Below, one piece after another: positions 1-64,000 of a stretch of DNA of 64,000 bases (position 1 is its first letter; the number at the start of each line of letters is the position of its first letter). Source of the stretch: an uncultured Rikenellaceae bacterium (GTDB lineage: Bacteria; Bacteroidota; Bacteroidia; Bacteroidales; VadinHA17); NCBI GenBank assembly GCA_963802145.1, contig CAWDHN010000006.1:7434-71433 (forward strand), given 5' to 3'. The position numbers were made by a program, and so were the translations under genes. Below the pieces are notes generated by a model. The model did not search any database and had not been told where the DNA came from. It saw only the letters and a list, made by a program, of their open reading frames with translations.

Positions 1-313
1 TAAGGTAGTTGCACTCATAAAAATAGGGTCCGGAGATAAGGATCTCCTCACCCTGGCTGAACTTGGTAAGTTCGCTCATCCACTCTGAAGGGTTACAGAA
101 GTAGTATACGGAATATGAATCATAAATGGGTGAGAAACGTGCTGTTTTCGTGTCGGCATCATACGAAATATAAACATGCATCACATCCAAAGTGTCAAGT
201 GCATCGCCGTCGCATCCGCATTTCGGCTGTTTCTTGCAGCCCCCTGACAAAACAACCCCCGCTATGATCATCAGGGCTATCGAAATGTTTGCCAGTATCC
301 TTTTTCCTTTCAT
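1..313 (-). CDS. Putative lipoprotein, C-terminus cut by the window edge
   Basis: The reverse strand from ATG at 313 reads MKGKRILANISIALMIIAGVVLSGGCKKQP..., a signal peptide with a lipobox (LSGGC). The frame stays open to position 1. It is absent from the ORF track because no stop falls in the window. Confidence 0.6.
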   Translation of the reverse strand, partial: MKGKRILANISIALMIIAGVVLSGGCKKQPKCGCDGDALDTLDVMHVYISYDADTKTARFSPIYDSYSVYYFCNPSEWMSELTKFSQGEEILISGPYFYECNYL

Positions 314-362
314 CAGTTCACCTTTTATCCACGCACAAAATAACGTTTATTTTCCGTCTCTG

Positions 363-396
363 CAAAAAAGAAAGCCGGTTGAATAATCAACCGGCT
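363..396 (-). terminator. Intrinsic terminator after the rpoBC-DUF3467 operon
   Basis: Perfect 10-bp inverted repeat AGCCGGTTGA-ATAA-TCAACCGGCT at 373..396. On the minus strand it is followed by TTCTTTTTTG. It lies 22 nt downstream of the stop at 418. Confidence 0.75.
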
Positions 397-417
397 CATA
401 TTTAATATGTTAATTTC

Positions 418-735
418 TCATGCCTGGGCTGTTGGGCCGCCAAAAGTGACCGGCATTATCGGTCCGGAGCCCTTCACCTCGCGTATCGGACCGTGTGCGG
501 CCTCATACTTTGAGATATTGTCACTGAGAGCTGCCACTAAACGCTTGGCGTGCTCCGGCGTAAGAATGATCCTCGATTTGACCTTCGACTTGGGTACGCC
601 GGGCATTATCCGTATGAAATCAAGGACAAACTCAGCCGGTGAGTGGGTTATCACTGCAAGGTTTGAATATACACCTTCGGCAACCTCCTCACTGAGTTCA
701 ATATTAAACTGGCCCGGATTCTTGTTTTCTGCCAT
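418..735 (-). CDS. DUF3467-family small protein, conserved downstream of rpoC in Bacteroidota
   Basis: 105-aa ORF containing EVAEGVYSNLAVITHSPAEFVLDFIRIMPGVPKSKVKSRIILTPEHAKRL, which matches my memory of DUF3467 proteins. It sits 12 nt after rpoC. Confidence 0.75.
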   Translation of the reverse strand: MAENKNPGQFNIELSEEVAEGVYSNLAVITHSPAEFVLDFIRIMPGVPKSKVKSRIILTPEHAKRLVAALSDNISKYEAAHGPIREVKGSGPIMPVTFGGPTAQA

Positions 736-746
736 GATGATGATGT

Positions 747-3700
747 TTAATCCTGTTCAACCTCGCTGGTGCTCTGTTGTCCGGCATGCACAAGTGACTC
801 ATAGTCGTCAAGAGAGCCAACGATAATGTTATTGTACTCCCTGAGACCGGTTCCGGCCGGGATAAGATGTCCGACGATAACATTCTCCTTCAGGCCCTCA
901 AGGAAGTCTATCTTCCCCAGGATAGCCGCTTCATTCAGAACCTTGGTGGTCTCCTGGAATGAAGCTGCGGAGAAGAAGCTGTTTGTCTGGAGAGCGGCGC
1001 GGGTTATACCCTGCAGCACCTGCTGTGATGTTGCCGGTACCGCATCCCTTGCCTCAATCAGCTTGAGGTCACGGCGCTTGAGCAACGAATTCTCGTCTCT
1101 CAGCTTACGGGCCGTGATCACCATGCCTGCCCTCAGATTCTGGCTGTCGCCGGCATCAAGCACGATCTTCTTGCCATAAACCCAGTCGTTCTCATCCATG
1201 AACTCCAGCTTGTCAACAACCTGGCGCTCAAGGAACTTGGTGTCACCCGGGTCAATGATCTCCACCTTGCGCATCATCTGTCTGACGATGATCTCAAAGT
1301 GCTTGTCGTTGATCTTAACACCCTGGAGGCGGTATACCTCCTGTATCTCGTTGACAATGTACTCCTGGACTTTTGTCGGGCCCTTGATGGCAAGGATGTC
1401 CGAAGGTGTGATGGCGCCGTCGGACAGAGGTATGCCTGCCCTGACGTAGTCATTCTCCTGAACAAGGATCTGTTTTGAAAGGGGCACGAGGTACTTCTTC
1501 GTCTCTCCCGTTTTGGAGGTGATGGTTATCTCCCTGTTGCCTCTCTTGATCTTGCCGTAGGTCACCTCACCGTCAATCTCGGTCACGATGGCCGGGTTGG
1601 ACGGGTTACGGGCCTCGAAGAGCTCTGTCACGCGCGGCAGACCTCCGGTGATGTCACCTGATTTGCCTACTGCCCTTGGTATCTTCACGATGGTGTCTCC
1701 GGCCTCGACAAGCTTGTTGAGGTCAGTGACAAGATGTGCTCCCACGGGCAGGTTGTATGTCTTGATCTCCACCCCTTCCGGAGACATGATCTTGATGGCC
1801 GGGTTCTTGGTCTTGTCCCTGCTCTCGATGATCACCTTCTCCTTGAAGCCTGTCTGCTCATCGGACTCCTCACGGAAGGTCACGCCTTCAATGAGGTAAT
1901 CAAATGCCACCTTACCGGCCACTTCCGAGATGATGACGGCATTGAACGGATCCCATTCGCATATGAGTTCCCCCTTCTGTACCTCCTGGTTGGCCTTGAT
2001 GTAAAGCCTGCTGCCGTAGGGTATGGTATGTGTGGTCAGGGCAATGCCTGTCTTCTTGTCAACGATCCTGAGTTCACCCAGTCGACCGATGACGATATCC
2101 ACCTTGCCCTTCTCGGGGTCTTTCTTCTGGACGGTCCTCACCTCCTCGATGACGGCTATACCGCCGTATCTGGCAACGAGGTTTGATTCGGTGGTGATGT
2201 TCGAAGCTGTACCACCCACGTGGAATGTACGCAGGGTAAGCTGGGTACCGGGTTCACCGATACTCTGAGCTGCAATCACACCGGTTGCCTCGCCCTTCTG
2301 AACCATGCGGCCTGTGGCAAGGTTACGTCCGTAACACTTGGCGCAGACACCTTTCTTCGATTCACAAGTGAGAACTGAACGGATCTCAACCTGTTCAATG
2401 GGCGACTGGTCAATGCGGTTGGCCACCTCCTCGGTTATCTCCTCGCCGGCAGCGCTGATGAGCTCACCGGTAAGCGGGTTATAGATGTTATGTACGGTTG
2501 TGCGTCCAAGGATCCTGTCATAGAGTGACTCCACGATCTCCTCGTTGTTCTTGATGGCTGTTGCCACCAGTCCGCGCAGCGTACCGCAGTCCTCCTCGGT
2601 TATGATCACATCCTGTGAGACGTCTACCAGACGACGGGTAAGATAACCGGCGTCGGCAGTCTTCAGTGCGGTGTCAGCAAGACCCTTACGGGCACCGTGG
2701 GTTGAGATGAAGTACTCAAGCACGGAGAGACCCTCCTTGAAGTTAGACAGGATGGGGTTCTCGATGATCTCCGACCCTGATGAGCCTGACTTCTGGGGCT
2801 TGGCCATAAGACCCCTCATGCCCGAGAGCTGACGGATCTGCTCCTTCGAGCCCCTTGCACCTGAGTCGAGCATCATGTAAACTGAGTTGAAGCCCTGCTT
2901 GTCGGTTGACAGCTGCTTCATCAGACTCTGTGTCAGACGGGCGTTGACATGGGTCCATATATCAATGATCTGGTTGTACCTCTCATTGTTGGTGATGAAG
3001 CCCATGCTGTAGTTCGAGAGTACCTCGTCGACCTGCTCATAACCCTCCTCCACGAACATCTCCTTCTCCTCGGGGATGATGACGTCATCAAGGTTGAACG
3101 ACAGGCCGCCTGTGAATGCCATTCGGAACCCAAGGTCCTTGATGTCATCAAGGAAGTCAGCCGTCTTGGCAGTGCCTGCCTTTTTCAGCACATTGCCGAT
3201 GATATCCCTGAGTGATTTCTTGGTCAGGAGTTCGTTGATGAAACCAACCTCCTCCGGCACGAACTCATTGAAGAGCACACGGCCTACGGTAGTCTCAATA
3301 ATATGATTGACCTTTTTCCCGTCAACCATGTCATCAACCTTCACCTTGATGATGGCGTGGAGGTCTATCTTGTTTTCGTTATATGCTATGTGCACCTCCT
3401 CATGCGAGTAGAACGTGGTTCCTTCGCCCTTGACCTTTATTGATTCAGTGCTCTTGCGGGCCTTGGTGATATAATAAAGTCCGAGAACCATGTCCTGCGA
3501 GGGAACGGTTATAGGAGCGCCGTTGGCCGGGTTGAGGATGTTATGCGATGCAAGCATAAGCATCTGGGCCTCCAGTACGGCGGCATTGCCGAGCGGAAGG
3601 TGGACTGCCATCTGGTCACCGTCGAAGTCGGCGTTGAATGCCGTACAGACAAGCGGATGGAGCTGTATGGCCTTGCCCTCTATAAGCTTGGGCTGGAAGG

Positions 3701-5042
3701 CCTGTATACCGAGCCTGTGAAGGGTCGGTGCACGGTTGAGCATAACCGGATGACCCTTGAGAATATTCTCGAGGATATCCCATACAACCGGGTCCTTGCG
3801 GTCAACGATCTTCTTCGCGCTCTTTACGGTCTTGACGATGCCCCGCTCAATGAGCTTGCGTATCACAAAAGGCTTGTACAGCTCGGCCGCCATGTCTTTC
3901 GGAATGCCGGTCTCATGAAGCTTGAGCTCAGGACCTACGACGATTACGGAACGGGCCGAATAGTCAACCCTCTTTCCAAGCAGGTTCTGACGGAAGCGCC
4001 CCTGTTTGCCCTTGAGGCTGTCAGAGAGCGACTTGAGAGGCCTGTTGGCGTCAGTCTTGACGGCATTGGCCTTGCGTGAGTTGTCAAAGAGAGAGTCGAC
4101 GGCTTCCTGGAGCATCCTCTTTTCATTGCGGAGGATCACCTCTGGAGCCTTGATCTCGATAAGTCTCTTGAGACGGTTATTGCGTATTATCACCCTGCGG
4201 TAGAGGTCATTGAGGTCGCTGGTGGCAAAACGGCCGCCGTCAAGCGGTACGAGTGGCCTCAGTTCAGGCGGTATGACCGGAACGATCTTCACGATCATCC
4301 ATTCGGGCCTGTTGATGTTCTTTGACTCCCTGAAGGCTTCAACAACCTGCAGTCTCTTGAGAGCCTCGCTCTTGCGCTGCTGTGATGTCTCCGAGTTGGC
4401 GCGGTGACGCAGCGAATATGAAAGCTCATCGAGATCAAGCTTGTTCAGCAGCTTGTAGAGAGCCTCGGCTCCCATCTCAGCAACAAACTTGTCAGGATGG
4501 TCATCATCAAGATACTGGTTCTCTTTTGGCAGGGTCTCCACGATCTCCATATACTCCTCCTCGGAGAGGAAATCGAGGTATTTGACTCCGTCAACAGCCT
4601 TTACTCCCGGGTTGATGACTACATATCTCTCATAATAGATTATGCTGTCAAGCTTCTTCGTCGGCAGGCCAAGCAGGTAGCCGATCTTGTTAGGCAGCGA
4701 CCTGAAGTACCATATGTGGGCAACGGGAACCACCAGTGAGATGTGACCCATGCGCTCGCGCCTGACCTTCTTCTCCGTAACCTCCACGCCGCAGCGGTCG
4801 CAGACGATACCCTTGTAGCGTATCCTCTTGTACTTTCCGCAGTGGCATTCATAATCCTTTACCGGGCCGAATATCCTCTCACAGAAGAGGCCGTCGCGCT
4901 CAGGCTTATAGGTACGGTAGTTTATCGTCTCAGGCTTCAGGACCTCGCCGCTTGACTTGTCAAGTATCTCTTCGGGCGATGCCAGCCCTATCGATATCTT
5001 CGTGTAACTGGTCTTCTGTTTGTTATCCCTTCTGAATGACAT
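747..5042 (-). CDS. rpoC: DNA-directed RNA polymerase subunit beta prime
   Basis: 1431-aa ORF with the NADFDGDQM catalytic motif and an N-terminal zinc-binding CHCGKY...CDRCGVEV. It lies immediately downstream of rpoB. Confidence 0.98.
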
Positions 5043-5081
5043 ATATTTTTCCTTTTTATACTATTTGTGTACCCGGCTTAA

Positions 5082-8000
5082 TTACTCAAGGTTGATGCTC
5101 AGTCCGAGCCCGCGCAGTTCATGCAGGAGCACGTTGAGCGACTCAGGGATGCCCGGCATGGGCATCGGTTCACCCTTGACAATAGCCTCGTATGCCTTGG
5201 CTCTACCTATCACGTCGTCAGACTTGATGGTGAGTATCTCCTGGAGAATATGCGCCGCGCCGAATGCTTCCAGCGCCCATACCTCCATCTCTCCGAACCT
5301 CTGGCCTCCGAACTGTGCCTTACCTCCGAGAGGCTGCTGGGTGATGAGCGAGTAGGGCCCTATCGAACGGGCGTGCATCTTGTCATCAACCATATGGCCC
5401 AGCTTGAGCATATATATCATCCCCACGGTGGCCGGCTGGTCAAACCGTTCGCCGGTACCGCCGTCATAGAGATAGGTGGTGCCGTTACGCGGTATACCTG
5501 CCTTTTCCGTCAGGTCATTGATCTGCGATTGCTTCGCACCGTCGAAGATCGGTGTCGAGAATTGCATCCCCATCTCTTTGCCTGCCCATCCCAGGACAGT
5601 CTCATAAATCTGTCCGAGGTTCATCCTGGAAGGCACACCGAGCGGGTTAAGAACGATATCCACAGGCGTACCGTCAGCAAGGAAGGGCATGTCCTCGGCA
5701 CGGACTATCTTGGCAACGATACCCTTGTTACCGTGGCGTCCGGCCATCTTGTCTCCCACCCGTATCTTGCGCTTCTTGGCAATATAGACCTTGGCCAGCC
5801 TTACGATACCTGCGGGCAGCTCATCACCGATGGTGATGTTGTACCTCTTCCTCTTGTATACACCGTCAATCTCCTTGTACTTGATGATATAGTTGTGAAG
5901 GAGCTGTTTGATACTGTCGTTCTTCTTCTTGTCAGTGGTCCACTTGTTGGGGTTGATGTTCAGGAAGTCAATCTCCTGGAGCTGCTTCAGCGTGAACTTA
6001 GCTCCCTTGGGGATGACGTCGACGTTGAGGTAATCCTTTACGCCCTGCGACGTCTTGCCGTTAACAAGTATGAAGAGCTTGTCAACCAGCCTTGCCTTGA
6101 GATCGTCTGCCGTTCGGTTGAAGTCGGCGTCAATCTTGTCAAGCAGAGGTTTCTCGGCAGTCTTGGCCTTCCGGTCCTTGATAGCCCTGGTAAACAGTTT
6201 CTTGTCAATGACCACGCCTTCGAGCGACGGTCCGGCCTTGAGTGAAGCATCCTTCACGTCACCGGCCTTGTCTCCGAAGATAGCCCTGAGGAGCTTCTCC
6301 TCAGGTGACGGGTCTGATTCACCCTTGGGTGTGATCTTGCCGATGAGTATGTCTCCCGGCCTGATCTGTGCACCTATGCGTATAAGTCCGTTCTCGTCGA
6401 GGTTCTTTGTTGCCTCTTCGCTGACGTTGGGGATATCGGAGGTAAGCTCTTCCATCCCGCGCTTGGTGTCGCGCACCTCCAGGAGGTACTCGTCAATGTG
6501 CACCGAGGTGAAGACATCTTCCTGTACCACTCTCTCGCTGAGCACGATGGCATCCTCGAAGTTGTATCCCTTCCATGGCATGAATGCCACCTTGAGGTTA
6601 CGCCCGAGAGCCAGTTCGCCGTTCTTGGTGCCGTACCCTTCGGTAAGCACCTGTCCCTTGACAACCTTCTCACCCTTCTTTACTATGGGTATGAGGTTGA
6701 TGGTGGTGTTCTGGTTGGTCTTATGGTATTTGGGCAGCGTGTAGCGCCTGACGTCGTCGTCAAAGCTCACGAACTTCTCTTCGTCGGTCCTGCTGTACCT
6801 TATCACGATCTCGTTGGAGTCAACAAACTCCACCACGCCGTCGCCTTCGGCAACGATCAGGATCCTTGAGTCTTTTATAACCTGTGCTTCGAGGCCGGTG
6901 CCCACTATCGGAGCCTCGGGCCTTACCAGCGGTACTGCCTGGCGCATCATGTTCGATCCCATGAGCGCGCGGTTGGCATCGTCATGCTCAAGGAAGGGGA
7001 TCAGTGATGCGGCTATGGAGGCGATCTGGTTGGGCGCCACGTCCATCATCTGTACCTTCGTGACCTCCTCGTAGGGATAGTCTGCACCCAGCCTCGACTT
7101 GGCCCTTGGGTTGGTGAAGGTGCCGTCATCATTCAGCGGAGCGTTGGCCTGTGCCACGGTGAGGTACTCCTCGTCCTCGGCGGTGAGCCACCTGACGGTT
7201 TCATTGTTCAGGTCTACCTTGCCCTCAACCACGTCGCGGTAGGGTGTCTCAATGAAGCCCAGCGTGTTTATCTTGGCATAGACGCAGAGCGATGAGATAA
7301 GGCCGATGTTCGGACCTTCAGGCGTCTCTATGGGGCAGAGACGTCCGTAGTGCGTATAGTGTACGTCTCGTACCTCGAATCCGGCACGTTCGCGTGAAAG
7401 ACCGCCCGGGCCCAGGGCTGAGAGGCGGCGCTTGTGCGTCATCTCCGCCAGCGGGTTGGTCTGGTCCATGAACTGTGACAGCTGGTTGGTGCCGAAGAAC
7501 GAGTTGATGACAGATGAGAGCGTCTTTGAGTTGATAAGATCGACGGGGGTGAATACCTCGTTGTCTCTTACGTTCATGCGTTCGCGTATGGTACGGGCCA
7601 TGCGGGCGAGACCGACACTGAACTGTGCCGAGAGCTGTTCACCCACGGTGCGTACCCTCCTGTTGCTCAGGTGGTCAATGTCATCGACATCGGTCTTCGA
7701 GTTGATGAGCTCGATAAGATAACGGATGATGGCGATGATATCCTCGCGGGTGAGGATCTTGGTGTCCATGCCAATGTCGAGCTTCAGCTTGCGGTTTATC
7801 CGGAAGCGTCCTACCTCTCCAAGGTCATAGCGCTTGTCTGAGAAGAAGAGCTTGTCAATGACATCGCGGGCGGTGGCCTCATCAGGCGGCTCGGCGTTGC
7901 GCAGCTGCCTGTAGATGTATAGTACAGCCTCTTTCTCGGAGTTGCAGGGGTCTTTCTGCAGTGTGTTGTATATGATGGCGAAGTCAGAGAGGCTCATATC

Positions 8001-8891
8001 CTCGCGGTGAAGCAGGATGGATTTTGCCCCTGAGTCAACTATCAGGTCAACATGGTCATTCTCAATGACCGTCTCGCGGTCGAGAACCACCTCGTTACGC
8101 TCAATGGAGACAACCTCACCGGTATCCTCGTCAACGAAATCCTCAACCCAGGTGCGCAGCACCCTGGCTGCCAGCTTGCGGCCGACCAGTTTCTTGACGC
8201 TGACCTTCGAGACCTTGTGTTCCTCTGCGAGGTTGAAGATCTCAAGGATATCCTTGTCGCCCTCGAAGCCGATGGCCCTGAGAAGGGTTGTTACAGGAAG
8301 CTTCTTCTTCCTGTCGATGTAGGCGTACATCACGTTGTTGATGTCGGTGGCAAACTCGATCCATGATCCCTTGAAAGGTATGATTCGTGCTGAATAGAGT
8401 TTGGTGCCGTTGGCGTGTATGCTCTGCCCGAAGAAAACCCCCGGTGACCTGTGAAGCTGTGAGACGACAACCCTCTCTGCTCCGTTGATGACGAAGGTGC
8501 CACGCTCGGTCATATAGGGGATGACACCCAGGTATACATCCTGAATGACGGTGTCAAAATCCTCATGTTCGGGGTCAGTGCAGTAAAGCTTTAGTTTTGC
8601 CTTCAGAGGAACGCTGAAGGTCAGTCCTCTCTCGATACACTCATCAATGGTGTAACGGGGAGGGTCAATTGAATAGTCCAGGAACTCGAGCACGAAGTTG
8701 TTCCTGGTGTCGGTGATGGGGAAGTTCTCCATGAAGACCTGATAAAGGCCCTCTTTCCTCCTGTTCTCGGGTGTTGTGCCGAGCTGGAAAAACTCGGCAA
8801 AAGATTTTAACTGAATCTCAAGAAAGTCAGGGTATTCAAGCTGTTCCTTCTTGGAGGCGAAACTTATGCGTTCGATATTTTTTGAGGACAT
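5082..8891 (-). CDS. rpoB: DNA-directed RNA polymerase subunit beta
   Basis: ORF with typical beta-subunit blocks ([26 protein letters not shown]). The track start at 8927 is a TTG that overlaps the rplL-rpoB attenuator T-tract. The ATG at 8891 ([16 protein letters not shown]) fits Bacteroidota rpoB N-termini better. Confidence 0.97.
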
Positions 8892-8919
8892 TATGGTAGG
8901 ATTAAGTGAACTTTTGAAA

Positions 8920-8959
8920 AATGACAAAAAGGCTTAGCTCCGCCTGGTGGCGGAACTAA
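8920..8959 (-). terminator. rplL-rpoB intergenic attenuator or partial terminator
   Basis: Minus-strand hairpin TTAGTTCCGCC-ACCA-GGCGGAGCTAA (8934..8959) followed by GCCTTTTTGTCATTTTT. It occupies the classical position between rplL and rpoB. Confidence 0.65.
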
Positions 8960-8987
8960 ACCTGTAAACCCGGTAATCAGGTATAAC

Positions 8988-9362
8988 TTATTTAAGTTCA
9001 ACTTCAGCTCCTGATTCTTCCAATGTTTTCTTAATGTTCTCAGCCTCTTCCTTCGATACGCCTTCCTTGACGGCTCCGGGAGCGGCATCTACTACAGCTT
9101 TTGCTTCTTTCAGTCCAAGGCCGGTAAGATCTTTAACCAGCTTTACTATCTGAAGCTTCTGGCCGCCTGCACTCTTGAGGATAACATCAAATGAAGTCTT
9201 CTCGGCTACTGCCGGAGCGTCTGCTGCTGCCGGAGCTGCTACTGCAACTGCTGCTGCCGCGGGTTCAATGCCATACTCATCTTTCAATATTTTTGCAAGC
9301 TCATTAACCTCTTTGACGGTTAAGTTTACCAACTCTTCTGCAAATTTCTTAAGATCTGCCAT
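8988..9362 (-). CDS. rplL: 50S ribosomal protein L7/L12
   Basis: 124 aa with an Ala-rich hinge and the C-terminal domain [25 protein letters not shown]. Confidence 0.97.
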
Positions 9363-9399
9363 TTTTATAGGAATTTTTAATTTGATTAACTAATGATTA

Positions 9400-9915
9400 T
9401 TACTTCTTTGACAGTGTTTCCAGAACACCATGAATTGTTGAACCACCTGACTGCAGCGCGGAGATGACGTTCTTCGCGGGCGACTGCAGAAGCATGATGA
9501 TATCGCCGATAAGTTCCTCTCTCGATTTGAGGGCCACGAGGGTCTCAAGGAGGTTTTCACCGACATATACCGATTCTTCTATGTATGCGCCTTTTATCAG
9601 GGGTTTAGGATGCGATTTACGGAACTCCCTGATCATTTTTGCGGGAGTGTTTCCGTTATTCGAGAACATAACAGCAGTGGAGCCCTTAAGCACGGGGAAC
9701 AATTCCCCGCAATCAAGTCCCGCCTGCTCCAGCGCTCTCCTAAGGAGGGTGTTTTTAACGACAACCAGTCTTATCTGGTTTTCGAAACACTTCCTTCTGA
9801 GATCACTGGTGTCAGCAGCGTTGAGCTGTGCAGTGTCAGTCAGGTAAAAGTGACTGTACTCCTTTAGAGTATCAGCCAGACTGTTTATGATATCGGTTTT
9901 TTCGTCTCTTCTCAT
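9400..9915 (-). CDS. rplJ: 50S ribosomal protein L10
   Basis: 171 aa. Called from its position between rplA and rplL and from an L10-like sequence. Confidence 0.93.
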   Translation of the reverse strand: MRRDEKTDIINSLADTLKEYSHFYLTDTAQLNAADTSDLRRKCFENQIRLVVVKNTLLRRALEQAGLDCGELFPVLKGSTAVMFSNNGNTPAKMIREFRKSHPKPLIKGAYIEESVYVGENLLETLVALKSREELIGDIIMLLQSPAKNVISALQSGGSTIHGVLETLSKK

Positions 9916-9940
9916 AATCTCTCTGAATTATTGCTTTCAG

Positions 9941-10636
9941 TTAAACATCAAGGCTCTTTGGATCAACTTTCAATCCCGGGCTCATTGTGCTTGAGAGGAA
10001 GATACTTCTTACGTATGTTCCTTTCGCCGAGGCGGGTTTGAGTTTGTTGACCATGAAGAGAAATTCCCTTGCGTTTTCCATGATCTTATGAGGTTCAAAG
10101 GATACTTTTCCGATGGAAGCATGGACTATACCGGCTTTATCTACTTTAAAGTCGATTTTGCCCTGCTTAACCTCCTTGACAGCCTTACTTATCTCCATGG
10201 TCACCGTTCCGCTTTTGGGGTTCGGCATGAGACCACGGGGACCGAGTATTCGTCCCAACTGACCTATCTTACCCATCACTGAGGGCATGGTAATGATAAC
10301 ATCGATATCCGTCCAGCCGCCTTTGATCTTTTCAACCCACTCATCCAGCCCCACATGATCGGCTCCGGCCTCTTTTGCTTCGGCCTCCTTATCAGGGGTG
10401 ACCAGGGCCAGAACCCTGACCTCCTTGCCTGTGCCATGAGGAAGGGAGACGACACCGCGAACCATCTGGTTCGATTTGCGCGGATCAATTCCCAGCCTTA
10501 CGTCAATATCAACCGAGGCGTCGAACTTCACTTTTGTGATATCTTTTACCAATGCTGCCGCTTCTGACAAAGTATAGAGCTTGCCATGCTCGATTTTCTC
10601 GAGGGCAAACTTCTGATTCTTGGTAAGCTTAGCCAT
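9941..10636 (-). CDS. rplA: 50S ribosomal protein L1
   Basis: 231 aa containing [10 protein letters not shown]...[16 protein letters not shown], typical of L1. Confidence 0.96.
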
Positions 10637-10655
10637 TTCTATTCACTTAATTAGT

Positions 10656-11096
10656 TTATTTACCGGGGAATGCACCTGTTACGGTGATGCCCATACTTCT
10701 GGCCGTGCCAGCCACCATCTTCATCGCGGATTCGAGGGTAAAGCAGTTTAAGTCCTGCATCTTATCCTCTGCAATAGTCTTCACCTGGTTCCATGATATT
10801 GATGCCACCTTGTTGCGGTTGGGCTCTGGTGAGCCTTTCTTCACTTTGGTAGCCTCAATGATCTGAACTGCAACAGGAGGGGTCTTTGTGACAAAATCAA
10901 AAGATTTGTCATTGTATACGGTGATGATCACCGGTATGACCTTACCTGCCTTGTCCTGTGTCCGGGCATTGAACTGTTTGCAAAACTCCATGATATTCAC
11001 ACCTTTGGAACCCAGTGCGGGTCCTACGGGTGGAGATGGATTGGCTGCTCCGCCTTTAATCTGTAATTTGATTAATCCAGCAACTTCTTTTGCCAT
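10656..11096 (-). CDS. rplK: 50S ribosomal protein L11
   Basis: 146 aa containing [23 protein letters not shown], the L11 signature. Confidence 0.97.
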
Positions 11097-11183
11097 AATT
11101 AAAAATTTGCATTGTTTATAGCGAGAGCATGACGGCCGCTTAAGGAAGCATTATAATTCACGGCTGTCAATTTCCTTAATTCC

Positions 11184-11732
11184 CTAATTTTCTTTCTCTA
11201 CCTGCATGAAGCTCAGCTCGAGCGGGGTCTTGCGTCCGAAGATCTTGACCATCACTTTAAGCTTGCGCTTCTCTTCATTGACCTCTTCAATCACTCCTGA
11301 GAAGCTGTTGAAGGGGCCGTCTATCACTTTTACCGTCTCGCCGACGACGAACGGAACGTTCAGTTCCTCTTCGCTGGCTGCCAGTTCATCTACTTTACCG
11401 AGGATACGGTTGATCTCTGCCTTCCGTATCGGTGTCGGCTCTCCCGACTGAGTCCCGAGAAACCCGAGCACGTTTGGTATATTGCGCAAGACATGGGGAA
11501 CCTCACCCACCAGAGCGGCCTCAACAATGACGTAACCCGGAAAGAATGTGCGCTCTTTGCTAACCTTCTTGCCTGCCCGGATCTGGTAGACCTTCTCCGT
11601 AGGTATCAGCACCTGGGTGATGTAATCCTGCAGTTTAAGGCGCACGATCTCACTCTCAAGATATTCCTTGACCTTCTTCTCCTTGCCGCCTATAGCCCTG
11701 AGCACATACCACTTCTTAACGTTTTCACTCAT
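11184..11732 (-). CDS. nusG: Transcription termination/antitermination factor NusG
   Basis: 182 aa with an NGN domain (KWYVLRAIGGKEKKV) and a KOW motif (GETVKVIDGPFNSFSGVIEEV). Position follows the secE-nusG-rplK synteny. Confidence 0.95.
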   Translation of the reverse strand: MSENVKKWYVLRAIGGKEKKVKEYLESEIVRLKLQDYITQVLIPTEKVYQIRAGKKVSKERTFFPGYVIVEAALVGEVPHVLRNIPNVLGFLGTQSGEPTPIRKAEINRILGKVDELAASEEELNVPFVVGETVKVIDGPFNSFSGVIEEVNEEKRKLKVMVKIFGRKTPLELSFMQVEKEN

Positions 11733-11749
11733 CTGTGACCGTTATGATT

Positions 11750-11941
11750 TTAATATAACAAACCATATATCAGACCCATGGCCTTGTCAAATATGAAATC
11801 CATTGCCCATATTACCAGGGCGAGGATGACCGAAGTGACAAGTACAAGTGTGGCGCTTCCCTGGAGCTCGCTCCATGTCGGCCATGTCACCTTGTGCATG
11901 AGTTCGTTATATGATTCTTTAAAATAAGTAGCTATCTTCAT
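11750..11941 (-). CDS. secE: Preprotein translocase subunit SecE
   Basis: 63 aa with a single C-terminal TM helix, lying between tRNA-Trp and nusG. Confidence 0.88.
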   Translation of the reverse strand: MKIATYFKESYNELMHKVTWPTWSELQGSATLVLVTSVILALVIWAMDFIFDKAMGLIYGLLY

Positions 11942-11960
11942 AATAAGACTCCGATTTTAG

Positions 11961-12033
11961 CACGGGAGGAGAGACTCGAACTCCCGACACCTGGTTTTGG
12001 AGACCAGTGCTCTACCAACTGAGCTACACCCGT
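11961..12033 (-). tRNA. tRNA-Trp (anticodon CCA)
   Basis: A hand-folded cloverleaf on the minus strand has the anticodon loop CTCCAAA and the T-loop TTCGAGT. One T:T mismatch sits at acceptor pair 6:67. CCA is not encoded. Confidence 0.85.
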
Positions 12034-12100
12034 GTACATTCTGAAGGTATCCGTGCGCCCTCCGGCGAACGGATACCATATATATATATTTAATAAGGTC

Positions 12101-13288
12101 TTATTCGACAATATCGATGACCTGTCCGGCACCAACAGTACGTCCACCTTCGCGGATAGCGAACTGGAGACCTTTATTGATAGCCACCGGATAGATGAGC
12201 TCAACGGTTATGGTCACGTTGTCACCCGGCATCACCATCTCTGTTCCCTCGGGGAGAGCGATCTCACCGGTTATGTCAAGGGTACGGAGATAGAACTGGG
12301 GACGGTAATGATTGTGGAACGGGGTATGACGGCCACCTTCCTCTTTCTTAAGCACGTAGACCTCAGCCTTGAACTTGGTATGGGGTGTGATTGAACCCGG
12401 CTTGGCAAGTACATGACCTCTCTTGATCTCTTTCTTGTCAACACCGCGGAGGAGCAGACCCACGTTGTCACCGGCTTCACCCTGATCGAGTATCTTGCGG
12501 AACATCTCAACGCCGGTACATACTGACTTGCGTTTTTCTGCGCCGAGACCCACTATCTCAAGTTCGTCACCTGTGTGAACCATACCTGTTTCAATACGTC
12601 CCGTTGCAACGGTACCACGACCGGTGATCGAGAAGACGTCTTCAACCGGCATGAGGAACGGTTTTTCGTTCTCACGCGGAGGAATGGGTATGAATGAGTC
12701 AACTGCATCCATCAGTTCCATGACCTTATCTTCCCACTTGGGCTCATGGTTCATGGCGCCGAGGGCCGATCCGCGGATAACGGGAGCACCGTCACCATCG
12801 TACTTGTAGAATGTAAGAAGGTCGCGTATCTCCATCTCAACGAGGTCAATAAGCTCCTCATCGTCAACCAGGTCAACCTTGTTCAGGAAGACTACGATCT
12901 TAGGCACGTTCACCTGACGTGCGAGCAGGATATGTTCGCGTGTCTGGGGCATCGGGCCGTCAGTGGCGGCAACAACGATGATGGCGCCGTCCATCTGGGC
13001 AGCACCTGTAACCATGTTCTTGACATAGTCAGCGTGACCCGGACAGTCAACGTGCGCATAGTGACGGTTCGCCGTTGAATACTCGACGTGAGCCGTGTTG
13101 ATCGTAATACCCCTTTCCTTTTCTTCAGGAGCATTGTCGATTGAATCAAAGTCTCTTACTTCTGAGAGACCTTTCTTAGCGAGAACCATCGTAATAGCAG
13201 CTGTCAAGGTGGTCTTGCCGTGGTCGACGTGACCGATCGTACCGATATTTACGTGTGGCTTCGACCTGTCAAATTTTTCTTTTGCCAT
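12101..13288 (-). CDS. tuf: Elongation factor Tu
   Basis: 395 aa with [18 protein letters not shown] and NKVD G-motifs. Confidence 0.99.
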
Positions 13289-13331
13289 AACTAAAAGCTT
13301 ATTAAATTAAATTTACATCCAAAATCGTTTG

Positions 13332-13404
13332 AGCCGATGATGAGAGTTGAACTCATGACCCCTTCCTTACCAAGGAAGTGCTCTACCCCTGAGCTACATC
13401 GGCG
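13332..13404 (-). tRNA. tRNA-Thr (anticodon GGT)
   Basis: Cloverleaf with acceptor GCCGATG/CATCGGC, anticodon loop TTGGTAA and T-loop TTCAACT. Confidence 0.9.
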
Positions 13405-13409
13405 AATTG

Positions 13410-13482
13410 AGCGGGAGACGAAATTCGAATTCGCGACCCTTAGCTTGGAAGGCTAATGCTCTACCAACTGAGCTACTCCCGC
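13410..13482 (-). tRNA. tRNA-Gly (anticodon TCC)
   Basis: Cloverleaf with acceptor GCGGGAG/CTCCCGC, anticodon loop CTTCCAA and T-loop TTCGAAT. Confidence 0.9.
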
Positions 13483-13554
13483 TTATATCTTAAAACCGGC
13501 ACCCGGGTTACCCACCTGCAGGGAAAGAGTGCATTAATGCTGGCACTGTAAGTG

Positions 13555-13637
13555 TGGGGAGAGCAGGATTCGAACCTACGAAGTCTTCAGACAACAGATT
13601 TACAGTCTGCCCCAGTTGGCCACTTTGGTATCTCCCC
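13555..13637 (-). tRNA. tRNA-Tyr (anticodon GTA), long variable arm
   Basis: 83 nt with acceptor GGGGAGA/TCTCCCC, anticodon loop CTGTAAA (ACTGTAAAT in context) and T-loop TTCGAAT. Confidence 0.9.
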
Positions 13638-13685
13638 GTGTTTACAGTACATGCCTGGTTAGACATACATACTCATCACAAAATG

Positions 13686-13759
13686 AGCCGATGAAGGGAT
13701 TCGAACCCCCGACCTGCAGATTACAAATCAGCTGCTCTGGCCAACTGAGCTACATCGGC
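13686..13759 (-). tRNA. tRNA-Thr (anticodon TGT)
   Basis: Cloverleaf with acceptor GCCGATG/CATCGGC, anticodon loop TTTGTAA and T-loop TTCGAAT. Confidence 0.9.
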
Positions 13760-13809
13760 ATTTGAAAGAACGACCGATTTATGAGGATTTACCCTCAAAA
13801 ATCGGTTTG

Positions 13810-13841
13810 CAAATGTAGGAATTAAAAATTCAAATCTCAAA
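13810..13841 (-). promoter_or_regulatory. Bacteroidota-type promoter of the tRNA-tuf operon
   Basis: The minus strand has TTTG (13841..13838), a 20-nt spacer, then TACATTTG (13817..13810). This matches the -33 TTTG / -7 TAnnTTTG consensus and lies about 50 nt upstream of tRNA-Thr. Confidence 0.55.
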
Positions 13842-13872
13842 AATAATCTTAAGTTTTTTTGAGACGGGGATA

Positions 13873-14172
13873 TTACTCGCCGCGCATCTTACCCTTCTGT
13901 TTGACTATCTGCCGCTTAAGGGCTGCGACAACCATGTCGGTCGCTTCTTCAAAGGTTTTGCTCTGCTTGCGGGCAAAAAGCGGTCCGCCCGGATACTCTA
14001 CCTTGATCTCCGTGATCTTGTTCTCCCTCTCCTCATCATGGTCTAACTTCAGGAACACCTCTGCATTGACGATGTCATCACTTAAAAGAGCCAGTTTGTT
14101 GATTTTAAGTGTAACAAAATCAAGTAACTTCTTGTCAGCATCAAACCTGATTGAATGGATCTGAATGTTCAT
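13873..14172 (-). CDS. hpf: Ribosome hibernation promoting factor / RaiA family (short form)
   Basis: 99 aa. Its N-terminus (MNIQIHSIRFDADKKLLDFV) and the KQSKTFEEATDMVVAALKRQI block are typical of HPF/YfiA. Confidence 0.85.
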   Translation of the reverse strand: MNIQIHSIRFDADKKLLDFVTLKINKLALLSDDIVNAEVFLKLDHDEERENKITEIKVEYPGGPLFARKQSKTFEEATDMVVAALKRQIVKQKGKMRGE

Positions 14173-14196
14173 GGCAGTACCTCCTGTTATTGGTTT

Positions 14197-15078
14197 TTAC
14201 GCTCTTGGGTGAGCCTGTTTATATACTTTCTTTAACTGTTCAAACGTGTTGTGGGTGTATACCTGTGTGGCCGACAGGCTGGCGTGTCCCAGCAGCTCCT
14301 TTATCGAGTTGAGGTCAGCCCCGTGGTTGAGCATGTGGGTGGCAAACGTGTGCCTGAGTACATGCGGGCTCTTTTTCTCAACCGTGGTCACCATCGAGAG
14401 ATATCTCGTTACTATGTTATAAACACTCTTGTCGTACATTTTGTTCCCCCTGTCGGTGACAAAAAACCAGTCGCCCGGGAGACCTTCCCCTTTACGTGCC
14501 GCCAGGTATGAATGAAGTGATTTCATGAAGCCTGATGAGAGGGGAATCACCCTCTGCTTTCCTCTTTTACCCGTAACCCTTACCTGCCCCGAGGTGAGAT
14601 CCACATCCTCATCACGCAGGTTGATCAGTTCCGACCTCCTCATGCCTGTAAGATACAAAAATTCCACTATTGTCCTGTCGCGGAGACCGGAAAAATTATC
14701 TCCGAACTTAAAATCGTCGAGCAGCCTGTCGAGCGCCTCCTCTGCAACAAAAACAGGCAACCGTCCCGACTTCTTCGGAAGCTTAACGCCTGACATCGGA
14801 TCGGCACTGCTCATGCCGTGCTTCCGCAGATAACGGAAGAAAGCCCTGAGAGCTGACATCTTCCTGTGTACGGTGCCTGTGGCAGCCCCTCCCTCTATCA
14901 GCGACACCATCCAGCCCCTCACGTCAGATGAGGTCACTGAATCAGCAGTTGCTCCGGGATTATTATCCCCGAGCCAGCTGATAAACTGATCCAAGTCGTT
15001 CTTGTAGGAGGTGACTGTGTGCCGGGAATAGCGCTTCTCGGTACGGATGTATTGCAGGAACGATTCCTTTCTGTCCAT
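14197..15078 (-). CDS. Site-specific tyrosine recombinase, XerC/XerD family
   Basis: 293 aa with the catalytic-region motifs HVLRHTFATHML and LGHASLSATQVYTH. It follows the conserved rpsU-xer-hpf synteny. Confidence 0.9.
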   Translation of the reverse strand: MDRKESFLQYIRTEKRYSRHTVTSYKNDLDQFISWLGDNNPGATADSVTSSDVRGWMVSLIEGGAATGTVHRKMSALRAFFRYLRKHGMSSADPMSGVKLPKKSGRLPVFVAEEALDRLLDDFKFGDNFSGLRDRTIVEFLYLTGMRRSELINLRDEDVDLTSGQVRVTGKRGKQRVIPLSSGFMKSLHSYLAARKGEGLPGDWFFVTDRGNKMYDKSVYNIVTRYLSMVTTVEKKSPHVLRHTFATHMLNHGADLNSIKELLGHASLSATQVYTHNTFEQLKKVYKQAHPRA

Positions 15079-15129
15079 AAAAGGAACCTTTTGGTTGTTA
15101 TTATTTATGAATGGCAGAGTGCAGCGGAA

Positions 15130-15321
15130 CTATTCCTCTTCCTGCTGCATGTTCTGAACATATACGGCCTTCTTTATCTCTTCCCTGCGGCGGACCGAGG
15201 GTTTGACAAAAGCCTGACGTGACCTGAGCTCACGGATGACACCCGTCTTCTCGAATTTCCTCTTGAATTTCTTGAGTGCCCTGTCGATGTTCTCGCCTTC
15301 TTTTACCGGTACAATGATCAT
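15130..15321 (-). CDS. rpsU: 30S ribosomal protein S21
   Basis: 63-aa basic protein containing ALKKFKRKFEKTGVIRELRSRQAFVKPS. Confidence 0.93.
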   Translation of the reverse strand: MIIVPVKEGENIDRALKKFKRKFEKTGVIRELRSRQAFVKPSVRRREEIKKAVYVQNMQQEEE

Positions 15322-15369
15322 ATTATTACTTTATGTTAAAACGAGCCGCAAAATTAATACCTCTGAAAT

Positions 15370-16482
15370 TCATTTCAAAACTTTTGATGAAATAAATTCA
15401 TAATCGTTGCCCGCAGCGCCCGGGGAGGGCCTTACATAGGGAGCCAGACGCTCAGCCTGCTGCGTGCTGATGATCTTGTTGCCGACCATCGACCCCAGCG
15501 TCAGAGGGGGATCAGTGAGTGTCCTGAACCTGCTTATCAGCCTTGCGGTTTCATAACCCACATAGGGATGGCGTGCAAGATCACCGAAGGAAACGCTGTC
15601 GAGGAGCAGGGGCGCGACGGAATCAAAGGTCAGTGTCAACATGGGGGTTATCAGGCTGACGACAGAGCTGTCGAGGCCATATACCTCCCTGAGCTGGTCT
15701 GTTGCGACAAAACCGCCAAGCAGTGCGCGGTACTTTATTATCCTCGCCGAGAGTACCGGTCCGATGCCCGGCAGGCTCTCCAGCTCCTCTGCACTGCACC
15801 TGTTAAGATCGATAAGCACCACCGGTGACTCCCCTGGCGCCCCCTCTGCAGGAGTCCCACGCCCGGATGACGGGGAATACGCTGACTGAGTCCCACGCCC
15901 GGATGACGGGGAATACGCTGCCGGAGCCCCATGCCCGGATGACGTGGAGTACCGGTCAGCAGGCCTTGCTTCAGGAAAGTACCTGTCAGCCCTCCCGGCT
16001 CCCTCTGCCGGAGTGGTCGCCGACCCGTACGATACCTTTCCGGCAGGATCCTCTGCAATAATAATATACGGACCAAGGCGTGCGGCTGTTGATGAGTCTA
16101 TCCCGTAAACCCTGGCCAGATCTTCAGGCCGCCGGAACCTTGCACCGCTGTTACGGTAGTTTATAAGCGTGCCTGCCTGCTTCCCGGTAAGCCCCAGCCG
16201 CAGCAGGTCATCGTACGGGACCGTGTTGGGATCAAATGTGAAGAGCTCCGGGCTGAGGCTCGCATCTGCACCGTTGCCTGCCGTACTGTCGGCCGGTGCC
16301 GCGGGAGGCCTGAGATCGTCAGGCACCCTGCCGGGCCTGAGAGCGGTAAATCTCACCATTATAAGTACTATGAGCAATACCGACAGCAGGTACGTACCCC
16401 GCCTCTCCCGGCGGTCAAAACCGAATAACCCGGCAGCGATCTTCCTGAATGGCTTCACATCTGATACAGCAAGAGACAGCAC
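15370..16482 (-). CDS. ComEA-like helix-hairpin-helix DNA-binding protein with a low-complexity repeat linker
   Basis: 370 aa with one N-terminal TM helix and HhH motifs (LTGKQAGTLINYR; LESLPGIGPVLSARIIKYR). The central linker carries the repeat YSPSSGRGT. Confidence 0.75.
   Translation of the reverse strand: MLSLAVSDVKPFRKIAAGLFGFDRRERRGTYLLSVLLIVLIMVRFTALRPGRVPDDLRPPAAPADSTAGNGADASLSPELFTFDPNTVPYDDLLRLGLTGKQAGTLINYRNSGARFRRPEDLARVYGIDSSTAARLGPYIIIAEDPAGKVSYGSATTPAEGAGRADRYFPEARPADRYSTSSGHGAPAAYSPSSGRGTQSAYSPSSGRGTPAEGAPGESPVVLIDLNRCSAEELESLPGIGPVLSARIIKYRALLGGFVATDQLREVYGLDSSVVSLITPMLTLTFDSVAPLLLDSVSFGDLARHPYVGYETARLISRFRTLTDPPLTLGSMVGNKIISTQQAERLAPYVRPSPGAAGNDYEFISSKVLK
15854..15961. repeat. 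36-bp tandem repeat, 3 units, inside the ComEA-like CDS
   Basis: Units at 15854-15889 and 15890-15925 are nearly identical (gtcccacgcccggatgacggggaatacgctg...). The third unit is diverged. They encode the repeats (A/Q)SAYSPSSGRGT. Confidence 0.9.
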
Positions 16483-16520
16483 AAGTTATGCAAAAAAGAA
16501 ATCCGTGTCAAGAGCTGAGA

Positions 16521-16631
16521 GATTTGCGAACTGCGATTTGCGATTTGCGAATGGGGTGTTTGGCTTGAGATTTGCGATTTGGGATCTGGGTATTTTTAAA
16601 ATCGGCAATCGAAAATCTTAAATCGCAAATC
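16521..16631 (-). repeat. Heptad-hairpin intergenic element, copy A (full element with an internal insertion)
   Basis: It starts at the base after the TAG stop (16632-34) of the OMP gene. Read on the minus strand: GATTTGCGATTTAAGATTTTCGATTGCCGATTTT...CATTCGCAAATCGCAAATCGCAGTTCGCAAATC. The 12-mers 16569-16580 and 16620-16631 are perfect reverse complements. Confidence 0.85.
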
Positions 16632-18998
16632 CTAAAACGGATATCCAATCCCGATGACCATCGTCAGATCATCCCTGCGGTCAAAGGTGCCGTTCAGGGG
16701 TATCCACTTGGACCCCTCCGTGGCCATGGGATCGCGGAGTTTCATTCCAAAATCGGCCCTCAGGAGCACGAATTTGATGTCGAACCTTAATCCCGCCCCT
16801 GCCCCTACAGCGATATCGTCAAGGAAGGTATCAAACCTGAACTGGCTGCCGGGTCTGTCCTCATCAGGCTTTACGGTCCATATATTGCCCACATCAACAA
16901 ACGTTGCACCCTCAAGTATCCAGAAGAGCTTGAACCGGTATTCGATGTTGGCCTCCAGTTTCATGTCGGAAGTCAGGTTGATGAATGTACTCTCCTCGGG
17001 CATGACATAGGAGCCGGGACCGAGGGTCCGTACCACCCACGCCCTGATATCATTGGAGCCGCCACCGAAATACTGCTCCTCGAAGGGCATGACCTTTGAG
17101 TTCCCGTAGGCCCATCCTACGCCGGCATACCACCTGTAGACGATACTGCTTGCATCATTGAACCTGTAATTATACGCAGCATCCACCTCTGCCTTGATGA
17201 ATTGCGCAAAGGGCTGCCCGAAGAGGTGGTATGTACCGTCTGAAGCCTTCTCCGCGTTACCCAGGGAGTAAAACATGTTGAGCAGGTTACCGGCGATATC
17301 AAGTCCGAGGCGTATGTTCCAGTAATCCTTTGACTTAGGGATCAACTGGTTGTTGAAGACATAATCGTACCGTCCGCCCACAATCCTGACGTCGCGGTAA
17401 GAAGAGGCAAGGTATGAGGTGGTATCAATCATCGCCTGGTATTCGGGATCAACATAATGCATCTTGACCACATTGAACGACAGTGGAATGATATTGAATT
17501 TCGTGCGTTTGTTGCCAATCCACGAGTAGCCGAGGGATATATTGGCGACTGAGCGCGCGTAGACCGGCACCATCTGGAAGTTATAACCCGCCTGAAATAC
17601 CGTTCGGGGGTCATGGTCGCGGATAAACTTCTCCTTTTCGGGGATTGGCAAAAGGAATTTTGGCAGCCTGAGATTGGCTTCAAAGCCGTACTGCTGTATA
17701 TTCTCGAATCCTGCAGACTCGTCGTTGACAGATTCATATGCCCCCTGCAGCTTCAGGCTGAAGACCTCTGCGCCTCCGAAAAGGCTTTTGTTCTGATATA
17801 TCAGGTTCAGTGCTCCGCCAAGGTTACCTCCCCAATTTGTTGTACCTTCGAGCTCAACGGTGAATGACTGCCTCATCAGGGGAGTGAGCTGAATGATGCA
17901 GTCGAGCATGCCCACATCTCTCCTTTCACCGGTAATGCCTTCTGCATCGATGTATGACACATTAACAAGCCTGTGGTTCTTGAGATCGGCCAGGTGAGTT
18001 TCCGTCTGCCTGGCATTTGTCTGGCTGAACCACGCCCCGGGTGCGACATAGAGTGCCTGGGTCAGCACCTCGGGCTTGACCAGCTGCCTGCCGGGCGGTG
18101 CGACGAAGTGGATCCCCTTGTAAAAAGTTGTGTCAAAGGTCATGGTGTATGCCTCCCCTGCCGTGAGTGACAGACTGGGATCAAAGTCAGGAAAGACATA
18201 TACATCCCTTACCCGGTACATCCGGTGGTTGCTGTATTCCGGCCGGCCCTTGCTGTCCAGGGTGCTCCTTAGGGTAACGACATACTGTACAATGACCTGG
18301 TGGTTCATCTGCGTACTGTCAATACGGAAATAGATATTCTCCGACGAGAAGGTGAAAAAACCCAGGTCCCTTATGAAGAGTTCCAGTCTCTGGCGCTCAC
18401 GCTGGAGAAGGTCTACATCGTATATCATCCCCCTCTTCACGGTGCAGTTCGACGTGTCCATCATCACGAAGGTGGAAAGGATAGTATCCTGAATATCATA
18501 CTGTACGCTGGCTATTGTATAGGGTCTGCCGGGGTCAACGGCATACTGTACCCTGGCCTCTCTCTTTTCGGTCTTCACCGTGTCTGCGACCCTGGCATTG
18601 AAAAACCCCTTTGACCAAAGGTAGCTCTCTATCTGTCCGGCTGATCTGTCTGCCGCTGCGGGATCAAATACCACCGGCTCCTCGCCGATCCTTCTCAGCC
18701 ACCCGTGGGGCCACTTGCTCTTCTCAATATTTGAAAGGTTATAGAGCCCGAGGTGGAACCTGGCGCCAAAGATCTTCTTGTTTGGCTGTTGCCGGAGATA
18801 AGGTTTTATCGCACTCTTGCTGACCGTTGATGGCAACGGCACGCTGCTCTCTTTCAGCACAATCACGTTGCTGTTCAGGAGCAAGTCGTCTCTTGGGACA
18901 TATTTTGTGGGGTTGCAGGAGGCTACCGTAAAAATAATGATCACCAGCAGAAACAGTTTGGGAGCAGTAATTTTTATATTTGTTCTCTGATGGATCAA
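16632..18998 (-). CDS. BamA/TamA (Omp85) family outer membrane protein, lipoprotein-type signal
   Basis: Long ORF with a beta-barrel-like C-terminus ending in F. The track start (GTG at 19067) overlaps the divergent trmH gene and a -7 box. An in-frame TTG at 18998 gives (M)IHQRTNIKITAPKLFLLVIIIFTVASC. The start position is an inference. Confidence 0.75.
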   Translation of the reverse strand: MIHQRTNIKITAPKLFLLVIIIFTVASCNPTKYVPRDDLLLNSNVIVLKESSVPLPSTVSKSAIKPYLRQQPNKKIFGARFHLGLYNLSNIEKSKWPHGWLRRIGEEPVVFDPAAADRSAGQIESYLWSKGFFNARVADTVKTEKREARVQYAVDPGRPYTIASVQYDIQDTILSTFVMMDTSNCTVKRGMIYDVDLLQRERQRLELFIRDLGFFTFSSENIYFRIDSTQMNHQVIVQYVVTLRSTLDSKGRPEYSNHRMYRVRDVYVFPDFDPSLSLTAGEAYTMTFDTTFYKGIHFVAPPGRQLVKPEVLTQALYVAPGAWFSQTNARQTETHLADLKNHRLVNVSYIDAEGITGERRDVGMLDCIIQLTPLMRQSFTVELEGTTNWGGNLGGALNLIYQNKSLFGGAEVFSLKLQGAYESVNDESAGFENIQQYGFEANLRLPKFLLPIPEKEKFIRDHDPRTVFQAGYNFQMVPVYARSVANISLGYSWIGNKRTKFNIIPLSFNVVKMHYVDPEYQAMIDTTSYLASSYRDVRIVGGRYDYVFNNQLIPKSKDYWNIRLGLDIAGNLLNMFYSLGNAEKASDGTYHLFGQPFAQFIKAEVDAAYNYRFNDASSIVYRWYAGVGWAYGNSKVMPFEEQYFGGGSNDIRAWVVRTLGPGSYVMPEESTFINLTSDMKLEANIEYRFKLFWILEGATFVDVGNIWTVKPDEDRPGSQFRFDTFLDDIAVGAGAGLRFDIKFVLLRADFGMKLRDPMATEGSKWIPLNGTFDRRDDLTMVIGIGYPF

Positions 18999-19021
18999 TT
19001 TACCGGTAACATAGGTGCAAG

Positions 19022-19029
19022 CAAATATA
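19022..19029 (-). promoter_or_regulatory. -7 box (TATATTTG) for the Omp85-family gene
   Basis: The minus strand reads TATATTTG, matching TAnnTTTG, 24 nt upstream of the proposed TTG start. Confidence 0.4.
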
Positions 19030-19070
19030 CCATTATAAACTCTATTTTCAATCACTGAACAATGCACAGG

Positions 19071-19844
19071 ATGATCACCCGAAATCAGGCAAAAATGATA
19101 CTCTCACTGCAGAAGAGAAAGGTAAGGGAGGAGAACTCCCTCTTTGTCATCGAGGGTGATAAACTGGTTCGTGAGTATATCATGGCCGGTAACAGGGTAT
19201 CGCTTCTGGCAGGAAAGCCCGAGTGGATCGACGGTGAGCCTGAGGCGGTGATTGCGGGGGCAGATGAGATAGTCACTGTCAGCTATGAAGAGCTCCGGCG
19301 CATCAGCTCGCTGAAGACACCGCACAATGTGCTGGCCCTGGCGCCCATGGCAAAAGGCGATTACTCTGATCATCTCCTTACCGGGAGAGTCACTCCTGTG
19401 CTCGAGTATGTTCAGGACCCCGGGAATCTTGGAACAATAATACGTATTGCCGCCTGGTTCGGCATGTCAAACATTGTCTGTTCGCCCGACTGTGTCGACT
19501 TTTACAATCCGAAAGTGATACAGGCGACCATGGGGGCATTCATGCACGTCAGTGTATGGTACCGGCCACTGGAATCGTTTCTGGGGAAGGCAGTGACTGA
19601 TGGGATTCCGGTCTACGGGGCTACCATGGACGGGCGTTCGATATATGACGCTGATATCGGCGGTGAAGGCATTATTCTGTTTGGAAACGAATCGAGAGGT
19701 ATCTCCGATAAACTGCTTGGCTATGTGACCCGGCACATCACCATCCCCGGCCCCCCCAGGCCTCTGGCAGGAATTGAGTCTCTGAATGTAAGCATGGCCG
19801 CGGCCATCGTCTGTTCCGAATTTGCAAGGCGGAAACGTAGCTGA
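19071..19844 (+). CDS. TrmH/SpoU-family RNA 2'-O-methyltransferase
   Basis: Motifs DPGNLGTIIRIAAWFG, ILFGNESRGIS and ESLNVSMAAAIV. The likely start is the ATG at 19071 (MITRNQAK); the track starts at 19062. Confidence 0.88.
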   Translation: MITRNQAKMILSLQKRKVREENSLFVIEGDKLVREYIMAGNRVSLLAGKPEWIDGEPEAVIAGADEIVTVSYEELRRISSLKTPHNVLALAPMAKGDYSDHLLTGRVTPVLEYVQDPGNLGTIIRIAAWFGMSNIVCSPDCVDFYNPKVIQATMGAFMHVSVWYRPLESFLGKAVTDGIPVYGATMDGRSIYDADIGGEGIILFGNESRGISDKLLGYVTRHITIPGPPRPLAGIESLNVSMAAAIVCSEFARRKRS

Positions 19845-19852
19845 GAGGGACA

Positions 19853-19969
19853 GACTTCAGTCTTCAGTCTTCAGTCTTCAGTCCTCAGTCCTCAGTCTTG
19901 TCAATAGGCCTAACCATCTGTTTATTAATTCTTAATTCCTGCGACTGCCGACTGCTGACTGCCGACTGG
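19853..19969. repeat. Inverted (CAGTCNN)n heptamer arrays filling a convergent intergenic region (element F)
   Basis: The left array at 19853-19899 is (CAGTCTT)3(CAGTCCT)2CAGTCTT. The right array at 19939-19969 is CTGCGACTGCCGACTGCTGACTGCCGACTGG, the reverse complement of (CAGTCNN)4. Confidence 0.85.
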
Positions 19970-19970
19970 A

Positions 19971-21512
19971 TTACTGCCTGTCACGCGCCACTCTCCCGGC
20001 CACCAGCATGCCGTCGACTGCCGATGAGACGATGCCTCCGGCGTAGCCCGCTCCTTCACCTGCAGGAAATAATCCTTCAACATTGATCGCATTGAGCTTT
20101 TCAGGGTCACGGGTTATACGCACCGGCGAGGAGGTACGTGATTCCACTGCTGCCACGAGGGCCTCACCCGTAAGATAACCCTTCATCTTCTTCCCGAAAT
20201 CCCTGAACCCCTCACGCAACCGCATGGAGATCTCCTGTGGCAGCCACTCGTGCAGTGGCGAGGCCGTCAGGCCGGGGAAATATGATCCCTCCGGCAGTGT
20301 TGCCGATGCTCTTCCATCAACAAAATCAGTGAGCCTCTGTGCCGGAGCCCGCTGTGTCATGCCTCCTTCCCTCCATGAAAGCTGTTCAAGGAACGACTGG
20401 TATTCCAGCCCTGCAAGGGCTCCTCCCCCATAATGTATCGCATCCTCCTCCCTTATCTCCGTGACAATGCCGCTGTTTGCCCACCGCGAGTTGCGCCGCG
20501 ATGGTGACATGCCGTTCACCACCACCTCACCGGGACTGGTTGCCGAGGGTACCATGAAACCGCCGGGGCACATGCAGAATGAGTATACGCCGCGGCCACC
20601 GGCCTGCGTCACCAGGTTGTATGCGGCAGCCGGGAGGTACTGGCCTCTCGCCTTGCCGTGATACTGTATGCGGTCAATCAACTCCTGCGGATGCTCGACC
20701 CTGACTCCCATGGCAAACGGTTTGTATTCGAGACTCACTCCCAGGGAAGCGAGAATATGGTATATATCCCTTGCTGAATGGCCTGTGGCGAGAATAATAT
20801 CATCAGCCCTGAACTCCTCGTTGCCGTTGACTGTCACCCCCCGGAAGAGGCCGTTCTCAATCATCATTCCAGTGATGCGCTTCCCGAAGAGCACCTCTCC
20901 CCCTGCTCCGGTTATGCTCTCCCGTATTGCCGTTACGACTCCCGGCAGCCTGTCGGTGCCCAGATGGGGATGGGCCTCATACAGTATCGCCGGATCAGCA
21001 CCGTGCAGGACGAGCAATTCGACCACCCGGCGGTTGTCGCCTCTCTTCTTCGACCTGGTGTAGAGCTTTCCGTCAGAGAAGGTGCCTGCCCCGCCCTCAC
21101 CGAAGCAGTAATTTGAGTCTGAATCCACAATATGTTTTGTGCTGATGGCTGCCACATCCCTCTTGCGCTCCTTCACCTCCCTGCCCCGCTCCAGAATCAC
21201 AGGCTTCAGTCCCGCCTCAATCAGGCTCAGCGCCGCAAAGAGTCCAGCGGGGCCGCTGCCTGCCACGAGCACCTCCCTTGCCCGGGAGACATCCCTGACC
21301 TTCAGCGGCGGTATCACCTCAGGGGGTTCTCCGGCACCGATGATCTGAACGGTAATGTTGATTTTTATCTCCGGCCTGCGGGCATCAACGGATCGCCGGA
21401 CGATGCGCATGGTGAAATCATCCCTCCCGGTCTTCCTGACCAGATAAGTCCTGAGCGAAGCCTCGTCAAAGGCTGTCTGAGGAGGCAGAACCAGGCTCAG
21501 CTCCTCAGCCAT
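19971..21512 (-). CDS. FAD-dependent oxidoreductase (COG2509-like uncharacterised dehydrogenase)
   Basis: 513 aa with the dinucleotide-binding motif VLVAGSGPAGLFAAL and the C-terminal FPAGEGAGYAGGIVSSAVDG. Confidence 0.75.
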   Translation of the reverse strand: MAEELSLVLPPQTAFDEASLRTYLVRKTGRDDFTMRIVRRSVDARRPEIKINITVQIIGAGEPPEVIPPLKVRDVSRAREVLVAGSGPAGLFAALSLIEAGLKPVILERGREVKERKRDVAAISTKHIVDSDSNYCFGEGGAGTFSDGKLYTRSKKRGDNRRVVELLVLHGADPAILYEAHPHLGTDRLPGVVTAIRESITGAGGEVLFGKRITGMMIENGLFRGVTVNGNEEFRADDIILATGHSARDIYHILASLGVSLEYKPFAMGVRVEHPQELIDRIQYHGKARGQYLPAAAYNLVTQAGGRGVYSFCMCPGGFMVPSATSPGEVVVNGMSPSRRNSRWANSGIVTEIREEDAIHYGGGALAGLEYQSFLEQLSWREGGMTQRAPAQRLTDFVDGRASATLPEGSYFPGLTASPLHEWLPQEISMRLREGFRDFGKKMKGYLTGEALVAAVESRTSSPVRITRDPEKLNAINVEGLFPAGEGAGYAGGIVSSAVDGMLVAGRVARDRQ

Positions 21513-21514
21513 GA

Positions 21515-22237
21515 CTATTCAAAATGGAAAGAGAGAACCCACATCTGGGACCGCATCGACTGGATCGAATTGACGTATTCGGGATGACGGTCATCAGGTT
21601 CATGTACCAGGACGTCGAACAGGCCGTTGGACATCTTTGCTTCAATGGTGAGCTTGAAATATGGCAGGTAGAAGTCTATCCCCGCCCCTATCTCATAATA
21701 TAAGTCGGCCCTCTTCAGCCTCATCGATACGTTGCGCGAGTCATCATACTCCTTCTTGCCTGCCAGGTCATACCTGAAGTTCACGCCGCCGATAACATAA
21801 GGCCTGGAGTTGTTCAGCCTCATCCCCTTGTATTTTATGAGCAGAGGGAACTCGAGGAATGATGATTCCAGGATCTGCGTCTCCCCCCACAGGGTGCCGG
21901 TCGTATCGTAGAAATTAATGTTCCGCTGTCCGAATGAGACTCCCGGAAGGAACCTTATATCAAGATAGGTCGCCGGACGGTAGTCAGTGACAATCTGTAT
22001 GTTCAGGCCGGGTTTGAGAGAGACAACTTCAGCCTGGAGTGCGGACTCACTGTTCATTTTAATATTGAAGTCCATGGTGTTGGCTCCCATGCTGAAACCG
22101 AAATGCAGCAGCCTCTCGTCGTAATTCGAGTCATTCTTGGGTTTCGCTTTCTGTGCTGTCAGCACGACAGGGATCAATAGAAAGAGAAATATGGCAGTCC
22201 TTTTATTCACTGGTACGAAGAGTCCTAATAAACACAA
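21515..22237 (-). CDS. PorT-like outer membrane beta-barrel protein
   Basis: 240 aa with a signal peptide, alternating beta-strand pattern and a terminal F. It lies directly downstream of ubiE/menG, an arrangement I recall for porT/sprT in Bacteroidota. The family assignment is from memory. Confidence 0.55.
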   Translation of the reverse strand: MCLLGLFVPVNKRTAIFLFLLIPVVLTAQKAKPKNDSNYDERLLHFGFSMGANTMDFNIKMNSESALQAEVVSLKPGLNIQIVTDYRPATYLDIRFLPGVSFGQRNINFYDTTGTLWGETQILESSFLEFPLLIKYKGMRLNNSRPYVIGGVNFRYDLAGKKEYDDSRNVSMRLKRADLYYEIGAGIDFYLPYFKLTIEAKMSNGLFDVLVHEPDDRHPEYVNSIQSMRSQMWVLSFHFE

Positions 22238-22272
22238 CGCAAAAATTCCCGATTAATTGCATCCGGAATTCA

Positions 22273-23016
22273 TCATGGTCTGAAACCATGGTATATACTG
22301 GCTATCCCTCCTGTCAGCCTCGTCTGTTTCACCCCGGTAAAGCCCGCCAGTAGCATCAGTTCCAGGAACCGTTCATTGTCGGGAAATGACATCACCGATT
22401 CGGGCAGGTATGTATAGGCGTCAGGGTCGCCTGACACTTTCCTTCCTATCCGCGGAAGTATCCGTCTGAAATAGAGTCCGTATATCTGTTTCAGGGGGAA
22501 CCACGAGGGCCTGGAAAACTCCAGTACCATTATCATTCCTCCCGGTCTGAGTACCCTGCACATCTCGCGGAGGCCGGCACCTGTATCTTCAAAGTTACGG
22601 ACGCCGAAGGCAGACATCGTCACGTCAAATGTCCCGTCGCCAAATTCCATTGTCTGCGAGTCGCCCTTAACAAGCTCTATCCTCTCTCCGAGACCCATCC
22701 GGGTGATCTTCCGGCGGCCCTCCTCAAGCATCTTTCCGCTTATGTCTATCCCGGTGACCTTTTGCGGCCCGAGCTTCAGGGCCTCTATGGCCAGGTCACC
22801 TGTGCCCGTGGCCACATCAAGCATGGTTACCGGTCTGATATGAAAGCCTATGAGGTCAATCGCCCTGCTCCTCCAGCGTCTGTCGGTACCCATCGACAGG
22901 ATCCGGTTGAGCCTGTCATAATGCTTCGAAATGGAATCGAACATCGCCTCCACCTGTTCCTTCGGAGCACCTTTATGTTGTTTTTTGTCAGGCATCATTT
23001 TGCAATGGAGCGCCAA
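22273..23016 (-). CDS. ubiE: Demethylmenaquinone/ubiquinone methyltransferase
   Basis: Contains MFDSISKHYDRLNRILSMGTDRRWR and the SAM motif LDVATGTGDLA. The true start may be the MPDKK Met a few codons into the ORF. Confidence 0.9.
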   Translation of the reverse strand: MALHCKMMPDKKQHKGAPKEQVEAMFDSISKHYDRLNRILSMGTDRRWRSRAIDLIGFHIRPVTMLDVATGTGDLAIEALKLGPQKVTGIDISGKMLEEGRRKITRMGLGERIELVKGDSQTMEFGDGTFDVTMSAFGVRNFEDTGAGLREMCRVLRPGGMIMVLEFSRPSWFPLKQIYGLYFRRILPRIGRKVSGDPDAYTYLPESVMSFPDNERFLELMLLAGFTGVKQTRLTGGIASIYHGFRP

Positions 23017-23064
23017 AGATACCCTTAAAATTGTTTACATTTACCCCTCTTAAACAGATATCCC

Positions 23065-23829
23065 ATGAGAAAGACTGTACTTATCACCGGTGCAACCTCA
23101 GGCATCGGAGAAGCGACCGCAATCAAGTTCGCAGAAGCATCTGACAGACTAATTATTACAGGCAGAAGGAAAGAGAGACTTGACGAGCTCACCGGGCATC
23201 TTGTCACCACCTACGACGTAGAGGTCCTCTCTCTCTGTTTTGACGTAAGGGTAAAGAGTGAGGTGGATAAGCATCTCGGCAACCTCCCTGATGACTGGAA
23301 GAAGATAGATATCCTTGTCAACAATGCCGGGCTGGCAGTCGGACTCGGTCATATTGACAAAGGAGACACTGACGACTGGGACCGAATGATCGACACCAAT
23401 GTCAAGGGGCTGCTCTATGTCACCCGGGCTGTCTCTCCGGGGATGGTGGAGAGGGGTTCCGGTCACATAATAAATATCTCCTCCATTGCCGGCAAGGAGG
23501 TATATGAGAACGGGTCGGTCTACTGTGCATCCAAGCATGCCGTCGACGCTCTTTCGAAGGCGATGCGCATCGATCTGCTGAAGCACGGCATAAAAGTTAC
23601 GAACATAGCCCCGGGCATGGCGGAGACGGAGTTCTCCCTGGTACGCTTTAAGGGTGACAGTGACAGGGCATCTGCGGTTTATACCGGCATCCAGCCCCTG
23701 AGAGGCGAAGATATTGCAGAAGCAATCCATTATTGTACCAGCCTGCCGGATCACGTCTGCATTAATGATCTCGTGATCACTCCGAAGGCACAGGCAAACG
23801 CAACAAACAGTTACAGAAAAACAGAATAA
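23065..23829 (+). CDS. SDR-family NAD(P)-dependent oxidoreductase (YdfG-like)
   Basis: TGATSGIG cofactor motif, NNAG, and the catalytic YCASK. Confidence 0.88.
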   Translation: MRKTVLITGATSGIGEATAIKFAEASDRLIITGRRKERLDELTGHLVTTYDVEVLSLCFDVRVKSEVDKHLGNLPDDWKKIDILVNNAGLAVGLGHIDKGDTDDWDRMIDTNVKGLLYVTRAVSPGMVERGSGHIINISSIAGKEVYENGSVYCASKHAVDALSKAMRIDLLKHGIKVTNIAPGMAETEFSLVRFKGDSDRASAVYTGIQPLRGEDIAEAIHYCTSLPDHVCINDLVITPKAQANATNSYRKTE

Positions 23830-23831
23830 CA

Positions 23832-26800
23832 ATGAAAAGAACAATCCTTGTATCAATCCTGATCACTGCACTGCTTTCGATGGCAGTACAGGATATGAAT
23901 GGCATAAATACATCCGATACCAGGATGATGTCACAGCCGGCTGTCAGCCCATCACATATTGCTTTCATCTATGCAGAGGACCTTTGGGTAATGAATGCCG
24001 ACGGCTCCTCGCCCAGGCGGCTGACCGTGGATGAAGGGATCGAGTCTGACCCCTGCTTCTCTCCTGACGGTAAGCTGATTGCCTTCAGCGCCCAGTACGA
24101 CGGCAACACAGACGTCTTCATCATTCCTGTCGAAGGCGGCTTGCCCGTGAGGCTCACCTGGCACCCGGGAAACGACATTGTCAGTGGTTTTACCCCGAAT
24201 GGCACGAGTGTCTTGTTTTCATCTCAGAGGTCATCATTCACCAGCAGGTACACCCAGCTCTATACCATTGGTATCAGCGGCGGTTACCCCGTGAAGCTGC
24301 AGATACCCAACGCCTATGATGCAACATACTCTCCTGACGGCAGAAGGATGGCCTATATCCCGATAGCCCCCAGGCACGGTCAGTGGAAGAACTACAGGGG
24401 CGGGACAGTGTCAACCATCTGGGTATATGAATTTGCAGACCGCTCCGTGGTGAAAATTCCCCAGCCTGATGGAGGGTGCAATGACACTGAGCCAATGTGG
24501 ATCGGAGATAAAATATATTTCGTGAGCGACAGGAACGGTGAGTTGAACCTCTTTTCCTATAATGTCAGCGGGGGTGAGATCCTTCAGCTTACGAAATATG
24601 ACGATTTCCCTGTGCTGAAGGCTTCAGCCTCCACCGGCAGGATAGTCTTTGAACAGGCCGGTTATCTGCATTCTCTTGAGATTGCCACCGGTGCTGCGGC
24701 TAAACTGAAGGTGGGCATTGCAGCTGACCTGCTTGAATTGAGGCCCCGCTACATTCAGGGCCCTAACTACATCCGCAGCGGCGACATCTCCCCAACCGGC
24801 AGTCGCGTTGTGTTTGATTACAGGGGAGAGATTATCACACTTCCTGCCGAGAAGGGAGATCCGAGAAACATAACCCTTACCCCAGGTGCACATGAAACAT
24901 ACCCCTCCTGGTCACCTGACGGGAAGACAATCGCCTTTTTCTCCGATGCCTCGGGGGAATACACCCTCCACCTCAAGCCGCAGGACGGTAAAGGAGAACC
25001 GAAGATATTCACACTTCCGGGAACAGGTTTTTATGCTTTCCCGAAATGGTCACCAGACAGCAAAAAGATCACCTTCGTTGACAACGGGAGGAACTTTTAC
25101 CTGCTTGACATTCAGTCAGGAATAATCAACAAGATCGCTTCTGACGACCTGTACGTCCCGGACCCCTTCAGGGCAATGTCCGGCGACTGGTCATCAGACT
25201 CCAGATGGATCGCTTACACCAGAGTAATGCCAACTTACTTCAGGGTTGTCTACCTCTATTCCGTTGATCAGCAGAAGTCATTCCCCGTCACCGACGGATT
25301 GAGCGACGCCTCTGAACCGGTCTTCGATCCCAATGGAGAATATATTTATTTCTTTGCATCCACTGATGCCGGGCCGGTATTGAACTGGTTTGACCTTTCA
25401 TCGGCAGATATGAGGAGTACAAGCTCAATCTACCTCGTTACACTGAGAAAAGAGATCACCTCCCCCTTTGCAAAGGATAGTGATGAGGAGAAAGGCACAG
25501 AGGAGAAGGCTGATGCTGAGGCGCCTGCCCCCAATGCCCCCGGTAAAACCACAAAAAAAGATGCAAAGAAGGATCCTGCACCTGAGGTTAAGGCGAATTT
25601 GATGAAGATCGATACCGAAGGACTGCAGGAAAGAATTGTCAATGTACCGGTCTCTGCCGGCAACTATACCAATCTTGGAGTTGCCGCAACGGGAGAGATA
25701 CTCTACATTGAAAGGCCTGACGGTCAGGGCGCGTCGAAGCTTCACAAATATTCTGTAAAAGACAGGAAGGATGAGGAGGTGATGGAGCTTGACAACTACG
25801 CTGTCAGCGCTGACCGTAAGAAAATGCTCTATAACAAGGGGATGACATTCGGGATATCCGCCGCCGGCAAGAAGCCGGAACCGGGAAAAGGGATCCTCAA
25901 CACCGGAGCCCTCTCTGTCAGGATCGATCCGGTTGCCGAGTGGCCTCAGATATTTGACGAGGCATGGAGGATCAACCGCGATTACTTCTATGACCCGGGG
26001 ATGCATGGTGCCGACTGGAAGGCCATGAGGGTGAAGTATTCTCAGTTCCTGCCTGACGTTGCATGCAGAAGTGACCTCAACCGGGTGATACAGTGGATGT
26101 GCAGCGAACTCTCCGTTGGCCACCACAGGGTTGGCGGCGGCGACAGGATGAGCACTCCCCCGAGAGTGGGAGGCGGATTGCTTGGCGCCGACTTCAGCGT
26201 GGAAAACAACCGGTACCGTTTGAAGAAGATCTACGGCGGACTGAACTGGAGCCCCGACCTGAGGTCACCGCTGACAGAACCGGGACTGAACGTGAAGGAG
26301 GGTGAGTATATCCTTGCCATCGACGGTAAGGATGTCACAGCTGACAGGAATATACACTCATTCCTTGAAAATACAGACGGCAAGCTAATCGAGCTGACAG
26401 TAGGCCCCAATCCCGTTTATGCAGGATCAAGGGTGATAAAGGTTGTGCCTGTGGGCAATGAAAGCAGCCTGCGTAACCGCGACTGGGTAGAGGGGAACCT
26501 CAGGAAGGTGACCGAAGCCACGGACGGCCGCGTGGCATATGTCTATGTCCCCAATACATCAAACCAGGGACATGAGTATTTCAAGAGATATTTCTTCCCG
26601 CAGGCAGACAGGCAGGCGATCATCATTGATGAGAGGTTCAACGGAGGCGGATTGATAGCCGATTATTATATTGACCTTCTGCAGCGGCCCCTGCAGTCGT
26701 ACTGGAACATGCGCTACGGCAAAGACCTCAAGACACCCAGCGCTTCAATCCAGGGACCCAAGGTAATGATCATCGATGAGACAGCCGGATCAGGAGGGGA

Positions 26801-27131
26801 TATGCTTCCCTGGATGTTCAGGAAATTCAAGGTCGGAACACTTGTTGGCAAACGGACCTGGGGAGGCCTGGTGGGAACACTCGGATTTCCCGAGCTTATG
26901 GATGGAGGCATGGTGACGGCACCCAACCTGGCTATCTGGACTGACGAAGGTTTTATAGTGGAAAACGTAGGGGTGGCCCCGGACATTGAGGTTGAACAAT
27001 GGCCTGCAGATGTCATTGAGGGAAGGGATCCTCAGCTTGAGAAAGCCATTGAGGTGGCGCTCAGGGAGCTTGAGAAGAACCCGCCAGCCGAGCCGGTGAG
27101 GCCGCCATATCCGGTGAGGGTGAGGAAATAA
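23832..27131 (+). CDS. Tricorn-protease-like S41 peptidase (beta-propellers, PDZ, S41 domain)
   Basis: 1099 aa with a signal peptide, TolB/WD40-like repeats (SPDGK..IAF repeated), and a C-terminal S41 region (IDERFNGGG, TAGSGGD). Confidence 0.85.
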   Translation: MKRTILVSILITALLSMAVQDMNGINTSDTRMMSQPAVSPSHIAFIYAEDLWVMNADGSSPRRLTVDEGIESDPCFSPDGKLIAFSAQYDGNTDVFIIPVEGGLPVRLTWHPGNDIVSGFTPNGTSVLFSSQRSSFTSRYTQLYTIGISGGYPVKLQIPNAYDATYSPDGRRMAYIPIAPRHGQWKNYRGGTVSTIWVYEFADRSVVKIPQPDGGCNDTEPMWIGDKIYFVSDRNGELNLFSYNVSGGEILQLTKYDDFPVLKASASTGRIVFEQAGYLHSLEIATGAAAKLKVGIAADLLELRPRYIQGPNYIRSGDISPTGSRVVFDYRGEIITLPAEKGDPRNITLTPGAHETYPSWSPDGKTIAFFSDASGEYTLHLKPQDGKGEPKIFTLPGTGFYAFPKWSPDSKKITFVDNGRNFYLLDIQSGIINKIASDDLYVPDPFRAMSGDWSSDSRWIAYTRVMPTYFRVVYLYSVDQQKSFPVTDGLSDASEPVFDPNGEYIYFFASTDAGPVLNWFDLSSADMRSTSSIYLVTLRKEITSPFAKDSDEEKGTEEKADAEAPAPNAPGKTTKKDAKKDPAPEVKANLMKIDTEGLQERIVNVPVSAGNYTNLGVAATGEILYIERPDGQGASKLHKYSVKDRKDEEVMELDNYAVSADRKKMLYNKGMTFGISAAGKKPEPGKGILNTGALSVRIDPVAEWPQIFDEAWRINRDYFYDPGMHGADWKAMRVKYSQFLPDVACRSDLNRVIQWMCSELSVGHHRVGGGDRMSTPPRVGGGLLGADFSVENNRYRLKKIYGGLNWSPDLRSPLTEPGLNVKEGEYILAIDGKDVTADRNIHSFLENTDGKLIELTVGPNPVYAGSRVIKVVPVGNESSLRNRDWVEGNLRKVTEATDGRVAYVYVPNTSNQGHEYFKRYFFPQADRQAIIIDERFNGGGLIADYYIDLLQRPLQSYWNMRYGKDLKTPSASIQGPKVMIIDETAGSGGDMLPWMFRKFKVGTLVGKRTWGGLVGTLGFPELMDGGMVTAPNLAIWTDEGFIVENVGVAPDIEVEQWPADVIEGRDPQLEKAIEVALRELEKNPPAEPVRPPYPVRVRK

Positions 27132-27215
27132 AATTGCGATTTAAGATTTTCGATTGTCGATTTAAAAAACATTCGCAAATCGCAAATCGCAAATCGCAAA
27201 TCGCAAATCGCAAAT
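27132..27215 (+). repeat. Heptad-hairpin intergenic element, copy B (archetype)
   Basis: It starts at the base after the TAA stop (27129-31): AATTGCGATTTAAGATTTTCGATTGTCGATTTAAAAAACATT followed by (CGCAAAT)x6 at 27174-27215. The left arm is four degenerate NNGATTT heptads complementary to the right array. Confidence 0.9.
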
Positions 27216-27244
27216 ACTAACTACTTTCGACTAACCCCTCAGAC

Positions 27245-28324
27245 ATGTACGACCACAAATATCTGTTAGAATTCACCACTGAACTCTTCATGCGCATAGG
27301 CTGCAGCCGCGATGATGCCGGCGCTGTTGCCTCGGTGCTCATTGCTGCCGAGCTGCGCGGACACTCATCGCACGGCATGATAAGGATCAAGGAGTACTAT
27401 GACCTATGGAAGACAGGGCGGGTGAATGTAACCCCGGAGGTTAAGGTAGTTCACCAGACCCCTTCTACCGCTGTGGTCGACGGCGACAGGTGCTTCGGGA
27501 TGGTGGCAGGCATGAAGTCCATGAAGCTGGCTATTGAAAAGGCTGCGACCACTGGTACTGGGTGGGTGGCGACAAAAAACTCAAACCACTTCGGGATAGC
27601 CGGGTACTATGCCATGATGGCTCTTGAGCATGATATGGTAGGGATATGCGTCACTAACGCCAACCCCCTGGTGGTGCCCACCTGGTCGGTGAGCCGGTAC
27701 CTCGGTACCAATCCCCTTGCCGTGGCTGTACCGGCACTGCAGGAACCTCCCTTCATTGCCGATTTTGCCACTACCCCTATCGCCCGGGGAAAGCTCGCCG
27801 TATCCGAAAAGAAGGGCGAGAAGGTGCTGCTGGGATTTGTGCAGGATGCCGAGGGCAACCCGTCGGATGATCCTGGCATTCTTCGGCGTGGAGGCGGCAT
27901 GCTGACCCTTGGAGGCGATCGTCCCCACGGGAGCCATAAGGGTTACTGTATGGCAGCCGTGGTAGACATATTCAGTTCTGTCTTCAGCGGTGCCAACTTC
28001 GGGCCTTTTGTGCCACCAAGCGTGGCCTACCTGCCTGTGCCCGAAAACCAGCCGGGTGAGGGAACAGGACATTTCTTCGGGGCCATGCGCATCGATGCCT
28101 TCAGGCCGGCGGATGAATTCAAGAGCTCAATGGACCAGTGGATAAAAACATTTCGTAGTGCAAAACCGATAAAGGGGGAGACAAGGGTACTGATACCCGG
28201 TGATCCTGAACGGGAAGCAGAGGAGCAGAACAGGAAATCCGGAATTAAGCTGGTTCCTGCAGTGGTTGATGACCTCCGCACGCTGGCCACCACACTGGGA
28301 GTCGAATTCCGGGAAAGTGTCTGA
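27245..28324 (+). CDS. Ldh_2 family (malate/L-lactate/sulfolactate-type) dehydrogenase
   Basis: 359 aa containing GHSSHGMIRI, SNHFGIAGYY and GSHKGY, which are characteristic of the Ldh_2 family. Confidence 0.8.
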   Translation: MYDHKYLLEFTTELFMRIGCSRDDAGAVASVLIAAELRGHSSHGMIRIKEYYDLWKTGRVNVTPEVKVVHQTPSTAVVDGDRCFGMVAGMKSMKLAIEKAATTGTGWVATKNSNHFGIAGYYAMMALEHDMVGICVTNANPLVVPTWSVSRYLGTNPLAVAVPALQEPPFIADFATTPIARGKLAVSEKKGEKVLLGFVQDAEGNPSDDPGILRRGGGMLTLGGDRPHGSHKGYCMAAVVDIFSSVFSGANFGPFVPPSVAYLPVPENQPGEGTGHFFGAMRIDAFRPADEFKSSMDQWIKTFRSAKPIKGETRVLIPGDPEREAEEQNRKSGIKLVPAVVDDLRTLATTLGVEFRESV

Positions 28325-28440
28325 CGATGCCGGCGGCCGGTTAGCCACTGTCTGACATTCCTTATCCTCTTCGAGGAATTTTATTGGATTATAACCGTCT
28401 TTGCTACAATACTTTATGCGCTACGCGCAATTTTTCACCA

Positions 28441-28533
28441 CTGCTGACTGCCGTCCCGACGCACTTCGTGGCCGGGATTGAGCCTCCTCCTACGTCGGAG
28501 TCTCAAACTGCCGGCTGAGGACTTACCCTTCCC
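28441..28533 (+). repeat. Mosaic intergenic element G: heptads, conserved 60-nt two-hairpin core, GGCTGAGGAC module
   Basis: CTGCTGACTGCC, then the core 28453-28512 (GTCCCGACGCACTTCGTGGCCGGGATTGAGCCTCCTCCTACGTCGGAGTCTCAAACTGCC), then GGCTGAGGACTTACCCTTCCC. The core aligns with the reverse complement of 54203-54260. The last module aligns with 56663-56684. Confidence 0.8.
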
Positions 28534-28606
28534 TGCAATCTGGCTGCTCGCTGTAATGACCCACCGGGTCATTACTTAACGCTCGCCCCTCGACTGGTCT
28601 GCTGTC

Positions 28607-29350
28607 TCAGAAAACGAATCCCTGCCTCCGGATGACCTCAAGGTATTTTGCAGAGAAGAATTCGTTGTCAGCCTTCTTGTAACGAACATCAGTGAAGACC
28701 TGGGCAAGAGTTTTCTTGTTGTTCTCCGCAATGAACTGAAGGGAGTCATCACGGGCCTCCTTAGCCTTGTATATATCGTCAATCACTGACGGAGAATAAT
28801 CGCGATACCTCTCATAATGCACCACGGCCTCAAGCGGCAGCCTGTCAGGCTGCCCGGGTACCAGCGCCGGCCAGCCCACAGTTACTGTGGCGACAGGCAC
28901 CACCCCTCCTGGCAGCTCCAGAATATCGATGATCTTGTCAGCATTGTAGGTGACAGTACCCAGGTAGCATATACCCAACCCCTCCTCCTCGGCAGCATTG
29001 CAAACTGTCTGTGCGACAAGCAGTGCATCGATGGCAGCCGTCATGAAAGAGAGGAAATTGTCATAGCCGGGCTCCGCCTCGCGCTGCCGGCACCATCGGT
29101 TGAACCTGTTGAAGTCGGCACAGAAGGTCAGTATCACCGGCGCCTCCGTCACCATCGGCTGATTGAAGTGTGCCGGTGCCAGTCTTTTCTTCATCTCAGC
29201 ATCACGAGTCACTATAATGCTGTAAACCTGCATATTGCCCGTGGTTGAAGCCCTCGTGCCCGCAGTAAGAATCCGCTCAAGAAGCCTGCTCTCTATCTCC
29301 CTGTCCTCATACTTCCTGACTGTCCTCCTGGTAAAATATGTGCTGTTCAT
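28607..29350 (-). CDS. Nitroreductase-family NAD(P)H oxidoreductase (NfsA-like)
   Basis: 247 aa. The N-terminal RRTVRKY motif and overall length and pattern are typical of the nitroreductase fold. Confidence 0.78.
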   Translation of the reverse strand: MNSTYFTRRTVRKYEDREIESRLLERILTAGTRASTTGNMQVYSIIVTRDAEMKKRLAPAHFNQPMVTEAPVILTFCADFNRFNRWCRQREAEPGYDNFLSFMTAAIDALLVAQTVCNAAEEEGLGICYLGTVTYNADKIIDILELPGGVVPVATVTVGWPALVPGQPDRLPLEAVVHYERYRDYSPSVIDDIYKAKEARDDSLQFIAENNKKTLAQVFTDVRYKKADNEFFSAKYLEVIRRQGFVF

Positions 29351-29461
29351 CTCTGTTGCTGTTAATCCCCGGCAAAATAATTAAATAACGTTAAAAAATA
29401 CTCCTGCAAAATTCCTTATCTTACCTTAGCAATATAAATAAGCAACCCAAAACAACCCTTT

Positions 29462-32400
29462 ATGAAAAAAATTCTGACAGTAGCTTTGGTAATCGTGCTT
29501 GCCGGTTCATGCAGCCTGTGGGCACAGAAAAAGGAGACAAAGAAAGATGCGAAGGGATCTGAGACCCAGGTCAAGCCTTCCGTCCCCACCTCCCTATTCA
29601 GTAACATAACATTCAGGTCTGTGGGCCCTGCATGGGCTTCGGGACGTATTGCCGACCTGGCTGTAAACCCCTGCAATCATTCCGAGATCTATGCCGCGAT
29701 AGCTTCAGGCAACATCTGGAAGAGCGTAAACAACGGGACCACATGGCAACCAATATTTGACAAATACGGTGCTTATGCCATTGGGTGCATTGTGATTGAT
29801 CCCAGCAACCATAATGTCGTATGGGCCGGAACAGGCGAGAACAACCACCAGCGCGCACTCGGCTGGGGTGACGGCGTCTATCGCTCAGACGATGCAGGTG
29901 CCAGCTGGAAGAATATGGGGCTGAAGGAATCACGGCAGATAGGCGGTATCGCCATCGATCCCCGTAACAGTGATGTAGTCTATGTGGCTGCTGAGGGATC
30001 AGTGTGGGGGCCCGGCGGAGAGCGCGGGCTGTACAAATCAGTAAACGGCGGCAAGTCGTGGGAAAAGATCCTGAATATCAGCGAAAACACCGGTATCAAC
30101 AACGTGGTGCTCGATCCCCGTAATCCTGACGTGATCTATGCCACCAGCGAACAGCGGCGCAGGCACGTGGGACTGAAGATAAGCGGCGGCCCGGAGTCGG
30201 CCGTCTACAAATCCACCAACGGAGGCGTGTCATTCGACAAAATCATGAAGGGCCTCCCGGGAGGTGACATAGGCGGTATGGGCATCGCAATTTCGCCGGT
30301 AAACCCTGACGTGCTCTATCTTATCGTGGAGGCACAGGGCGAATCAGGGGGCTTCTACAGGACAGTGAACAGGGGCGCCTCGTGGGAGAGGATGAACTCA
30401 TACCATGCCAGCGGACAGTATTACAACAAGATAATATGTGATCCGAAGGATGTCGACCGGGTCTTCAGCCTTGATACATATACCCAGGTCACCCTTGACG
30501 GCGGCAAGACATTTTCAAGGGTGAGCAACGAAGGACGCCATGTGGATGACCACGCCATGTGGATCGATCCGGATGACACCAAACACTTCTACATAGGTGG
30601 CGACGGCGGCATCTACGAGACATGGGACAACGGCACTAATTTCATCTTCAAGTCGAATCTGCCCGTTACACAGTTCTACAGGGTGGCTGTTGATAACTCC
30701 TACCCCTTCTATTATATATATGGTGGCACCCAGGACAACAACTCCATGGGAGGACCCTCGGCAAGCACAAGCGACGGTGTGACCAATGACGACTGGTTTG
30801 TGACACAGGGAGGCGACGGCTTCTGGGTGGCTATTGACCCGACAGATCCGAATATCGTCTATACCGAATCACAGTATGGCAATGCATCGCGCTATGACCG
30901 CAAGAGCGGACAGAGCGTCAGCGTCAAACCCTTTCCCGGAGAAGGAGAACTGACCTACCGCTGGAACTGGGACACGCCAATACTCATCAGTCCGCATAAC
31001 AACAAACGCATCTATATGGCCGCCAACTTCCTCTTCCGCAGCGAGGACCAGGGCAGCAACTGGAAGACGATATCTCCGGACCTTACCAGGAATGAGAACA
31101 GGGACAACCTCAAGGTTATGGACAAATACTGGCCGGCTGATGCCGTCGCCAAAAACAAATCCACCTCACTCCTTGGCACAATCATTGCGCTCACAGAGTC
31201 AAAGGTTCAGAAAGACCTCCTCTATACAGGGAGCGATGACGGCGTGCTTTCGGTTACGGAAGACGGCGGGGCAAACTGGAGGATGATCAAGACCTTCCCG
31301 GGTGTGCCGGAATATGCCTATGTGAGTGATATCCTGGCCGACAAGTTCAATGCTGACATTGTCTACGTCACCTTTAACAATCATTTGCGTGACGACTTCA
31401 AGCCCTACGTTCTGAAGAGCACTGACAAGGGAAAGAACTGGATCTCCGTCAGCGGCAACCTGCCGGCGAACGGCCCCGTGCATACCATTGAGCAGGATCA
31501 CCTGAACCCGAACCTGCTGTTCCTGGGCACGGAATTCAGTTTCTTTGTCTCATTTGACGGCGGCACCAGCTGGACCGAGTTCAACAAGGGACTCCCGACG
31601 ATAGCTGTCCGTGACATAGCCATCCAGGAGCGTGAAAATGACCTCGTCATAGCAACGTTCGGAAGGGGATTCTATGTGATAGACGACTACACACCGCTCC
31701 GCAACTACAAAAAGGAGATTATGGGAAAACCCGGCTACATTTTCCCCGTCAGGGAGGCAAAGATGTTTGTCCAGACCAGTGAATTTGACAACCAGGGTTC
31801 AATGTACTATATGGCGAAAAACCCGGCTTACGGTGCAACTGTGACATACTATGTGGATACTGTCCCGAAAACCGGGAAGGATATCAGAAAGGATATGGAG
31901 AAGAAGCTATCTGAAAAGGGTGAGTTCATTCCCCAGCCGACAGCGAGGGAGCTGAGCCTGGAAGAGAGGGAGATCAAACCCTATCTCATCTTCACCATTA
32001 CCGATGATGACGGAAACGTCATCCGTAAGCTCTACAAGTCAGCATCAAAGGGTGTAGGCCGGGTGACATGGAACTTCACCTATGCCGGTTATCAGCCGGT
32101 CAGGGCAACTGAAAAGTTCAACCCTGTGTCAGAGGGCGAGGGTCGCAGCAGATGGGGCGGCGGAGGCATCTCTGTGATGCCGGGCAAATACTTCATCTCA
32201 ATGGCAATGTATGCCAAGGGTGAGGTGAAGGAGCTTGCCGGTCCCGAACCGTTTGTCTGCAAACCGCTTGACATTGTGACAATGCCTGTCACCGATGCTG
32301 CGGCCAAAGAGAGCTGGCTGAAGGAGATGACTGCACTCGCAAAGACAGCATATGGAGCCATCTCATATGCTGCAGAGCTCGAGAGCAAGGTGAACACCAT

Positions 32401-32764
32401 CATGCAGACCATACATCAGACGCCCGAAGCACCGGCATCGCTCATGAAGGAAGCTGCTGCACTCAGCGATGAGATGAGCGAGATCACCTATCTCATCAGG
32501 GGTATTTCCGTCGGGGCCAGCACGGAGGAGACTCCTCCGTCACCGGTATCGCTGTCGGCAAGGCTCTCAGCCATGTCAAGATCACTTTACGGCAACACGG
32601 GTGACATCTCCGGTATCGCCGACCAGCAGTTCCGGATCCTGAAGAAGGAGTTCCCCGTTCTGCTTGAGAGGATACAGAAGGCAGGCGTGGCTGTTGATGC
32701 CATGAATGCCAGTCTTGACGAGATCAGGGCGCCGTGGACCTCAGGGAGGGTCCCGAAACTGTAA
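29462..32764 (+). CDS. Secreted BNR/Asp-box repeat beta-propeller protein (sortilin/VPS10-like)
   Basis: 1100 aa with a signal peptide and at least 9 Asp-box motifs (SxDxGxxW type), for example SDDAGASWKN, SVNGGKSWEK, SEDQGSNWKT, STDKGKNWIS, SFDGGTSWTE. Confidence 0.8.
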   Translation: MKKILTVALVIVLAGSCSLWAQKKETKKDAKGSETQVKPSVPTSLFSNITFRSVGPAWASGRIADLAVNPCNHSEIYAAIASGNIWKSVNNGTTWQPIFDKYGAYAIGCIVIDPSNHNVVWAGTGENNHQRALGWGDGVYRSDDAGASWKNMGLKESRQIGGIAIDPRNSDVVYVAAEGSVWGPGGERGLYKSVNGGKSWEKILNISENTGINNVVLDPRNPDVIYATSEQRRRHVGLKISGGPESAVYKSTNGGVSFDKIMKGLPGGDIGGMGIAISPVNPDVLYLIVEAQGESGGFYRTVNRGASWERMNSYHASGQYYNKIICDPKDVDRVFSLDTYTQVTLDGGKTFSRVSNEGRHVDDHAMWIDPDDTKHFYIGGDGGIYETWDNGTNFIFKSNLPVTQFYRVAVDNSYPFYYIYGGTQDNNSMGGPSASTSDGVTNDDWFVTQGGDGFWVAIDPTDPNIVYTESQYGNASRYDRKSGQSVSVKPFPGEGELTYRWNWDTPILISPHNNKRIYMAANFLFRSEDQGSNWKTISPDLTRNENRDNLKVMDKYWPADAVAKNKSTSLLGTIIALTESKVQKDLLYTGSDDGVLSVTEDGGANWRMIKTFPGVPEYAYVSDILADKFNADIVYVTFNNHLRDDFKPYVLKSTDKGKNWISVSGNLPANGPVHTIEQDHLNPNLLFLGTEFSFFVSFDGGTSWTEFNKGLPTIAVRDIAIQERENDLVIATFGRGFYVIDDYTPLRNYKKEIMGKPGYIFPVREAKMFVQTSEFDNQGSMYYMAKNPAYGATVTYYVDTVPKTGKDIRKDMEKKLSEKGEFIPQPTARELSLEEREIKPYLIFTITDDDGNVIRKLYKSASKGVGRVTWNFTYAGYQPVRATEKFNPVSEGEGRSRWGGGGISVMPGKYFISMAMYAKGEVKELAGPEPFVCKPLDIVTMPVTDAAAKESWLKEMTALAKTAYGAISYAAELESKVNTIMQTIHQTPEAPASLMKEAAALSDEMSEITYLIRGISVGASTEETPPSPVSLSARLSAMSRSLYGNTGDISGIADQQFRILKKEFPVLLERIQKAGVAVDAMNASLDEIRAPWTSGRVPKL

Positions 32765-32786
32765 CGGCAGCCTGCTGAATGCAAAA

Positions 32787-32820
32787 AAAACCGGTTCTGT
32801 TCCCAGAGCCGGTTTTTTTA
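32787..32820. terminator. Bidirectional intrinsic terminator
   Basis: A-run, then AACCGGTTCT-GTTCCC-AGAGCCGGTT (one G:U pair), then a T-run. It lies 23 nt after the stop of the BNR protein. Confidence 0.75.
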
Positions 32821-32821
32821 T

Positions 32822-32905
32822 AAGTCATAAAGTCTTGAAAATTTGCGATTTGCGATTTGCGATTTGCGATTAAATCGACAATCGAAAATCTTAAATCGAA
32901 AATTC
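32822..32905 (-). repeat. Heptad-hairpin intergenic element, copy C
   Basis: Read on the minus strand, beginning 12 nt after the msrBA stop: GAATTTTCGATTTAAGATTTTCGATTGTCGATTTAA followed by (TCGCAAA)x4. On the plus strand this is (ATTTGCG)x4 at 32841-32868. It ends in TAAGTCATAAAGTCT nonamer-like units. Confidence 0.88.
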
Positions 32906-32914
32906 TTCTTCTGC

Positions 32915-33850
32915 CTAGAAACGTTTGGTATACGCATGGCAATAAGGAACCTTCCCGTTCCGGAAATAGTAATCCTGGTGATATTCCTCTGCAGGATAGA
33001 ACTCAGAGGCCTTCGTAACCTCCGTGGCTACCTTCACTCCCTTTGCCTTCAGCACTCCCAGCAGCTTCTCCGCCACCTTCTTCTGGTCAGCGTTCTTGTA
33101 GAAGATCTCCGAGCGGTACTGGTCACCTATGTCAGGGCCCTGTCTCCCGATCTGTGTGGGGTCATGTATCTCCAGGAAGAGCATAAGCAGTTTTTCGTAC
33201 GAAGTCTTCTTCAGGTCATACGTCACCTTCACTGTCTCGGCATGTCCGGTCCTGCCTGTAACAACCTCGCGGTAAGAGGGATTTTTAACATGGCCGCCTG
33301 TGAAGCCTGAAACTACGGCCACAACACCCGGTTCTTTCTGAAGGAAGTACTCCACCCCCCAGAAGCATCCCCCGGCGAACAGTGCGGTACCATAGTTACC
33401 GGCAGGGAGAACCGCCGGCACAAAATCGAGGGAGACAGAGTTGACGCAGTGACGGGTATTCTTCGGGGTAAAACCCTCTCCTGTGAAGACATGACCCAGG
33501 TGTCCGTTGCATGATGCACACACTATCTCAGTACGCATGCCGTCAGCATCCCTTATACGTTTGACCGCACCGTCTATCTCATCGTCAAAGCTGGGCCAGC
33601 CGCAGCTGGCATCGAACTTGGCATCAGACTGGTACAGCGCATTGCCGCACTGCTTGCAGAGATAGGTACCCTTGCCATTGAACTTTTCATATATTCCAGT
33701 GAACGGATATTCCGTTGACTTACTGATAATTATCTTAGATTCTTCCGAAGTAAGATCATTGTATGCAGGTCTATCCTGCGATGTCATTTCCTTTTCCATT
33801 GAAAGCAAAGCTATGGTAAAAAATAATGTAGTATAAATGTGTGATTTCAT
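32915..33850 (-). CDS. msrAB: Bifunctional methionine sulfoxide reductase B/A, secreted
   Basis: Signal peptide, an MsrB part (CKQCGNALY...CGWPSF...CASCNGHLGHVF), then an MsrA part (FAGGCFWGVEYF). Confidence 0.92.
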   Translation of the reverse strand: MKSHIYTTLFFTIALLSMEKEMTSQDRPAYNDLTSEESKIIISKSTEYPFTGIYEKFNGKGTYLCKQCGNALYQSDAKFDASCGWPSFDDEIDGAVKRIRDADGMRTEIVCASCNGHLGHVFTGEGFTPKNTRHCVNSVSLDFVPAVLPAGNYGTALFAGGCFWGVEYFLQKEPGVVAVVSGFTGGHVKNPSYREVVTGRTGHAETVKVTYDLKKTSYEKLLMLFLEIHDPTQIGRQGPDIGDQYRSEIFYKNADQKKVAEKLLGVLKAKGVKVATEVTKASEFYPAEEYHQDYYFRNGKVPYCHAYTKRF

Positions 33851-33983
33851 TGTAACCTGTTTCCTTAAATAACAATTCAGTACGTTGAAGGTTTAAAAAA
33901 ACCTCTGTATCAAAATAATAATATGGCACAAATCTTGTTTTAAAAATAAAGTTAATTTTGTCACAGACTTAAAGGCAGGTAAT

Positions 33984-34109
33984 ATGAAAAAAGTTAGTCT
34001 TATTGTTGTTCTCGCTTTTATTGCTGCGCTTGTGCTCAGTTCATGCAACCGTGAAGCATGCCCCGCATACAGCAGCAACGATACGGAAACAACGGAGCAG
34101 GCAGGCTGA
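33984..34109 (+). CDS. Small lipoprotein (41 aa), not in the ORF track
   Basis: From ATG at 33984: MKKVSLIVVLAFIAALVLSSCNREACPAYSSNDTETTEQAG, ending in TGA at 34107-09. It has a canonical signal peptide plus lipobox (LSSC) and lies just upstream of a secreted protein gene. Confidence 0.55.
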   Translation: MKKVSLIVVLAFIAALVLSSCNREACPAYSSNDTETTEQAG

Positions 34110-34152
34110 ACCTTCCTCCCTCCCTATTGCCAGTCTTGATATCTGCGATACT

Positions 34153-34947
34153 ATGAATATAAGATTGTGGCATGTTATATTATTTATTTTTGTCGCCGGG
34201 CCTCTGGCGGCACAGGGAGATCTTGATCCGCAGAACAGGCTTTTCTGGCGCAATGAGAGATCAATAGGAGCCGCTCTCAATTCTGACGGCTGGTCTGTCA
34301 TATACCGTGATCTCCGGCAGGTAAAACCATCACACAGGTATTTTCTGGAGGGAAGTGTTGAAGGCTTCAAGCACCCCAAGGAGATTAAACTCACGAACTA
34401 TTATTTCCAGGGCACGGGCACCTATGTCTTCGGCAAGCTCAACTCGACATGGACCACCGGAGTCGGGGCCGGCTATCAGATAGAGATCTTCGAAAAGCAC
34501 GACCTTGGCGGCGTATCAGTCAGCTGGTTGGGTGGTGCAGGAGTCACGCTTCTGTATGCCAAGCCCATTTACTATGATGTCATTGTTCTCGTCGGGCAGG
34601 ACTACTACACCGTTGAGCAGCAGAAGTTTGACATGACGATACATCAACCCCTTGATATCATGGGGAAGGCATCGTTCTTCATGGGCTTCGACGAGATTAA
34701 AGTATACCCCGGACTGTATGCCCGGACCGGGTTCAGTTTCGAATACAGCAAGAATGACAGGGTGACACATGCCATTGAGGTGGGTGCCTCCCTACATGCC
34801 TTTTCAAACGTTATCCCCATCATGGCCTCCGAAGACAACAAGCAGTTCTTTCCTGCAATATTTGTCAGTTACCGCATCGGAATGATCCTTGATCCCATGA
34901 ACCCGGGCGGCCTCTTCAACCTGCTGCGCCGGCAGCCACAGGAATAA
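34153..34947 (+). CDS. Hypothetical secreted or outer-membrane protein
   Basis: The internal ATG at 34153 gives MNIRLWHVILFIFVAGPLAAQG, a signal peptide. The track start at 34003 adds a non-signal extension that overlaps the small lipoprotein ORF. I recognise no family. Confidence 0.6.
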   Translation: MNIRLWHVILFIFVAGPLAAQGDLDPQNRLFWRNERSIGAALNSDGWSVIYRDLRQVKPSHRYFLEGSVEGFKHPKEIKLTNYYFQGTGTYVFGKLNSTWTTGVGAGYQIEIFEKHDLGGVSVSWLGGAGVTLLYAKPIYYDVIVLVGQDYYTVEQQKFDMTIHQPLDIMGKASFFMGFDEIKVYPGLYARTGFSFEYSKNDRVTHAIEVGASLHAFSNVIPIMASEDNKQFFPAIFVSYRIGMILDPMNPGGLFNLLRRQPQE

Positions 34948-34959
34948 TTTACACCCTTC

Positions 34960-34990
34960 TTTGGCCTCTCCTTTTTATTTTGTACCTTTG
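34960..34990 (+). promoter_or_regulatory. Bacteroidota-type promoter of gap
   Basis: TTTG (34960-63), a 19-nt spacer, then TACCTTTG (34983-90), 36 nt upstream of the ATG. Confidence 0.55.
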
Positions 34991-35025
34991 TCGTTCATTT
35001 CAATAATCATATTAACGTATTAACA

Positions 35026-36036
35026 ATGGCAAAGATTAAAGTAGCAATCAACGGTTTCGGAAGGATAGGCCGCAATGTGTTCAAACTGGCATTTGACAGG
35101 CCTGATATTGAGATAATAGGCATCAATGACCTCACCGATACAAAAACTCTTGCTCATCTTCTCAAGTATGACTCTACTCAGGGTCAGTTCCCGGGAGTCA
35201 CTCATGATGAGCAGAACATCATCGTCAGAGGTGATAAGATCAGAGTACACTCAGAAAAGAATCCTGCAGCTATTCAATGGGAGAGCACGCCTGACATCGT
35301 AATAGAGTCAACGGGCATCTTCACCTCCAAGGAGAGTCCCAAGGGAGGATACGGCGACCATCTCAAGAACGGCGCGAAGAAGGTTATCCTTACCGTTCCC
35401 TCAAAGGATGCCATAGATGCGATGATAGTCGTAGGCGTCAATGATGAGATGCTCAAGCCTGAGCACTCCTGTGTTTCAAACGCATCATGCACAACCAACT
35501 GTCTGGCCCCCGTGGCAAAGGTTCTCAATGACAACTGGGGAATAGAGATAGGGTTCATGACCACGATACACTCATATACCAATGACCAGCGTATCCTTGA
35601 TCTTCCGCACAAGGACCTTCGCAGGGCCAGGTCAGCTGCCCTGTCACAGATTCCCACCACCACCGGTGCAGCCAAGTCAGTTGGCAAGGTCATCCCCGAG
35701 CTCAAAGGCAAGCTCGATGGTATCTCGGTTAGGGTCCCGACGCCCACCGGTTCACTGGTTGACTTCGTGGCAGTGCTTAAGAAGGCAGCCACAAAGGAAG
35801 AGATCAACGCCGCCATGAAGAAGGCAGCCGACGGTCCGATGAAAGGCATTCTCGAATATACTGAAGACGAGATCGTTTCCGTCGACGTGATACATAACCC
35901 TGCTTCATCAATATTCGATGCACAGAGTACAATGGTCAACGGCACGATGATCAAGGTGCTTGCATGGTACGATAATGAATGGGGTTATTCCGCAAGATGC
36001 GTTGACCTCATTTCAATGATGGCCAAATCGCTTTAA
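35026..36036 (+). CDS. gap: Type I glyceraldehyde-3-phosphate dehydrogenase
   Basis: 336 aa with INGFGRIGR, the active site SNASCTTNCLAP, and WYDNEWGYS. Confidence 0.98.
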   Translation: MAKIKVAINGFGRIGRNVFKLAFDRPDIEIIGINDLTDTKTLAHLLKYDSTQGQFPGVTHDEQNIIVRGDKIRVHSEKNPAAIQWESTPDIVIESTGIFTSKESPKGGYGDHLKNGAKKVILTVPSKDAIDAMIVVGVNDEMLKPEHSCVSNASCTTNCLAPVAKVLNDNWGIEIGFMTTIHSYTNDQRILDLPHKDLRRARSAALSQIPTTTGAAKSVGKVIPELKGKLDGISVRVPTPTGSLVDFVAVLKKAATKEEINAAMKKAADGPMKGILEYTEDEIVSVDVIHNPASSIFDAQSTMVNGTMIKVLAWYDNEWGYSARCVDLISMMAKSL

Positions 36037-36053
36037 GACTTTCCGTCATATTT

Positions 36054-36098
36054 AAACAGGAAGAGACGCCTCCCAAGGGCGTCTCTTCCTGTTTTATT
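36054..36098 (+). terminator. Intrinsic terminator after gap
   Basis: 17-bp stem AAACAGGAAGAGACGCC / GGCGTCTCTTCCTGTTT followed by TATT. Confidence 0.8.
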
Positions 36099-36110
36099 CC
36101 GGATCGGCCG

Positions 36111-36482
36111 TCATAGTACCATCTGGACATCGAGGTTCACGCCGGCGGCGTCACGGTAGTGTTCACCGAGCTCATGCATTGACTCATCGTCCTCCTCATA
36201 AAGCCATGTAATCTTAATCCTGTACTGGGGAGGCCTGTATTCACTGATCATACGGAGCACATCACGCAGGGCCTTCGATGAACCGCTGTTGATGTATTCC
36301 AGGAATATTACCACCCTCAGCTGGTTGAACCTGCTGAGGTGCAGCCTGATCCATTCAGAGAGCGGATTGTAGATTACCTCCGGCCTCTCGGCTATGGAGC
36401 GGCCCGTTATGCTAAGGACATCTTCATCCGCATCATAGGTGATCCGCGGTATATTATTTGACCCTGCCTGAATTATTTCCAT
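36111..36482 (-). CDS. DUF1987 / SiaC-family protein
   Basis: 123 aa. I recognise the pattern ITGRSIAE.PEVIYNPL..WI......L.VVIFLEYINSGSSKAL as DUF1987 from memory. Confidence 0.6.
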   Translation of the reverse strand: MEIIQAGSNNIPRITYDADEDVLSITGRSIAERPEVIYNPLSEWIRLHLSRFNQLRVVIFLEYINSGSSKALRDVLRMISEYRPPQYRIKITWLYEEDDESMHELGEHYRDAAGVNLDVQMVL

Positions 36483-36523
36483 ATTCCTGGCATTTTATCC
36501 CTGTTCAGACCAGATTCTGCCTG

Positions 36524-37804
36524 TTATTCATAACGCAGCGCCTCTATCGGATCCACCGCCGAGGCCTTGACGGCCGGCAGGTATCCCGATGCCATTCCCA
36601 CAATGAAGCATGCGAGTACGCCTCCTATCACCCAGAGCCATGGTACGGTGAAGCTTGAGCCCATTCCCAGCGATACCAGGTTGCCGATGATTATACCTGC
36701 TATAATACCCATCAATCCTCCCATCTGACCTATTATAACCGATTCATAGAGGAACTGCTGCCTTATGACTGACTTCCTTGCTCCCAGGGCCTTGCGGACA
36801 CCTATCTCCCTCGTTCGCTCGGTTACCGAGACCAGCATTATGTTCATCAGCCCTACCGCAGCACCGAAAAGGGTTATGAGACCTATAATGGTAGCTGCAA
36901 GAGTGACATACTTGATGTTCTCCATCAGTATCTGAATGATGGAGTCGCTCTTCTGTACGTTGAAATCGGACTCATCCCGCGGATCAAGGTTGCGGACAAT
37001 GCGGAAGATTCCTTCGGCCTCGCTTGCCATCATGTCAAGACTGACCGACTTGTAGGGCATGACACCTATGTTGTATGTGATGTTTGGCCTTGAAAAATAC
37101 TGTCGGGCGGTGGTAACGGGAATGATCGTCACCTGGTCACCGCCCATCATGCTGGAGCCTTTTGATTTAATTACACCTATGACTGTCAGCTTCAGTCCAG
37201 GCAGGCTTATCTCCTGCCCCAGCGGATCCACGCCCGGGAAAAGGAACTTCACAATATCCTGCCCGATGATCACAACGTGCCTGCTGCCGAGCAGATCTTC
37301 CTGCGAGAAGTTGCGTCCTGATTCAAGCTCCTGTCCGGAAATGGTGAGATAGTCTTCATCAGAACCGATTACGGCAATATTGGGATTGGTCTTGTTGCTC
37401 CTGAAGCGGTATTCAGCCATTCCTGTTGCGTTGAAGGAGACCGAGACCCAGGCAGGCTCCTGGAACATCTCCTTAAACTCCATCGCTTCCCTGTAGGTTA
37501 TGTGCGAATGGTTCTTCGTCCGGTATTGCGCATTGCCCATGTGTACGCGCAACGACCTGGAGGTAATTGAAAACGAGTTGGCTCCCATCATTGTGAACTG
37601 CTCTGTGAGCGTGCTCTTCAGTCCGTCAATGGCAGTCAGTATGCCCACCAGCGCCATGATCCCGAACGCGATGATGGACATCGTCAGCGCAGCCCTTACC
37701 CTGTTCGACCTGATCGCCTTGAAAGCGACCCGGACATTCTCATAAAATAATGCAAATCTGCTCACACTCTTCATACCTCCTGCAATAAAGGACCTAAGAT
37801 ACAT
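36524..37804 (-). CDS. ABC transporter permease, MacB/FtsX family
   Basis: 426 aa with an N-terminal TM helix, a large periplasmic domain and a C-terminal FtsX domain of 3 TM helices (REIGVRKALGA). The start may be the Met at 37774. Confidence 0.85.
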   Translation of the reverse strand: MYLRSFIAGGMKSVSRFALFYENVRVAFKAIRSNRVRAALTMSIIAFGIMALVGILTAIDGLKSTLTEQFTMMGANSFSITSRSLRVHMGNAQYRTKNHSHITYREAMEFKEMFQEPAWVSVSFNATGMAEYRFRSNKTNPNIAVIGSDEDYLTISGQELESGRNFSQEDLLGSRHVVIIGQDIVKFLFPGVDPLGQEISLPGLKLTVIGVIKSKGSSMMGGDQVTIIPVTTARQYFSRPNITYNIGVMPYKSVSLDMMASEAEGIFRIVRNLDPRDESDFNVQKSDSIIQILMENIKYVTLAATIIGLITLFGAAVGLMNIMLVSVTERTREIGVRKALGARKSVIRQQFLYESVIIGQMGGLMGIIAGIIIGNLVSLGMGSSFTVPWLWVIGGVLACFIVGMASGYLPAVKASAVDPIEALRYE

Positions 37805-37860
37805 CTTTTATTAATTTCTGCTTACGGGTCATGCAAAATGATAATTCAGGAAAATATATT

Positions 37861-37902
37861 TAAGAAATTAGTTGTATATTTAATTTCTTAGTTATATATT
37901 TG
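37861..37902 (+). promoter_or_regulatory. Candidate BlaI-family operator palindrome overlapping the promoter
   Basis: Perfect 10-bp inverted repeat TAAGAAATTA-(10 nt)-TAATTTCTTA at 37861-37890, followed by the -7 box TATATTTG at 37895-37902. It is just upstream of the blaI-like gene. Confidence 0.5.
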
Positions 37903-37912
37903 TACTTATTAA

Positions 37913-38308
37913 ATGCATGCTATTATGGAGATAAAGGAACTGACAAGGGCTGAGGAGGAGGTAATGCAGATACTGTGGAGGCTTAAAAAGGGCTTCATCA
38001 AGGAGATACTCGAAAAATTTGACGAACCCAGGCCTGCATACTCAACCGTAAGCACCATTATAAGAATACTTCAGGATAAGGGATTTGTAAATTACAGGGC
38101 GTACGGTAGGACACACCAGTACTTTCCGGTCATATCAAAGGACGATTACCGCAAGTCACAGATGAGCAGCTTTGTGAAAAACTACTTCTCAAACTCGTAC
38201 CAGAAGATGGTTAGCTTCTTTGCCCGTGAAGATTCCATCACCGTTAAGGAGATGGAGGAGATCATGGCGATGATGAAAAATGAGGACCGTAATAAAAAGA
38301 GGAAATGA
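37913..38308 (+). CDS. BlaI/MecI/CopY-family transcriptional repressor
   Basis: 131 aa with the winged-helix N-terminus LTRAEEEVMQILW.....IKEILE...EPRPAYSTVSTIIRIL..KGFV. It overlaps the blaR1-like gene by 4 bp. Confidence 0.88.
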   Translation: MHAIMEIKELTRAEEEVMQILWRLKKGFIKEILEKFDEPRPAYSTVSTIIRILQDKGFVNYRAYGRTHQYFPVISKDDYRKSQMSSFVKNYFSNSYQKMVSFFAREDSITVKEMEEIMAMMKNEDRNKKRK

Positions 38309-39561
38309 TGCACGGCATGATGGTTTACGCAGTTGAGAGCAGCGTCTGCCTGACCCTGCTCTGGGCCTTTCACGAGATAGCCCTCAGGCGCGACACCCGT
38401 CACAGGAGGAACAGGTCCTTCCTCCTCGGGTCAATGATCTTTTCCCTGGTGGTGCCCCTGCTGAACATAAGAATAGAGGTACCCGCCGGCCTGCTGCAGG
38501 CGGGCGGACTGGCCTCCTTTCTGCTGCCGGAGACGGTTGTCACCCCGGCAGGATCAGAACAGTACGCAGGCATATTTAGCGGCCTGCTTCCCCGGATATA
38601 TATAATAGGTGTGATTATTTCCGCGGGATCCATTGTCACAGGCGCCGCGTGGCTTATAAAACTTACGCTTAAGGGGAGGAGGAACGGAAGGGTGATAGTC
38701 TTCGACTCAGACAGTCACGCCTGTTTTTCAGCTTTTGGCTTTGTCTTCATCAGCAGTTCGGTCTCTGATGGCGATGCCGGGCGCATGATCAACCACGAGA
38801 TGAAGCATATCGGGCTCGGGCATCACACCGACCTTCTGATAGCCGGACTCATTACATTAGTACAGTGGTTCAATCCTGCCGCATACCTGATTCGGAGGTC
38901 ACTTCAGTCTGTCCATGAATATGAGGCTGACAGTGAATGTATTACCGGCGGTGAAGATCCGGTCTCATACCAGGAGCTGCTGCTTGCCTATGTCTTCCGG
39001 AGCCCTGCTCCGGTCTTTTCAAATACCTTCTCAAAAAGATCACTCCTTAAAAACCGAATAATCATGATGACAAAGAAAAGAACGGGAGGCAGCGCTTCCC
39101 TGAAGTTGATCCTGGCAATTCCGCTTGCCCTGGTGATGATACTCATGTTTTCCTGCAAGGACCGCAGTGAAGTGCAGAAAGAAACAGCCGCGGTGATGGA
39201 AAAGGCAGCACCTGCCGCTGACGAATATGTAGCCCCCGACGAAGTGTTTATGGTTGTTGAAAAGATGCCCGTCTTCCGGAATGACACCACCTACGCCGAA
39301 CTGGGGAAGTGGATTGGTGCGAATGTACAATACCCTGCCGAAGCAGCCCAGAAGGGGATACAGGGCAGAGTATTTGTCAGATTCACTATTGACTACAAGG
39401 GTAATGTTAAAGATCCGGAAATTGTAAAGAGTGTCGATCCGCTTCTTGACAAGGCCGCCATAGATGTGATCTCAGCCTGCCCCCAATGGAGCCCCGGCTT
39501 ACAGGGAGGCAAACCGGTAAATGTCGGCATGACCATACCGATAAGCTTCGCACTGAACTGA
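38305..39561 (+). CDS. BlaR1-like M56 peptidase sensor with a TonB C-terminal domain
   Basis: 418 aa, multi-TM, with the HEMKH zinc motif (INHEMKHIGLGHH). The C-terminus is TonB-like (PEAAQKGIQGRVFVRFTIDYKGNV). Confidence 0.85.
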   Translation: MMHGMMVYAVESSVCLTLLWAFHEIALRRDTRHRRNRSFLLGSMIFSLVVPLLNIRIEVPAGLLQAGGLASFLLPETVVTPAGSEQYAGIFSGLLPRIYIIGVIISAGSIVTGAAWLIKLTLKGRRNGRVIVFDSDSHACFSAFGFVFISSSVSDGDAGRMINHEMKHIGLGHHTDLLIAGLITLVQWFNPAAYLIRRSLQSVHEYEADSECITGGEDPVSYQELLLAYVFRSPAPVFSNTFSKRSLLKNRIIMMTKKRTGGSASLKLILAIPLALVMILMFSCKDRSEVQKETAAVMEKAAPAADEYVAPDEVFMVVEKMPVFRNDTTYAELGKWIGANVQYPAEAAQKGIQGRVFVRFTIDYKGNVKDPEIVKSVDPLLDKAAIDVISACPQWSPGLQGGKPVNVGMTIPISFALN

Positions 39562-39576
39562 TTTTTACAGATTGGA

Positions 39577-39604
39577 TAAAAGAGGCCCCGCGCCTCTTTT
39601 TTTT
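39577..39604 (+). terminator. Intrinsic terminator after the blaR1-like gene
   Basis: AGAGGC-CCCGC-GCCTCT flanked by an A-run and an 8-T run. Confidence 0.6.
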
Positions 39605-39633
39605 CACATTATCATTTTTGTACATTTGCCCGT

Positions 39634-40686
39634 ATGCAAACGGGCATTTTTTCATTTGAGAAGAGAGTAGAGGCCTTCGCAGCCCTGGGAAAGGTGATGC
39701 GCGACGGAGCTGCAGGCGTGACTGCAGGCCATGCCGGTCGCTTCGCGAGGCTCATTGATACCCTTCACCTTTCTAACCCCTGGTTCACGCCTGACAACGT
39801 AAGGCGCGCCGTGGCAGCCATCGGCAACAATCTTACCCCGGAGAAGCTGCACCGGTGGCTCTCGGCCTACCCCGGGGTGATGGAAGAGCATGAACCCGCT
39901 ACCGTCGGTGTGGTAATGGCCGGCAACATACCCCTCGTAGGCTTCCATGACCTCCTCTGCGTATTGATAACCGGCAACAGGCTGCAGGCAAAGCTGAGCA
40001 GCAAGGATGAACCGCTTATGCAGGCAGTGACCGGAACTCTGACTGACCTTGAACCCTCTTTCGGCAACCTGATTGATATTACCAATGACAGGCTGAAGGG
40101 ATTTGACATGGTGATAGCCACCGGCAGCAACAACACCTCAAGGTACTTTGAATACTACTTCAGGAGAGTTCCGTCCATAATACGCCGTAACCGGAACAGC
40201 ATCGCCATACTGGACGGAACCGAGACCCCTGACGAGCTTGATCTTCTCGGTGACGATATCTTCGCCTACTTCGGCCTTGGCTGCCGCAACGTTTCAAAGC
40301 TGTTTCTCCCGGAAGGGTATGACCCTGCAAACCTGCTTAAATTCTGGCACAGGTATGAGCTTCTCCGGTTGCACGGCAAATATGCAGTGAACTATGACCA
40401 CAATAAGGCCATAATGATTGTCAACAGGGAGCCCTTCATTGACGGGGGGTTCGTTCTGCTAAGGGAGGCACCCTCACTGGCTCCTCCCATGGCGGTAGTT
40501 CACTATGAGTTTTACGGCGCCGGAATTGCGACTGAGCAGTTGTCCGAAACGGACAAAAACATGCTTCAGTGCGTTGCAGGTCATGGCCGCCTTCCCTTTG
40601 GCAAATCGCAACAGCCCGAATTATGGGAATATGCAGACAATATTGATACAATTTCCTTCGTTCTAAAAAAAAATAGTATACGGTGA
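39634..40686 (+). CDS. Acyl-CoA reductase (LuxC-like)
   Basis: 350 aa. Its length and sequence pattern (VVMAGNIPLVGFHD, GLGCRNVSK) match the acyl-CoA reductase family common in Bacteroidota, as I remember it. Confidence 0.7.
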   Translation: MQTGIFSFEKRVEAFAALGKVMRDGAAGVTAGHAGRFARLIDTLHLSNPWFTPDNVRRAVAAIGNNLTPEKLHRWLSAYPGVMEEHEPATVGVVMAGNIPLVGFHDLLCVLITGNRLQAKLSSKDEPLMQAVTGTLTDLEPSFGNLIDITNDRLKGFDMVIATGSNNTSRYFEYYFRRVPSIIRRNRNSIAILDGTETPDELDLLGDDIFAYFGLGCRNVSKLFLPEGYDPANLLKFWHRYELLRLHGKYAVNYDHNKAIMIVNREPFIDGGFVLLREAPSLAPPMAVVHYEFYGAGIATEQLSETDKNMLQCVAGHGRLPFGKSQQPELWEYADNIDTISFVLKKNSIR

Positions 40687-40734
40687 ACGTATATTAAAAA
40701 ACATTAAATTGCACAGGTTGAAACTGAGAGTGAC

Positions 40735-41298
40735 ATGGTTTACAGGTTTGTGGTGTTAACTGATGAAGATGAGGCGTTTATCCGGGAGTTTGAGTTTCTT
40801 GACAGTCAGACTCTGCTCGATTTTCACCTTGCCCTGCAGGAAGAGCTTGAGTTTGACAGATCTCAGATAGCTTCATTCTATCTGGCTACAGAGAGCTGGG
40901 AGAAGGAGGAGGAGTTTACGCTCTTCGACATGGGCGCCGGCTCATCGACGATGGAAAATGCCGTTCTGGAAGATGTCATTTTCAGAAAGAACCAGAAACT
41001 TCTCTATGTATTTGACTTTTTCAATGACAGGGCTCTCTTTGTAGAGTATGTAGGTGAAGTAAAGGAAGATGATGGCAGGGAATACCCGGCCTGCACCAAC
41101 TCGAAGGGTTTGCCTCCCAAGCAGATCACCTTCGGCGGTGTCGCCCGCAAGAAATACAACAATCTCGTTGTCACTGATGACGACGAAGACGATGTTGACG
41201 AGGAGGTCATTGACGACGAGATCTTCTTTGAAGGTGACGATGAAGAAGATTTGTCTGAGTTCGACAACATCGAAAAGCTTGATGATGAGGAGGAATAG
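40735..41298 (+). CDS. Hypothetical protein with a poly-acidic C-terminal tail, possibly pRiA4b ORF-3-like fold
   Basis: 187 aa. The N-terminal 120 aa look globular (LLYVFDFFNDRALFVEYVG). The C-terminal 50 aa are almost entirely D/E. The family guess is weak. Confidence 0.45.
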   Translation: MVYRFVVLTDEDEAFIREFEFLDSQTLLDFHLALQEELEFDRSQIASFYLATESWEKEEEFTLFDMGAGSSTMENAVLEDVIFRKNQKLLYVFDFFNDRALFVEYVGEVKEDDGREYPACTNSKGLPPKQITFGGVARKKYNNLVVTDDDEDDVDEEVIDDEIFFEGDDEEDLSEFDNIEKLDDEEE

Positions 41299-41319
41299 CA
41301 CCTCCCATTTCCTGATCAC

Positions 41320-42225
41320 ATGAAAAATACCCTTATTGTTCTTCCCGGCCCCACCGGCGTGGGGAAGACGGAGTTTGCCATGGAGCTGGCCTCAAGACTG
41401 CATTGTGACATCATCTCATGTGACTCGAGGCAGTTCTACCGTGAGATGCGGATAGGCACTGCCGCTCCCGATGATGACCAGCTGGCAAGGGTAAAACACC
41501 ATTTCATCCGTTTCCTCTCCGTTACCGATTACTACAGCATCAGCCTCTTTGAACGCGATGTGATGGCACTACTGCCCTCTCTGTTCTCCCGGAACCCGGT
41601 TGCAGTGATGACCGGAGGATCAATGCTATATATGGATGCCGTCTGCCGCGGGATGGACGATATCCCCGATACGGATCCGGCCGTCAGGCAGAAATATATA
41701 GAAATGTACCAGCGTGAAGGCATTGAAGGACTCCGCCTGGCACTTAAGATGGTTGACCCTGTCCATTATGCCAGGGTCGATCTGCACAATCCCCGCCGGA
41801 TCATGCGTGCCCTTGAGATCACCGGGAGCACCGGCAGGCCCTACTCCTCCTTTCTTACTGCTTCAACCAGGGAGCGCAGTTTCAGGATAATAAAGGCAGG
41901 ACTGACGCGTGAGAGGGGCGAGCTTTACCGGAGGATAGACAAAAGGGTTGATATTATGCTTGAACAGGGACTTGAAGAGGAGGCAGCTTCACTTGTCGGT
42001 TACCGGGGACTCAATGCACTTAACACTGTCGGTTACCGTGAAATGTTCAGCTTTTTTGACGGGCTCATTACCCGTGAGCAGGCTGTCGGCCTGATAAAGA
42101 GGAACAGCAGGCGGTATGCGCGCAAACAACTTACATGGTGGAACAGGGACAGTGAGATAAAATGGTTCGATGCCTCTGACAGCATGGAGATAATCAACCG
42201 GATAGAAGGGCAAATGGCTGACTGA
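41320..42225 (+). CDS. miaA: tRNA dimethylallyltransferase
   Basis: P-loop GPTGVGKT, followed by SCDSRQFYREMRIGTA. Confidence 0.95.
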   Translation: MKNTLIVLPGPTGVGKTEFAMELASRLHCDIISCDSRQFYREMRIGTAAPDDDQLARVKHHFIRFLSVTDYYSISLFERDVMALLPSLFSRNPVAVMTGGSMLYMDAVCRGMDDIPDTDPAVRQKYIEMYQREGIEGLRLALKMVDPVHYARVDLHNPRRIMRALEITGSTGRPYSSFLTASTRERSFRIIKAGLTRERGELYRRIDKRVDIMLEQGLEEEAASLVGYRGLNALNTVGYREMFSFFDGLITREQAVGLIKRNSRRYARKQLTWWNRDSEIKWFDASDSMEIINRIEGQMAD

Positions 42226-42233
42226 CACCGGTT

Positions 42234-42887
42234 TTAAACAGGCTCCCTGAGCCTGCGGATCACCTCTGCAGGGTCAGACGACGAGAAGACTGTGTTTCCG
42301 GCCACAAGCACATCTGCTCCTGCATGAATCAGCACGGGCGCATTCTGAAGATCGATGCCTCCGTCAACCTCTATCAGGACATCATAGCCGCCTTCATCAA
42401 TCATGCTTCTCAGTTCACCTATCTTGTTTATGCTGCCGGGGATAAAGGTCTGTCCTCCGTAGCCCGGATTAACGGTCATAAGAAGCACCATGTCGATGTA
42501 GGGCAGGATGTCCCTGAGAAGCATCACCGGGGAGTGCGGGTTGAGCGTCACCCCGGCCTTCATGCCCAGCCTGCGTATCTCTGTCACCGTGCGGTGGAGG
42601 TTCTGGCAGGTTTCATAATGGACCGTCAGGGTTGATGCCCCTGCATCCCGGAATCGTTCCAGATACCTGTCAGGGTCAACTATCATCAGATGAACATCGA
42701 GGGGCTTGACGGACAGATCGCGTACGGCCTCAATTACCGGGAATCCGAATGAGATGTTCGGCACAAAGACGCCGTCCATGATGTCAAGGTGCAGCCAGTC
42801 GGCCACACTGTCATTTATCATCTCAACTTCAGATGCAAGGTTCGCAAAGTCAGCGGCAAGAAGTGACGGGGCTACAAGGTGGCTCAT
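42234..42887 (-). CDS. rpe: Ribulose-phosphate 3-epimerase
   Basis: 217 aa containing APSLLAADF, HLDIMDG.FVPN and VNPG.GGQ.F. Confidence 0.96.
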   Translation of the reverse strand: MSHLVAPSLLAADFANLASEVEMINDSVADWLHLDIMDGVFVPNISFGFPVIEAVRDLSVKPLDVHLMIVDPDRYLERFRDAGASTLTVHYETCQNLHRTVTEIRRLGMKAGVTLNPHSPVMLLRDILPYIDMVLLMTVNPGYGGQTFIPGSINKIGELRSMIDEGGYDVLIEVDGGIDLQNAPVLIHAGADVLVAGNTVFSSSDPAEVIRRLREPV

Positions 42888-42911
42888 GACAAACGGATCT
42901 GAATTACATTA

Positions 42912-43781
42912 TTACCCCAGGTAAGACTTGAGTATGCGGCAGCGCGTTGTGAACTGAATACGTTTTATGGCCTTCTCCTTTATCTGTCTCACCCGTTCAC
43001 GCGTGAGCTTCAGCTCCTCTCCTATCTCCTCCAGTGTGAAGGGGTGTTTCATGCCAATGCCGAAGTAAAGCTTCAGCACCCTGGCTTCACGCGGTGAAAG
43101 TGTATTTAGGGCCTTCTCTATCTCGTACGAAAGTGATTCATTGATGAGATTGCGGTCAGGGCTCGGAGTGTCTTCGCTCTGCATCACGTCGTACATGTTG
43201 TTGTCCTCCTCCGAGCTTATGGGAGCGTCCATGCTCAGCGTCCTGCCGTTGGTGCGTATGGCCTCCTTCACATCCTCAGGGGCTATCTCCAGCAGATCTG
43301 CAATCTCCTGGGCCGATGGCTCCCTCTCGTACTCCTGTTCGAGCTTTGAATATGCCCTGTTGATCCGGTTGATTGACCCGATCTTGTTCACGGGAAGCCT
43401 GACTATTCTCGCCTGTTCGGCCAGCGACTGCAGTATGGCCTGCCTGATCCACCATACGGCATAAGAAATGAATTTAAAACCCCGGGTCTCGTCAAACCTC
43501 TGGGCAGCCTTGATAAGCCCGAGATTTCCTTCGTTGATAAGATCAGGGAGGGTCATGCCCTGGTTCTGATACTGCTTTGCCACTGATACCACAAACCTCA
43601 GGTTGGCCTTTACAAGCCTTGCAAGGGCATCATGATCACCGGCCCTTATGCGCCGAGCCAGCGAAACCTCCTCCTCTGGTGAGATCAGTTCAACCTTGCC
43701 TATCTCCTGCAGATACTTGTCAAGAGAAGGAGTGTCACGGTTGGTGACCTGCTTGGTTATTTTTAACTGACGCATTGACAA
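42912..43781 (-). CDS. rpoD: Primary RNA polymerase sigma factor (Bacteroidota short sigma-A type)
   Basis: 289 aa with sigma-70 regions 2-4 ([50 protein letters not shown]). Confidence 0.93.
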
Positions 43782-44081
43782 TAACTTAGAAAACTCCCTG
43801 CCGTTTTTTTAAGCAAAAGCCTACAATTCTAATAAATTTTTCTCAAAAAAACAACTAATGTGCAAGTTTTCATTAAATATACCTCAAAAACCTCTAAAAT
43901 CAATATATATGCTCATGCCAGAGGTCTATTTTTACACTGGTTATTTGCATTTTAACGATTTTATGCTTACCATTGCACCGGAATACCGACGCGAGTCGGT
44001 TCTTCAGTCGGCGGGGTCTATTTCATTCCCCACTTCACCAAAAAAATCAATCGTACTTACTTTTCTACACATTTTCAAAAC

Positions 44082-46187
44082 ATGCATGATATTCTTGAAC
44101 TGAGCGAAATGCTTGTTCCCGAATTGAGGGAAATAGCGAAGCAGCTCAAAATTAAGAGGGCAGAGCTCCTCAAGAAACAGGATCTCATATATAAGATCCT
44201 TGATCAGCAGGCCATAGATGCTGCTGACACCCGTAAAACAGCCAGAATTGAAGGCCCGTCGCCCGACAGGCAGGCGGACCGCTCCGGTCAGCAGCAGAAA
44301 CAGCCTGACAGGCCCAGGCCACCGCAGCAACAGCAGAAACCCAGGGGGCCGAAGCCCCAGGGGCAGCAGCAGAGGCCGCCGCAACCGCAGGACCAGCGGC
44401 AGCAGAAGCCTCAGCAGCCACAGGGACCGAAGCCAAACCAGCCTCAGCAGCAATCGCAGCCGCAATTGCCTGGCCAGCCACAGCAGCAGAACCAGCAGAG
44501 GCCACCGCAACAGAACCAGCAGCAACAGAGCCAGCCGCAGCCCGGACAACCCCAGCAGGGACCGGCACAGGGTCAGCCTCAGAGACAGCCGCAGCAGCAG
44601 AGGCCGCAACAGCCGCAGAAGTGGAACCAAAACCGCAATAAACGGCCGCGCACCTACAATAATGACCAGCCGGATCAAAGAAGGCCTGATGGTGATCGTC
44701 AGCCCCAGCAGCAGCAATCAATCCCTGCTGCTCCCGGAAGAGAGACGCCTCAGACTCAGTCACAGTCACAGCAGCCGCAGCAGAACCAACAGCAGCAGAA
44801 CCAGCCGCAATATAGCCAGCCGCAGCAGAACCATCCGCAGCCTCAGTCGCAGCCCGACAGGCCCATGTTTGCTTCCGAACAGGTCAATGAGCATGATCAG
44901 GATCTGCTCCGATTCAGCGAACCTGAAAATGATACACACATCATTGAAGCGGCGGCAACATCCGATGCATCGGTTATACTTCCTCCTGCCGCTCCTGAAG
45001 CCGTACCCGGCCACCATGATATTCCGGAGCCTGTAAGGGAAGAGAGAAAGGAAAGAGCATACGATTTTGAAGGTATAGTAGCCAACACCGGTGTACTGGA
45101 GATAATGCCCGACGGTTACGGGTTCCTCCGTTCTCCGGATTACAACTACCTCAGCTCACCTGATGACATATACGTATCACAGTCGCAGATAAAGCTCTTC
45201 GGGCTTAAGACCGGAGACACCATCAGGGGTACTATCCGCCCGCCGCGTGAGGGAGAGAAGTATTTCCCGCTCATAAAGGTTGAAGAGATCAACGGCCGCA
45301 CTCCTGATTTCATCCGTGACAGGGTGCCGTTCGATTACCTCACTCCGCTTTTCCCAAATGAAAAATTCACGCTCTGCAAACCCGGTGAAGGAAACCTGTC
45401 AGTGCGTATCGTTGACATGTTCTGCCCGATAGGCAAGGGACAGCGCGGCCTGATAGTGGCACAGCCCAAGACAGGTAAGACGATCCTCCTTCAGGATATT
45501 GCCAACGCAATTGCCAAATTCCATCCGGAGGTCTACCTGATGATCCTCCTCATAGATGAACGTCCAGAAGAGGTGACTGAGATGGCTCGCAACGTCAACG
45601 CCGAGGTCATCGCCTCTACCTTTGACGAACCTGCCGAGAGGCACGTGCGTATCGCCACCATAGTTCAGGAAAAGGCCAAGAGGCTTGTCGAGTGCGGTCA
45701 TGACGTGGTCATACTCCTTGACTCCATCACCCGCCTTGCAAGAGCATTCAATACCATAGCTCCCGCATCAGGCAAGGTTCTCTCGGGCGGTGTTGATTCC
45801 AACGCCCTGCATAAACCGAAGAGGTTCTTCGGCGCAGCACGCAACATTGAGAACGGAGGCTCACTAACCATCATCGCCACCGCCCTCACAGACACCGGGT
45901 CAAAAATGGATGATGTCATCTTTGAAGAGTTCAAGGGTACGGGTAACATGGAGCTCCAGCTCGACCGCAAGCTGTCAAACAGGAGGATATTCCCTTCCAT
46001 AGACATACCTGCCTCAAGCACACGGCGCGAAGACCTGCTGCTCGACAGGAACATGCTGAGCAAGATATGGATACTCCGCAACTACCTCACCGACATGAAC
46101 TCGGTGGAAGCCATGGAATTCCTGCGTGACCGCATAACCCAGACACGCTCCAATGAGGAGTTCCTTATTTCGATGAACAGCGAATAA
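44082..46187 (+). CDS. rho: Transcription termination factor Rho with a Q/P-rich insertion of about 280 aa
   Basis: Rho_N ([18 protein letters not shown]), a low-complexity insert at aa 46-325, a CSD/OB domain ([14 protein letters not shown]), and an ATPase domain ([17 protein letters not shown]). Confidence 0.97.
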
Positions 46188-46263
46188 AATTCCGGAAAAA
46201 ATCCGTAAATTTGCAGTTTATTTTTTTAAAGGTTATTTGATCACTAATCATTCATAATCAGAA

Positions 46264-49200
46264 ATGGCAACAAAAAAATTCATTACTTGTGACGGCAACC
46301 AGGCAGCGTCGCACATTGCTTATATGTTCAGCGAAGTGGCCTGCATCTATCCAATCACTCCCTCGTCCACCATGGCAGAATATGTCGATGAGTGGGCAGC
46401 TCACGGACTGAAGAACATGTTCGGCGAGGAGGTAAAGGTGGTTGAGATGCAGAGCGAAGCGGGTGCTGCGGGCGCAGTGCACGGTTCACTGCAGTCGGGT
46501 GCCCTTACTTCAACATTCACGGCTTCACAGGGGCTGCTTCTTATGATCCCCAACATGTATAAGATCTCCGGTGAACTTCTTCCGGGTGTGTTTCATGTCA
46601 GTGCCCGTACTGTAGCAGGTCATGCACTCTCAATCTTCGGTGACCACGGCGACATCTACGCAACGCGCCAGACAGGTTTTGCACTGCTTGCAAGCGGCGG
46701 CATCCAGGAGATAATGGACCTCGCCGGGGTGGCTCACCTCGCCTCGATTAAATCAAGGGTCCCCTTCCTTCATTTCTTTGACGGCTTCCGTTCTTCACAC
46801 GAGATCCAGAAGATCGAAGAGCTTGGCATCGAAGACATGAAAAAGCTCGTCGACATGGATGCACTGCAGGCCTTCCGAGACAGGGCGCTCAATCCCGAGC
46901 ATCCTGTGACAAGAGGAACGGCGCAGAACCCTGACATCTTCTTTCAGGCAAAAGAGGCCTCAAACCCGTTCTACACAAATCTTGACGATACGGTCAATGA
47001 GTACATGGAAAAAGTATCCGCTCTCACCGGTCGTCAGTACAAGCCATTCACATACTACGGCGCACCTGATGCTGAGAACATAATCATTGCCATGGGATCG
47101 GTTACTGAGACCATCATGGAGGTCATTGATTACCTGGCTGAAACGAAGGGCGAAAAGCTCGGCCTCATCTCAGTACATCTTTACAGGCCCTTCTCGGCCA
47201 AATACCTGTTCAATGTTCTTCCAGAGAGCGTGAAGCGCATCACCGTGCTTGACCGCACCAAGGAACCGGGTGCAAACGGAGAGCCGCTCTACCTGGATGT
47301 TAGTGAAGTCTTCTATGACAGACCTACCCGCCCGGTGATCATCGGCGGCCGTTACGGCCTGAGCTCAAAAGACACCACCCCGGCTCAGATAATATCCGTC
47401 TTCGAGAACATGAAGAAGGAGAAATTCATGAACCAGTTTACGGTAGGTATCGTTGACGATGTCACCTTCAGGTCACTCCCTGTCATCCCGGAGATAAACG
47501 TAAGCCACAAGGGTACATACTCCGCTAAGTTTTACGGCATCGGCGCCGATGGCACCGTGGGTGCAAACAAAGCCTCCATAAAGATCATCGGTGACACCAC
47601 TGACAAATACTGCCAGGCATACTTCGCCTATGACTCCAAGAAATCAGGCGGCGTGACAACATCACACCTCCGCTTCGGCGACCAGCCGATACGATCGCCG
47701 TACCTTGTCAACACACCCGACTTCGTGGCCTGCCACGTACCGGCTTATCTCGACAAGTATGATATGCTCAGGGGCCTGAAGAAGGGAGGAACATTCCTCC
47801 TGAACTCAATCTGGGAGCCGGAGGAGACACTGACCAAACTGCCCGATCACATGAAGAAGTACATGGCAGAGAATAATATCGGCTTCTACATCATCAATGC
47901 CACGGCAATTGCTGAAGAACTGGGATTGGGTACCAGAACCAATACGATAATGCAGAGCGCATTCTTCAAGGTATCTGAAGTCATTCCCTACAAGCTTGCC
48001 GTTGACGAGATGAAGCATGCCGTCATCAAGGCCTACGGCAAGAAGGGTGAGAACATTGTCAAGATGAATAATGATGCCATCGACCGCGGTGGAGACGTTA
48101 CAAAGGTTGAGATACCCGCAGAGTGGGCTTCAATAAAGGTTGTAGCTGACAAGGCTGACCCCCGCAAGCCGGAGTTTATCCGTGAAGTGGTTGATGTGAT
48201 AAACGGCATGAGGGGTGACGACCTTCCGGTCAGCGCATTCCTCGGTCGTGAAGACGGTACATTCCCGGCAGGAACATCAGCTTATGAAAAGCGCGGCATC
48301 GCCGTAAACGTCCCCGAGTGGCAGATGGACAAGTGCATCCAGTGCAACCAGTGTTCATACGTCTGTCCTCACGCTGCCATCCGTCCCTTCCTCCTTACCG
48401 ATGAAGAGCTGGCTGCTGCACCGGAAGGCACGACGGCAAAACAGGGTATCGGCAACACCAAGAGCCACAAGTTCAGGATCCAGGTGAGTGTCTATGACTG
48501 CACCGGTTGCGGTAACTGCGCCGATGTTTGTCCCTCCAAGGAGAAGGCTCTCATCATGAAGCCGCTTGAGACACAGCTTGTCGAGGCTGACAGGTGGACC
48601 TACATGCATGAGAAGGTTGGTTATAAGGATACCGTCGTTGACAAGTTCACCAACGTGAAGAACTCACAGTTTGCACAGCCGCTCTTCGAATTCTCAGGAG
48701 CATGCGCAGGTTGCGGCGAGACACCTTACATCAAGGCCATCACACAGCTTTACGGCGACCGTATGGTCATATCCAACGCCACCGGTTGTTCATCCATCTA
48801 CGGAGGCTCCGCACCATCAATGCCCTATACCGTCAACAGGAACGGCAACGGTCCCGCATGGGCCAACTCTCTCTTTGAAGACAACGCAGAGTACGGCTTT
48901 GGCCTGATGCTGGGTGCCACAAGGATCAGGGAACGCCTCGAGCGCCTTATGAAGGAAAACCTCAACGGCGGACTGGCACCTGACACTGTGGCTGCATTCA
49001 ATGAGTGGATAGCTGAGAAAGACAATGCCAAAGCCAGCAGGACCGTTTCTGAAAAGGTGATTGCTGCATGTGAGAAGGATAAGGCACCCGTTTGCAAGGA
49101 GATACTCGACCTTAAAAAGTACCTGGTGAAGAAATCATACTGGGTCTTTGGCGGCGACGGCTGGGCATATGATATCGGTTACGGCGGTCTTGACCACGTG

Positions 49201-49824
49201 CTTGCCTCGGGTGAGAATATAAATGTCCTCGTGCTCGACACGGAGGTCTATTCAAACACCGGCGGCCAGGCATCGAAATCGACCCCTGCCGGCGCTGTTG
49301 CCAAGTTCGCTGCTTCAGGCAAGAAGATACGCAAGAAGGACCTCGGACAGATGGCCATGACCTACGGTTATGTCTATGTTGCGCAGGTAGCCATGGGATC
49401 AAGCCAGAACCAGTTTTTCAAGGCTATGCGAGAGGCTGAGGAATACCCCGGACCGTCACTCATCATTGCCTACTCACCATGTATCAACCACGGTCTCCGC
49501 AACGGCATGGGCAAGACCCAGCAGCAGTCGGAAGATGCGGTGGCAGCAGGGTACTGGCATCTCTACAGGTTCGACCCGCGCCTCGAGGCTCAGGGCAAGA
49601 ACCCCTTCCAGCTTGATTCCAAGGAACCCGACTGGAGCAAGTTCCAGGACTTCCTGAAGTCAGAGGTGCGTTACACCTCGCTTCTCAAGGACTTCCCCGG
49701 AGAGGCCGGGTACCTCTTCAAGCAGGCTGAGGAAAACGCAAAATGGAGATACAACAGCTACAGGCGTTTTTCAGAGATGAATTTCACTGTTGCTGAAGCA
49801 CCTGCTGAAGCAAAGACAGAATAA
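46264..49824 (+). CDS. nifJ: Pyruvate:ferredoxin (flavodoxin) oxidoreductase
   Basis: 1186 aa. Two ferredoxin-type clusters (CIQCNQCSYVCP, CTGCGNCADVCP) and a TPP-binding region (GGDGWAYDIG). Confidence 0.97.
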   Translation: MATKKFITCDGNQAASHIAYMFSEVACIYPITPSSTMAEYVDEWAAHGLKNMFGEEVKVVEMQSEAGAAGAVHGSLQSGALTSTFTASQGLLLMIPNMYKISGELLPGVFHVSARTVAGHALSIFGDHGDIYATRQTGFALLASGGIQEIMDLAGVAHLASIKSRVPFLHFFDGFRSSHEIQKIEELGIEDMKKLVDMDALQAFRDRALNPEHPVTRGTAQNPDIFFQAKEASNPFYTNLDDTVNEYMEKVSALTGRQYKPFTYYGAPDAENIIIAMGSVTETIMEVIDYLAETKGEKLGLISVHLYRPFSAKYLFNVLPESVKRITVLDRTKEPGANGEPLYLDVSEVFYDRPTRPVIIGGRYGLSSKDTTPAQIISVFENMKKEKFMNQFTVGIVDDVTFRSLPVIPEINVSHKGTYSAKFYGIGADGTVGANKASIKIIGDTTDKYCQAYFAYDSKKSGGVTTSHLRFGDQPIRSPYLVNTPDFVACHVPAYLDKYDMLRGLKKGGTFLLNSIWEPEETLTKLPDHMKKYMAENNIGFYIINATAIAEELGLGTRTNTIMQSAFFKVSEVIPYKLAVDEMKHAVIKAYGKKGENIVKMNNDAIDRGGDVTKVEIPAEWASIKVVADKADPRKPEFIREVVDVINGMRGDDLPVSAFLGREDGTFPAGTSAYEKRGIAVNVPEWQMDKCIQCNQCSYVCPHAAIRPFLLTDEELAAAPEGTTAKQGIGNTKSHKFRIQVSVYDCTGCGNCADVCPSKEKALIMKPLETQLVEADRWTYMHEKVGYKDTVVDKFTNVKNSQFAQPLFEFSGACAGCGETPYIKAITQLYGDRMVISNATGCSSIYGGSAPSMPYTVNRNGNGPAWANSLFEDNAEYGFGLMLGATRIRERLERLMKENLNGGLAPDTVAAFNEWIAEKDNAKASRTVSEKVIAACEKDKAPVCKEILDLKKYLVKKSYWVFGGDGWAYDIGYGGLDHVLASGENINVLVLDTEVYSNTGGQASKSTPAGAVAKFAASGKKIRKKDLGQMAMTYGYVYVAQVAMGSSQNQFFKAMREAEEYPGPSLIIAYSPCINHGLRNGMGKTQQQSEDAVAAGYWHLYRFDPRLEAQGKNPFQLDSKEPDWSKFQDFLKSEVRYTSLLKDFPGEAGYLFKQAEENAKWRYNSYRRFSEMNFTVAEAPAEAKTE

Positions 49825-49844
49825 AATCATAAAATTCAATAACG

Positions 49845-49873
49845 GAGAGCCGGACATCCCGGCTCTCTTTTTT
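49845..49873 (+). terminator. Intrinsic terminator after nifJ
   Basis: GAGAGCCGG-ACATC-CCGGCTCTC followed by TTTTTT. Confidence 0.85.
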
Positions 49874-49890
49874 ATGTCTTGCAAAACCGG

Positions 49891-49898
49891 TAAATTTG
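49891..49898 (+). promoter_or_regulatory. -7 box (TAAATTTG) upstream of ruvX
   Basis: It matches TAnnTTTG and overlaps the ORF-track TTG start at 49896, which argues for a downstream start. Confidence 0.4.
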
Positions 49899-49931
49899 TG
49901 CCGCGGAAACAAATCTATAAGGCGTAATAAC

Positions 49932-50360
49932 TTGGGCAGGGCGTTGGCCATAGACTACGGAAAGAAAAGGTGCGGACTGGCAGTGACAGACCCGATGAGG
50001 ATCATTGCCTCCCCCCTTGTCACCGTGCCGGCAGGAGAGCTGGAGGCCTTCCTGAAGGATTACATTCCGCGCGAGAATGTGACTGATGTTGTGCTGGGTT
50101 ATCCCGTCACCGTGAACAATTTACCCAGTGAAAGCGTAAGATACATTGATCCGTTCATAGCAAGGTTCAGGAAACTCTTCCCTGAGACACCACTGCACCT
50201 GGCCGATGAGCGTTTCACCTCCCAAATGGCCATGAGGACCATGATCGACGGCGGAGTGAAGAAGAGCGACAGACGTGACAAGGCTATGGCCGACCGCATC
50301 AGCGCATCGATAATACTTCAGTCGTGGCTCAGAAGCCGGGAGAACAGTAACAGTAACTAA
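49932..50360 (+). CDS. ruvX: Holliday junction resolvase-like nuclease RuvX/YqgF
   Basis: (L)GRALAIDYGKKRCGLAVTD matches the YqgF N-terminus, and the ORF also contains DERFTS. TTG at 49932 is inferred as the start; there is no in-frame ATG nearby. Confidence 0.85.
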   Translation: MGRALAIDYGKKRCGLAVTDPMRIIASPLVTVPAGELEAFLKDYIPRENVTDVVLGYPVTVNNLPSESVRYIDPFIARFRKLFPETPLHLADERFTSQMAMRTMIDGGVKKSDRRDKAMADRISASIILQSWLRSRENSNSN

Positions 50361-50369
50361 AGAAATAGA

Positions 50370-50930
50370 ATGACATATCCCATTTACGTATACGGCCATC
50401 CGGTACTGCGAAAAGTGGCAAAGGACATAGAGCGGGACCACCCCGGACTTGACACCCTGATAGCCGACATGTTTGAGACGATGTACAACTCGGACGGTCT
50501 GGGCCTTGCCGCTCCCCAGATAGGAAAATCACTGAGGCTGTTCGTCATCGACGGCGAGCCACTGGGTGAAGATCACCCTGAGATGAAAGACTTTAAAAAA
50601 ACCTTCATCAATCCGCAGGTGGTTGAACGCAAAGGCGAAAAGGTACCTATGAACGAGGGATGCCTGAGCCTTCCGGGCATACACGAGGAGGTGGACCGCG
50701 AGTCGGAACTGCGCATTCAGTACTATGACACGGAGTGGAACTTCCACGATGAGGTATATAAGGGCTACAAGGCAAGGGTAGTGCTTCATGAGTATGATCA
50801 TCTTGACGGTATCCTGTTCCCGGACAGGCTGAGTCCTCTTCGCCGCAGGCTTATAAGGGGTAAGCTGAATGATCTCAGCAAAGGAAAGTTCACGGCTGAC
50901 TACCGTACCGTACTTCCTAACGGAAAGTAA
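50370..50930 (+). CDS. def: Peptide deformylase
   Basis: The three deformylase motifs are present: GLAAPQIG, EGCLSLPG and HEYDHLDG. Confidence 0.97.
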   Translation: MTYPIYVYGHPVLRKVAKDIERDHPGLDTLIADMFETMYNSDGLGLAAPQIGKSLRLFVIDGEPLGEDHPEMKDFKKTFINPQVVERKGEKVPMNEGCLSLPGIHEEVDRESELRIQYYDTEWNFHDEVYKGYKARVVLHEYDHLDGILFPDRLSPLRRRLIRGKLNDLSKGKFTADYRTVLPNGK

Positions 50931-50992
50931 CGCAACCCCGTTGCTTTTATTCCTTAATTCACTTAACTTTAATGGGTCTAAAGCTGTGACCC

Positions 50993-52729
50993 GTGCAATT
51001 CAGGGAAAAACCTTTCCTGAGGCTTTATGCACCTTTATGTGCAGGTGTGATCGTGGCGGAGGCTGCGCCGCCGCTGACTGCTGTTGCCTGGACCCTGGCT
51101 GCCCTCTCGGCGGCCGTGATGACGCTTCGGCTCTTCCGCAAAAGCTATTTCTCTGATGTCCTTTTCGGAACAGCGATCATACTCTTCCTTTTCGCAGCCG
51201 GTATTCTTCTCCGAACCGGGGAGAAGGCCCGTACCAGTGAACTGAGCGAACGCCGGCAGCTGGTCACCGTACGCCTCTCAGGTTATCCTGAGAAGAGGAA
51301 CGCAAGCTGGTCGTTCAGGGCCAGGATCATCAGCGTCACGGAGGATGACTCTGTCCGGCATGCCCGCGGATCACTGATGCTCTGGTTCATGAGTGACACC
51401 CTGCCCCTGGTCTGGAAACCGGGCGATCAGATGACACTGCGCCTCAAACCGCGCAGGGTTGAGAACAACGGCAACCCCTGTGAATTCAACTACCGCCGCT
51501 ACCTGGAAGGCCAGGGGATAAAACAGATGGCTTTCTTCCGCGCCGCAGATATCATTGATTACCGCAACGATGGCCGGCGTACGGTGAGGGAGAGCTCTCT
51601 GATTGCGGCACACGCAATGACAGGCGCTTTCAGGAGAGCGGGGCTGAGCGGTGAGGAGCTGGGGCTGGTAACGGCCCTTACTATTGGCGATAAGGAACTT
51701 CTTGACAAGGAGCAGCTCACATCCTTCTCCAGGTCGGGTGCCATGCACATCATGGCCGTCTCTGGACTGCATGTGGGGATGATCAGCATGGCTCTCTCAG
51801 GTATGCTCTTTTTTCTCCGGGGCAGGATGAAGATCATCAGGCCGTTGATAATCGTGCCTGCCCTGTGGGGATTTGCCTTCATCACAGGCATGTCGCCTTC
51901 CGTATTGCGGGCTACCATAATGTTTACATTCCTGCAGGCAGGGTCTCTGTTGCACAGGCCTGCTCCCGCGATGAACAGCCTGCTGGCCTCTGCCTTCATC
52001 CTGACAGCGGCACGCCCCGCCGTGCTCTTCGAGGCGGGGTTTCAGCTCTCATACCTGGCCGTGGCATTCATCATCACCTTTTATTATCCCTTTTACAGGC
52101 TACTCAGAATAAAAAACCGCATTGCCGACTGGTTCTGGCAGATGACGGCCGTCTCGCTGGTGGCACAGGCAGGCACCCTGGCCCTGACAGTGAGGCTGTT
52201 CAATATCTTTCCCCTCCTTTTCCTCCTTACAAATATTGTGGTCATCCCCATCTCCTTCATTGTGCTCCTGCTCGCGATGCTGCTCCTGGTCACCGCCGCC
52301 TTCCCTCCTCTCTCCGCCTTAATTGCCCTCATCCTTGAACACCTGGCACGGTTTACTCTCAGCTTCACGGGTGTGATCAGCTCGATGAACCACGGGGTGA
52401 TCATGAACATCGGGATGTCATCCGCTGAGACCATTCTGCTGACAGCAGCCACAGCACTCCTGCTTACATCACTGCTGAGGGTTCAGAAGATGACGCTGAA
52501 ACCTTTCATTGTAACGATGCTTCTCCTGATCGGCTGCAACATGGTCAAGACGGTACAGGAGATGCGCAGGGAAAGGGTCATCGTCTACAACATCAGGGGT
52601 ACTGAGCTTAAGGTAAGGCAGCACGGGAGGCTGCTGCTGGTGCCCTCCGGTGATGGTCTCGTGCCGGCGGAGGTAAGGAGGCACGCTGACACACGAGGAC
52701 TAAAGATTGAGGTAATAGACCCCGGGTAA
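50993..52729 (+). CDS. ComEC/Rec2-family competence channel protein (no obvious C-terminal metallo-beta-lactamase domain)
   Basis: 578 aa, polytopic, with the competence-domain block FSRSGAMHIMAVSGLHVG. Only about 70 aa follow the last TM segment. Confidence 0.8.
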   Translation: MQFREKPFLRLYAPLCAGVIVAEAAPPLTAVAWTLAALSAAVMTLRLFRKSYFSDVLFGTAIILFLFAAGILLRTGEKARTSELSERRQLVTVRLSGYPEKRNASWSFRARIISVTEDDSVRHARGSLMLWFMSDTLPLVWKPGDQMTLRLKPRRVENNGNPCEFNYRRYLEGQGIKQMAFFRAADIIDYRNDGRRTVRESSLIAAHAMTGAFRRAGLSGEELGLVTALTIGDKELLDKEQLTSFSRSGAMHIMAVSGLHVGMISMALSGMLFFLRGRMKIIRPLIIVPALWGFAFITGMSPSVLRATIMFTFLQAGSLLHRPAPAMNSLLASAFILTAARPAVLFEAGFQLSYLAVAFIITFYYPFYRLLRIKNRIADWFWQMTAVSLVAQAGTLALTVRLFNIFPLLFLLTNIVVIPISFIVLLLAMLLLVTAAFPPLSALIALILEHLARFTLSFTGVISSMNHGVIMNIGMSSAETILLTAATALLLTSLLRVQKMTLKPFIVTMLLLIGCNMVKTVQEMRRERVIVYNIRGTELKVRQHGRLLLVPSGDGLVPAEVRRHADTRGLKIEVIDPG

Positions 52730-52772
52730 CATTTCTTTTGTATAACTTTGCGCATATTTTACCAAGGCGAAA

Positions 52773-54128
52773 ATGAGAATAGTAATTGCCGGCGCTGGAG
52801 AGGTGGGGACCCATCTGGCCAAGATGCTCTCGCAGAGCGAACATGAGATCATTCTGATAGACTCCGAGGCTGAGCGTCTCAAACCTGTTGATGCAGCCCT
52901 TGACGTTCTTACTTTCGAGGGTTCGGCTACCTCGCTCAACCTTCTCCGGGAGGCCATCAAGAAGCATACCGACCTCTTTATAGCCGTTGCGCACTATGAG
53001 GACACGAACATCACTTCCGCCGTCCTGGCCAAGAAACTGGGCGCCCGTAAGGTGATAGCACGCATTGACAATATGGAATACCTTGAGCGTGCCAACAAGG
53101 AGTTCTTCCGGGAGATGGGTGTTGATCACCTGATCTACCCGGAGCTTATTGCCGCCAAAGAGGTGATAAGCCTGCTGAAGGAGACCGGCACCACCGAGTT
53201 CATGGATTTTGCCGGCGGGCTGCTGTCGCTCTACGTACAGAAGCTCGAGAAGAACGCCCCTGTCCTCAATCGCAGCCTCGAGGAGGTTAGCAACACCCTG
53301 GGATCAATCATAAAGTACCGTGCAGTGGCAATCAAGAGACATGAGCTGACCATCATTCCAAGGGGCAAGGAGGAGTTTCACGAAGGTGACCTGGCGTTTG
53401 TCATCTCCACCCGTGACGGGATAGATGACATGATGAAGTTCTCAGGCAAGCGCAACACTCAGGCCAAGAGCATCATGGTGCTCGGAGGAAGCCGTATCGG
53501 GAGGCATATAGCGCTCAACCTGCAGCACGACTGCCAGGTGAAGCTGATCGATTATAACATGGAGAAATGCCGCGACCTGGCTGAGGAGCTCGAGGAGACA
53601 CTGGTGATACACGGTGACGGAAGGAACGGTGACCTGCTTGCCGAGGAGGGTCTTCAGCATATGGATGCCTTCGTTGCCGTGACTGGCAACTCCGAGACAA
53701 ACATACTCTCATGCCTCCTGGCAAAGAAGATAGGTGTGATGAAGACCATTGCCGAGGTGGAGAACATGGAATACATCAATCTTGCCGAGAACTCAGGGAT
53801 TGACACCATCATCAACAAGAAGATAGCCACTGCCAGCCGTATCTTCCGACATACCATGAACCCCAACGTCACCCAGGTCAAGATGATGACCGGCACCGAG
53901 GCTGAGGTCATTGAATATAATGTCCCGGAGGGTGCGCGCATCACCAGCGGACCGCTGAAGCTGATAGACTTTCCCAAGGATGCAATCGTCGGTGGCGGGA
54001 TTCGCGACTACAAGCCATATATTGCAACCGGAGACACCCTTATCAGGGCCGGAGACAAGGTGGTGGTCTTCGCCCTGCCGTCAGCCTTTGACAAGCTGAA
54101 CAAGTTTTTCAATTCGGAAAAGAGGTAA
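52773..54128 (+). CDS. trkA: Trk system potassium uptake protein TrkA
   Basis: 451 aa with two Rossmann NAD-binding modules (IVIAGAGEVG; IMVLGGSRIG), each followed by a TrkA_C region. Confidence 0.93.
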   Translation: MRIVIAGAGEVGTHLAKMLSQSEHEIILIDSEAERLKPVDAALDVLTFEGSATSLNLLREAIKKHTDLFIAVAHYEDTNITSAVLAKKLGARKVIARIDNMEYLERANKEFFREMGVDHLIYPELIAAKEVISLLKETGTTEFMDFAGGLLSLYVQKLEKNAPVLNRSLEEVSNTLGSIIKYRAVAIKRHELTIIPRGKEEFHEGDLAFVISTRDGIDDMMKFSGKRNTQAKSIMVLGGSRIGRHIALNLQHDCQVKLIDYNMEKCRDLAEELEETLVIHGDGRNGDLLAEEGLQHMDAFVAVTGNSETNILSCLLAKKIGVMKTIAEVENMEYINLAENSGIDTIINKKIATASRIFRHTMNPNVTQVKMMTGTEAEVIEYNVPEGARITSGPLKLIDFPKDAIVGGGIRDYKPYIATGDTLIRAGDKVVVFALPSAFDKLNKFFNSEKR

Positions 54129-54282
54129 GAAGGCTGAAAGTCCTTAAAGTCTGTAAGGTCCATAAAGTCCGTAAAGTCCGTAAAGTCGAAAGTCTGAAAA
54201 TTGCAAATTTGAGCCTGCGATCTAGGAGCAGGATAAATCCCGGACACGCAGTGTCGGGACGCAAATCGAAAATCGCAAATCA
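54129..54282. repeat. Mosaic intergenic element D: nonamer array, two-hairpin core (reverse orientation), AAATCGC heptads
   Basis: It fills the whole trkA/tsaC convergent gap. Nonamers (RTAAAGTCY) run 54137-54196. The core is at 54203-54260. The sequence GCAAATCGAAAATCGCAAATCA at 54261-54282 runs into the tsaC stop codon. Confidence 0.85.
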
Positions 54283-54894
54283 CAATTCCAGCACTCCCCT
54301 GCCCTGCCTTAGTATGACGGGTTCCGGGCCTGTGCAGTCAACCACGGTTGAGGGTTCGTTGCTCCCGAAACCACCGTCAACCACCAGGTCGGCAAAATCA
54401 TCATACTTCTCATGAATAAGCTCGGGATCAGTTATATACTCAATGATCTCGTCATCCTCATGTATGGAGGTAGTCACCAGTGGCCTGCCCAGATCGTTGA
54501 CTATTGCCAGTGTGATGCTGTTGTCAGGTATGCGGATCCCCAAGGTCTTCTTGCGGTGCCTGAACATGGCCGGTATCTGGTTGTTCGCAGGTACAATGAA
54601 TGTGAATGGCCCCGGCAGGTTGCGCTTCAGCAGCCTGAAGAGGTTGTTGTCATGAATGACCGTGTATTCGGAGAGCTGACTCATTGACGAAAAGATCATC
54701 GACATGTCGGGGTTGCCCGGATTGAGGCCTTTGAAACGCGCGATCTTCTCAATGGTCTTTCCGGCTTTAATGTCGCAACCCATGGCATATATGGTGTCAG
54801 TGGGGTATATGACGATACCTCCCTGCTCAAGAACAAAGGTGACCCTTCGTATATGATCGGCATTGGGATTCTCCGGATAGATCTTCAGTATCAT
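54280..54894 (-). CDS. tsaC: L-threonylcarbamoyladenylate synthase (TsaC/YrdC type)
   Basis: 204 aa with YrdC-domain motifs (VIYPTDTIYAMGCD, PGPFTFI, TTSIH). Confidence 0.88.
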   Translation of the reverse strand: MILKIYPENPNADHIRRVTFVLEQGGIVIYPTDTIYAMGCDIKAGKTIEKIARFKGLNPGNPDMSMIFSSMSQLSEYTVIHDNNLFRLLKRNLPGPFTFIVPANNQIPAMFRHRKKTLGIRIPDNSITLAIVNDLGRPLVTTSIHEDDEIIEYITDPELIHEKYDDFADLVVDGGFGSNEPSTVVDCTGPEPVILRQGRGVLEL

Positions 54895-54952
54895 CGCTTC
54901 TTTAAAGTGACGGCAAATATATAAACTTCTTGCGAGAGGGGGGTAAAAAAAA

Positions 54953-55049
54953 GGGTAAGCTACTCACATCGCACCGCTACAACCTTCTACCCTTGCTGTC
55001 TTCCAACCCTGGGGGAGTTCAAAGGGAGCTGGTCGTATGAGACTTACCC
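54953..55049 (-). ncRNA. ffs: Signal recognition particle RNA (4.5S type)
   Basis: The minus strand reads GGGTAAG...CCCCCAGGGTTGGAAGACAGCAAGGGTAGAAGG...CTTACCC. The terminal helix is closed by GGGTAAG/CTTACCC. The GGAAG.CAGCAAGG.AG segment matches the conserved SRP domain IV motif (E. coli GGAAGGAAGCAGCCAAGGCAG). A canonical promoter lies upstream. Confidence 0.8.
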
Positions 55050-55053
55050 CGCA

Positions 55054-55085
55054 CAAAAATACGAACTTTTAAGCCCTGCTCCAAA
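55054..55085 (-). promoter_or_regulatory. Bacteroidota-type promoter of SRP RNA
   Basis: The minus strand has TTTG (55085-82), a 20-nt spacer, then TATTTTTG (55061-54), ending 4 nt before the first G of the RNA helix. Confidence 0.6.
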
Positions 55086-55163
55086 TATTAGTTCTTATTT
55101 CACAAAAGCAGAGATTTGCGCAAATAGATTATATTTGTTTTCAAAACCTAAAACTCGCGTAAA

Positions 55164-55709
55164 ATGGAACAGAAAAGATCGATCTGGAAAGAGACCCTGA
55201 ACTATGGCATCATACTTGGTCTGATCGCATTGGGCTTCTCCCTGCTAACTTATATGTTTGATCTCACATTCAAGACCTGGATCCTATGGCCAAGTCTCCT
55301 GATCACAATTCTCGTTCTCTACTTTCTGCTGCGCTCATACCGTGATCATTACAATAACGGGTATATCACCTACGGCAAATCTGTCGGCGCCGGCGTCGTG
55401 ATAAACGTCTACGCAGCTATCATAACCGCTCTGTATATTTATGTCCTATATGCATTTATTGATCCGGGACTGGTTGAAAAGTCGCTTGCCGTTCAGGAAG
55501 AAAGATTCCTTGCCAAGGGAATGCCTGAGGCCGCCATCGATCAGGCACTGGCTATGCAGGCCAAGATGATGAAGCCATGGTTCACCGCCCTCATGTCAAC
55601 CCTGGGCAGCGTGTTTTACGGACTTATTCTCTCACTGATCGTATCACTGTTTATTGTTAAAAAGGGCAATCCTCTCCTTGATGAGGTGGCAGAAGAACCA
55701 AAAGAATAA
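55164..55709 (+). CDS. DUF4199-family membrane protein
   Basis: 181 aa with 4 predicted TM helices. The organisation is as I recall for DUF4199, upstream of a GT2 gene. Confidence 0.6.
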   Translation: MEQKRSIWKETLNYGIILGLIALGFSLLTYMFDLTFKTWILWPSLLITILVLYFLLRSYRDHYNNGYITYGKSVGAGVVINVYAAIITALYIYVLYAFIDPGLVEKSLAVQEERFLAKGMPEAAIDQALAMQAKMMKPWFTALMSTLGSVFYGLILSLIVSLFIVKKGNPLLDEVAEEPKE

Positions 55710-56668
55710 TGGATCTTACCGTTTTAGTCCCCGCTTACAACGAGGCGGAATCCCTGCCGGAGCTGGCACAATGGATCGACAAGGTATGTATCTCGTCTTC
55801 AATTGATTACGAACTGATTATTATTGATGACGGAAGCTCTGACAACACCTGGGAGGTGTTGAGGCAGCTGTCGGCAAAAAACGAGAGGATCAGGGCTGTC
55901 AGGTTCCGCCGCAATTATGGGAAGGCAGCTGCCCTGCAGACAGGATTTGAAGCCTCGGCTGGTGATGTGGTCATTACAATGGATGCCGACCTGCAGGACA
56001 GTCCTGATGAGATACCCGAACTGGTCAGGATGGTCCGCGAAGAGGGATATAATATTGTCTCCGGATGGAAGAAAAAGAGATACGATCCGTTCATCAAGAG
56101 AACCACTTCTAAATTATACAACTACACGGCAAGAAAATTTTCAGGTATAAGACTGCACGACTTCAACTGCGGGTTAAAGGCCTATGATGGGGAGGTGGTG
56201 AGGAGCATCGAGGTCTATGGAGAGATGCACAGGTACATACCCATGCTGGCAAGGGAGGCCGGCTTTAAGAATATCGGCGAAAAGGTTGTGCAACACCAGC
56301 CCCGCAAGTACGGTGTTACAAAGTATGGGTTCGACAGATTCCTGAAGGGTTATCTTGACATGCTGACCATCAGTTTCATCACGCGTTTTGGCAAGAGTCC
56401 GATGCATCTGTTCGGAACCTTCGGAACACTGATGTTCCTCACCGGGTTTATTATGGCAGCCTATCTTGGTATACGGAAGCTGGTCTGCATTCATGAAGGA
56501 TTACGGGCACCGCTGGTGACCGACAGTCCTTTCTTTTACATAGCACTTACTGTTATGGTAATAGGGTCACTGTTCTTCCTCGCCGGATTCCTGGCCGAGC
56601 TGGTCAACAGGCGCGCCCCCGACCGGAACCGTTACCTGGTGAGGGAAAAGCTGAATATTAAGGGCTGA
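55709..56668 (+). CDS. Family 2 glycosyltransferase (polyprenol-phosphate sugar transferase-like), C-terminal TM helices
   Basis: Contains VLVPAYNEAESL, IIDDGSSDNT and MDADLQD. It shares 1 bp with the upstream gene, since the ATG overlaps that gene's stop. Confidence 0.88.
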   Translation: MDLTVLVPAYNEAESLPELAQWIDKVCISSSIDYELIIIDDGSSDNTWEVLRQLSAKNERIRAVRFRRNYGKAAALQTGFEASAGDVVITMDADLQDSPDEIPELVRMVREEGYNIVSGWKKKRYDPFIKRTTSKLYNYTARKFSGIRLHDFNCGLKAYDGEVVRSIEVYGEMHRYIPMLAREAGFKNIGEKVVQHQPRKYGVTKYGFDRFLKGYLDMLTISFITRFGKSPMHLFGTFGTLMFLTGFIMAAYLGIRKLVCIHEGLRAPLVTDSPFFYIALTVMVIGSLFFLAGFLAELVNRRAPDRNRYLVREKLNIKG

Positions 56669-56723
56669 GGACGTTACCCATCCCATTCGACAATCGCAAA
56701 TCGCAAATCGCAAATCGCAAATC
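56663..56723 (+). repeat. Mosaic intergenic element E (half element): GGCTGAGGAC module plus (CGCAAAT)x4
   Basis: GGCTGAGGACGTTACCCATCCC (56663-84, spanning the TGA stop of the GT2 gene), then ATTCGACAAT, then (CGCAAAT)x4 at 56695-56722. No complementary left arm is present. Confidence 0.8.
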
Positions 56724-56744
56724 TCCCTGCCCCTGGTCCCTTGC

Positions 56745-57893
56745 CTAAAGGCTCCTGCCTCTCTGCATGTCACGTGCCAGTGTCCGAAGTGCCTCAGTCA
56801 GCTTGTCCCATGAGTAGGACTTTTTCTGTTCTTCAATGCCGGCCATGAATCTATCCTCGTCTCCGCTGAAAAAGTCATTCATTGCCTTTGCTATGGCTCC
56901 CGGCTCCGGGGCAACCACATAGCCGCATTTCCCGTCAGGCACTATCTCCGCCAGTCCTCCCACGTCAGTGACAACCATCGGTTTGTTGAAGTGATAGGCC
57001 ACCTGCGTGACACCGCTCTGTGTCGCGCTGCGATAGGGCTGGACCACCAGCGAGGCTGCCGAGAAATAATACCTCACCTCCTCGTCACTTATGAAGTGGG
57101 AGTGCAGGTTTATGCTATCGGCAATGTCCAGTTTATGTATCAGATCGAAATAGGGCTTCTCATCCTCATAAAACTCCCCGGCCACTATCAGTTTGATTCC
57201 CAGGCTACGGATGTCAGGGTCAGCCATCGCTTTCAGCAGAAGGTCAAGACCCTTGTACTGCCTGATAAACCCGAAGAAGAGAATGTATCTGTAGGCAGGA
57301 CAGAGTTTCAGGTGCACAATGGCCTCCGCCCGTGAGACCGGCTCACTGTAGTTGTCGAAGAGGGGATGGGGTGAGATGACGCACGGCATGGTCCTGGTAA
57401 ACTGCCTCAGTTCGTTTTCCACCGATCTCGTCATCACCAGGGCCCCGTGGATGCTCTTTATGAAGAAACGGGTAAGAATCCTGTCACCGAAGTGTTTCTC
57501 ATGAGGCACCACATTATCAAAGATGGTAACTATCTTGGTATGCCCGTTGCTCCTTATGATGCGTGCAATGAATCCCAGGGCCGGAGCCAGGAAGGGAAGC
57601 CAGTAACGCATTATAATCAGGTCAGGCCTGGTGCGTCGCAGCCTGAGGCCGATGGTGAACCAGTTCAGCGGGTTGACAGAGTTGATGGCACGGGTTATCG
57701 TCACCCCCTCAGGGGCATAGCCATCATCATACTGTGTCTTCCCCGGGAAAAGAAAAGATGGGTACTGCAGCTTAAAGGTATAGATGGCAGCGGCATCCCC
57801 CTCCTGAAGGAACTGCTGTGCCAGCCTCTCGTTATATACTGCGATGCCGCCGCGGTAAGGATGCGCCGGCCCGCAGATGACAATACGCATCAT
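56745..57893 (-). CDS. Family 4 (GT-B, group 1) glycosyltransferase
   Basis: 382 aa. The C-terminal half has the GT4 pattern (LIVAGEF..., VQPYRSATQSGV). It overlaps the upstream gene by 4 bp. Confidence 0.8.
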   Translation of the reverse strand: MMRIVICGPAHPYRGGIAVYNERLAQQFLQEGDAAAIYTFKLQYPSFLFPGKTQYDDGYAPEGVTITRAINSVNPLNWFTIGLRLRRTRPDLIIMRYWLPFLAPALGFIARIIRSNGHTKIVTIFDNVVPHEKHFGDRILTRFFIKSIHGALVMTRSVENELRQFTRTMPCVISPHPLFDNYSEPVSRAEAIVHLKLCPAYRYILFFGFIRQYKGLDLLLKAMADPDIRSLGIKLIVAGEFYEDEKPYFDLIHKLDIADSINLHSHFISDEEVRYYFSAASLVVQPYRSATQSGVTQVAYHFNKPMVVTDVGGLAEIVPDGKCGYVVAPEPGAIAKAMNDFFSGDEDRFMAGIEEQKKSYSWDKLTEALRTLARDMQRGRSL

Positions 57894-59125
57894 GACTTTG
57901 TTCTCCCTGAATTGACCCAGTCAGTCAGATAAAGGTACTGCGGCTCCAGCCTGCCTCCGCTGGTGATGGTAGCACGCTGTATCATCGGCGAATCATTGTC
58001 GAGGAACAGGTCATGCAGCACATGCTCTGTCAGCTGCTTGCCGAAATCGCTGGAGGCATCCCTTGGCAGCTCACCGGGAAGGTTGTCTATTGACATGACG
58101 GTGATATTGTCAGGGTGTTTGAACGCATCCTCCTCACAGTGACGGTTGCGGTTGTAGCTATAGAAGGGATCCGCTATGGTGGTCGCCCTCAGTGTCGTTG
58201 GAATAGGTCCGTCGATGTCACAGCTTATGTCTCCGATGACCGATATCCTGAAGTCCGGCCTCTCAAGATCCTCACGGGTAAAGAAGACGGGCGATTTCGG
58301 ATCCCAGAAGTGCGCTGCGATCAGAACGTCAGTCACCTTTGTGTATTTAAGGAAATCCGAAAGGTAATCTTCGGGATGATAGACGAAGTTATTGAAATCG
58401 AACGGCCGGCCGTCTGTGTGCTTCACATAGTGCTGCGGGCCTATCTGGCAGACGACAGGTATATCATACTCCTTCGTAAGGAAGTCCTCATGCGATACCT
58501 TCAGCAGGTTAGAGCAGTTGGCCAGGGTCTCCATGGCACCTGAGGCCACCCTTCCCTCGCCCGTGACAAGGATCTTCAGTCCGGGCTTGAGTTGTATCAG
58601 TCTGAGGCCTGCCCACATCTCATCAAGGTCACGGCACTGATAAGCCGGTTTGAGCTTGAACCTGTTTGTCTTGATCCCTCTGGCTCGCAGCGCATTATAA
58701 GCGCCTACTATCCCTGCCCAGCGGCCGAAGGCAACCACTCTCTGGCCCTTGTCGGTAGTGAGATACTCATAATCGATTATCCTGACCTTCTTATCAAGTA
58801 TCTCGAGAAGCATCTCGCGGTTATGATCCTGTTTCTTCGCCACATGTGCAAAGAAGATATAGGTCTTACCCGGGATAAAGACTCTTTTATCGACCTCCTT
58901 CACACCCATGAGTATGTCGCAGTTGCTAAGGTCCTCGCGCAGCGGTATTTTCAGGTACTTATACTCTTCATCGGTATAACATCTGATGTCTGAGGGCTGA
59001 ACGAAGAATTCGACGAACGGATAGCGCTCCCTGAGTTCCACTATCTGTGCCGGGGTAAGGGGTACCCTTCTGTCAGGCGGGATCTTCGTTTCCCGTAAAA
59101 TGCCAATCCTGAGTTCTTTTTTCAT
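57890..59125 (-). CDS. Alanine dehydrogenase/PNT-domain oxidoreductase (saccharopine dehydrogenase/lysine-ketoglutarate reductase-like)
   Basis: 411 aa. The N-terminus IGILRETKIPPDRRVPLTPAQ and the Rossmann motif ILVTGEGRVASGA resemble the LKR/SDH N-terminal module. Confidence 0.55.
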   Translation of the reverse strand: MKKELRIGILRETKIPPDRRVPLTPAQIVELRERYPFVEFFVQPSDIRCYTDEEYKYLKIPLREDLSNCDILMGVKEVDKRVFIPGKTYIFFAHVAKKQDHNREMLLEILDKKVRIIDYEYLTTDKGQRVVAFGRWAGIVGAYNALRARGIKTNRFKLKPAYQCRDLDEMWAGLRLIQLKPGLKILVTGEGRVASGAMETLANCSNLLKVSHEDFLTKEYDIPVVCQIGPQHYVKHTDGRPFDFNNFVYHPEDYLSDFLKYTKVTDVLIAAHFWDPKSPVFFTREDLERPDFRISVIGDISCDIDGPIPTTLRATTIADPFYSYNRNRHCEEDAFKHPDNITVMSIDNLPGELPRDASSDFGKQLTEHVLHDLFLDNDSPMIQRATITSGGRLEPQYLYLTDWVNSGRTKS

Positions 59126-59166
59126 ATGGAACGAATTTCTTGCTTCAAGCCATAAAATTATTCAAA

Positions 59167-61647
59167 TTAATCTGATAAAAGTTGATTCGCGGCCAGTACA
59201 AGGAACATAAAATTGGTTGCGCCTCCCCCCATGACATATTCCTGCTGCTGCCACAAATACGGCCAGTCAAGTAATTCCGGAAAATCGGGACGTATAAGCG
59301 CTGTTCCTGAAGAAACACCACCCGGGATATATGACCAGTCTGCCCTGTTAATTCCATAGGCTACCGTGGTTGATCTGGCGCCCACTCCCGAAGCAAAAGA
59401 TGCTGTGTTAATTCCGGGATGGACACCCAGGATGAAGTTCAGGGCATTATAGATATAATCAGCCGGGAAAACATCAGGAAAACCTTTGTGAAGGAAATAC
59501 TGACGTACACCGAAGCTCTGTATGTCCCAGCCTGCTCCCCAGATATTCGGGCGATAGGGAACTCCAAAAGGAGTTTCTTTCCCCTGCCTGGTTATTTCGG
59601 AAGAGAATTCTCTTGCGGCTGCGGTCAGAGATTGCGTAAAAACAGCATCATTTATCTTTGGAAGGACAGGTGCCAGATGCCATCCAATGGTCCTGAACTC
59701 TTTAACGATCAATGATTTATTTTCAAGAATATAATCCTTATAGCTCCTTTTGCCTGTAGTCAGGAAAAGCTCGGCAGCAGCATGGATTTTTGCTGTGGTG
59801 GCACGCTCTGTGAGTGTCTGATCGTGTCCGAAGATTGCTTCGGCAATTTCCAGACACTGAAGGCTCAGTGTATCGTTAAATCCCTTCAATACCCTTGAAG
59901 CTGCCGCCAGGTGAGCGGCGGTCGTCAGTTCCCTTGGCGGGTTATTTTCCGTAAACACCCATCGGTCATCAGCCAGTGAAGAATGGGTTGCAGTCGTTTC
60001 GCCTGTTTTCAGATCGTCGCTGAAAATCAGTCCGTCAGTCATATTAATACCATCTCCAAGCAAGGTGTACTGACGTAATGTGGGACAGATAATTCCCCTG
60101 TAGAGTCTCCCCAGATTCCGGTATCCGCCCACAACCGAAAGCGCACCATGTTCAATCTGCTGAAGGATGTCAGGCTTTCCGTCAGGCTGGTGTATCTCCA
60201 CGATCCGGGAATGCTGGTCGACGGATGTTTCATCATAATTTATGCTGAAAGCCTCATAAGCCTGTGTAAGAATGTAAACTTCACCGCTCTGCGATTCAAC
60301 TCTCAGGTCGTAATCGCCTGCATCATGCCATCCGCCGGTATTAAGACCGGGAACATGTTCACCTGGTTTATAGGAAGTTAATGTGGACTCTCCCTGGAGA
60401 TACCCGTCAAAATGGTTTGTGTCGGCAGGCGCCATGCGCGCATCGTCCATATGACACAAGCCATGCCATACACGGTACTTTTCATTTACTCTCATGTGGC
60501 ACATCTGTACCGGGAGAAAATATTCCAGTGTCGGCTGCCAGACATTCCGTTCAAAAACATCATCGGCGATACGGAATGGCTGAGATGTCTGATCCCCGTA
60601 TTTGACAAGATACATTCCGGGAGCTTTGACAGATGAAAAATCAAAGCTTAAATAATTGTATCTTAAGAACTTACCCCATTCAAAGGGCTTATCGTATCTG
60701 ACTGTTTGCTGTTTACCGTCTGCATCAATACGGACCAGCTTAACCGTATCCCTTTTAAGGTCGTTTTTATCGAGTTCGACAAGCGCAAGTTTTTGTTGCA
60801 AAGGATGATACCCGATCTGGGAAACATGGATGACAGGGTCGGCAATCCATCCGCTGATGCTATTTGGTGTGATAATCCATTCAACGGCTTTTTGTGTTGT
60901 ACCGGCAGCTATGGGTGTCCTTACTATAAACCAGCCATTGTTATGCAGATAACGACCGTCAATCAGCTGAAGAGTGCCTGATGCGGAACGGATTGTCAGT
61001 CTCAGGTTCTCATCTTCCGGAGCAACGACAAGCTGCTGACCGCTTGCCATTGGTTCCGCAGCAACAATATCTCCTCTTTTATCATACATTGCGGGTCCGT
61101 TGACCTGTCGGGGAAATATTCCGGACTGGTCATCAATCATCCATGTTTTTCCAAACAGGGCACCTGGAAACAGCTCCAGGTTAAATCCGACTTTGCCAAT
61201 GAATTCATCCGGCAAAGGCCGGTCAAGGTCGACTGTGACGATAACAGATCCGCCTTCAGCACGGGTTTTAACCGTGTAGTTGAAATAAAGCTCGGGATAT
61301 ATTATGGGATTAAACCCTGTGCGGTTGTTAGCCGAATCGGGATAAGTAAGGTATGCGGTTATCAATTGGTCAGATTTATCCGTTACCCGTTTTTGCTGTT
61401 TCGGTGTCGGCTGCCACTGTCCCGGAGCCTCGTCCAGCCTCAGATCGCCATTGGCTGCAATTCTGATTCCATGCATGATAACTGTTACACCTCCCTGGTG
61501 CCCTGAAGGGTAAAAGTCACTGAAGGCCATCACGCTGACTCCGCTGTTCTCGAAATATTCCTGGTCGTTAAGCCGGAACTGGCCTTTTTGTGCAGATCCG
61601 TTGATTGAGATCATCAGCAGGCAAGCGACTGTCAGAATCCTATTCAT
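59167..61647 (-). CDS. Secreted glycoside hydrolase family 9 protein with an N-terminal Ig-like domain
   Basis: 826 aa with a signal peptide (MNRILTVACLLMISINGSAQ). It has the GH9 signature GGWHDAGDYDLRV and an (alpha/alpha)6-like C-terminal part. Confidence 0.7.
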   Translation of the reverse strand: MNRILTVACLLMISINGSAQKGQFRLNDQEYFENSGVSVMAFSDFYPSGHQGGVTVIMHGIRIAANGDLRLDEAPGQWQPTPKQQKRVTDKSDQLITAYLTYPDSANNRTGFNPIIYPELYFNYTVKTRAEGGSVIVTVDLDRPLPDEFIGKVGFNLELFPGALFGKTWMIDDQSGIFPRQVNGPAMYDKRGDIVAAEPMASGQQLVVAPEDENLRLTIRSASGTLQLIDGRYLHNNGWFIVRTPIAAGTTQKAVEWIITPNSISGWIADPVIHVSQIGYHPLQQKLALVELDKNDLKRDTVKLVRIDADGKQQTVRYDKPFEWGKFLRYNYLSFDFSSVKAPGMYLVKYGDQTSQPFRIADDVFERNVWQPTLEYFLPVQMCHMRVNEKYRVWHGLCHMDDARMAPADTNHFDGYLQGESTLTSYKPGEHVPGLNTGGWHDAGDYDLRVESQSGEVYILTQAYEAFSINYDETSVDQHSRIVEIHQPDGKPDILQQIEHGALSVVGGYRNLGRLYRGIICPTLRQYTLLGDGINMTDGLIFSDDLKTGETTATHSSLADDRWVFTENNPPRELTTAAHLAAASRVLKGFNDTLSLQCLEIAEAIFGHDQTLTERATTAKIHAAAELFLTTGKRSYKDYILENKSLIVKEFRTIGWHLAPVLPKINDAVFTQSLTAAAREFSSEITRQGKETPFGVPYRPNIWGAGWDIQSFGVRQYFLHKGFPDVFPADYIYNALNFILGVHPGINTASFASGVGARSTTVAYGINRADWSYIPGGVSSGTALIRPDFPELLDWPYLWQQQEYVMGGGATNFMFLVLAANQLLSD

Positions 61648-61792
61648 GTTTCAATTTCAAATTAGTGATTAGTACTGTTGATTATTCCGGGGAACCCGGG
61701 GTGATTAAGGAATTGCCCTTCATCTTAATTTGTGAATATAATTAAACCTGTCTGATTTTTGAGAAATATAGCCCGGTTCTTTTACAATGTAG

Positions 61793-61800
61793 TATCTTTG
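61793..61800 (+). promoter_or_regulatory. -7 box (TATCTTTG) upstream of tmRNA
   Basis: It matches TAnnTTTG, 14 nt upstream of the mature 5' GGGGCUG. Confidence 0.45.
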
Positions 61801-61814
61801 CATTTCATATCAAT

Positions 61815-62208
61815 GGGGCTGACCTGGTTTTGACAGCAAGCCGCGGTGGTATGTAAGCATGCAGAGTAGGGTGACGCATCTCTTTAACTTGTGTCACAAA
61901 ACAACAACAGGCGAGAATAACTACGCTCTTGCTGCGTAACTGAACTAAGTAGGTTATGCTTAATCCCGGCACAAGGTGCCGGGACGAGACGTTTCCCGGG
62001 CGGTGATGCCCAGTACCAACCCGATCAGGAAGCGCACGCAATTCAGGGATAGCCTGATGGTCTCTCCGGCCTGACGGTGAAATTAAAGGAGATAAGGTGT
62101 GATTCGGCTGTCTGCCACCTGGTCACACCCGACAATCAAGGCAGGATAAGCATGTAGAAAGCATATGGTCGCCTTGCCTGGACGCGGGTTCGACTCCCGC
62201 CAGCTCCA
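61815..62208 (+). ncRNA. ssrA: Transfer-messenger RNA (tmRNA)
   Basis: 5' GGGGCTGAC pairs with 3' CAGCTCCA. The T-arm is GGGTTCGACTCCC. The tag reading frame at 61910-61939 (GGCGAGAATAACTACGCTCTTGCTGCGTAA) encodes GENNYALAA, the Bacteroidota-type tag. Confidence 0.93.
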
Positions 62209-62228
62209 CGATCAAGCAGAAAACAAGC

Positions 62229-62254
62229 ACCCCCGAAAGGGGGTTTTTGTTTTT
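62229..62254 (+). terminator. Intrinsic terminator after ssrA
   Basis: ACCCCC-GAAA-GGGGGT followed by TTTTGTTTTT. Confidence 0.85.
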
Positions 62255-62581
62255 GAAAAGACCCGAAGAAAGCTCGCTTTCTGAAGGGGATTTGAGAAAA
62301 CAAAAAGCCATGCGCAGCATGGGGCTTGTTTTCTATTTGCAGGACTGGAGCCCAGGGAGAGCGATCCCGGCCGATCAAGGGGAGGTCGGGAGAACACCCC
62401 CGCCTGATTTCGCAAGGCTGATTTTCATTACGGGAGTTAAGGGAGGGCCGATCCCGGCCTGCAATATCAATAGGCGCCTTTTCAAAATATACGGATATTC
62501 GTCAATCACGGAGTTCATTTACTTTTGCAAGGGTGTTTCTCGGAATCGTAAGCTTAATACCGCAGTGAAAGTGTTTGCCAG

Positions 62582-62616
62582 AGACTGCTTTCATGCAGTC
62601 TTTTCTTGCTTTTTTC
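62582..62616 (+). terminator. Terminator-like hairpin in the non-coding stretch
   Basis: AGACTGC-TTTCAT-GCAGTCT followed by TTTCTTGCTTTTTTC. Confidence 0.5.
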
Positions 62617-62680
62617 TGGAAGGTTTCTTATCTTTGTTTCAATCCATTATATATGGAGGTGGAGGGTTGTAAGGCCCTTG

Positions 62681-62706
62681 CCCCGGAAACGGGGTTTTTT
62701 GTTTTT
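62681..62706 (+). terminator. Terminator-like hairpin in the non-coding stretch
   Basis: CCCCG-GAAA-CGGGG followed by TTTTTTGTTTTT. The tail is almost identical to the tail of the ssrA terminator. Confidence 0.65.
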
Positions 62707-63017
62707 CCTACTTTGATTACCCGTTTGCAGCAAACAAGTTTTCTGATTTCTTACTCCTTATTTCCTGCATTTGCCTTAACCTGCCACAGCTTGCCGTGGA
62801 AATCAGGGTTTAATTCGGAAGAGGTACTCCATATATCTGCATAAATATTATTCAATTAGTCAAGGATTACTAAGTACGGCAAATTGAATTTGTAATTCAT
62901 TTTAAAAATTATAATTAAATTTGATATTCTCGCGTGAAACATTAATGAAATAATAGGGTTCCTGTCTTCTTTAAGGAGTTAAAAAAATTTTGATAGTTTA
63001 GCTATACCTAAACATTT

Positions 63018-63410
63018 ATGCGTAAATTTGCGTTAATAAGAATAGAACAGGTTAAAGGGAAGCTTCAATTTTTTAAACTTCAGACTGACGGAATTTGTGA
63101 ATTTGATCAATTCTGTGAGTCTTTAGAGAGAACCGGCAACAAAAAACAGCTAAGTACTATATATGCAATAATGGATTTAGTTGCTAACCTTCATTATATG
63201 CCAAAAAGCAAGTACAGGGAACTGAAGGGCAGGAGAAAAAGTGACAAAGTCAAGGATTTTGAAATTAAGAAAGATGACATAAGGATTTATCTCTTTAAAG
63301 ACCAGTCAGGGAATATTGTAGTTTTTGGAGGGTTCAAAAGAAATCAGACTGAGGATATTACAAGATTAAGAAGAATTAAAAGTGAATTTGTAAACCAGAT
63401 CAGCAAATGA
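63018..63410 (+). CDS. RelE/ParE-superfamily toxin (HigB / phage Gp49-like)
   Basis: 130 aa. The C-terminal part (DFEIKKDDIRIYLFKDQSGNIVVFGGFKRNQTEDITRL) resembles Gp49/HigB-type toxins. It overlaps a downstream HTH gene by 4 bp (ATGA) and lies in AT-rich DNA. Confidence 0.6.
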   Translation: MRKFALIRIEQVKGKLQFFKLQTDGICEFDQFCESLERTGNKKQLSTIYAIMDLVANLHYMPKSKYRELKGRRKSDKVKDFEIKKDDIRIYLFKDQSGNIVVFGGFKRNQTEDITRLRRIKSEFVNQISK

Positions 63411-63928
63411 TGACCAGAGAAGACTTATTAAAAAGCAGCGATTACTGGATTGAAATAATTCAGAATAAAATATTCAGTGATTTAATTGAATATATTGAAG
63501 ATAACAATATTTCAAATGAGCAATTACGTGAAATACTTGGGGTCTCGAAGGGAAGGGTATCTCAAATTAAAAGTGGTAATAACCTAAATTTCAGGATTGA
63601 CTCCTTGGTCAAGTTATGTATCTCAATAAATAAAATTCCTGATTTTCAGCTTGTCGATATAACAGAGTTTATAAAAAGGGAAGAAGAGAGTTCAATGTCG
63701 CTTGTTTTCAAGGAGACTAAACATATTCAAAAACCGGCTGATGAGATGATCCGGTACAAGCAGGGCTTGAAATATAGTAAGATCTATCTTCCAATTGATA
63801 CGACTAAAAGACTTGAGCCGGTTTTAATTTCATCAGAAATCCTGAAGAAATTCAGATGTCTTGATATACTCTTTGCAATAGACCGAATTTGCAAGATAAT
63901 AGATGTCATAAAAATGCCTTACTTTTGA
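63407..63928 (+). CDS. XRE-family HTH protein, putative cognate antitoxin with a C-terminal extension of about 100 aa
   Basis: 173 aa. The HTH motif is LREILGVSKGRVSQIKSGNNLNFRIDSLVKL. It is translationally coupled to the toxin-like gene. Confidence 0.6.
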   Translation: MMTREDLLKSSDYWIEIIQNKIFSDLIEYIEDNNISNEQLREILGVSKGRVSQIKSGNNLNFRIDSLVKLCISINKIPDFQLVDITEFIKREEESSMSLVFKETKHIQKPADEMIRYKQGLKYSKIYLPIDTTKRLEPVLISSEILKKFRCLDILFAIDRICKIIDVIKMPYF

Positions 63929-64000
63929 CCAATCCTCTCAATACCATCATCAAAACACGATAGCCTGATAAAGAAAGGATCTGAAGTCTCTGTCAGGGTT

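Follow-up and report, generated by a model that had tools for sequence, protein, structure and literature searches.

Layout of the trkA/tsaC gap

The DNA analyzed here is a continuous stretch of 64,000 nucleotides (the window) in which the convergent genes trkA and tsaC are separated by a gap of 151 nt (54129 to 54279). This gap is made up of a 9-mer array, two 7-mers, a 51-nt core, and three further 7-mers that adjoin the tsaC stop codon (Table 1). The Pfam domains of the two flanking genes were read from the identical genes in contigs L001 to L004. Both trkA and tsaC are intact, and the element changes nothing for these genes.

Table 1. Positions in the window of the trkA/tsaC gap components, their flanking genes, and the other core copy
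Feature	Position	Strand	Description
trkA	52773..54128	+	451 aa, TrkA_N/TrkA_C; left flanking gene, outside the element
9-mer array	54130..54194	-	3′ of the core, read in the orientation of the core
Two 7-mers 3′ of core	54195..54208	-	ATTTGCA, ATTTTCA
Core	54209..54259	-	51 nt, sequence TCCCGACACTGCGTGTCCGGGATTTATCCTGCTCCTAGATCGCAGGCTCAA
Hairpin 2 of core	54209..54237	-	TTTA-T-CCTGC / loop TCCTAGATC / GCAGG-C-TCAA
Hairpin 1 of core	54238..54259	-	TCCCG-ACAC-TGC-GTGT-C-CGGGA; short form, as in the 51-nt family form
Three 7-mers 5′ of core	54260..54280	-	ATTTGCG, ATTTTCG, ATTTGCG
tsaC (Sua5/YciO/YrdC family)	54280..54894	-	204 aa; right flanking gene, unaltered by the element
Other core copy (copy A)	28454..28506	+	53-nt form, long hairpin 1; CCTCC/GGAGT hairpin 2 subfamily

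In the sense direction of tsaC (minus strand), the gap runs TG, ATTTGCG ATTTTCG ATTTGCG, core, ATTTGCA ATTTTCA GACTTTC, and then the 9-mers, after which CCTTC leads to TTA, the trkA stop. All arrays of the gap run in one orientation, and the first 7-mer 3′ of the core (ATTTGCA) shares 6 of 7 positions with the 7-mer across the core. The 9-mer units, on the minus strand, are GACTTTACG, GACTTTACG, GACTTTATG, GACCTTACA, GACTTTAAG, and GACTTTCAG, together with the short unit GACTTTC. Tandem Repeats Finder reports this array as AAAGTCCGT × 5.7 (54137 to 54187, period 9, 83% matches) and the 7-mer array at 54263 to 54281.

A first-pass annotation had described the gap as a mosaic of repeat modules, and every string that it quoted was found in place: the nonamer array, for which Tandem Repeats Finder gives the 5.7 copies above, the junction GAAAATTGCAAATTT at 54196 to 54210, the nearly perfect minus-strand hairpin now listed as hairpin 1, and GCAAATCGAAAATCGCAAATCA at 54261 to 54282, which ends on the TCA of the tsaC stop. 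Two details were refined. A core does lie within the interval 54203 to 54260 proposed for it, but its limits, judged by 50 distinct family members, are those in Table 1. The reported overlap of a repeat with the tsaC stop codon is real but amounts to a single base, because in strict repeat phase the last 7-mer occupies 54274 to 54280, and its first A on the minus strand is the A of the TGA stop.

The same annotation had called this core a second, reverse-oriented copy, and its counterpart was indeed located on the other strand at 28452 to 28507. The two share 80% identity over 56 nt with one 2-nt indel (E = 5e-9, within the window). Copy A lies in the convergent gap between Ldh_2 and nitroreductase genes, flanked by ACTGCTG ACTGCCG (28440 to 28453) and ACTGCCG (28507 to 28513), and the window holds one core of each hairpin 2 subfamily (CCTCC and CCTGC). 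With up to 3 mismatches allowed, no further occurrence of either half of the core was found in the window, and shuffled controls gave zero matches. A candidate third copy at 61962 to 61986 was rejected, as this weak match to hairpin 1 is a helix inside the tmRNA gene and a chance resemblance.

A dispersed family of paired palindromes

A scan of one genome per GTDB species with the pattern TCCCGA-N8-16-GGRATTNANCC-N17-YTCAA returned at least 111 matches. About 60 of the 111 matches listed were chance hits in coding DNA of unrelated phyla and were discarded after nhmmer. The nhmmer profile search of all fetched DNA gave at least 53 full-length copies (50 distinct sequences), and a single 8-kb tile held as many as 3. 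All full copies listed came from about 25 MAGs labeled Bacteroidales, Rikenellaceae, or “Rikenella.” One such assembly (that of L029 and L141, from a relative with 95% TsaC identity) carries the core, though its own trkA/tsaC gap has none. The most complete assemblies with the family include CAWFSO01 (contigs of 1.2 Mb), CAVOLF01, JARGFQ01, and GCA_964609955.1. Counting the copies beyond each tile's recruiting one, plus the 2 in the 64-kb window, gives a family density that extrapolates to ~20 to 30 copies per Mb. By its sequence, the core can be assigned as one copy of a dispersed noncoding repeat family that is confined, as sampled, to an uncultured Bacteroidales clade. Viral contigs searched with the core pattern gave zero matches and thus no sign of phage or viral carriage. 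When 272 ORFs of 41 family loci were clustered all against all, no protein came up repeatedly beside cores beyond local synteny.

Each core consists of two different imperfect palindromes. Hairpin 1 (22 to 24 nt) reads TCCCG-ACAC-TNC-GTGT-N-CGGGA in the 51-nt form and TCCCGAC-G-CAC-TTC-GTG-GTCGGGA in the 53-nt form, while hairpin 2 (29 nt) has the consensus TTGA-K-CCTSC, a 9-nt loop that is usually TCCTNNGTC, and GSAGG-Y-TCAA. These palindromes are maintained. Standard pairs fill 91% of the alignment cells of this structure, compared with 23 to 46% when the partners are slid by 1 to 3 columns, and pairing reaches 98% in helix 1 and 85% in helix 2. At seven pairs both partners have changed, a value reached by 0 of 500 shuffles. 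For example, 28 copies have CG and 18 have GC at pair 33-45, and pair 11-15 has gone from C-G to T-A in 3 copies, a compensatory change of ACAC/GTGT to ACAT/ATGT. The hairpin 2 stem also keeps a conserved pyrimidine-pyrimidine mismatch (T × C at pair 29-49, in 26 copies), and the 3′ end of the core, ...TCAA, is invariant.

The wobble pairs carry no strand signal, with 6 on the forward strand and 7 on the reverse strand only. The two hairpins can also change their relation to each other. At L025, L048, and L049 the hairpin 2 loop is reverse complemented (GACGCAGGA versus TCCTGCGTC), in the orthologous gaps of L016 and L025 hairpin 2 keeps its chromosomal orientation with hairpin 1 on the opposite side, and a solitary hairpin 1 is present at positions 257 to 278 of L106. 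Such reoriented and solitary hairpins indicate that the core is itself composed of two separable palindromic units. Together, the features of the core point to DNA and not to a single RNA strand.

Matching flanks and polar arrays

Outside the core, the flanking tandem 7-mers have the general form AYTNNNG, with units such as ACTGCCG, ACTGCTG, ACTGAAG, ACTGGAG, ATTGCCT, ATTTGCG, and ATTTTCG, and the left and right units go together. Immediately to the left and right of a core, in its own orientation, the 7-mers agree at 5.5 of 7 positions on average; permuting the right flanks across copies gives 4.24 ± 0.16. The agreement is at least 6 of 7 in 32 of 53 copies. The phase of the junction is fixed in nearly all copies as ...NNG, core, AYT... 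(G|AYT). Four of these 32 well-matched copies have no array on either side and carry single matching 7-mers; at L049, for example, agtcaca ATTGCCT precedes the core and ATTGCCT gactttt follows it. The type of flank covaries with the core subfamily, with ACTG-type 7-mers flanking 23 of 29 cores of the CCTCC/GGAG subfamily and ATT-type 7-mers flanking 19 of 20 cores of the CCTGC/GC(A/C)GG subfamily. Both subfamilies occur in single genomes, e.g., DZBJ01.

The first-pass annotation had raised target-site duplication as a check. The flanking 7-mers do match far above the level of shuffles, and four copies have single matching 7-mers; most copies lie in arrays, where the same signal would arise. 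Base pairing between the 7-mer and the variable hairpin 2 stem was considered as a “guide,” and inspection revealed no consistent code; in type I, TGC occurs in both the 7-mer and the hairpin 2 stem, and copies flanked by ATTTTCG retain the same stem.

Cores also occur next to one another in register. At L038, two different cores are exactly one 7-mer apart; at L020, a core is followed by one 7-mer and then by a variant with a nested mini-hairpin; and at L034, two identical cores are separated by 14 nt (two 7-mers). Larger blocks recur as well: L056, L080, L087 (two copies), and L089 agree over ~24 nt to the left of the core and ~35 nt to its right, and one contig (L020/L053) carries a composite of >150 nt twice, at a distance of 6 kb. 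An IS110-family element at L125 was examined as a possible mobilizer or as an insertion into the core and was set aside, as it adjoins a different module (...CATAAAGTATTGTAG) and not the core.

The tandem 7-mer arrays are head-to-tail and intergenic, and their copy number differs between strains. Within 90 nt of cores, the array units are strongly oriented, with 134 forward versus 36 reverse occurrences of GAYTT and 78 versus 17 of GACTG. Arrays of the 9-mer GACYTTNNN, in the same orientation, were found only 3′ of the core (8 loci, 31 units; 0 on the 5′ side), and, beyond the trkA/tsaC gap, this array is 3′ of the core at L030, L043, L044, L049, L087, and L089. The first-pass annotation had seen nonamers on one side of the core and heptamers on the other. 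This arrangement proved to be recurrent and polar, and its reappearance at nonorthologous loci (L043/L044, L049, L087, L089) indicates that the nonamer/heptamer layout is an architecture of the family.

Preference for 3′ gaps and a possible RNA function

Copies of the core favor 3′ gaps, and nearly all full copies are intergenic. By crude longest-ORF gene calls, the gaps at family loci comprise 21 convergent, 12 tandem (4 sense, 8 antisense), and 3 divergent cases. In the window, arrays or cores are present in 5 of 8 convergent gaps, 2 of ~36 tandem gaps, and 0 of 9 divergent gaps.

This preference and the maintained palindromes are equally expected of an RNA 3′-end element, which is the main nonselfish rival explanation. 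The core, with or without its arrays, would then be a structured 3′-untranslated-region module, either a bidirectional terminator or a block to 3′ exonucleases, that was selected for this role and dispersed secondarily. Several results fit such a role: stems kept by compensatory changes, the strong enrichment in convergent gaps with few divergent cases, and a 66-nt core region that folds better than shuffles on both strands (z = −2.3 and −2.0). Other gaps in the window often contain arrays as inverted pairs, and the inverted 7-mer arrays in these neighboring gaps form long periodic hairpins (z = −1.9 to −4.0) with 5-bp helices and 2 × 2 internal loops between them. In addition, the trkA/tsaC gap offers trkA and tsaC no other, canonical terminator, as no terminator-like site (a hairpin followed by a T-tract) was found on either strand between 53800 and 54600. 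An intrinsic (Rho-independent) terminator was rejected on this basis and because the whole gap folds no better than shuffles (z = +0.28 and −0.36), a result that also weighs against a structured RNA. Further points against it are that no U-tract follows any hairpin, that Rfam gave no match in the gap at gathering thresholds and only a noise match (snR58) at E ≤ 10, and that the strands show no G-U asymmetry. Orientation relative to transcription is mixed in tandem gaps, the hairpin 2 loop is found both ways around, and the closest relatives have gaps of 2 to 18 nt with no hairpin. We regard a function at RNA 3′ ends as an unlikely explanation of the family, and one that is not exclusive with a selfish origin.

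Strain alleles and the tsaC stop codon

Among close relatives, the length of the trkA/tsaC gap ranges from 2 nt to 237 nt. Four different alleles of it came from the metagenome series ERZ781235 to ERZ781241. The suggestion that the core is inserted or polymorphic DNA held up, since contigs with 100% identical TsaC have a gap with or without the core. The 151-nt gap of L001, as in the window, contains 7-mers, core, 7-mers, and 9-mers, with an L001 core that differs from that of the window at 4 of 51 positions. In L002 and L003 the gap is 115 nt, with the core present and the 9-mer array mostly missing, and the last 28 nt of trkA have 7 differences from the window against a background of 99.1 to 99.4% identity, evidence for a recombination tract ending in the gap. 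The 121-nt gap of L004 lacks the core. There, 35 nt of other 7-mers (AATCGCG ATTTACC TTCAGAC CTTCAGC CTTCAAG) replaces the core and its two 3′ 7-mers, which makes this coreless allele a replacement and neither an excision nor an empty site. The three 7-mers adjoining the tsaC stop are identical in L001 to L004, whether the core is present or not.

Relatives further away have very different gaps. Those of 2 nt (TsaC identity of 97%), 15 nt (93 to 94%), and 17 to 18 nt (89 to 92%) contain no repeats. Two relatives with 95% TsaC identity have other arrays and no core: a 71-nt gap with inverted arrays only, (CAGTCTT)5 and then (GACTGCY)5, and a 134-nt gap with AGTCTTC, AAGAATTA 8-mers, and nine GACTGNN units. 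The 237-nt gap belongs to L008 (TsaC identity of 92%) and contains a diverged core with a nested mini-hairpin.

These alleles bear on the first-pass proposal that the element had integrated as far as the end of tsaC, or had provided its stop codon, altering the end of the gene. The run of 7-mers does begin on the A of the TGA stop. However, nearly all listed TsaC homologs, down to 72% identity, are 204 aa long, and the ...LEL* C terminus with its stop (TGA, in one lineage TAA) at an unchanged position is also present in relatives without any repeats, including those with gaps of 2 to 18 nt. The stop codon is at the same position in every locus compared. A stop conserved in repeat-free relatives is ancestral and was not supplied by the element, and the proposal was rejected on this comparison. 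The spacer comparison recommended by the first-pass annotation therefore revealed presence or absence of the core between strains but no change to the tsaC C terminus, and it shows that the repeats came to adjoin an ancestral stop and did not create it.

Another gap varies between strains as well. The GT1/GT2 gap (56669 to 56744 in the window) contains four GATTTGC units in the window and five in L001 to L003. In L008 this gap has a core between ATTTGCA and ATTGCTA, while the window has the 7-mer array only.

Variation of this kind could also arise with no transposition at all, if cores passed from one array to another of like unit type solely through homologous recombination or gene conversion, and replication slippage resized the arrays; matching flanks would then merely reflect the array around the core. 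In keeping with this, core subfamily tracks 7-mer type, the trkA/tsaC alleles differ by block replacement, the end of trkA in L002/L003 is a recombination tract with 7 differences in its last 28 nt, and array copy number is strain variable, as in the GT1/GT2 gap. The composites with ~24 to 35 nt of common flank that recur at different loci point the same way, and the identical tandem pair at L034 fits unequal crossing-over. The four copies with one 7-mer per side are harder to accommodate, as these flanks are too short for RecA-type homology, and so are the two different cores one 7-mer apart at L038 and the insertion phase (G|AYT) fixed in nearly all copies. Recombination alone also leaves unexplained the arrival of arrays or cores in gaps that are 2 to 18 nt long in sister lineages. 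As the only route of spread, it seems a possible but somewhat unlikely account.

Direct traces of transposition were sought at the trkA/tsaC gap, where no clean insertion-plus-duplication event could be reconstructed and no pair of filled and empty sites was found. Exact-flank scans of JGI metagenomes with GGAGTGCTGGAATTGTGATTT and with GTATCATACCTTTTGCGTGATTTT (from L073) returned no strain alleles and no clean empty site. Copy A is retained in 7 of 7 strain contigs examined.

Resemblance to known repeats

REPs and BIMEs of Enterobacteria and Pseudomonas are short imperfect palindromes with many extragenic copies (PMC3733652; PMC3116915). Like REPs, the core family has imperfect palindromes of 20 to 40 nt (22 to 24 nt for hairpin 1 and 29 nt for hairpin 2), high copy number, and an extragenic location, and like the units of a BIME, hairpins 1 and 2 behave as two palindromic-unit types that can be reoriented relative to each other. 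REPs and BIMEs lie mostly between convergent or codirectional genes, form variable mosaics with other short motifs, are polymorphic between strains, and have insertion sequences that insert into or beside them; REPs also serve as RNA stabilizers. Unlike a REP or REPIN, the core has no conserved unpaired GTAG or CGTC end. CGTC arises at the core only across the junction that follows a 7-mer ending in CG, with TC paired in hairpin 1, and is absent from copies flanked by ...GCCT, ...GAAG, or ...GGAG. Unlike in a REPIN, the two hairpins differ in sequence, and adjacent cores are tandem and not inverted (L020, L034, L038). The core also differs from REPs and BIMEs in having no sequence relationship to them, in being embedded in register in 7-mer arrays with matching 7-mers, and in its polar association with 9-mers.

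Neisserial NIMEs and Correia elements are recombining intergenic mosaics of short repeats that vary between strains and lie near gene 3′ ends. NIMEs are built from RS segments and dRS3, a 20-bp inverted repeat; Correia elements are marked by terminal inverted repeats of 26 bp, together with a TA duplication. The core family is likewise a strain-variable intergenic mosaic of short repeats, but the core has neither dRS3 nor 26-bp terminal inverted repeats with a TA duplication. SDR elements are cyanobacterial, 21 to 27 nt long, and without coding capacity. SDR4 to SDR6 of Nostoc/Anabaena, a description attributed to Elhai and coworkers in 2008, reportedly lie inside tandem heptamers, other repeats, and HIP1 sites and are said to have been judged mobile from orthologous loci. 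Going by that reported description, the core differs in its length of 51 to 53 nt, its two hairpins, and its occurrence in Bacteroidales. HIP1 has been proposed as an insertion site of SDR5 (PMC5861425). Like a MITE, the core is nonautonomous, short, and dispersed, with short direct repeats alongside. Unlike a MITE, it has no terminal inverted repeats, its ends TCCCGAC... (TCCCGACAC...) and ...GGCTCAA not being complementary; it is also shorter than is typical, and its flanking repeat belongs to a tandem array and covaries with subfamily.

A further candidate is a miniature derivative of IS200/IS605 or RAYT type (a REP/REPIN or PATE), in which hairpins 1 and 2 would be the left- and right-end hairpins that a Y1 (HUH) transposase, produced from another place in the genome, recognizes. 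Such an element would be suited by the pair of imperfect, subterminal palindromes whose mismatches are conserved (the T × C pair noted above), the invariant ...TCAA 3′ end, the lack of terminal inverted repeats, and many copies in extragenic 3′ regions, as described for REPs (PMC3733652). IS200/IS605 elements (PATE) insert 3′ of a fixed tetra- or pentanucleotide without duplication, however, and the last 4 nt of the left flank of the core vary (..TGCG, ..GCCG, ..TTCG, ..GCCT, ..GAAG) and match the right flank. IS200/IS605 cleavage sites lie outside the subterminal hairpins; the core does have one hairpin at each end, and these reach the very ends of the conserved sequence. Hairpin 1 begins at the first base and leaves no room for a 5′ guide, and TCAA lies inside the hairpin 2 stem and not 3′ of it. 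There is also no GTAG tag, no REPIN-type inverted doublet, and, by ORF clustering only, no Y1 transposase among roughly 1 Mb of loci; no transposase or RAYT could be linked to the family from these loci. A derivation of this type is quite improbable.

The arrays have a precedent of their own. Long simple-sequence repeats with 7-nt units are a known class, the commonest among those with long units, and slippage has been proposed to explain them (PMC4679880; Mrazek et al. 2007). TAACTGA repeats occur in Beggiatoaceae, Cyanobacteria, and Bacteroidetes, mostly just upstream of start codons, and have no palindromic core within them (PMC4679880). Like these TAACTGA arrays (PMC4679880), the present arrays are intergenic tandem heptamers whose copy number or presence differs between close relatives. 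Unlike them, they lie at 3′ ends, comprise several unit types with GAYT, often form inverted pairs, and host the core. A full-text literature search found, among the texts searched, no description of the core family or of REP-like elements in Bacteroidales, which is absence of evidence within that set.

In behavior, the closest systems are enterobacterial BIMEs and neisserial NIMEs and also, as reported for them, the SDRs of Nostoc. Most knowledge of REPs, BIMEs, NIMEs, and SDRs comes from Proteobacteria and Cyanobacteria, and for the majority of them the mode of movement is unsettled.

A selfish mosaic repeat as the probable explanation

We consider it probable, at roughly 60%, that the core is a REP/BIME-like selfish mosaic repeat whose gain, loss, and rearrangement proceed as fast as strains diverge. 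This reading is favored because the family has many copies in one clade, palindromes maintained without strand bias, and in-phase nesting with matching flanks, and because copies may be adjacent or nested, occupy nonorthologous positions, are present or absent between near-identical strains, and avoid promoter-side gaps. The core would then be mobile, and its hairpins may act in single-stranded DNA.

Under this interpretation, the core would insert at 7-mer sites, either duplicating 7 bp or landing between two units already present, and whole mosaics would also be copied and exchanged by recombination. Elements would persist mainly in 3′ (convergent) gaps, where they would be harmless. The polar order often seen in a mosaic is 7-mers, core, 7-mers, and then GACTTTNNN 9-mers. 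Three entry routes are compatible with the data: 7-bp-duplicating transposition, insertion between array units, and homology-driven conversion between arrays of the same type. Conversion explains the link between subfamily and flank as well as the block-replacement alleles, but not the copies with single 7-mer flanks. Points against the reading include the absence of a clean filled-versus-empty pair among the loci compared and the stability of copy A in 7 strains, and the covariation of subfamily with flank type is not predicted by simple random-target duplication.

A more speculative and unlikely extension is that the core is a protein-less 51-nt element whose subfamilies home to their own 7-mer type, duplicate it, and seed or extend 7-mer (and 9-mer) arrays. 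If true, homing would define a new class of ultrasmall mobile DNA, with target choice encoded in the nucleic acid of the element, and would suggest how bacterial heptamer arrays originate.

The core family would add a Bacteroidales example to the REP/BIME/NIME/SDR-like repeats, with an unusually informative anatomy, and the questions of target choice and heptamer array origin become answerable from population metagenomes of these organisms. For work with MAGs, repeat-filled gaps of this kind are recombination and assembly breakpoints and useful strain markers.

Repeat arrays and strain variation in convergent gaps

In two strain contigs with a TsaC 100% identical to that of the window (L002, 5440 to 5500, and L003), comparison with window positions 54100 to 54160 revealed 7 differences, mostly synonymous, in the final 28 nt of trkA. 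Set against a background that is 99.1 to 99.4% identical, this cluster of differences indicates a recombination tract with an end inside the repeat-filled trkA/tsaC gap. In L136, the whole of this gap is a hairpin built from inverted 7-mer arrays. Such arrays, paired in inverted orientation (for example, CAGTCTT repeats followed by GACTGCY repeats, or GATTTGC repeats followed by AAATCGN repeats), yield long periodic hairpins of 5-bp helices separated by 2x2 internal loops, with folding z-scores of −1.9 to −4.0.

A second convergent gap, GT1/GT2, carries four GATTTGC copies in the window (56683 to 56724) versus five in the near-identical strains L001 to L003 (L001, 7803 to 7885). In L008 the same gap contains a core, the 51- to 53-nt two-hairpin repeat; in L005 and L010 it is occupied by unrelated arrays of the CAGTCTT type. 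Two RNA genes lie close to tsaC, and a hairpin weakly resembling hairpin 1 of the core sits within one of them, the tmRNA gene.

Locations of repeat modules and RNA genes (window coordinates unless a locus is named)
Feature	Location	Strand	Remark
Inverted 7-mer array pairs	16518-16645, 19845-19972, 27128-27220, 32815-32910; L136:758-828		
CTACAATACTTTATGCGCTACGCGCAAT module	28404-28431; L029:99-122; L048:640-760; L125:3924-3947 and 5318-5341		
Mini-hairpin core variant	L008:10650-10721; L020:2887-2958; L053		L053 copy decayed
CCCTGCARNCNGGCT...TTAACGCTCGCCCCTC module	28531-28600; L019:4060; L056:7019; L064:3436; L073:2947 and 7809; L089:67; L097:5010; L102:3614		
Bacteroidales small SRP RNA	54949-55056	-	Directly upstream of tsaC
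tmRNA gene	61815-62211	+	Near tsaC; tag ENNYALAA

Modules within and around the core

The dispersed module CTACAATACTTTATGCGCTACGCGCAAT combines a small palindrome (GCGC-TAC-GCGC) with a CTAC/GTAG end. In the window it is found on the 5' side of core copy A, at a distance of about 20 nt, and further copies occur in other genomes. An IS110-family insertion sequence (PF01548/PF02371) immediately follows ...CATAAAGTATTGTAG in strain contig L125, and its far end bears the same motif, which looks like a target or end sequence of this element.

An additional mosaic module, CCCTGCARNCNGGCT...TTAACGCTCGCCCCTC, often occurs 30 to 130 nt from ACTG-type cores and encloses a G+C hairpin that varies by copy, being GTAATGACCCACCGGGTCATTAC in the window and the hairpin 1-like TCCCGACGTATTGTGTCGGGA in L097. 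Some cores have an additional mini-hairpin within hairpin 1 (TCCCGACTTCNTCGGGA plus linker, about 22 nt), which came about through partial internal duplication or, alternatively, nested insertion.

Repeats in coding regions

The open reading frame at 44082 to 46187 encodes a 701-amino-acid Rho homolog, with orthologs in L005 and L008 containing Rho_N, Rho_RNA_bind, and ATP-synt_ab domains. Imperfect tandem repeats of the CAG/CAGCAGAAC type within it (44477 to 44846) would encode a Q/N-rich insertion. A 36-nt tandem repeat (15851 to 15952; 2.8 copies, 89% matches) lies within the minus-strand open reading frame at 15370 to 16482.
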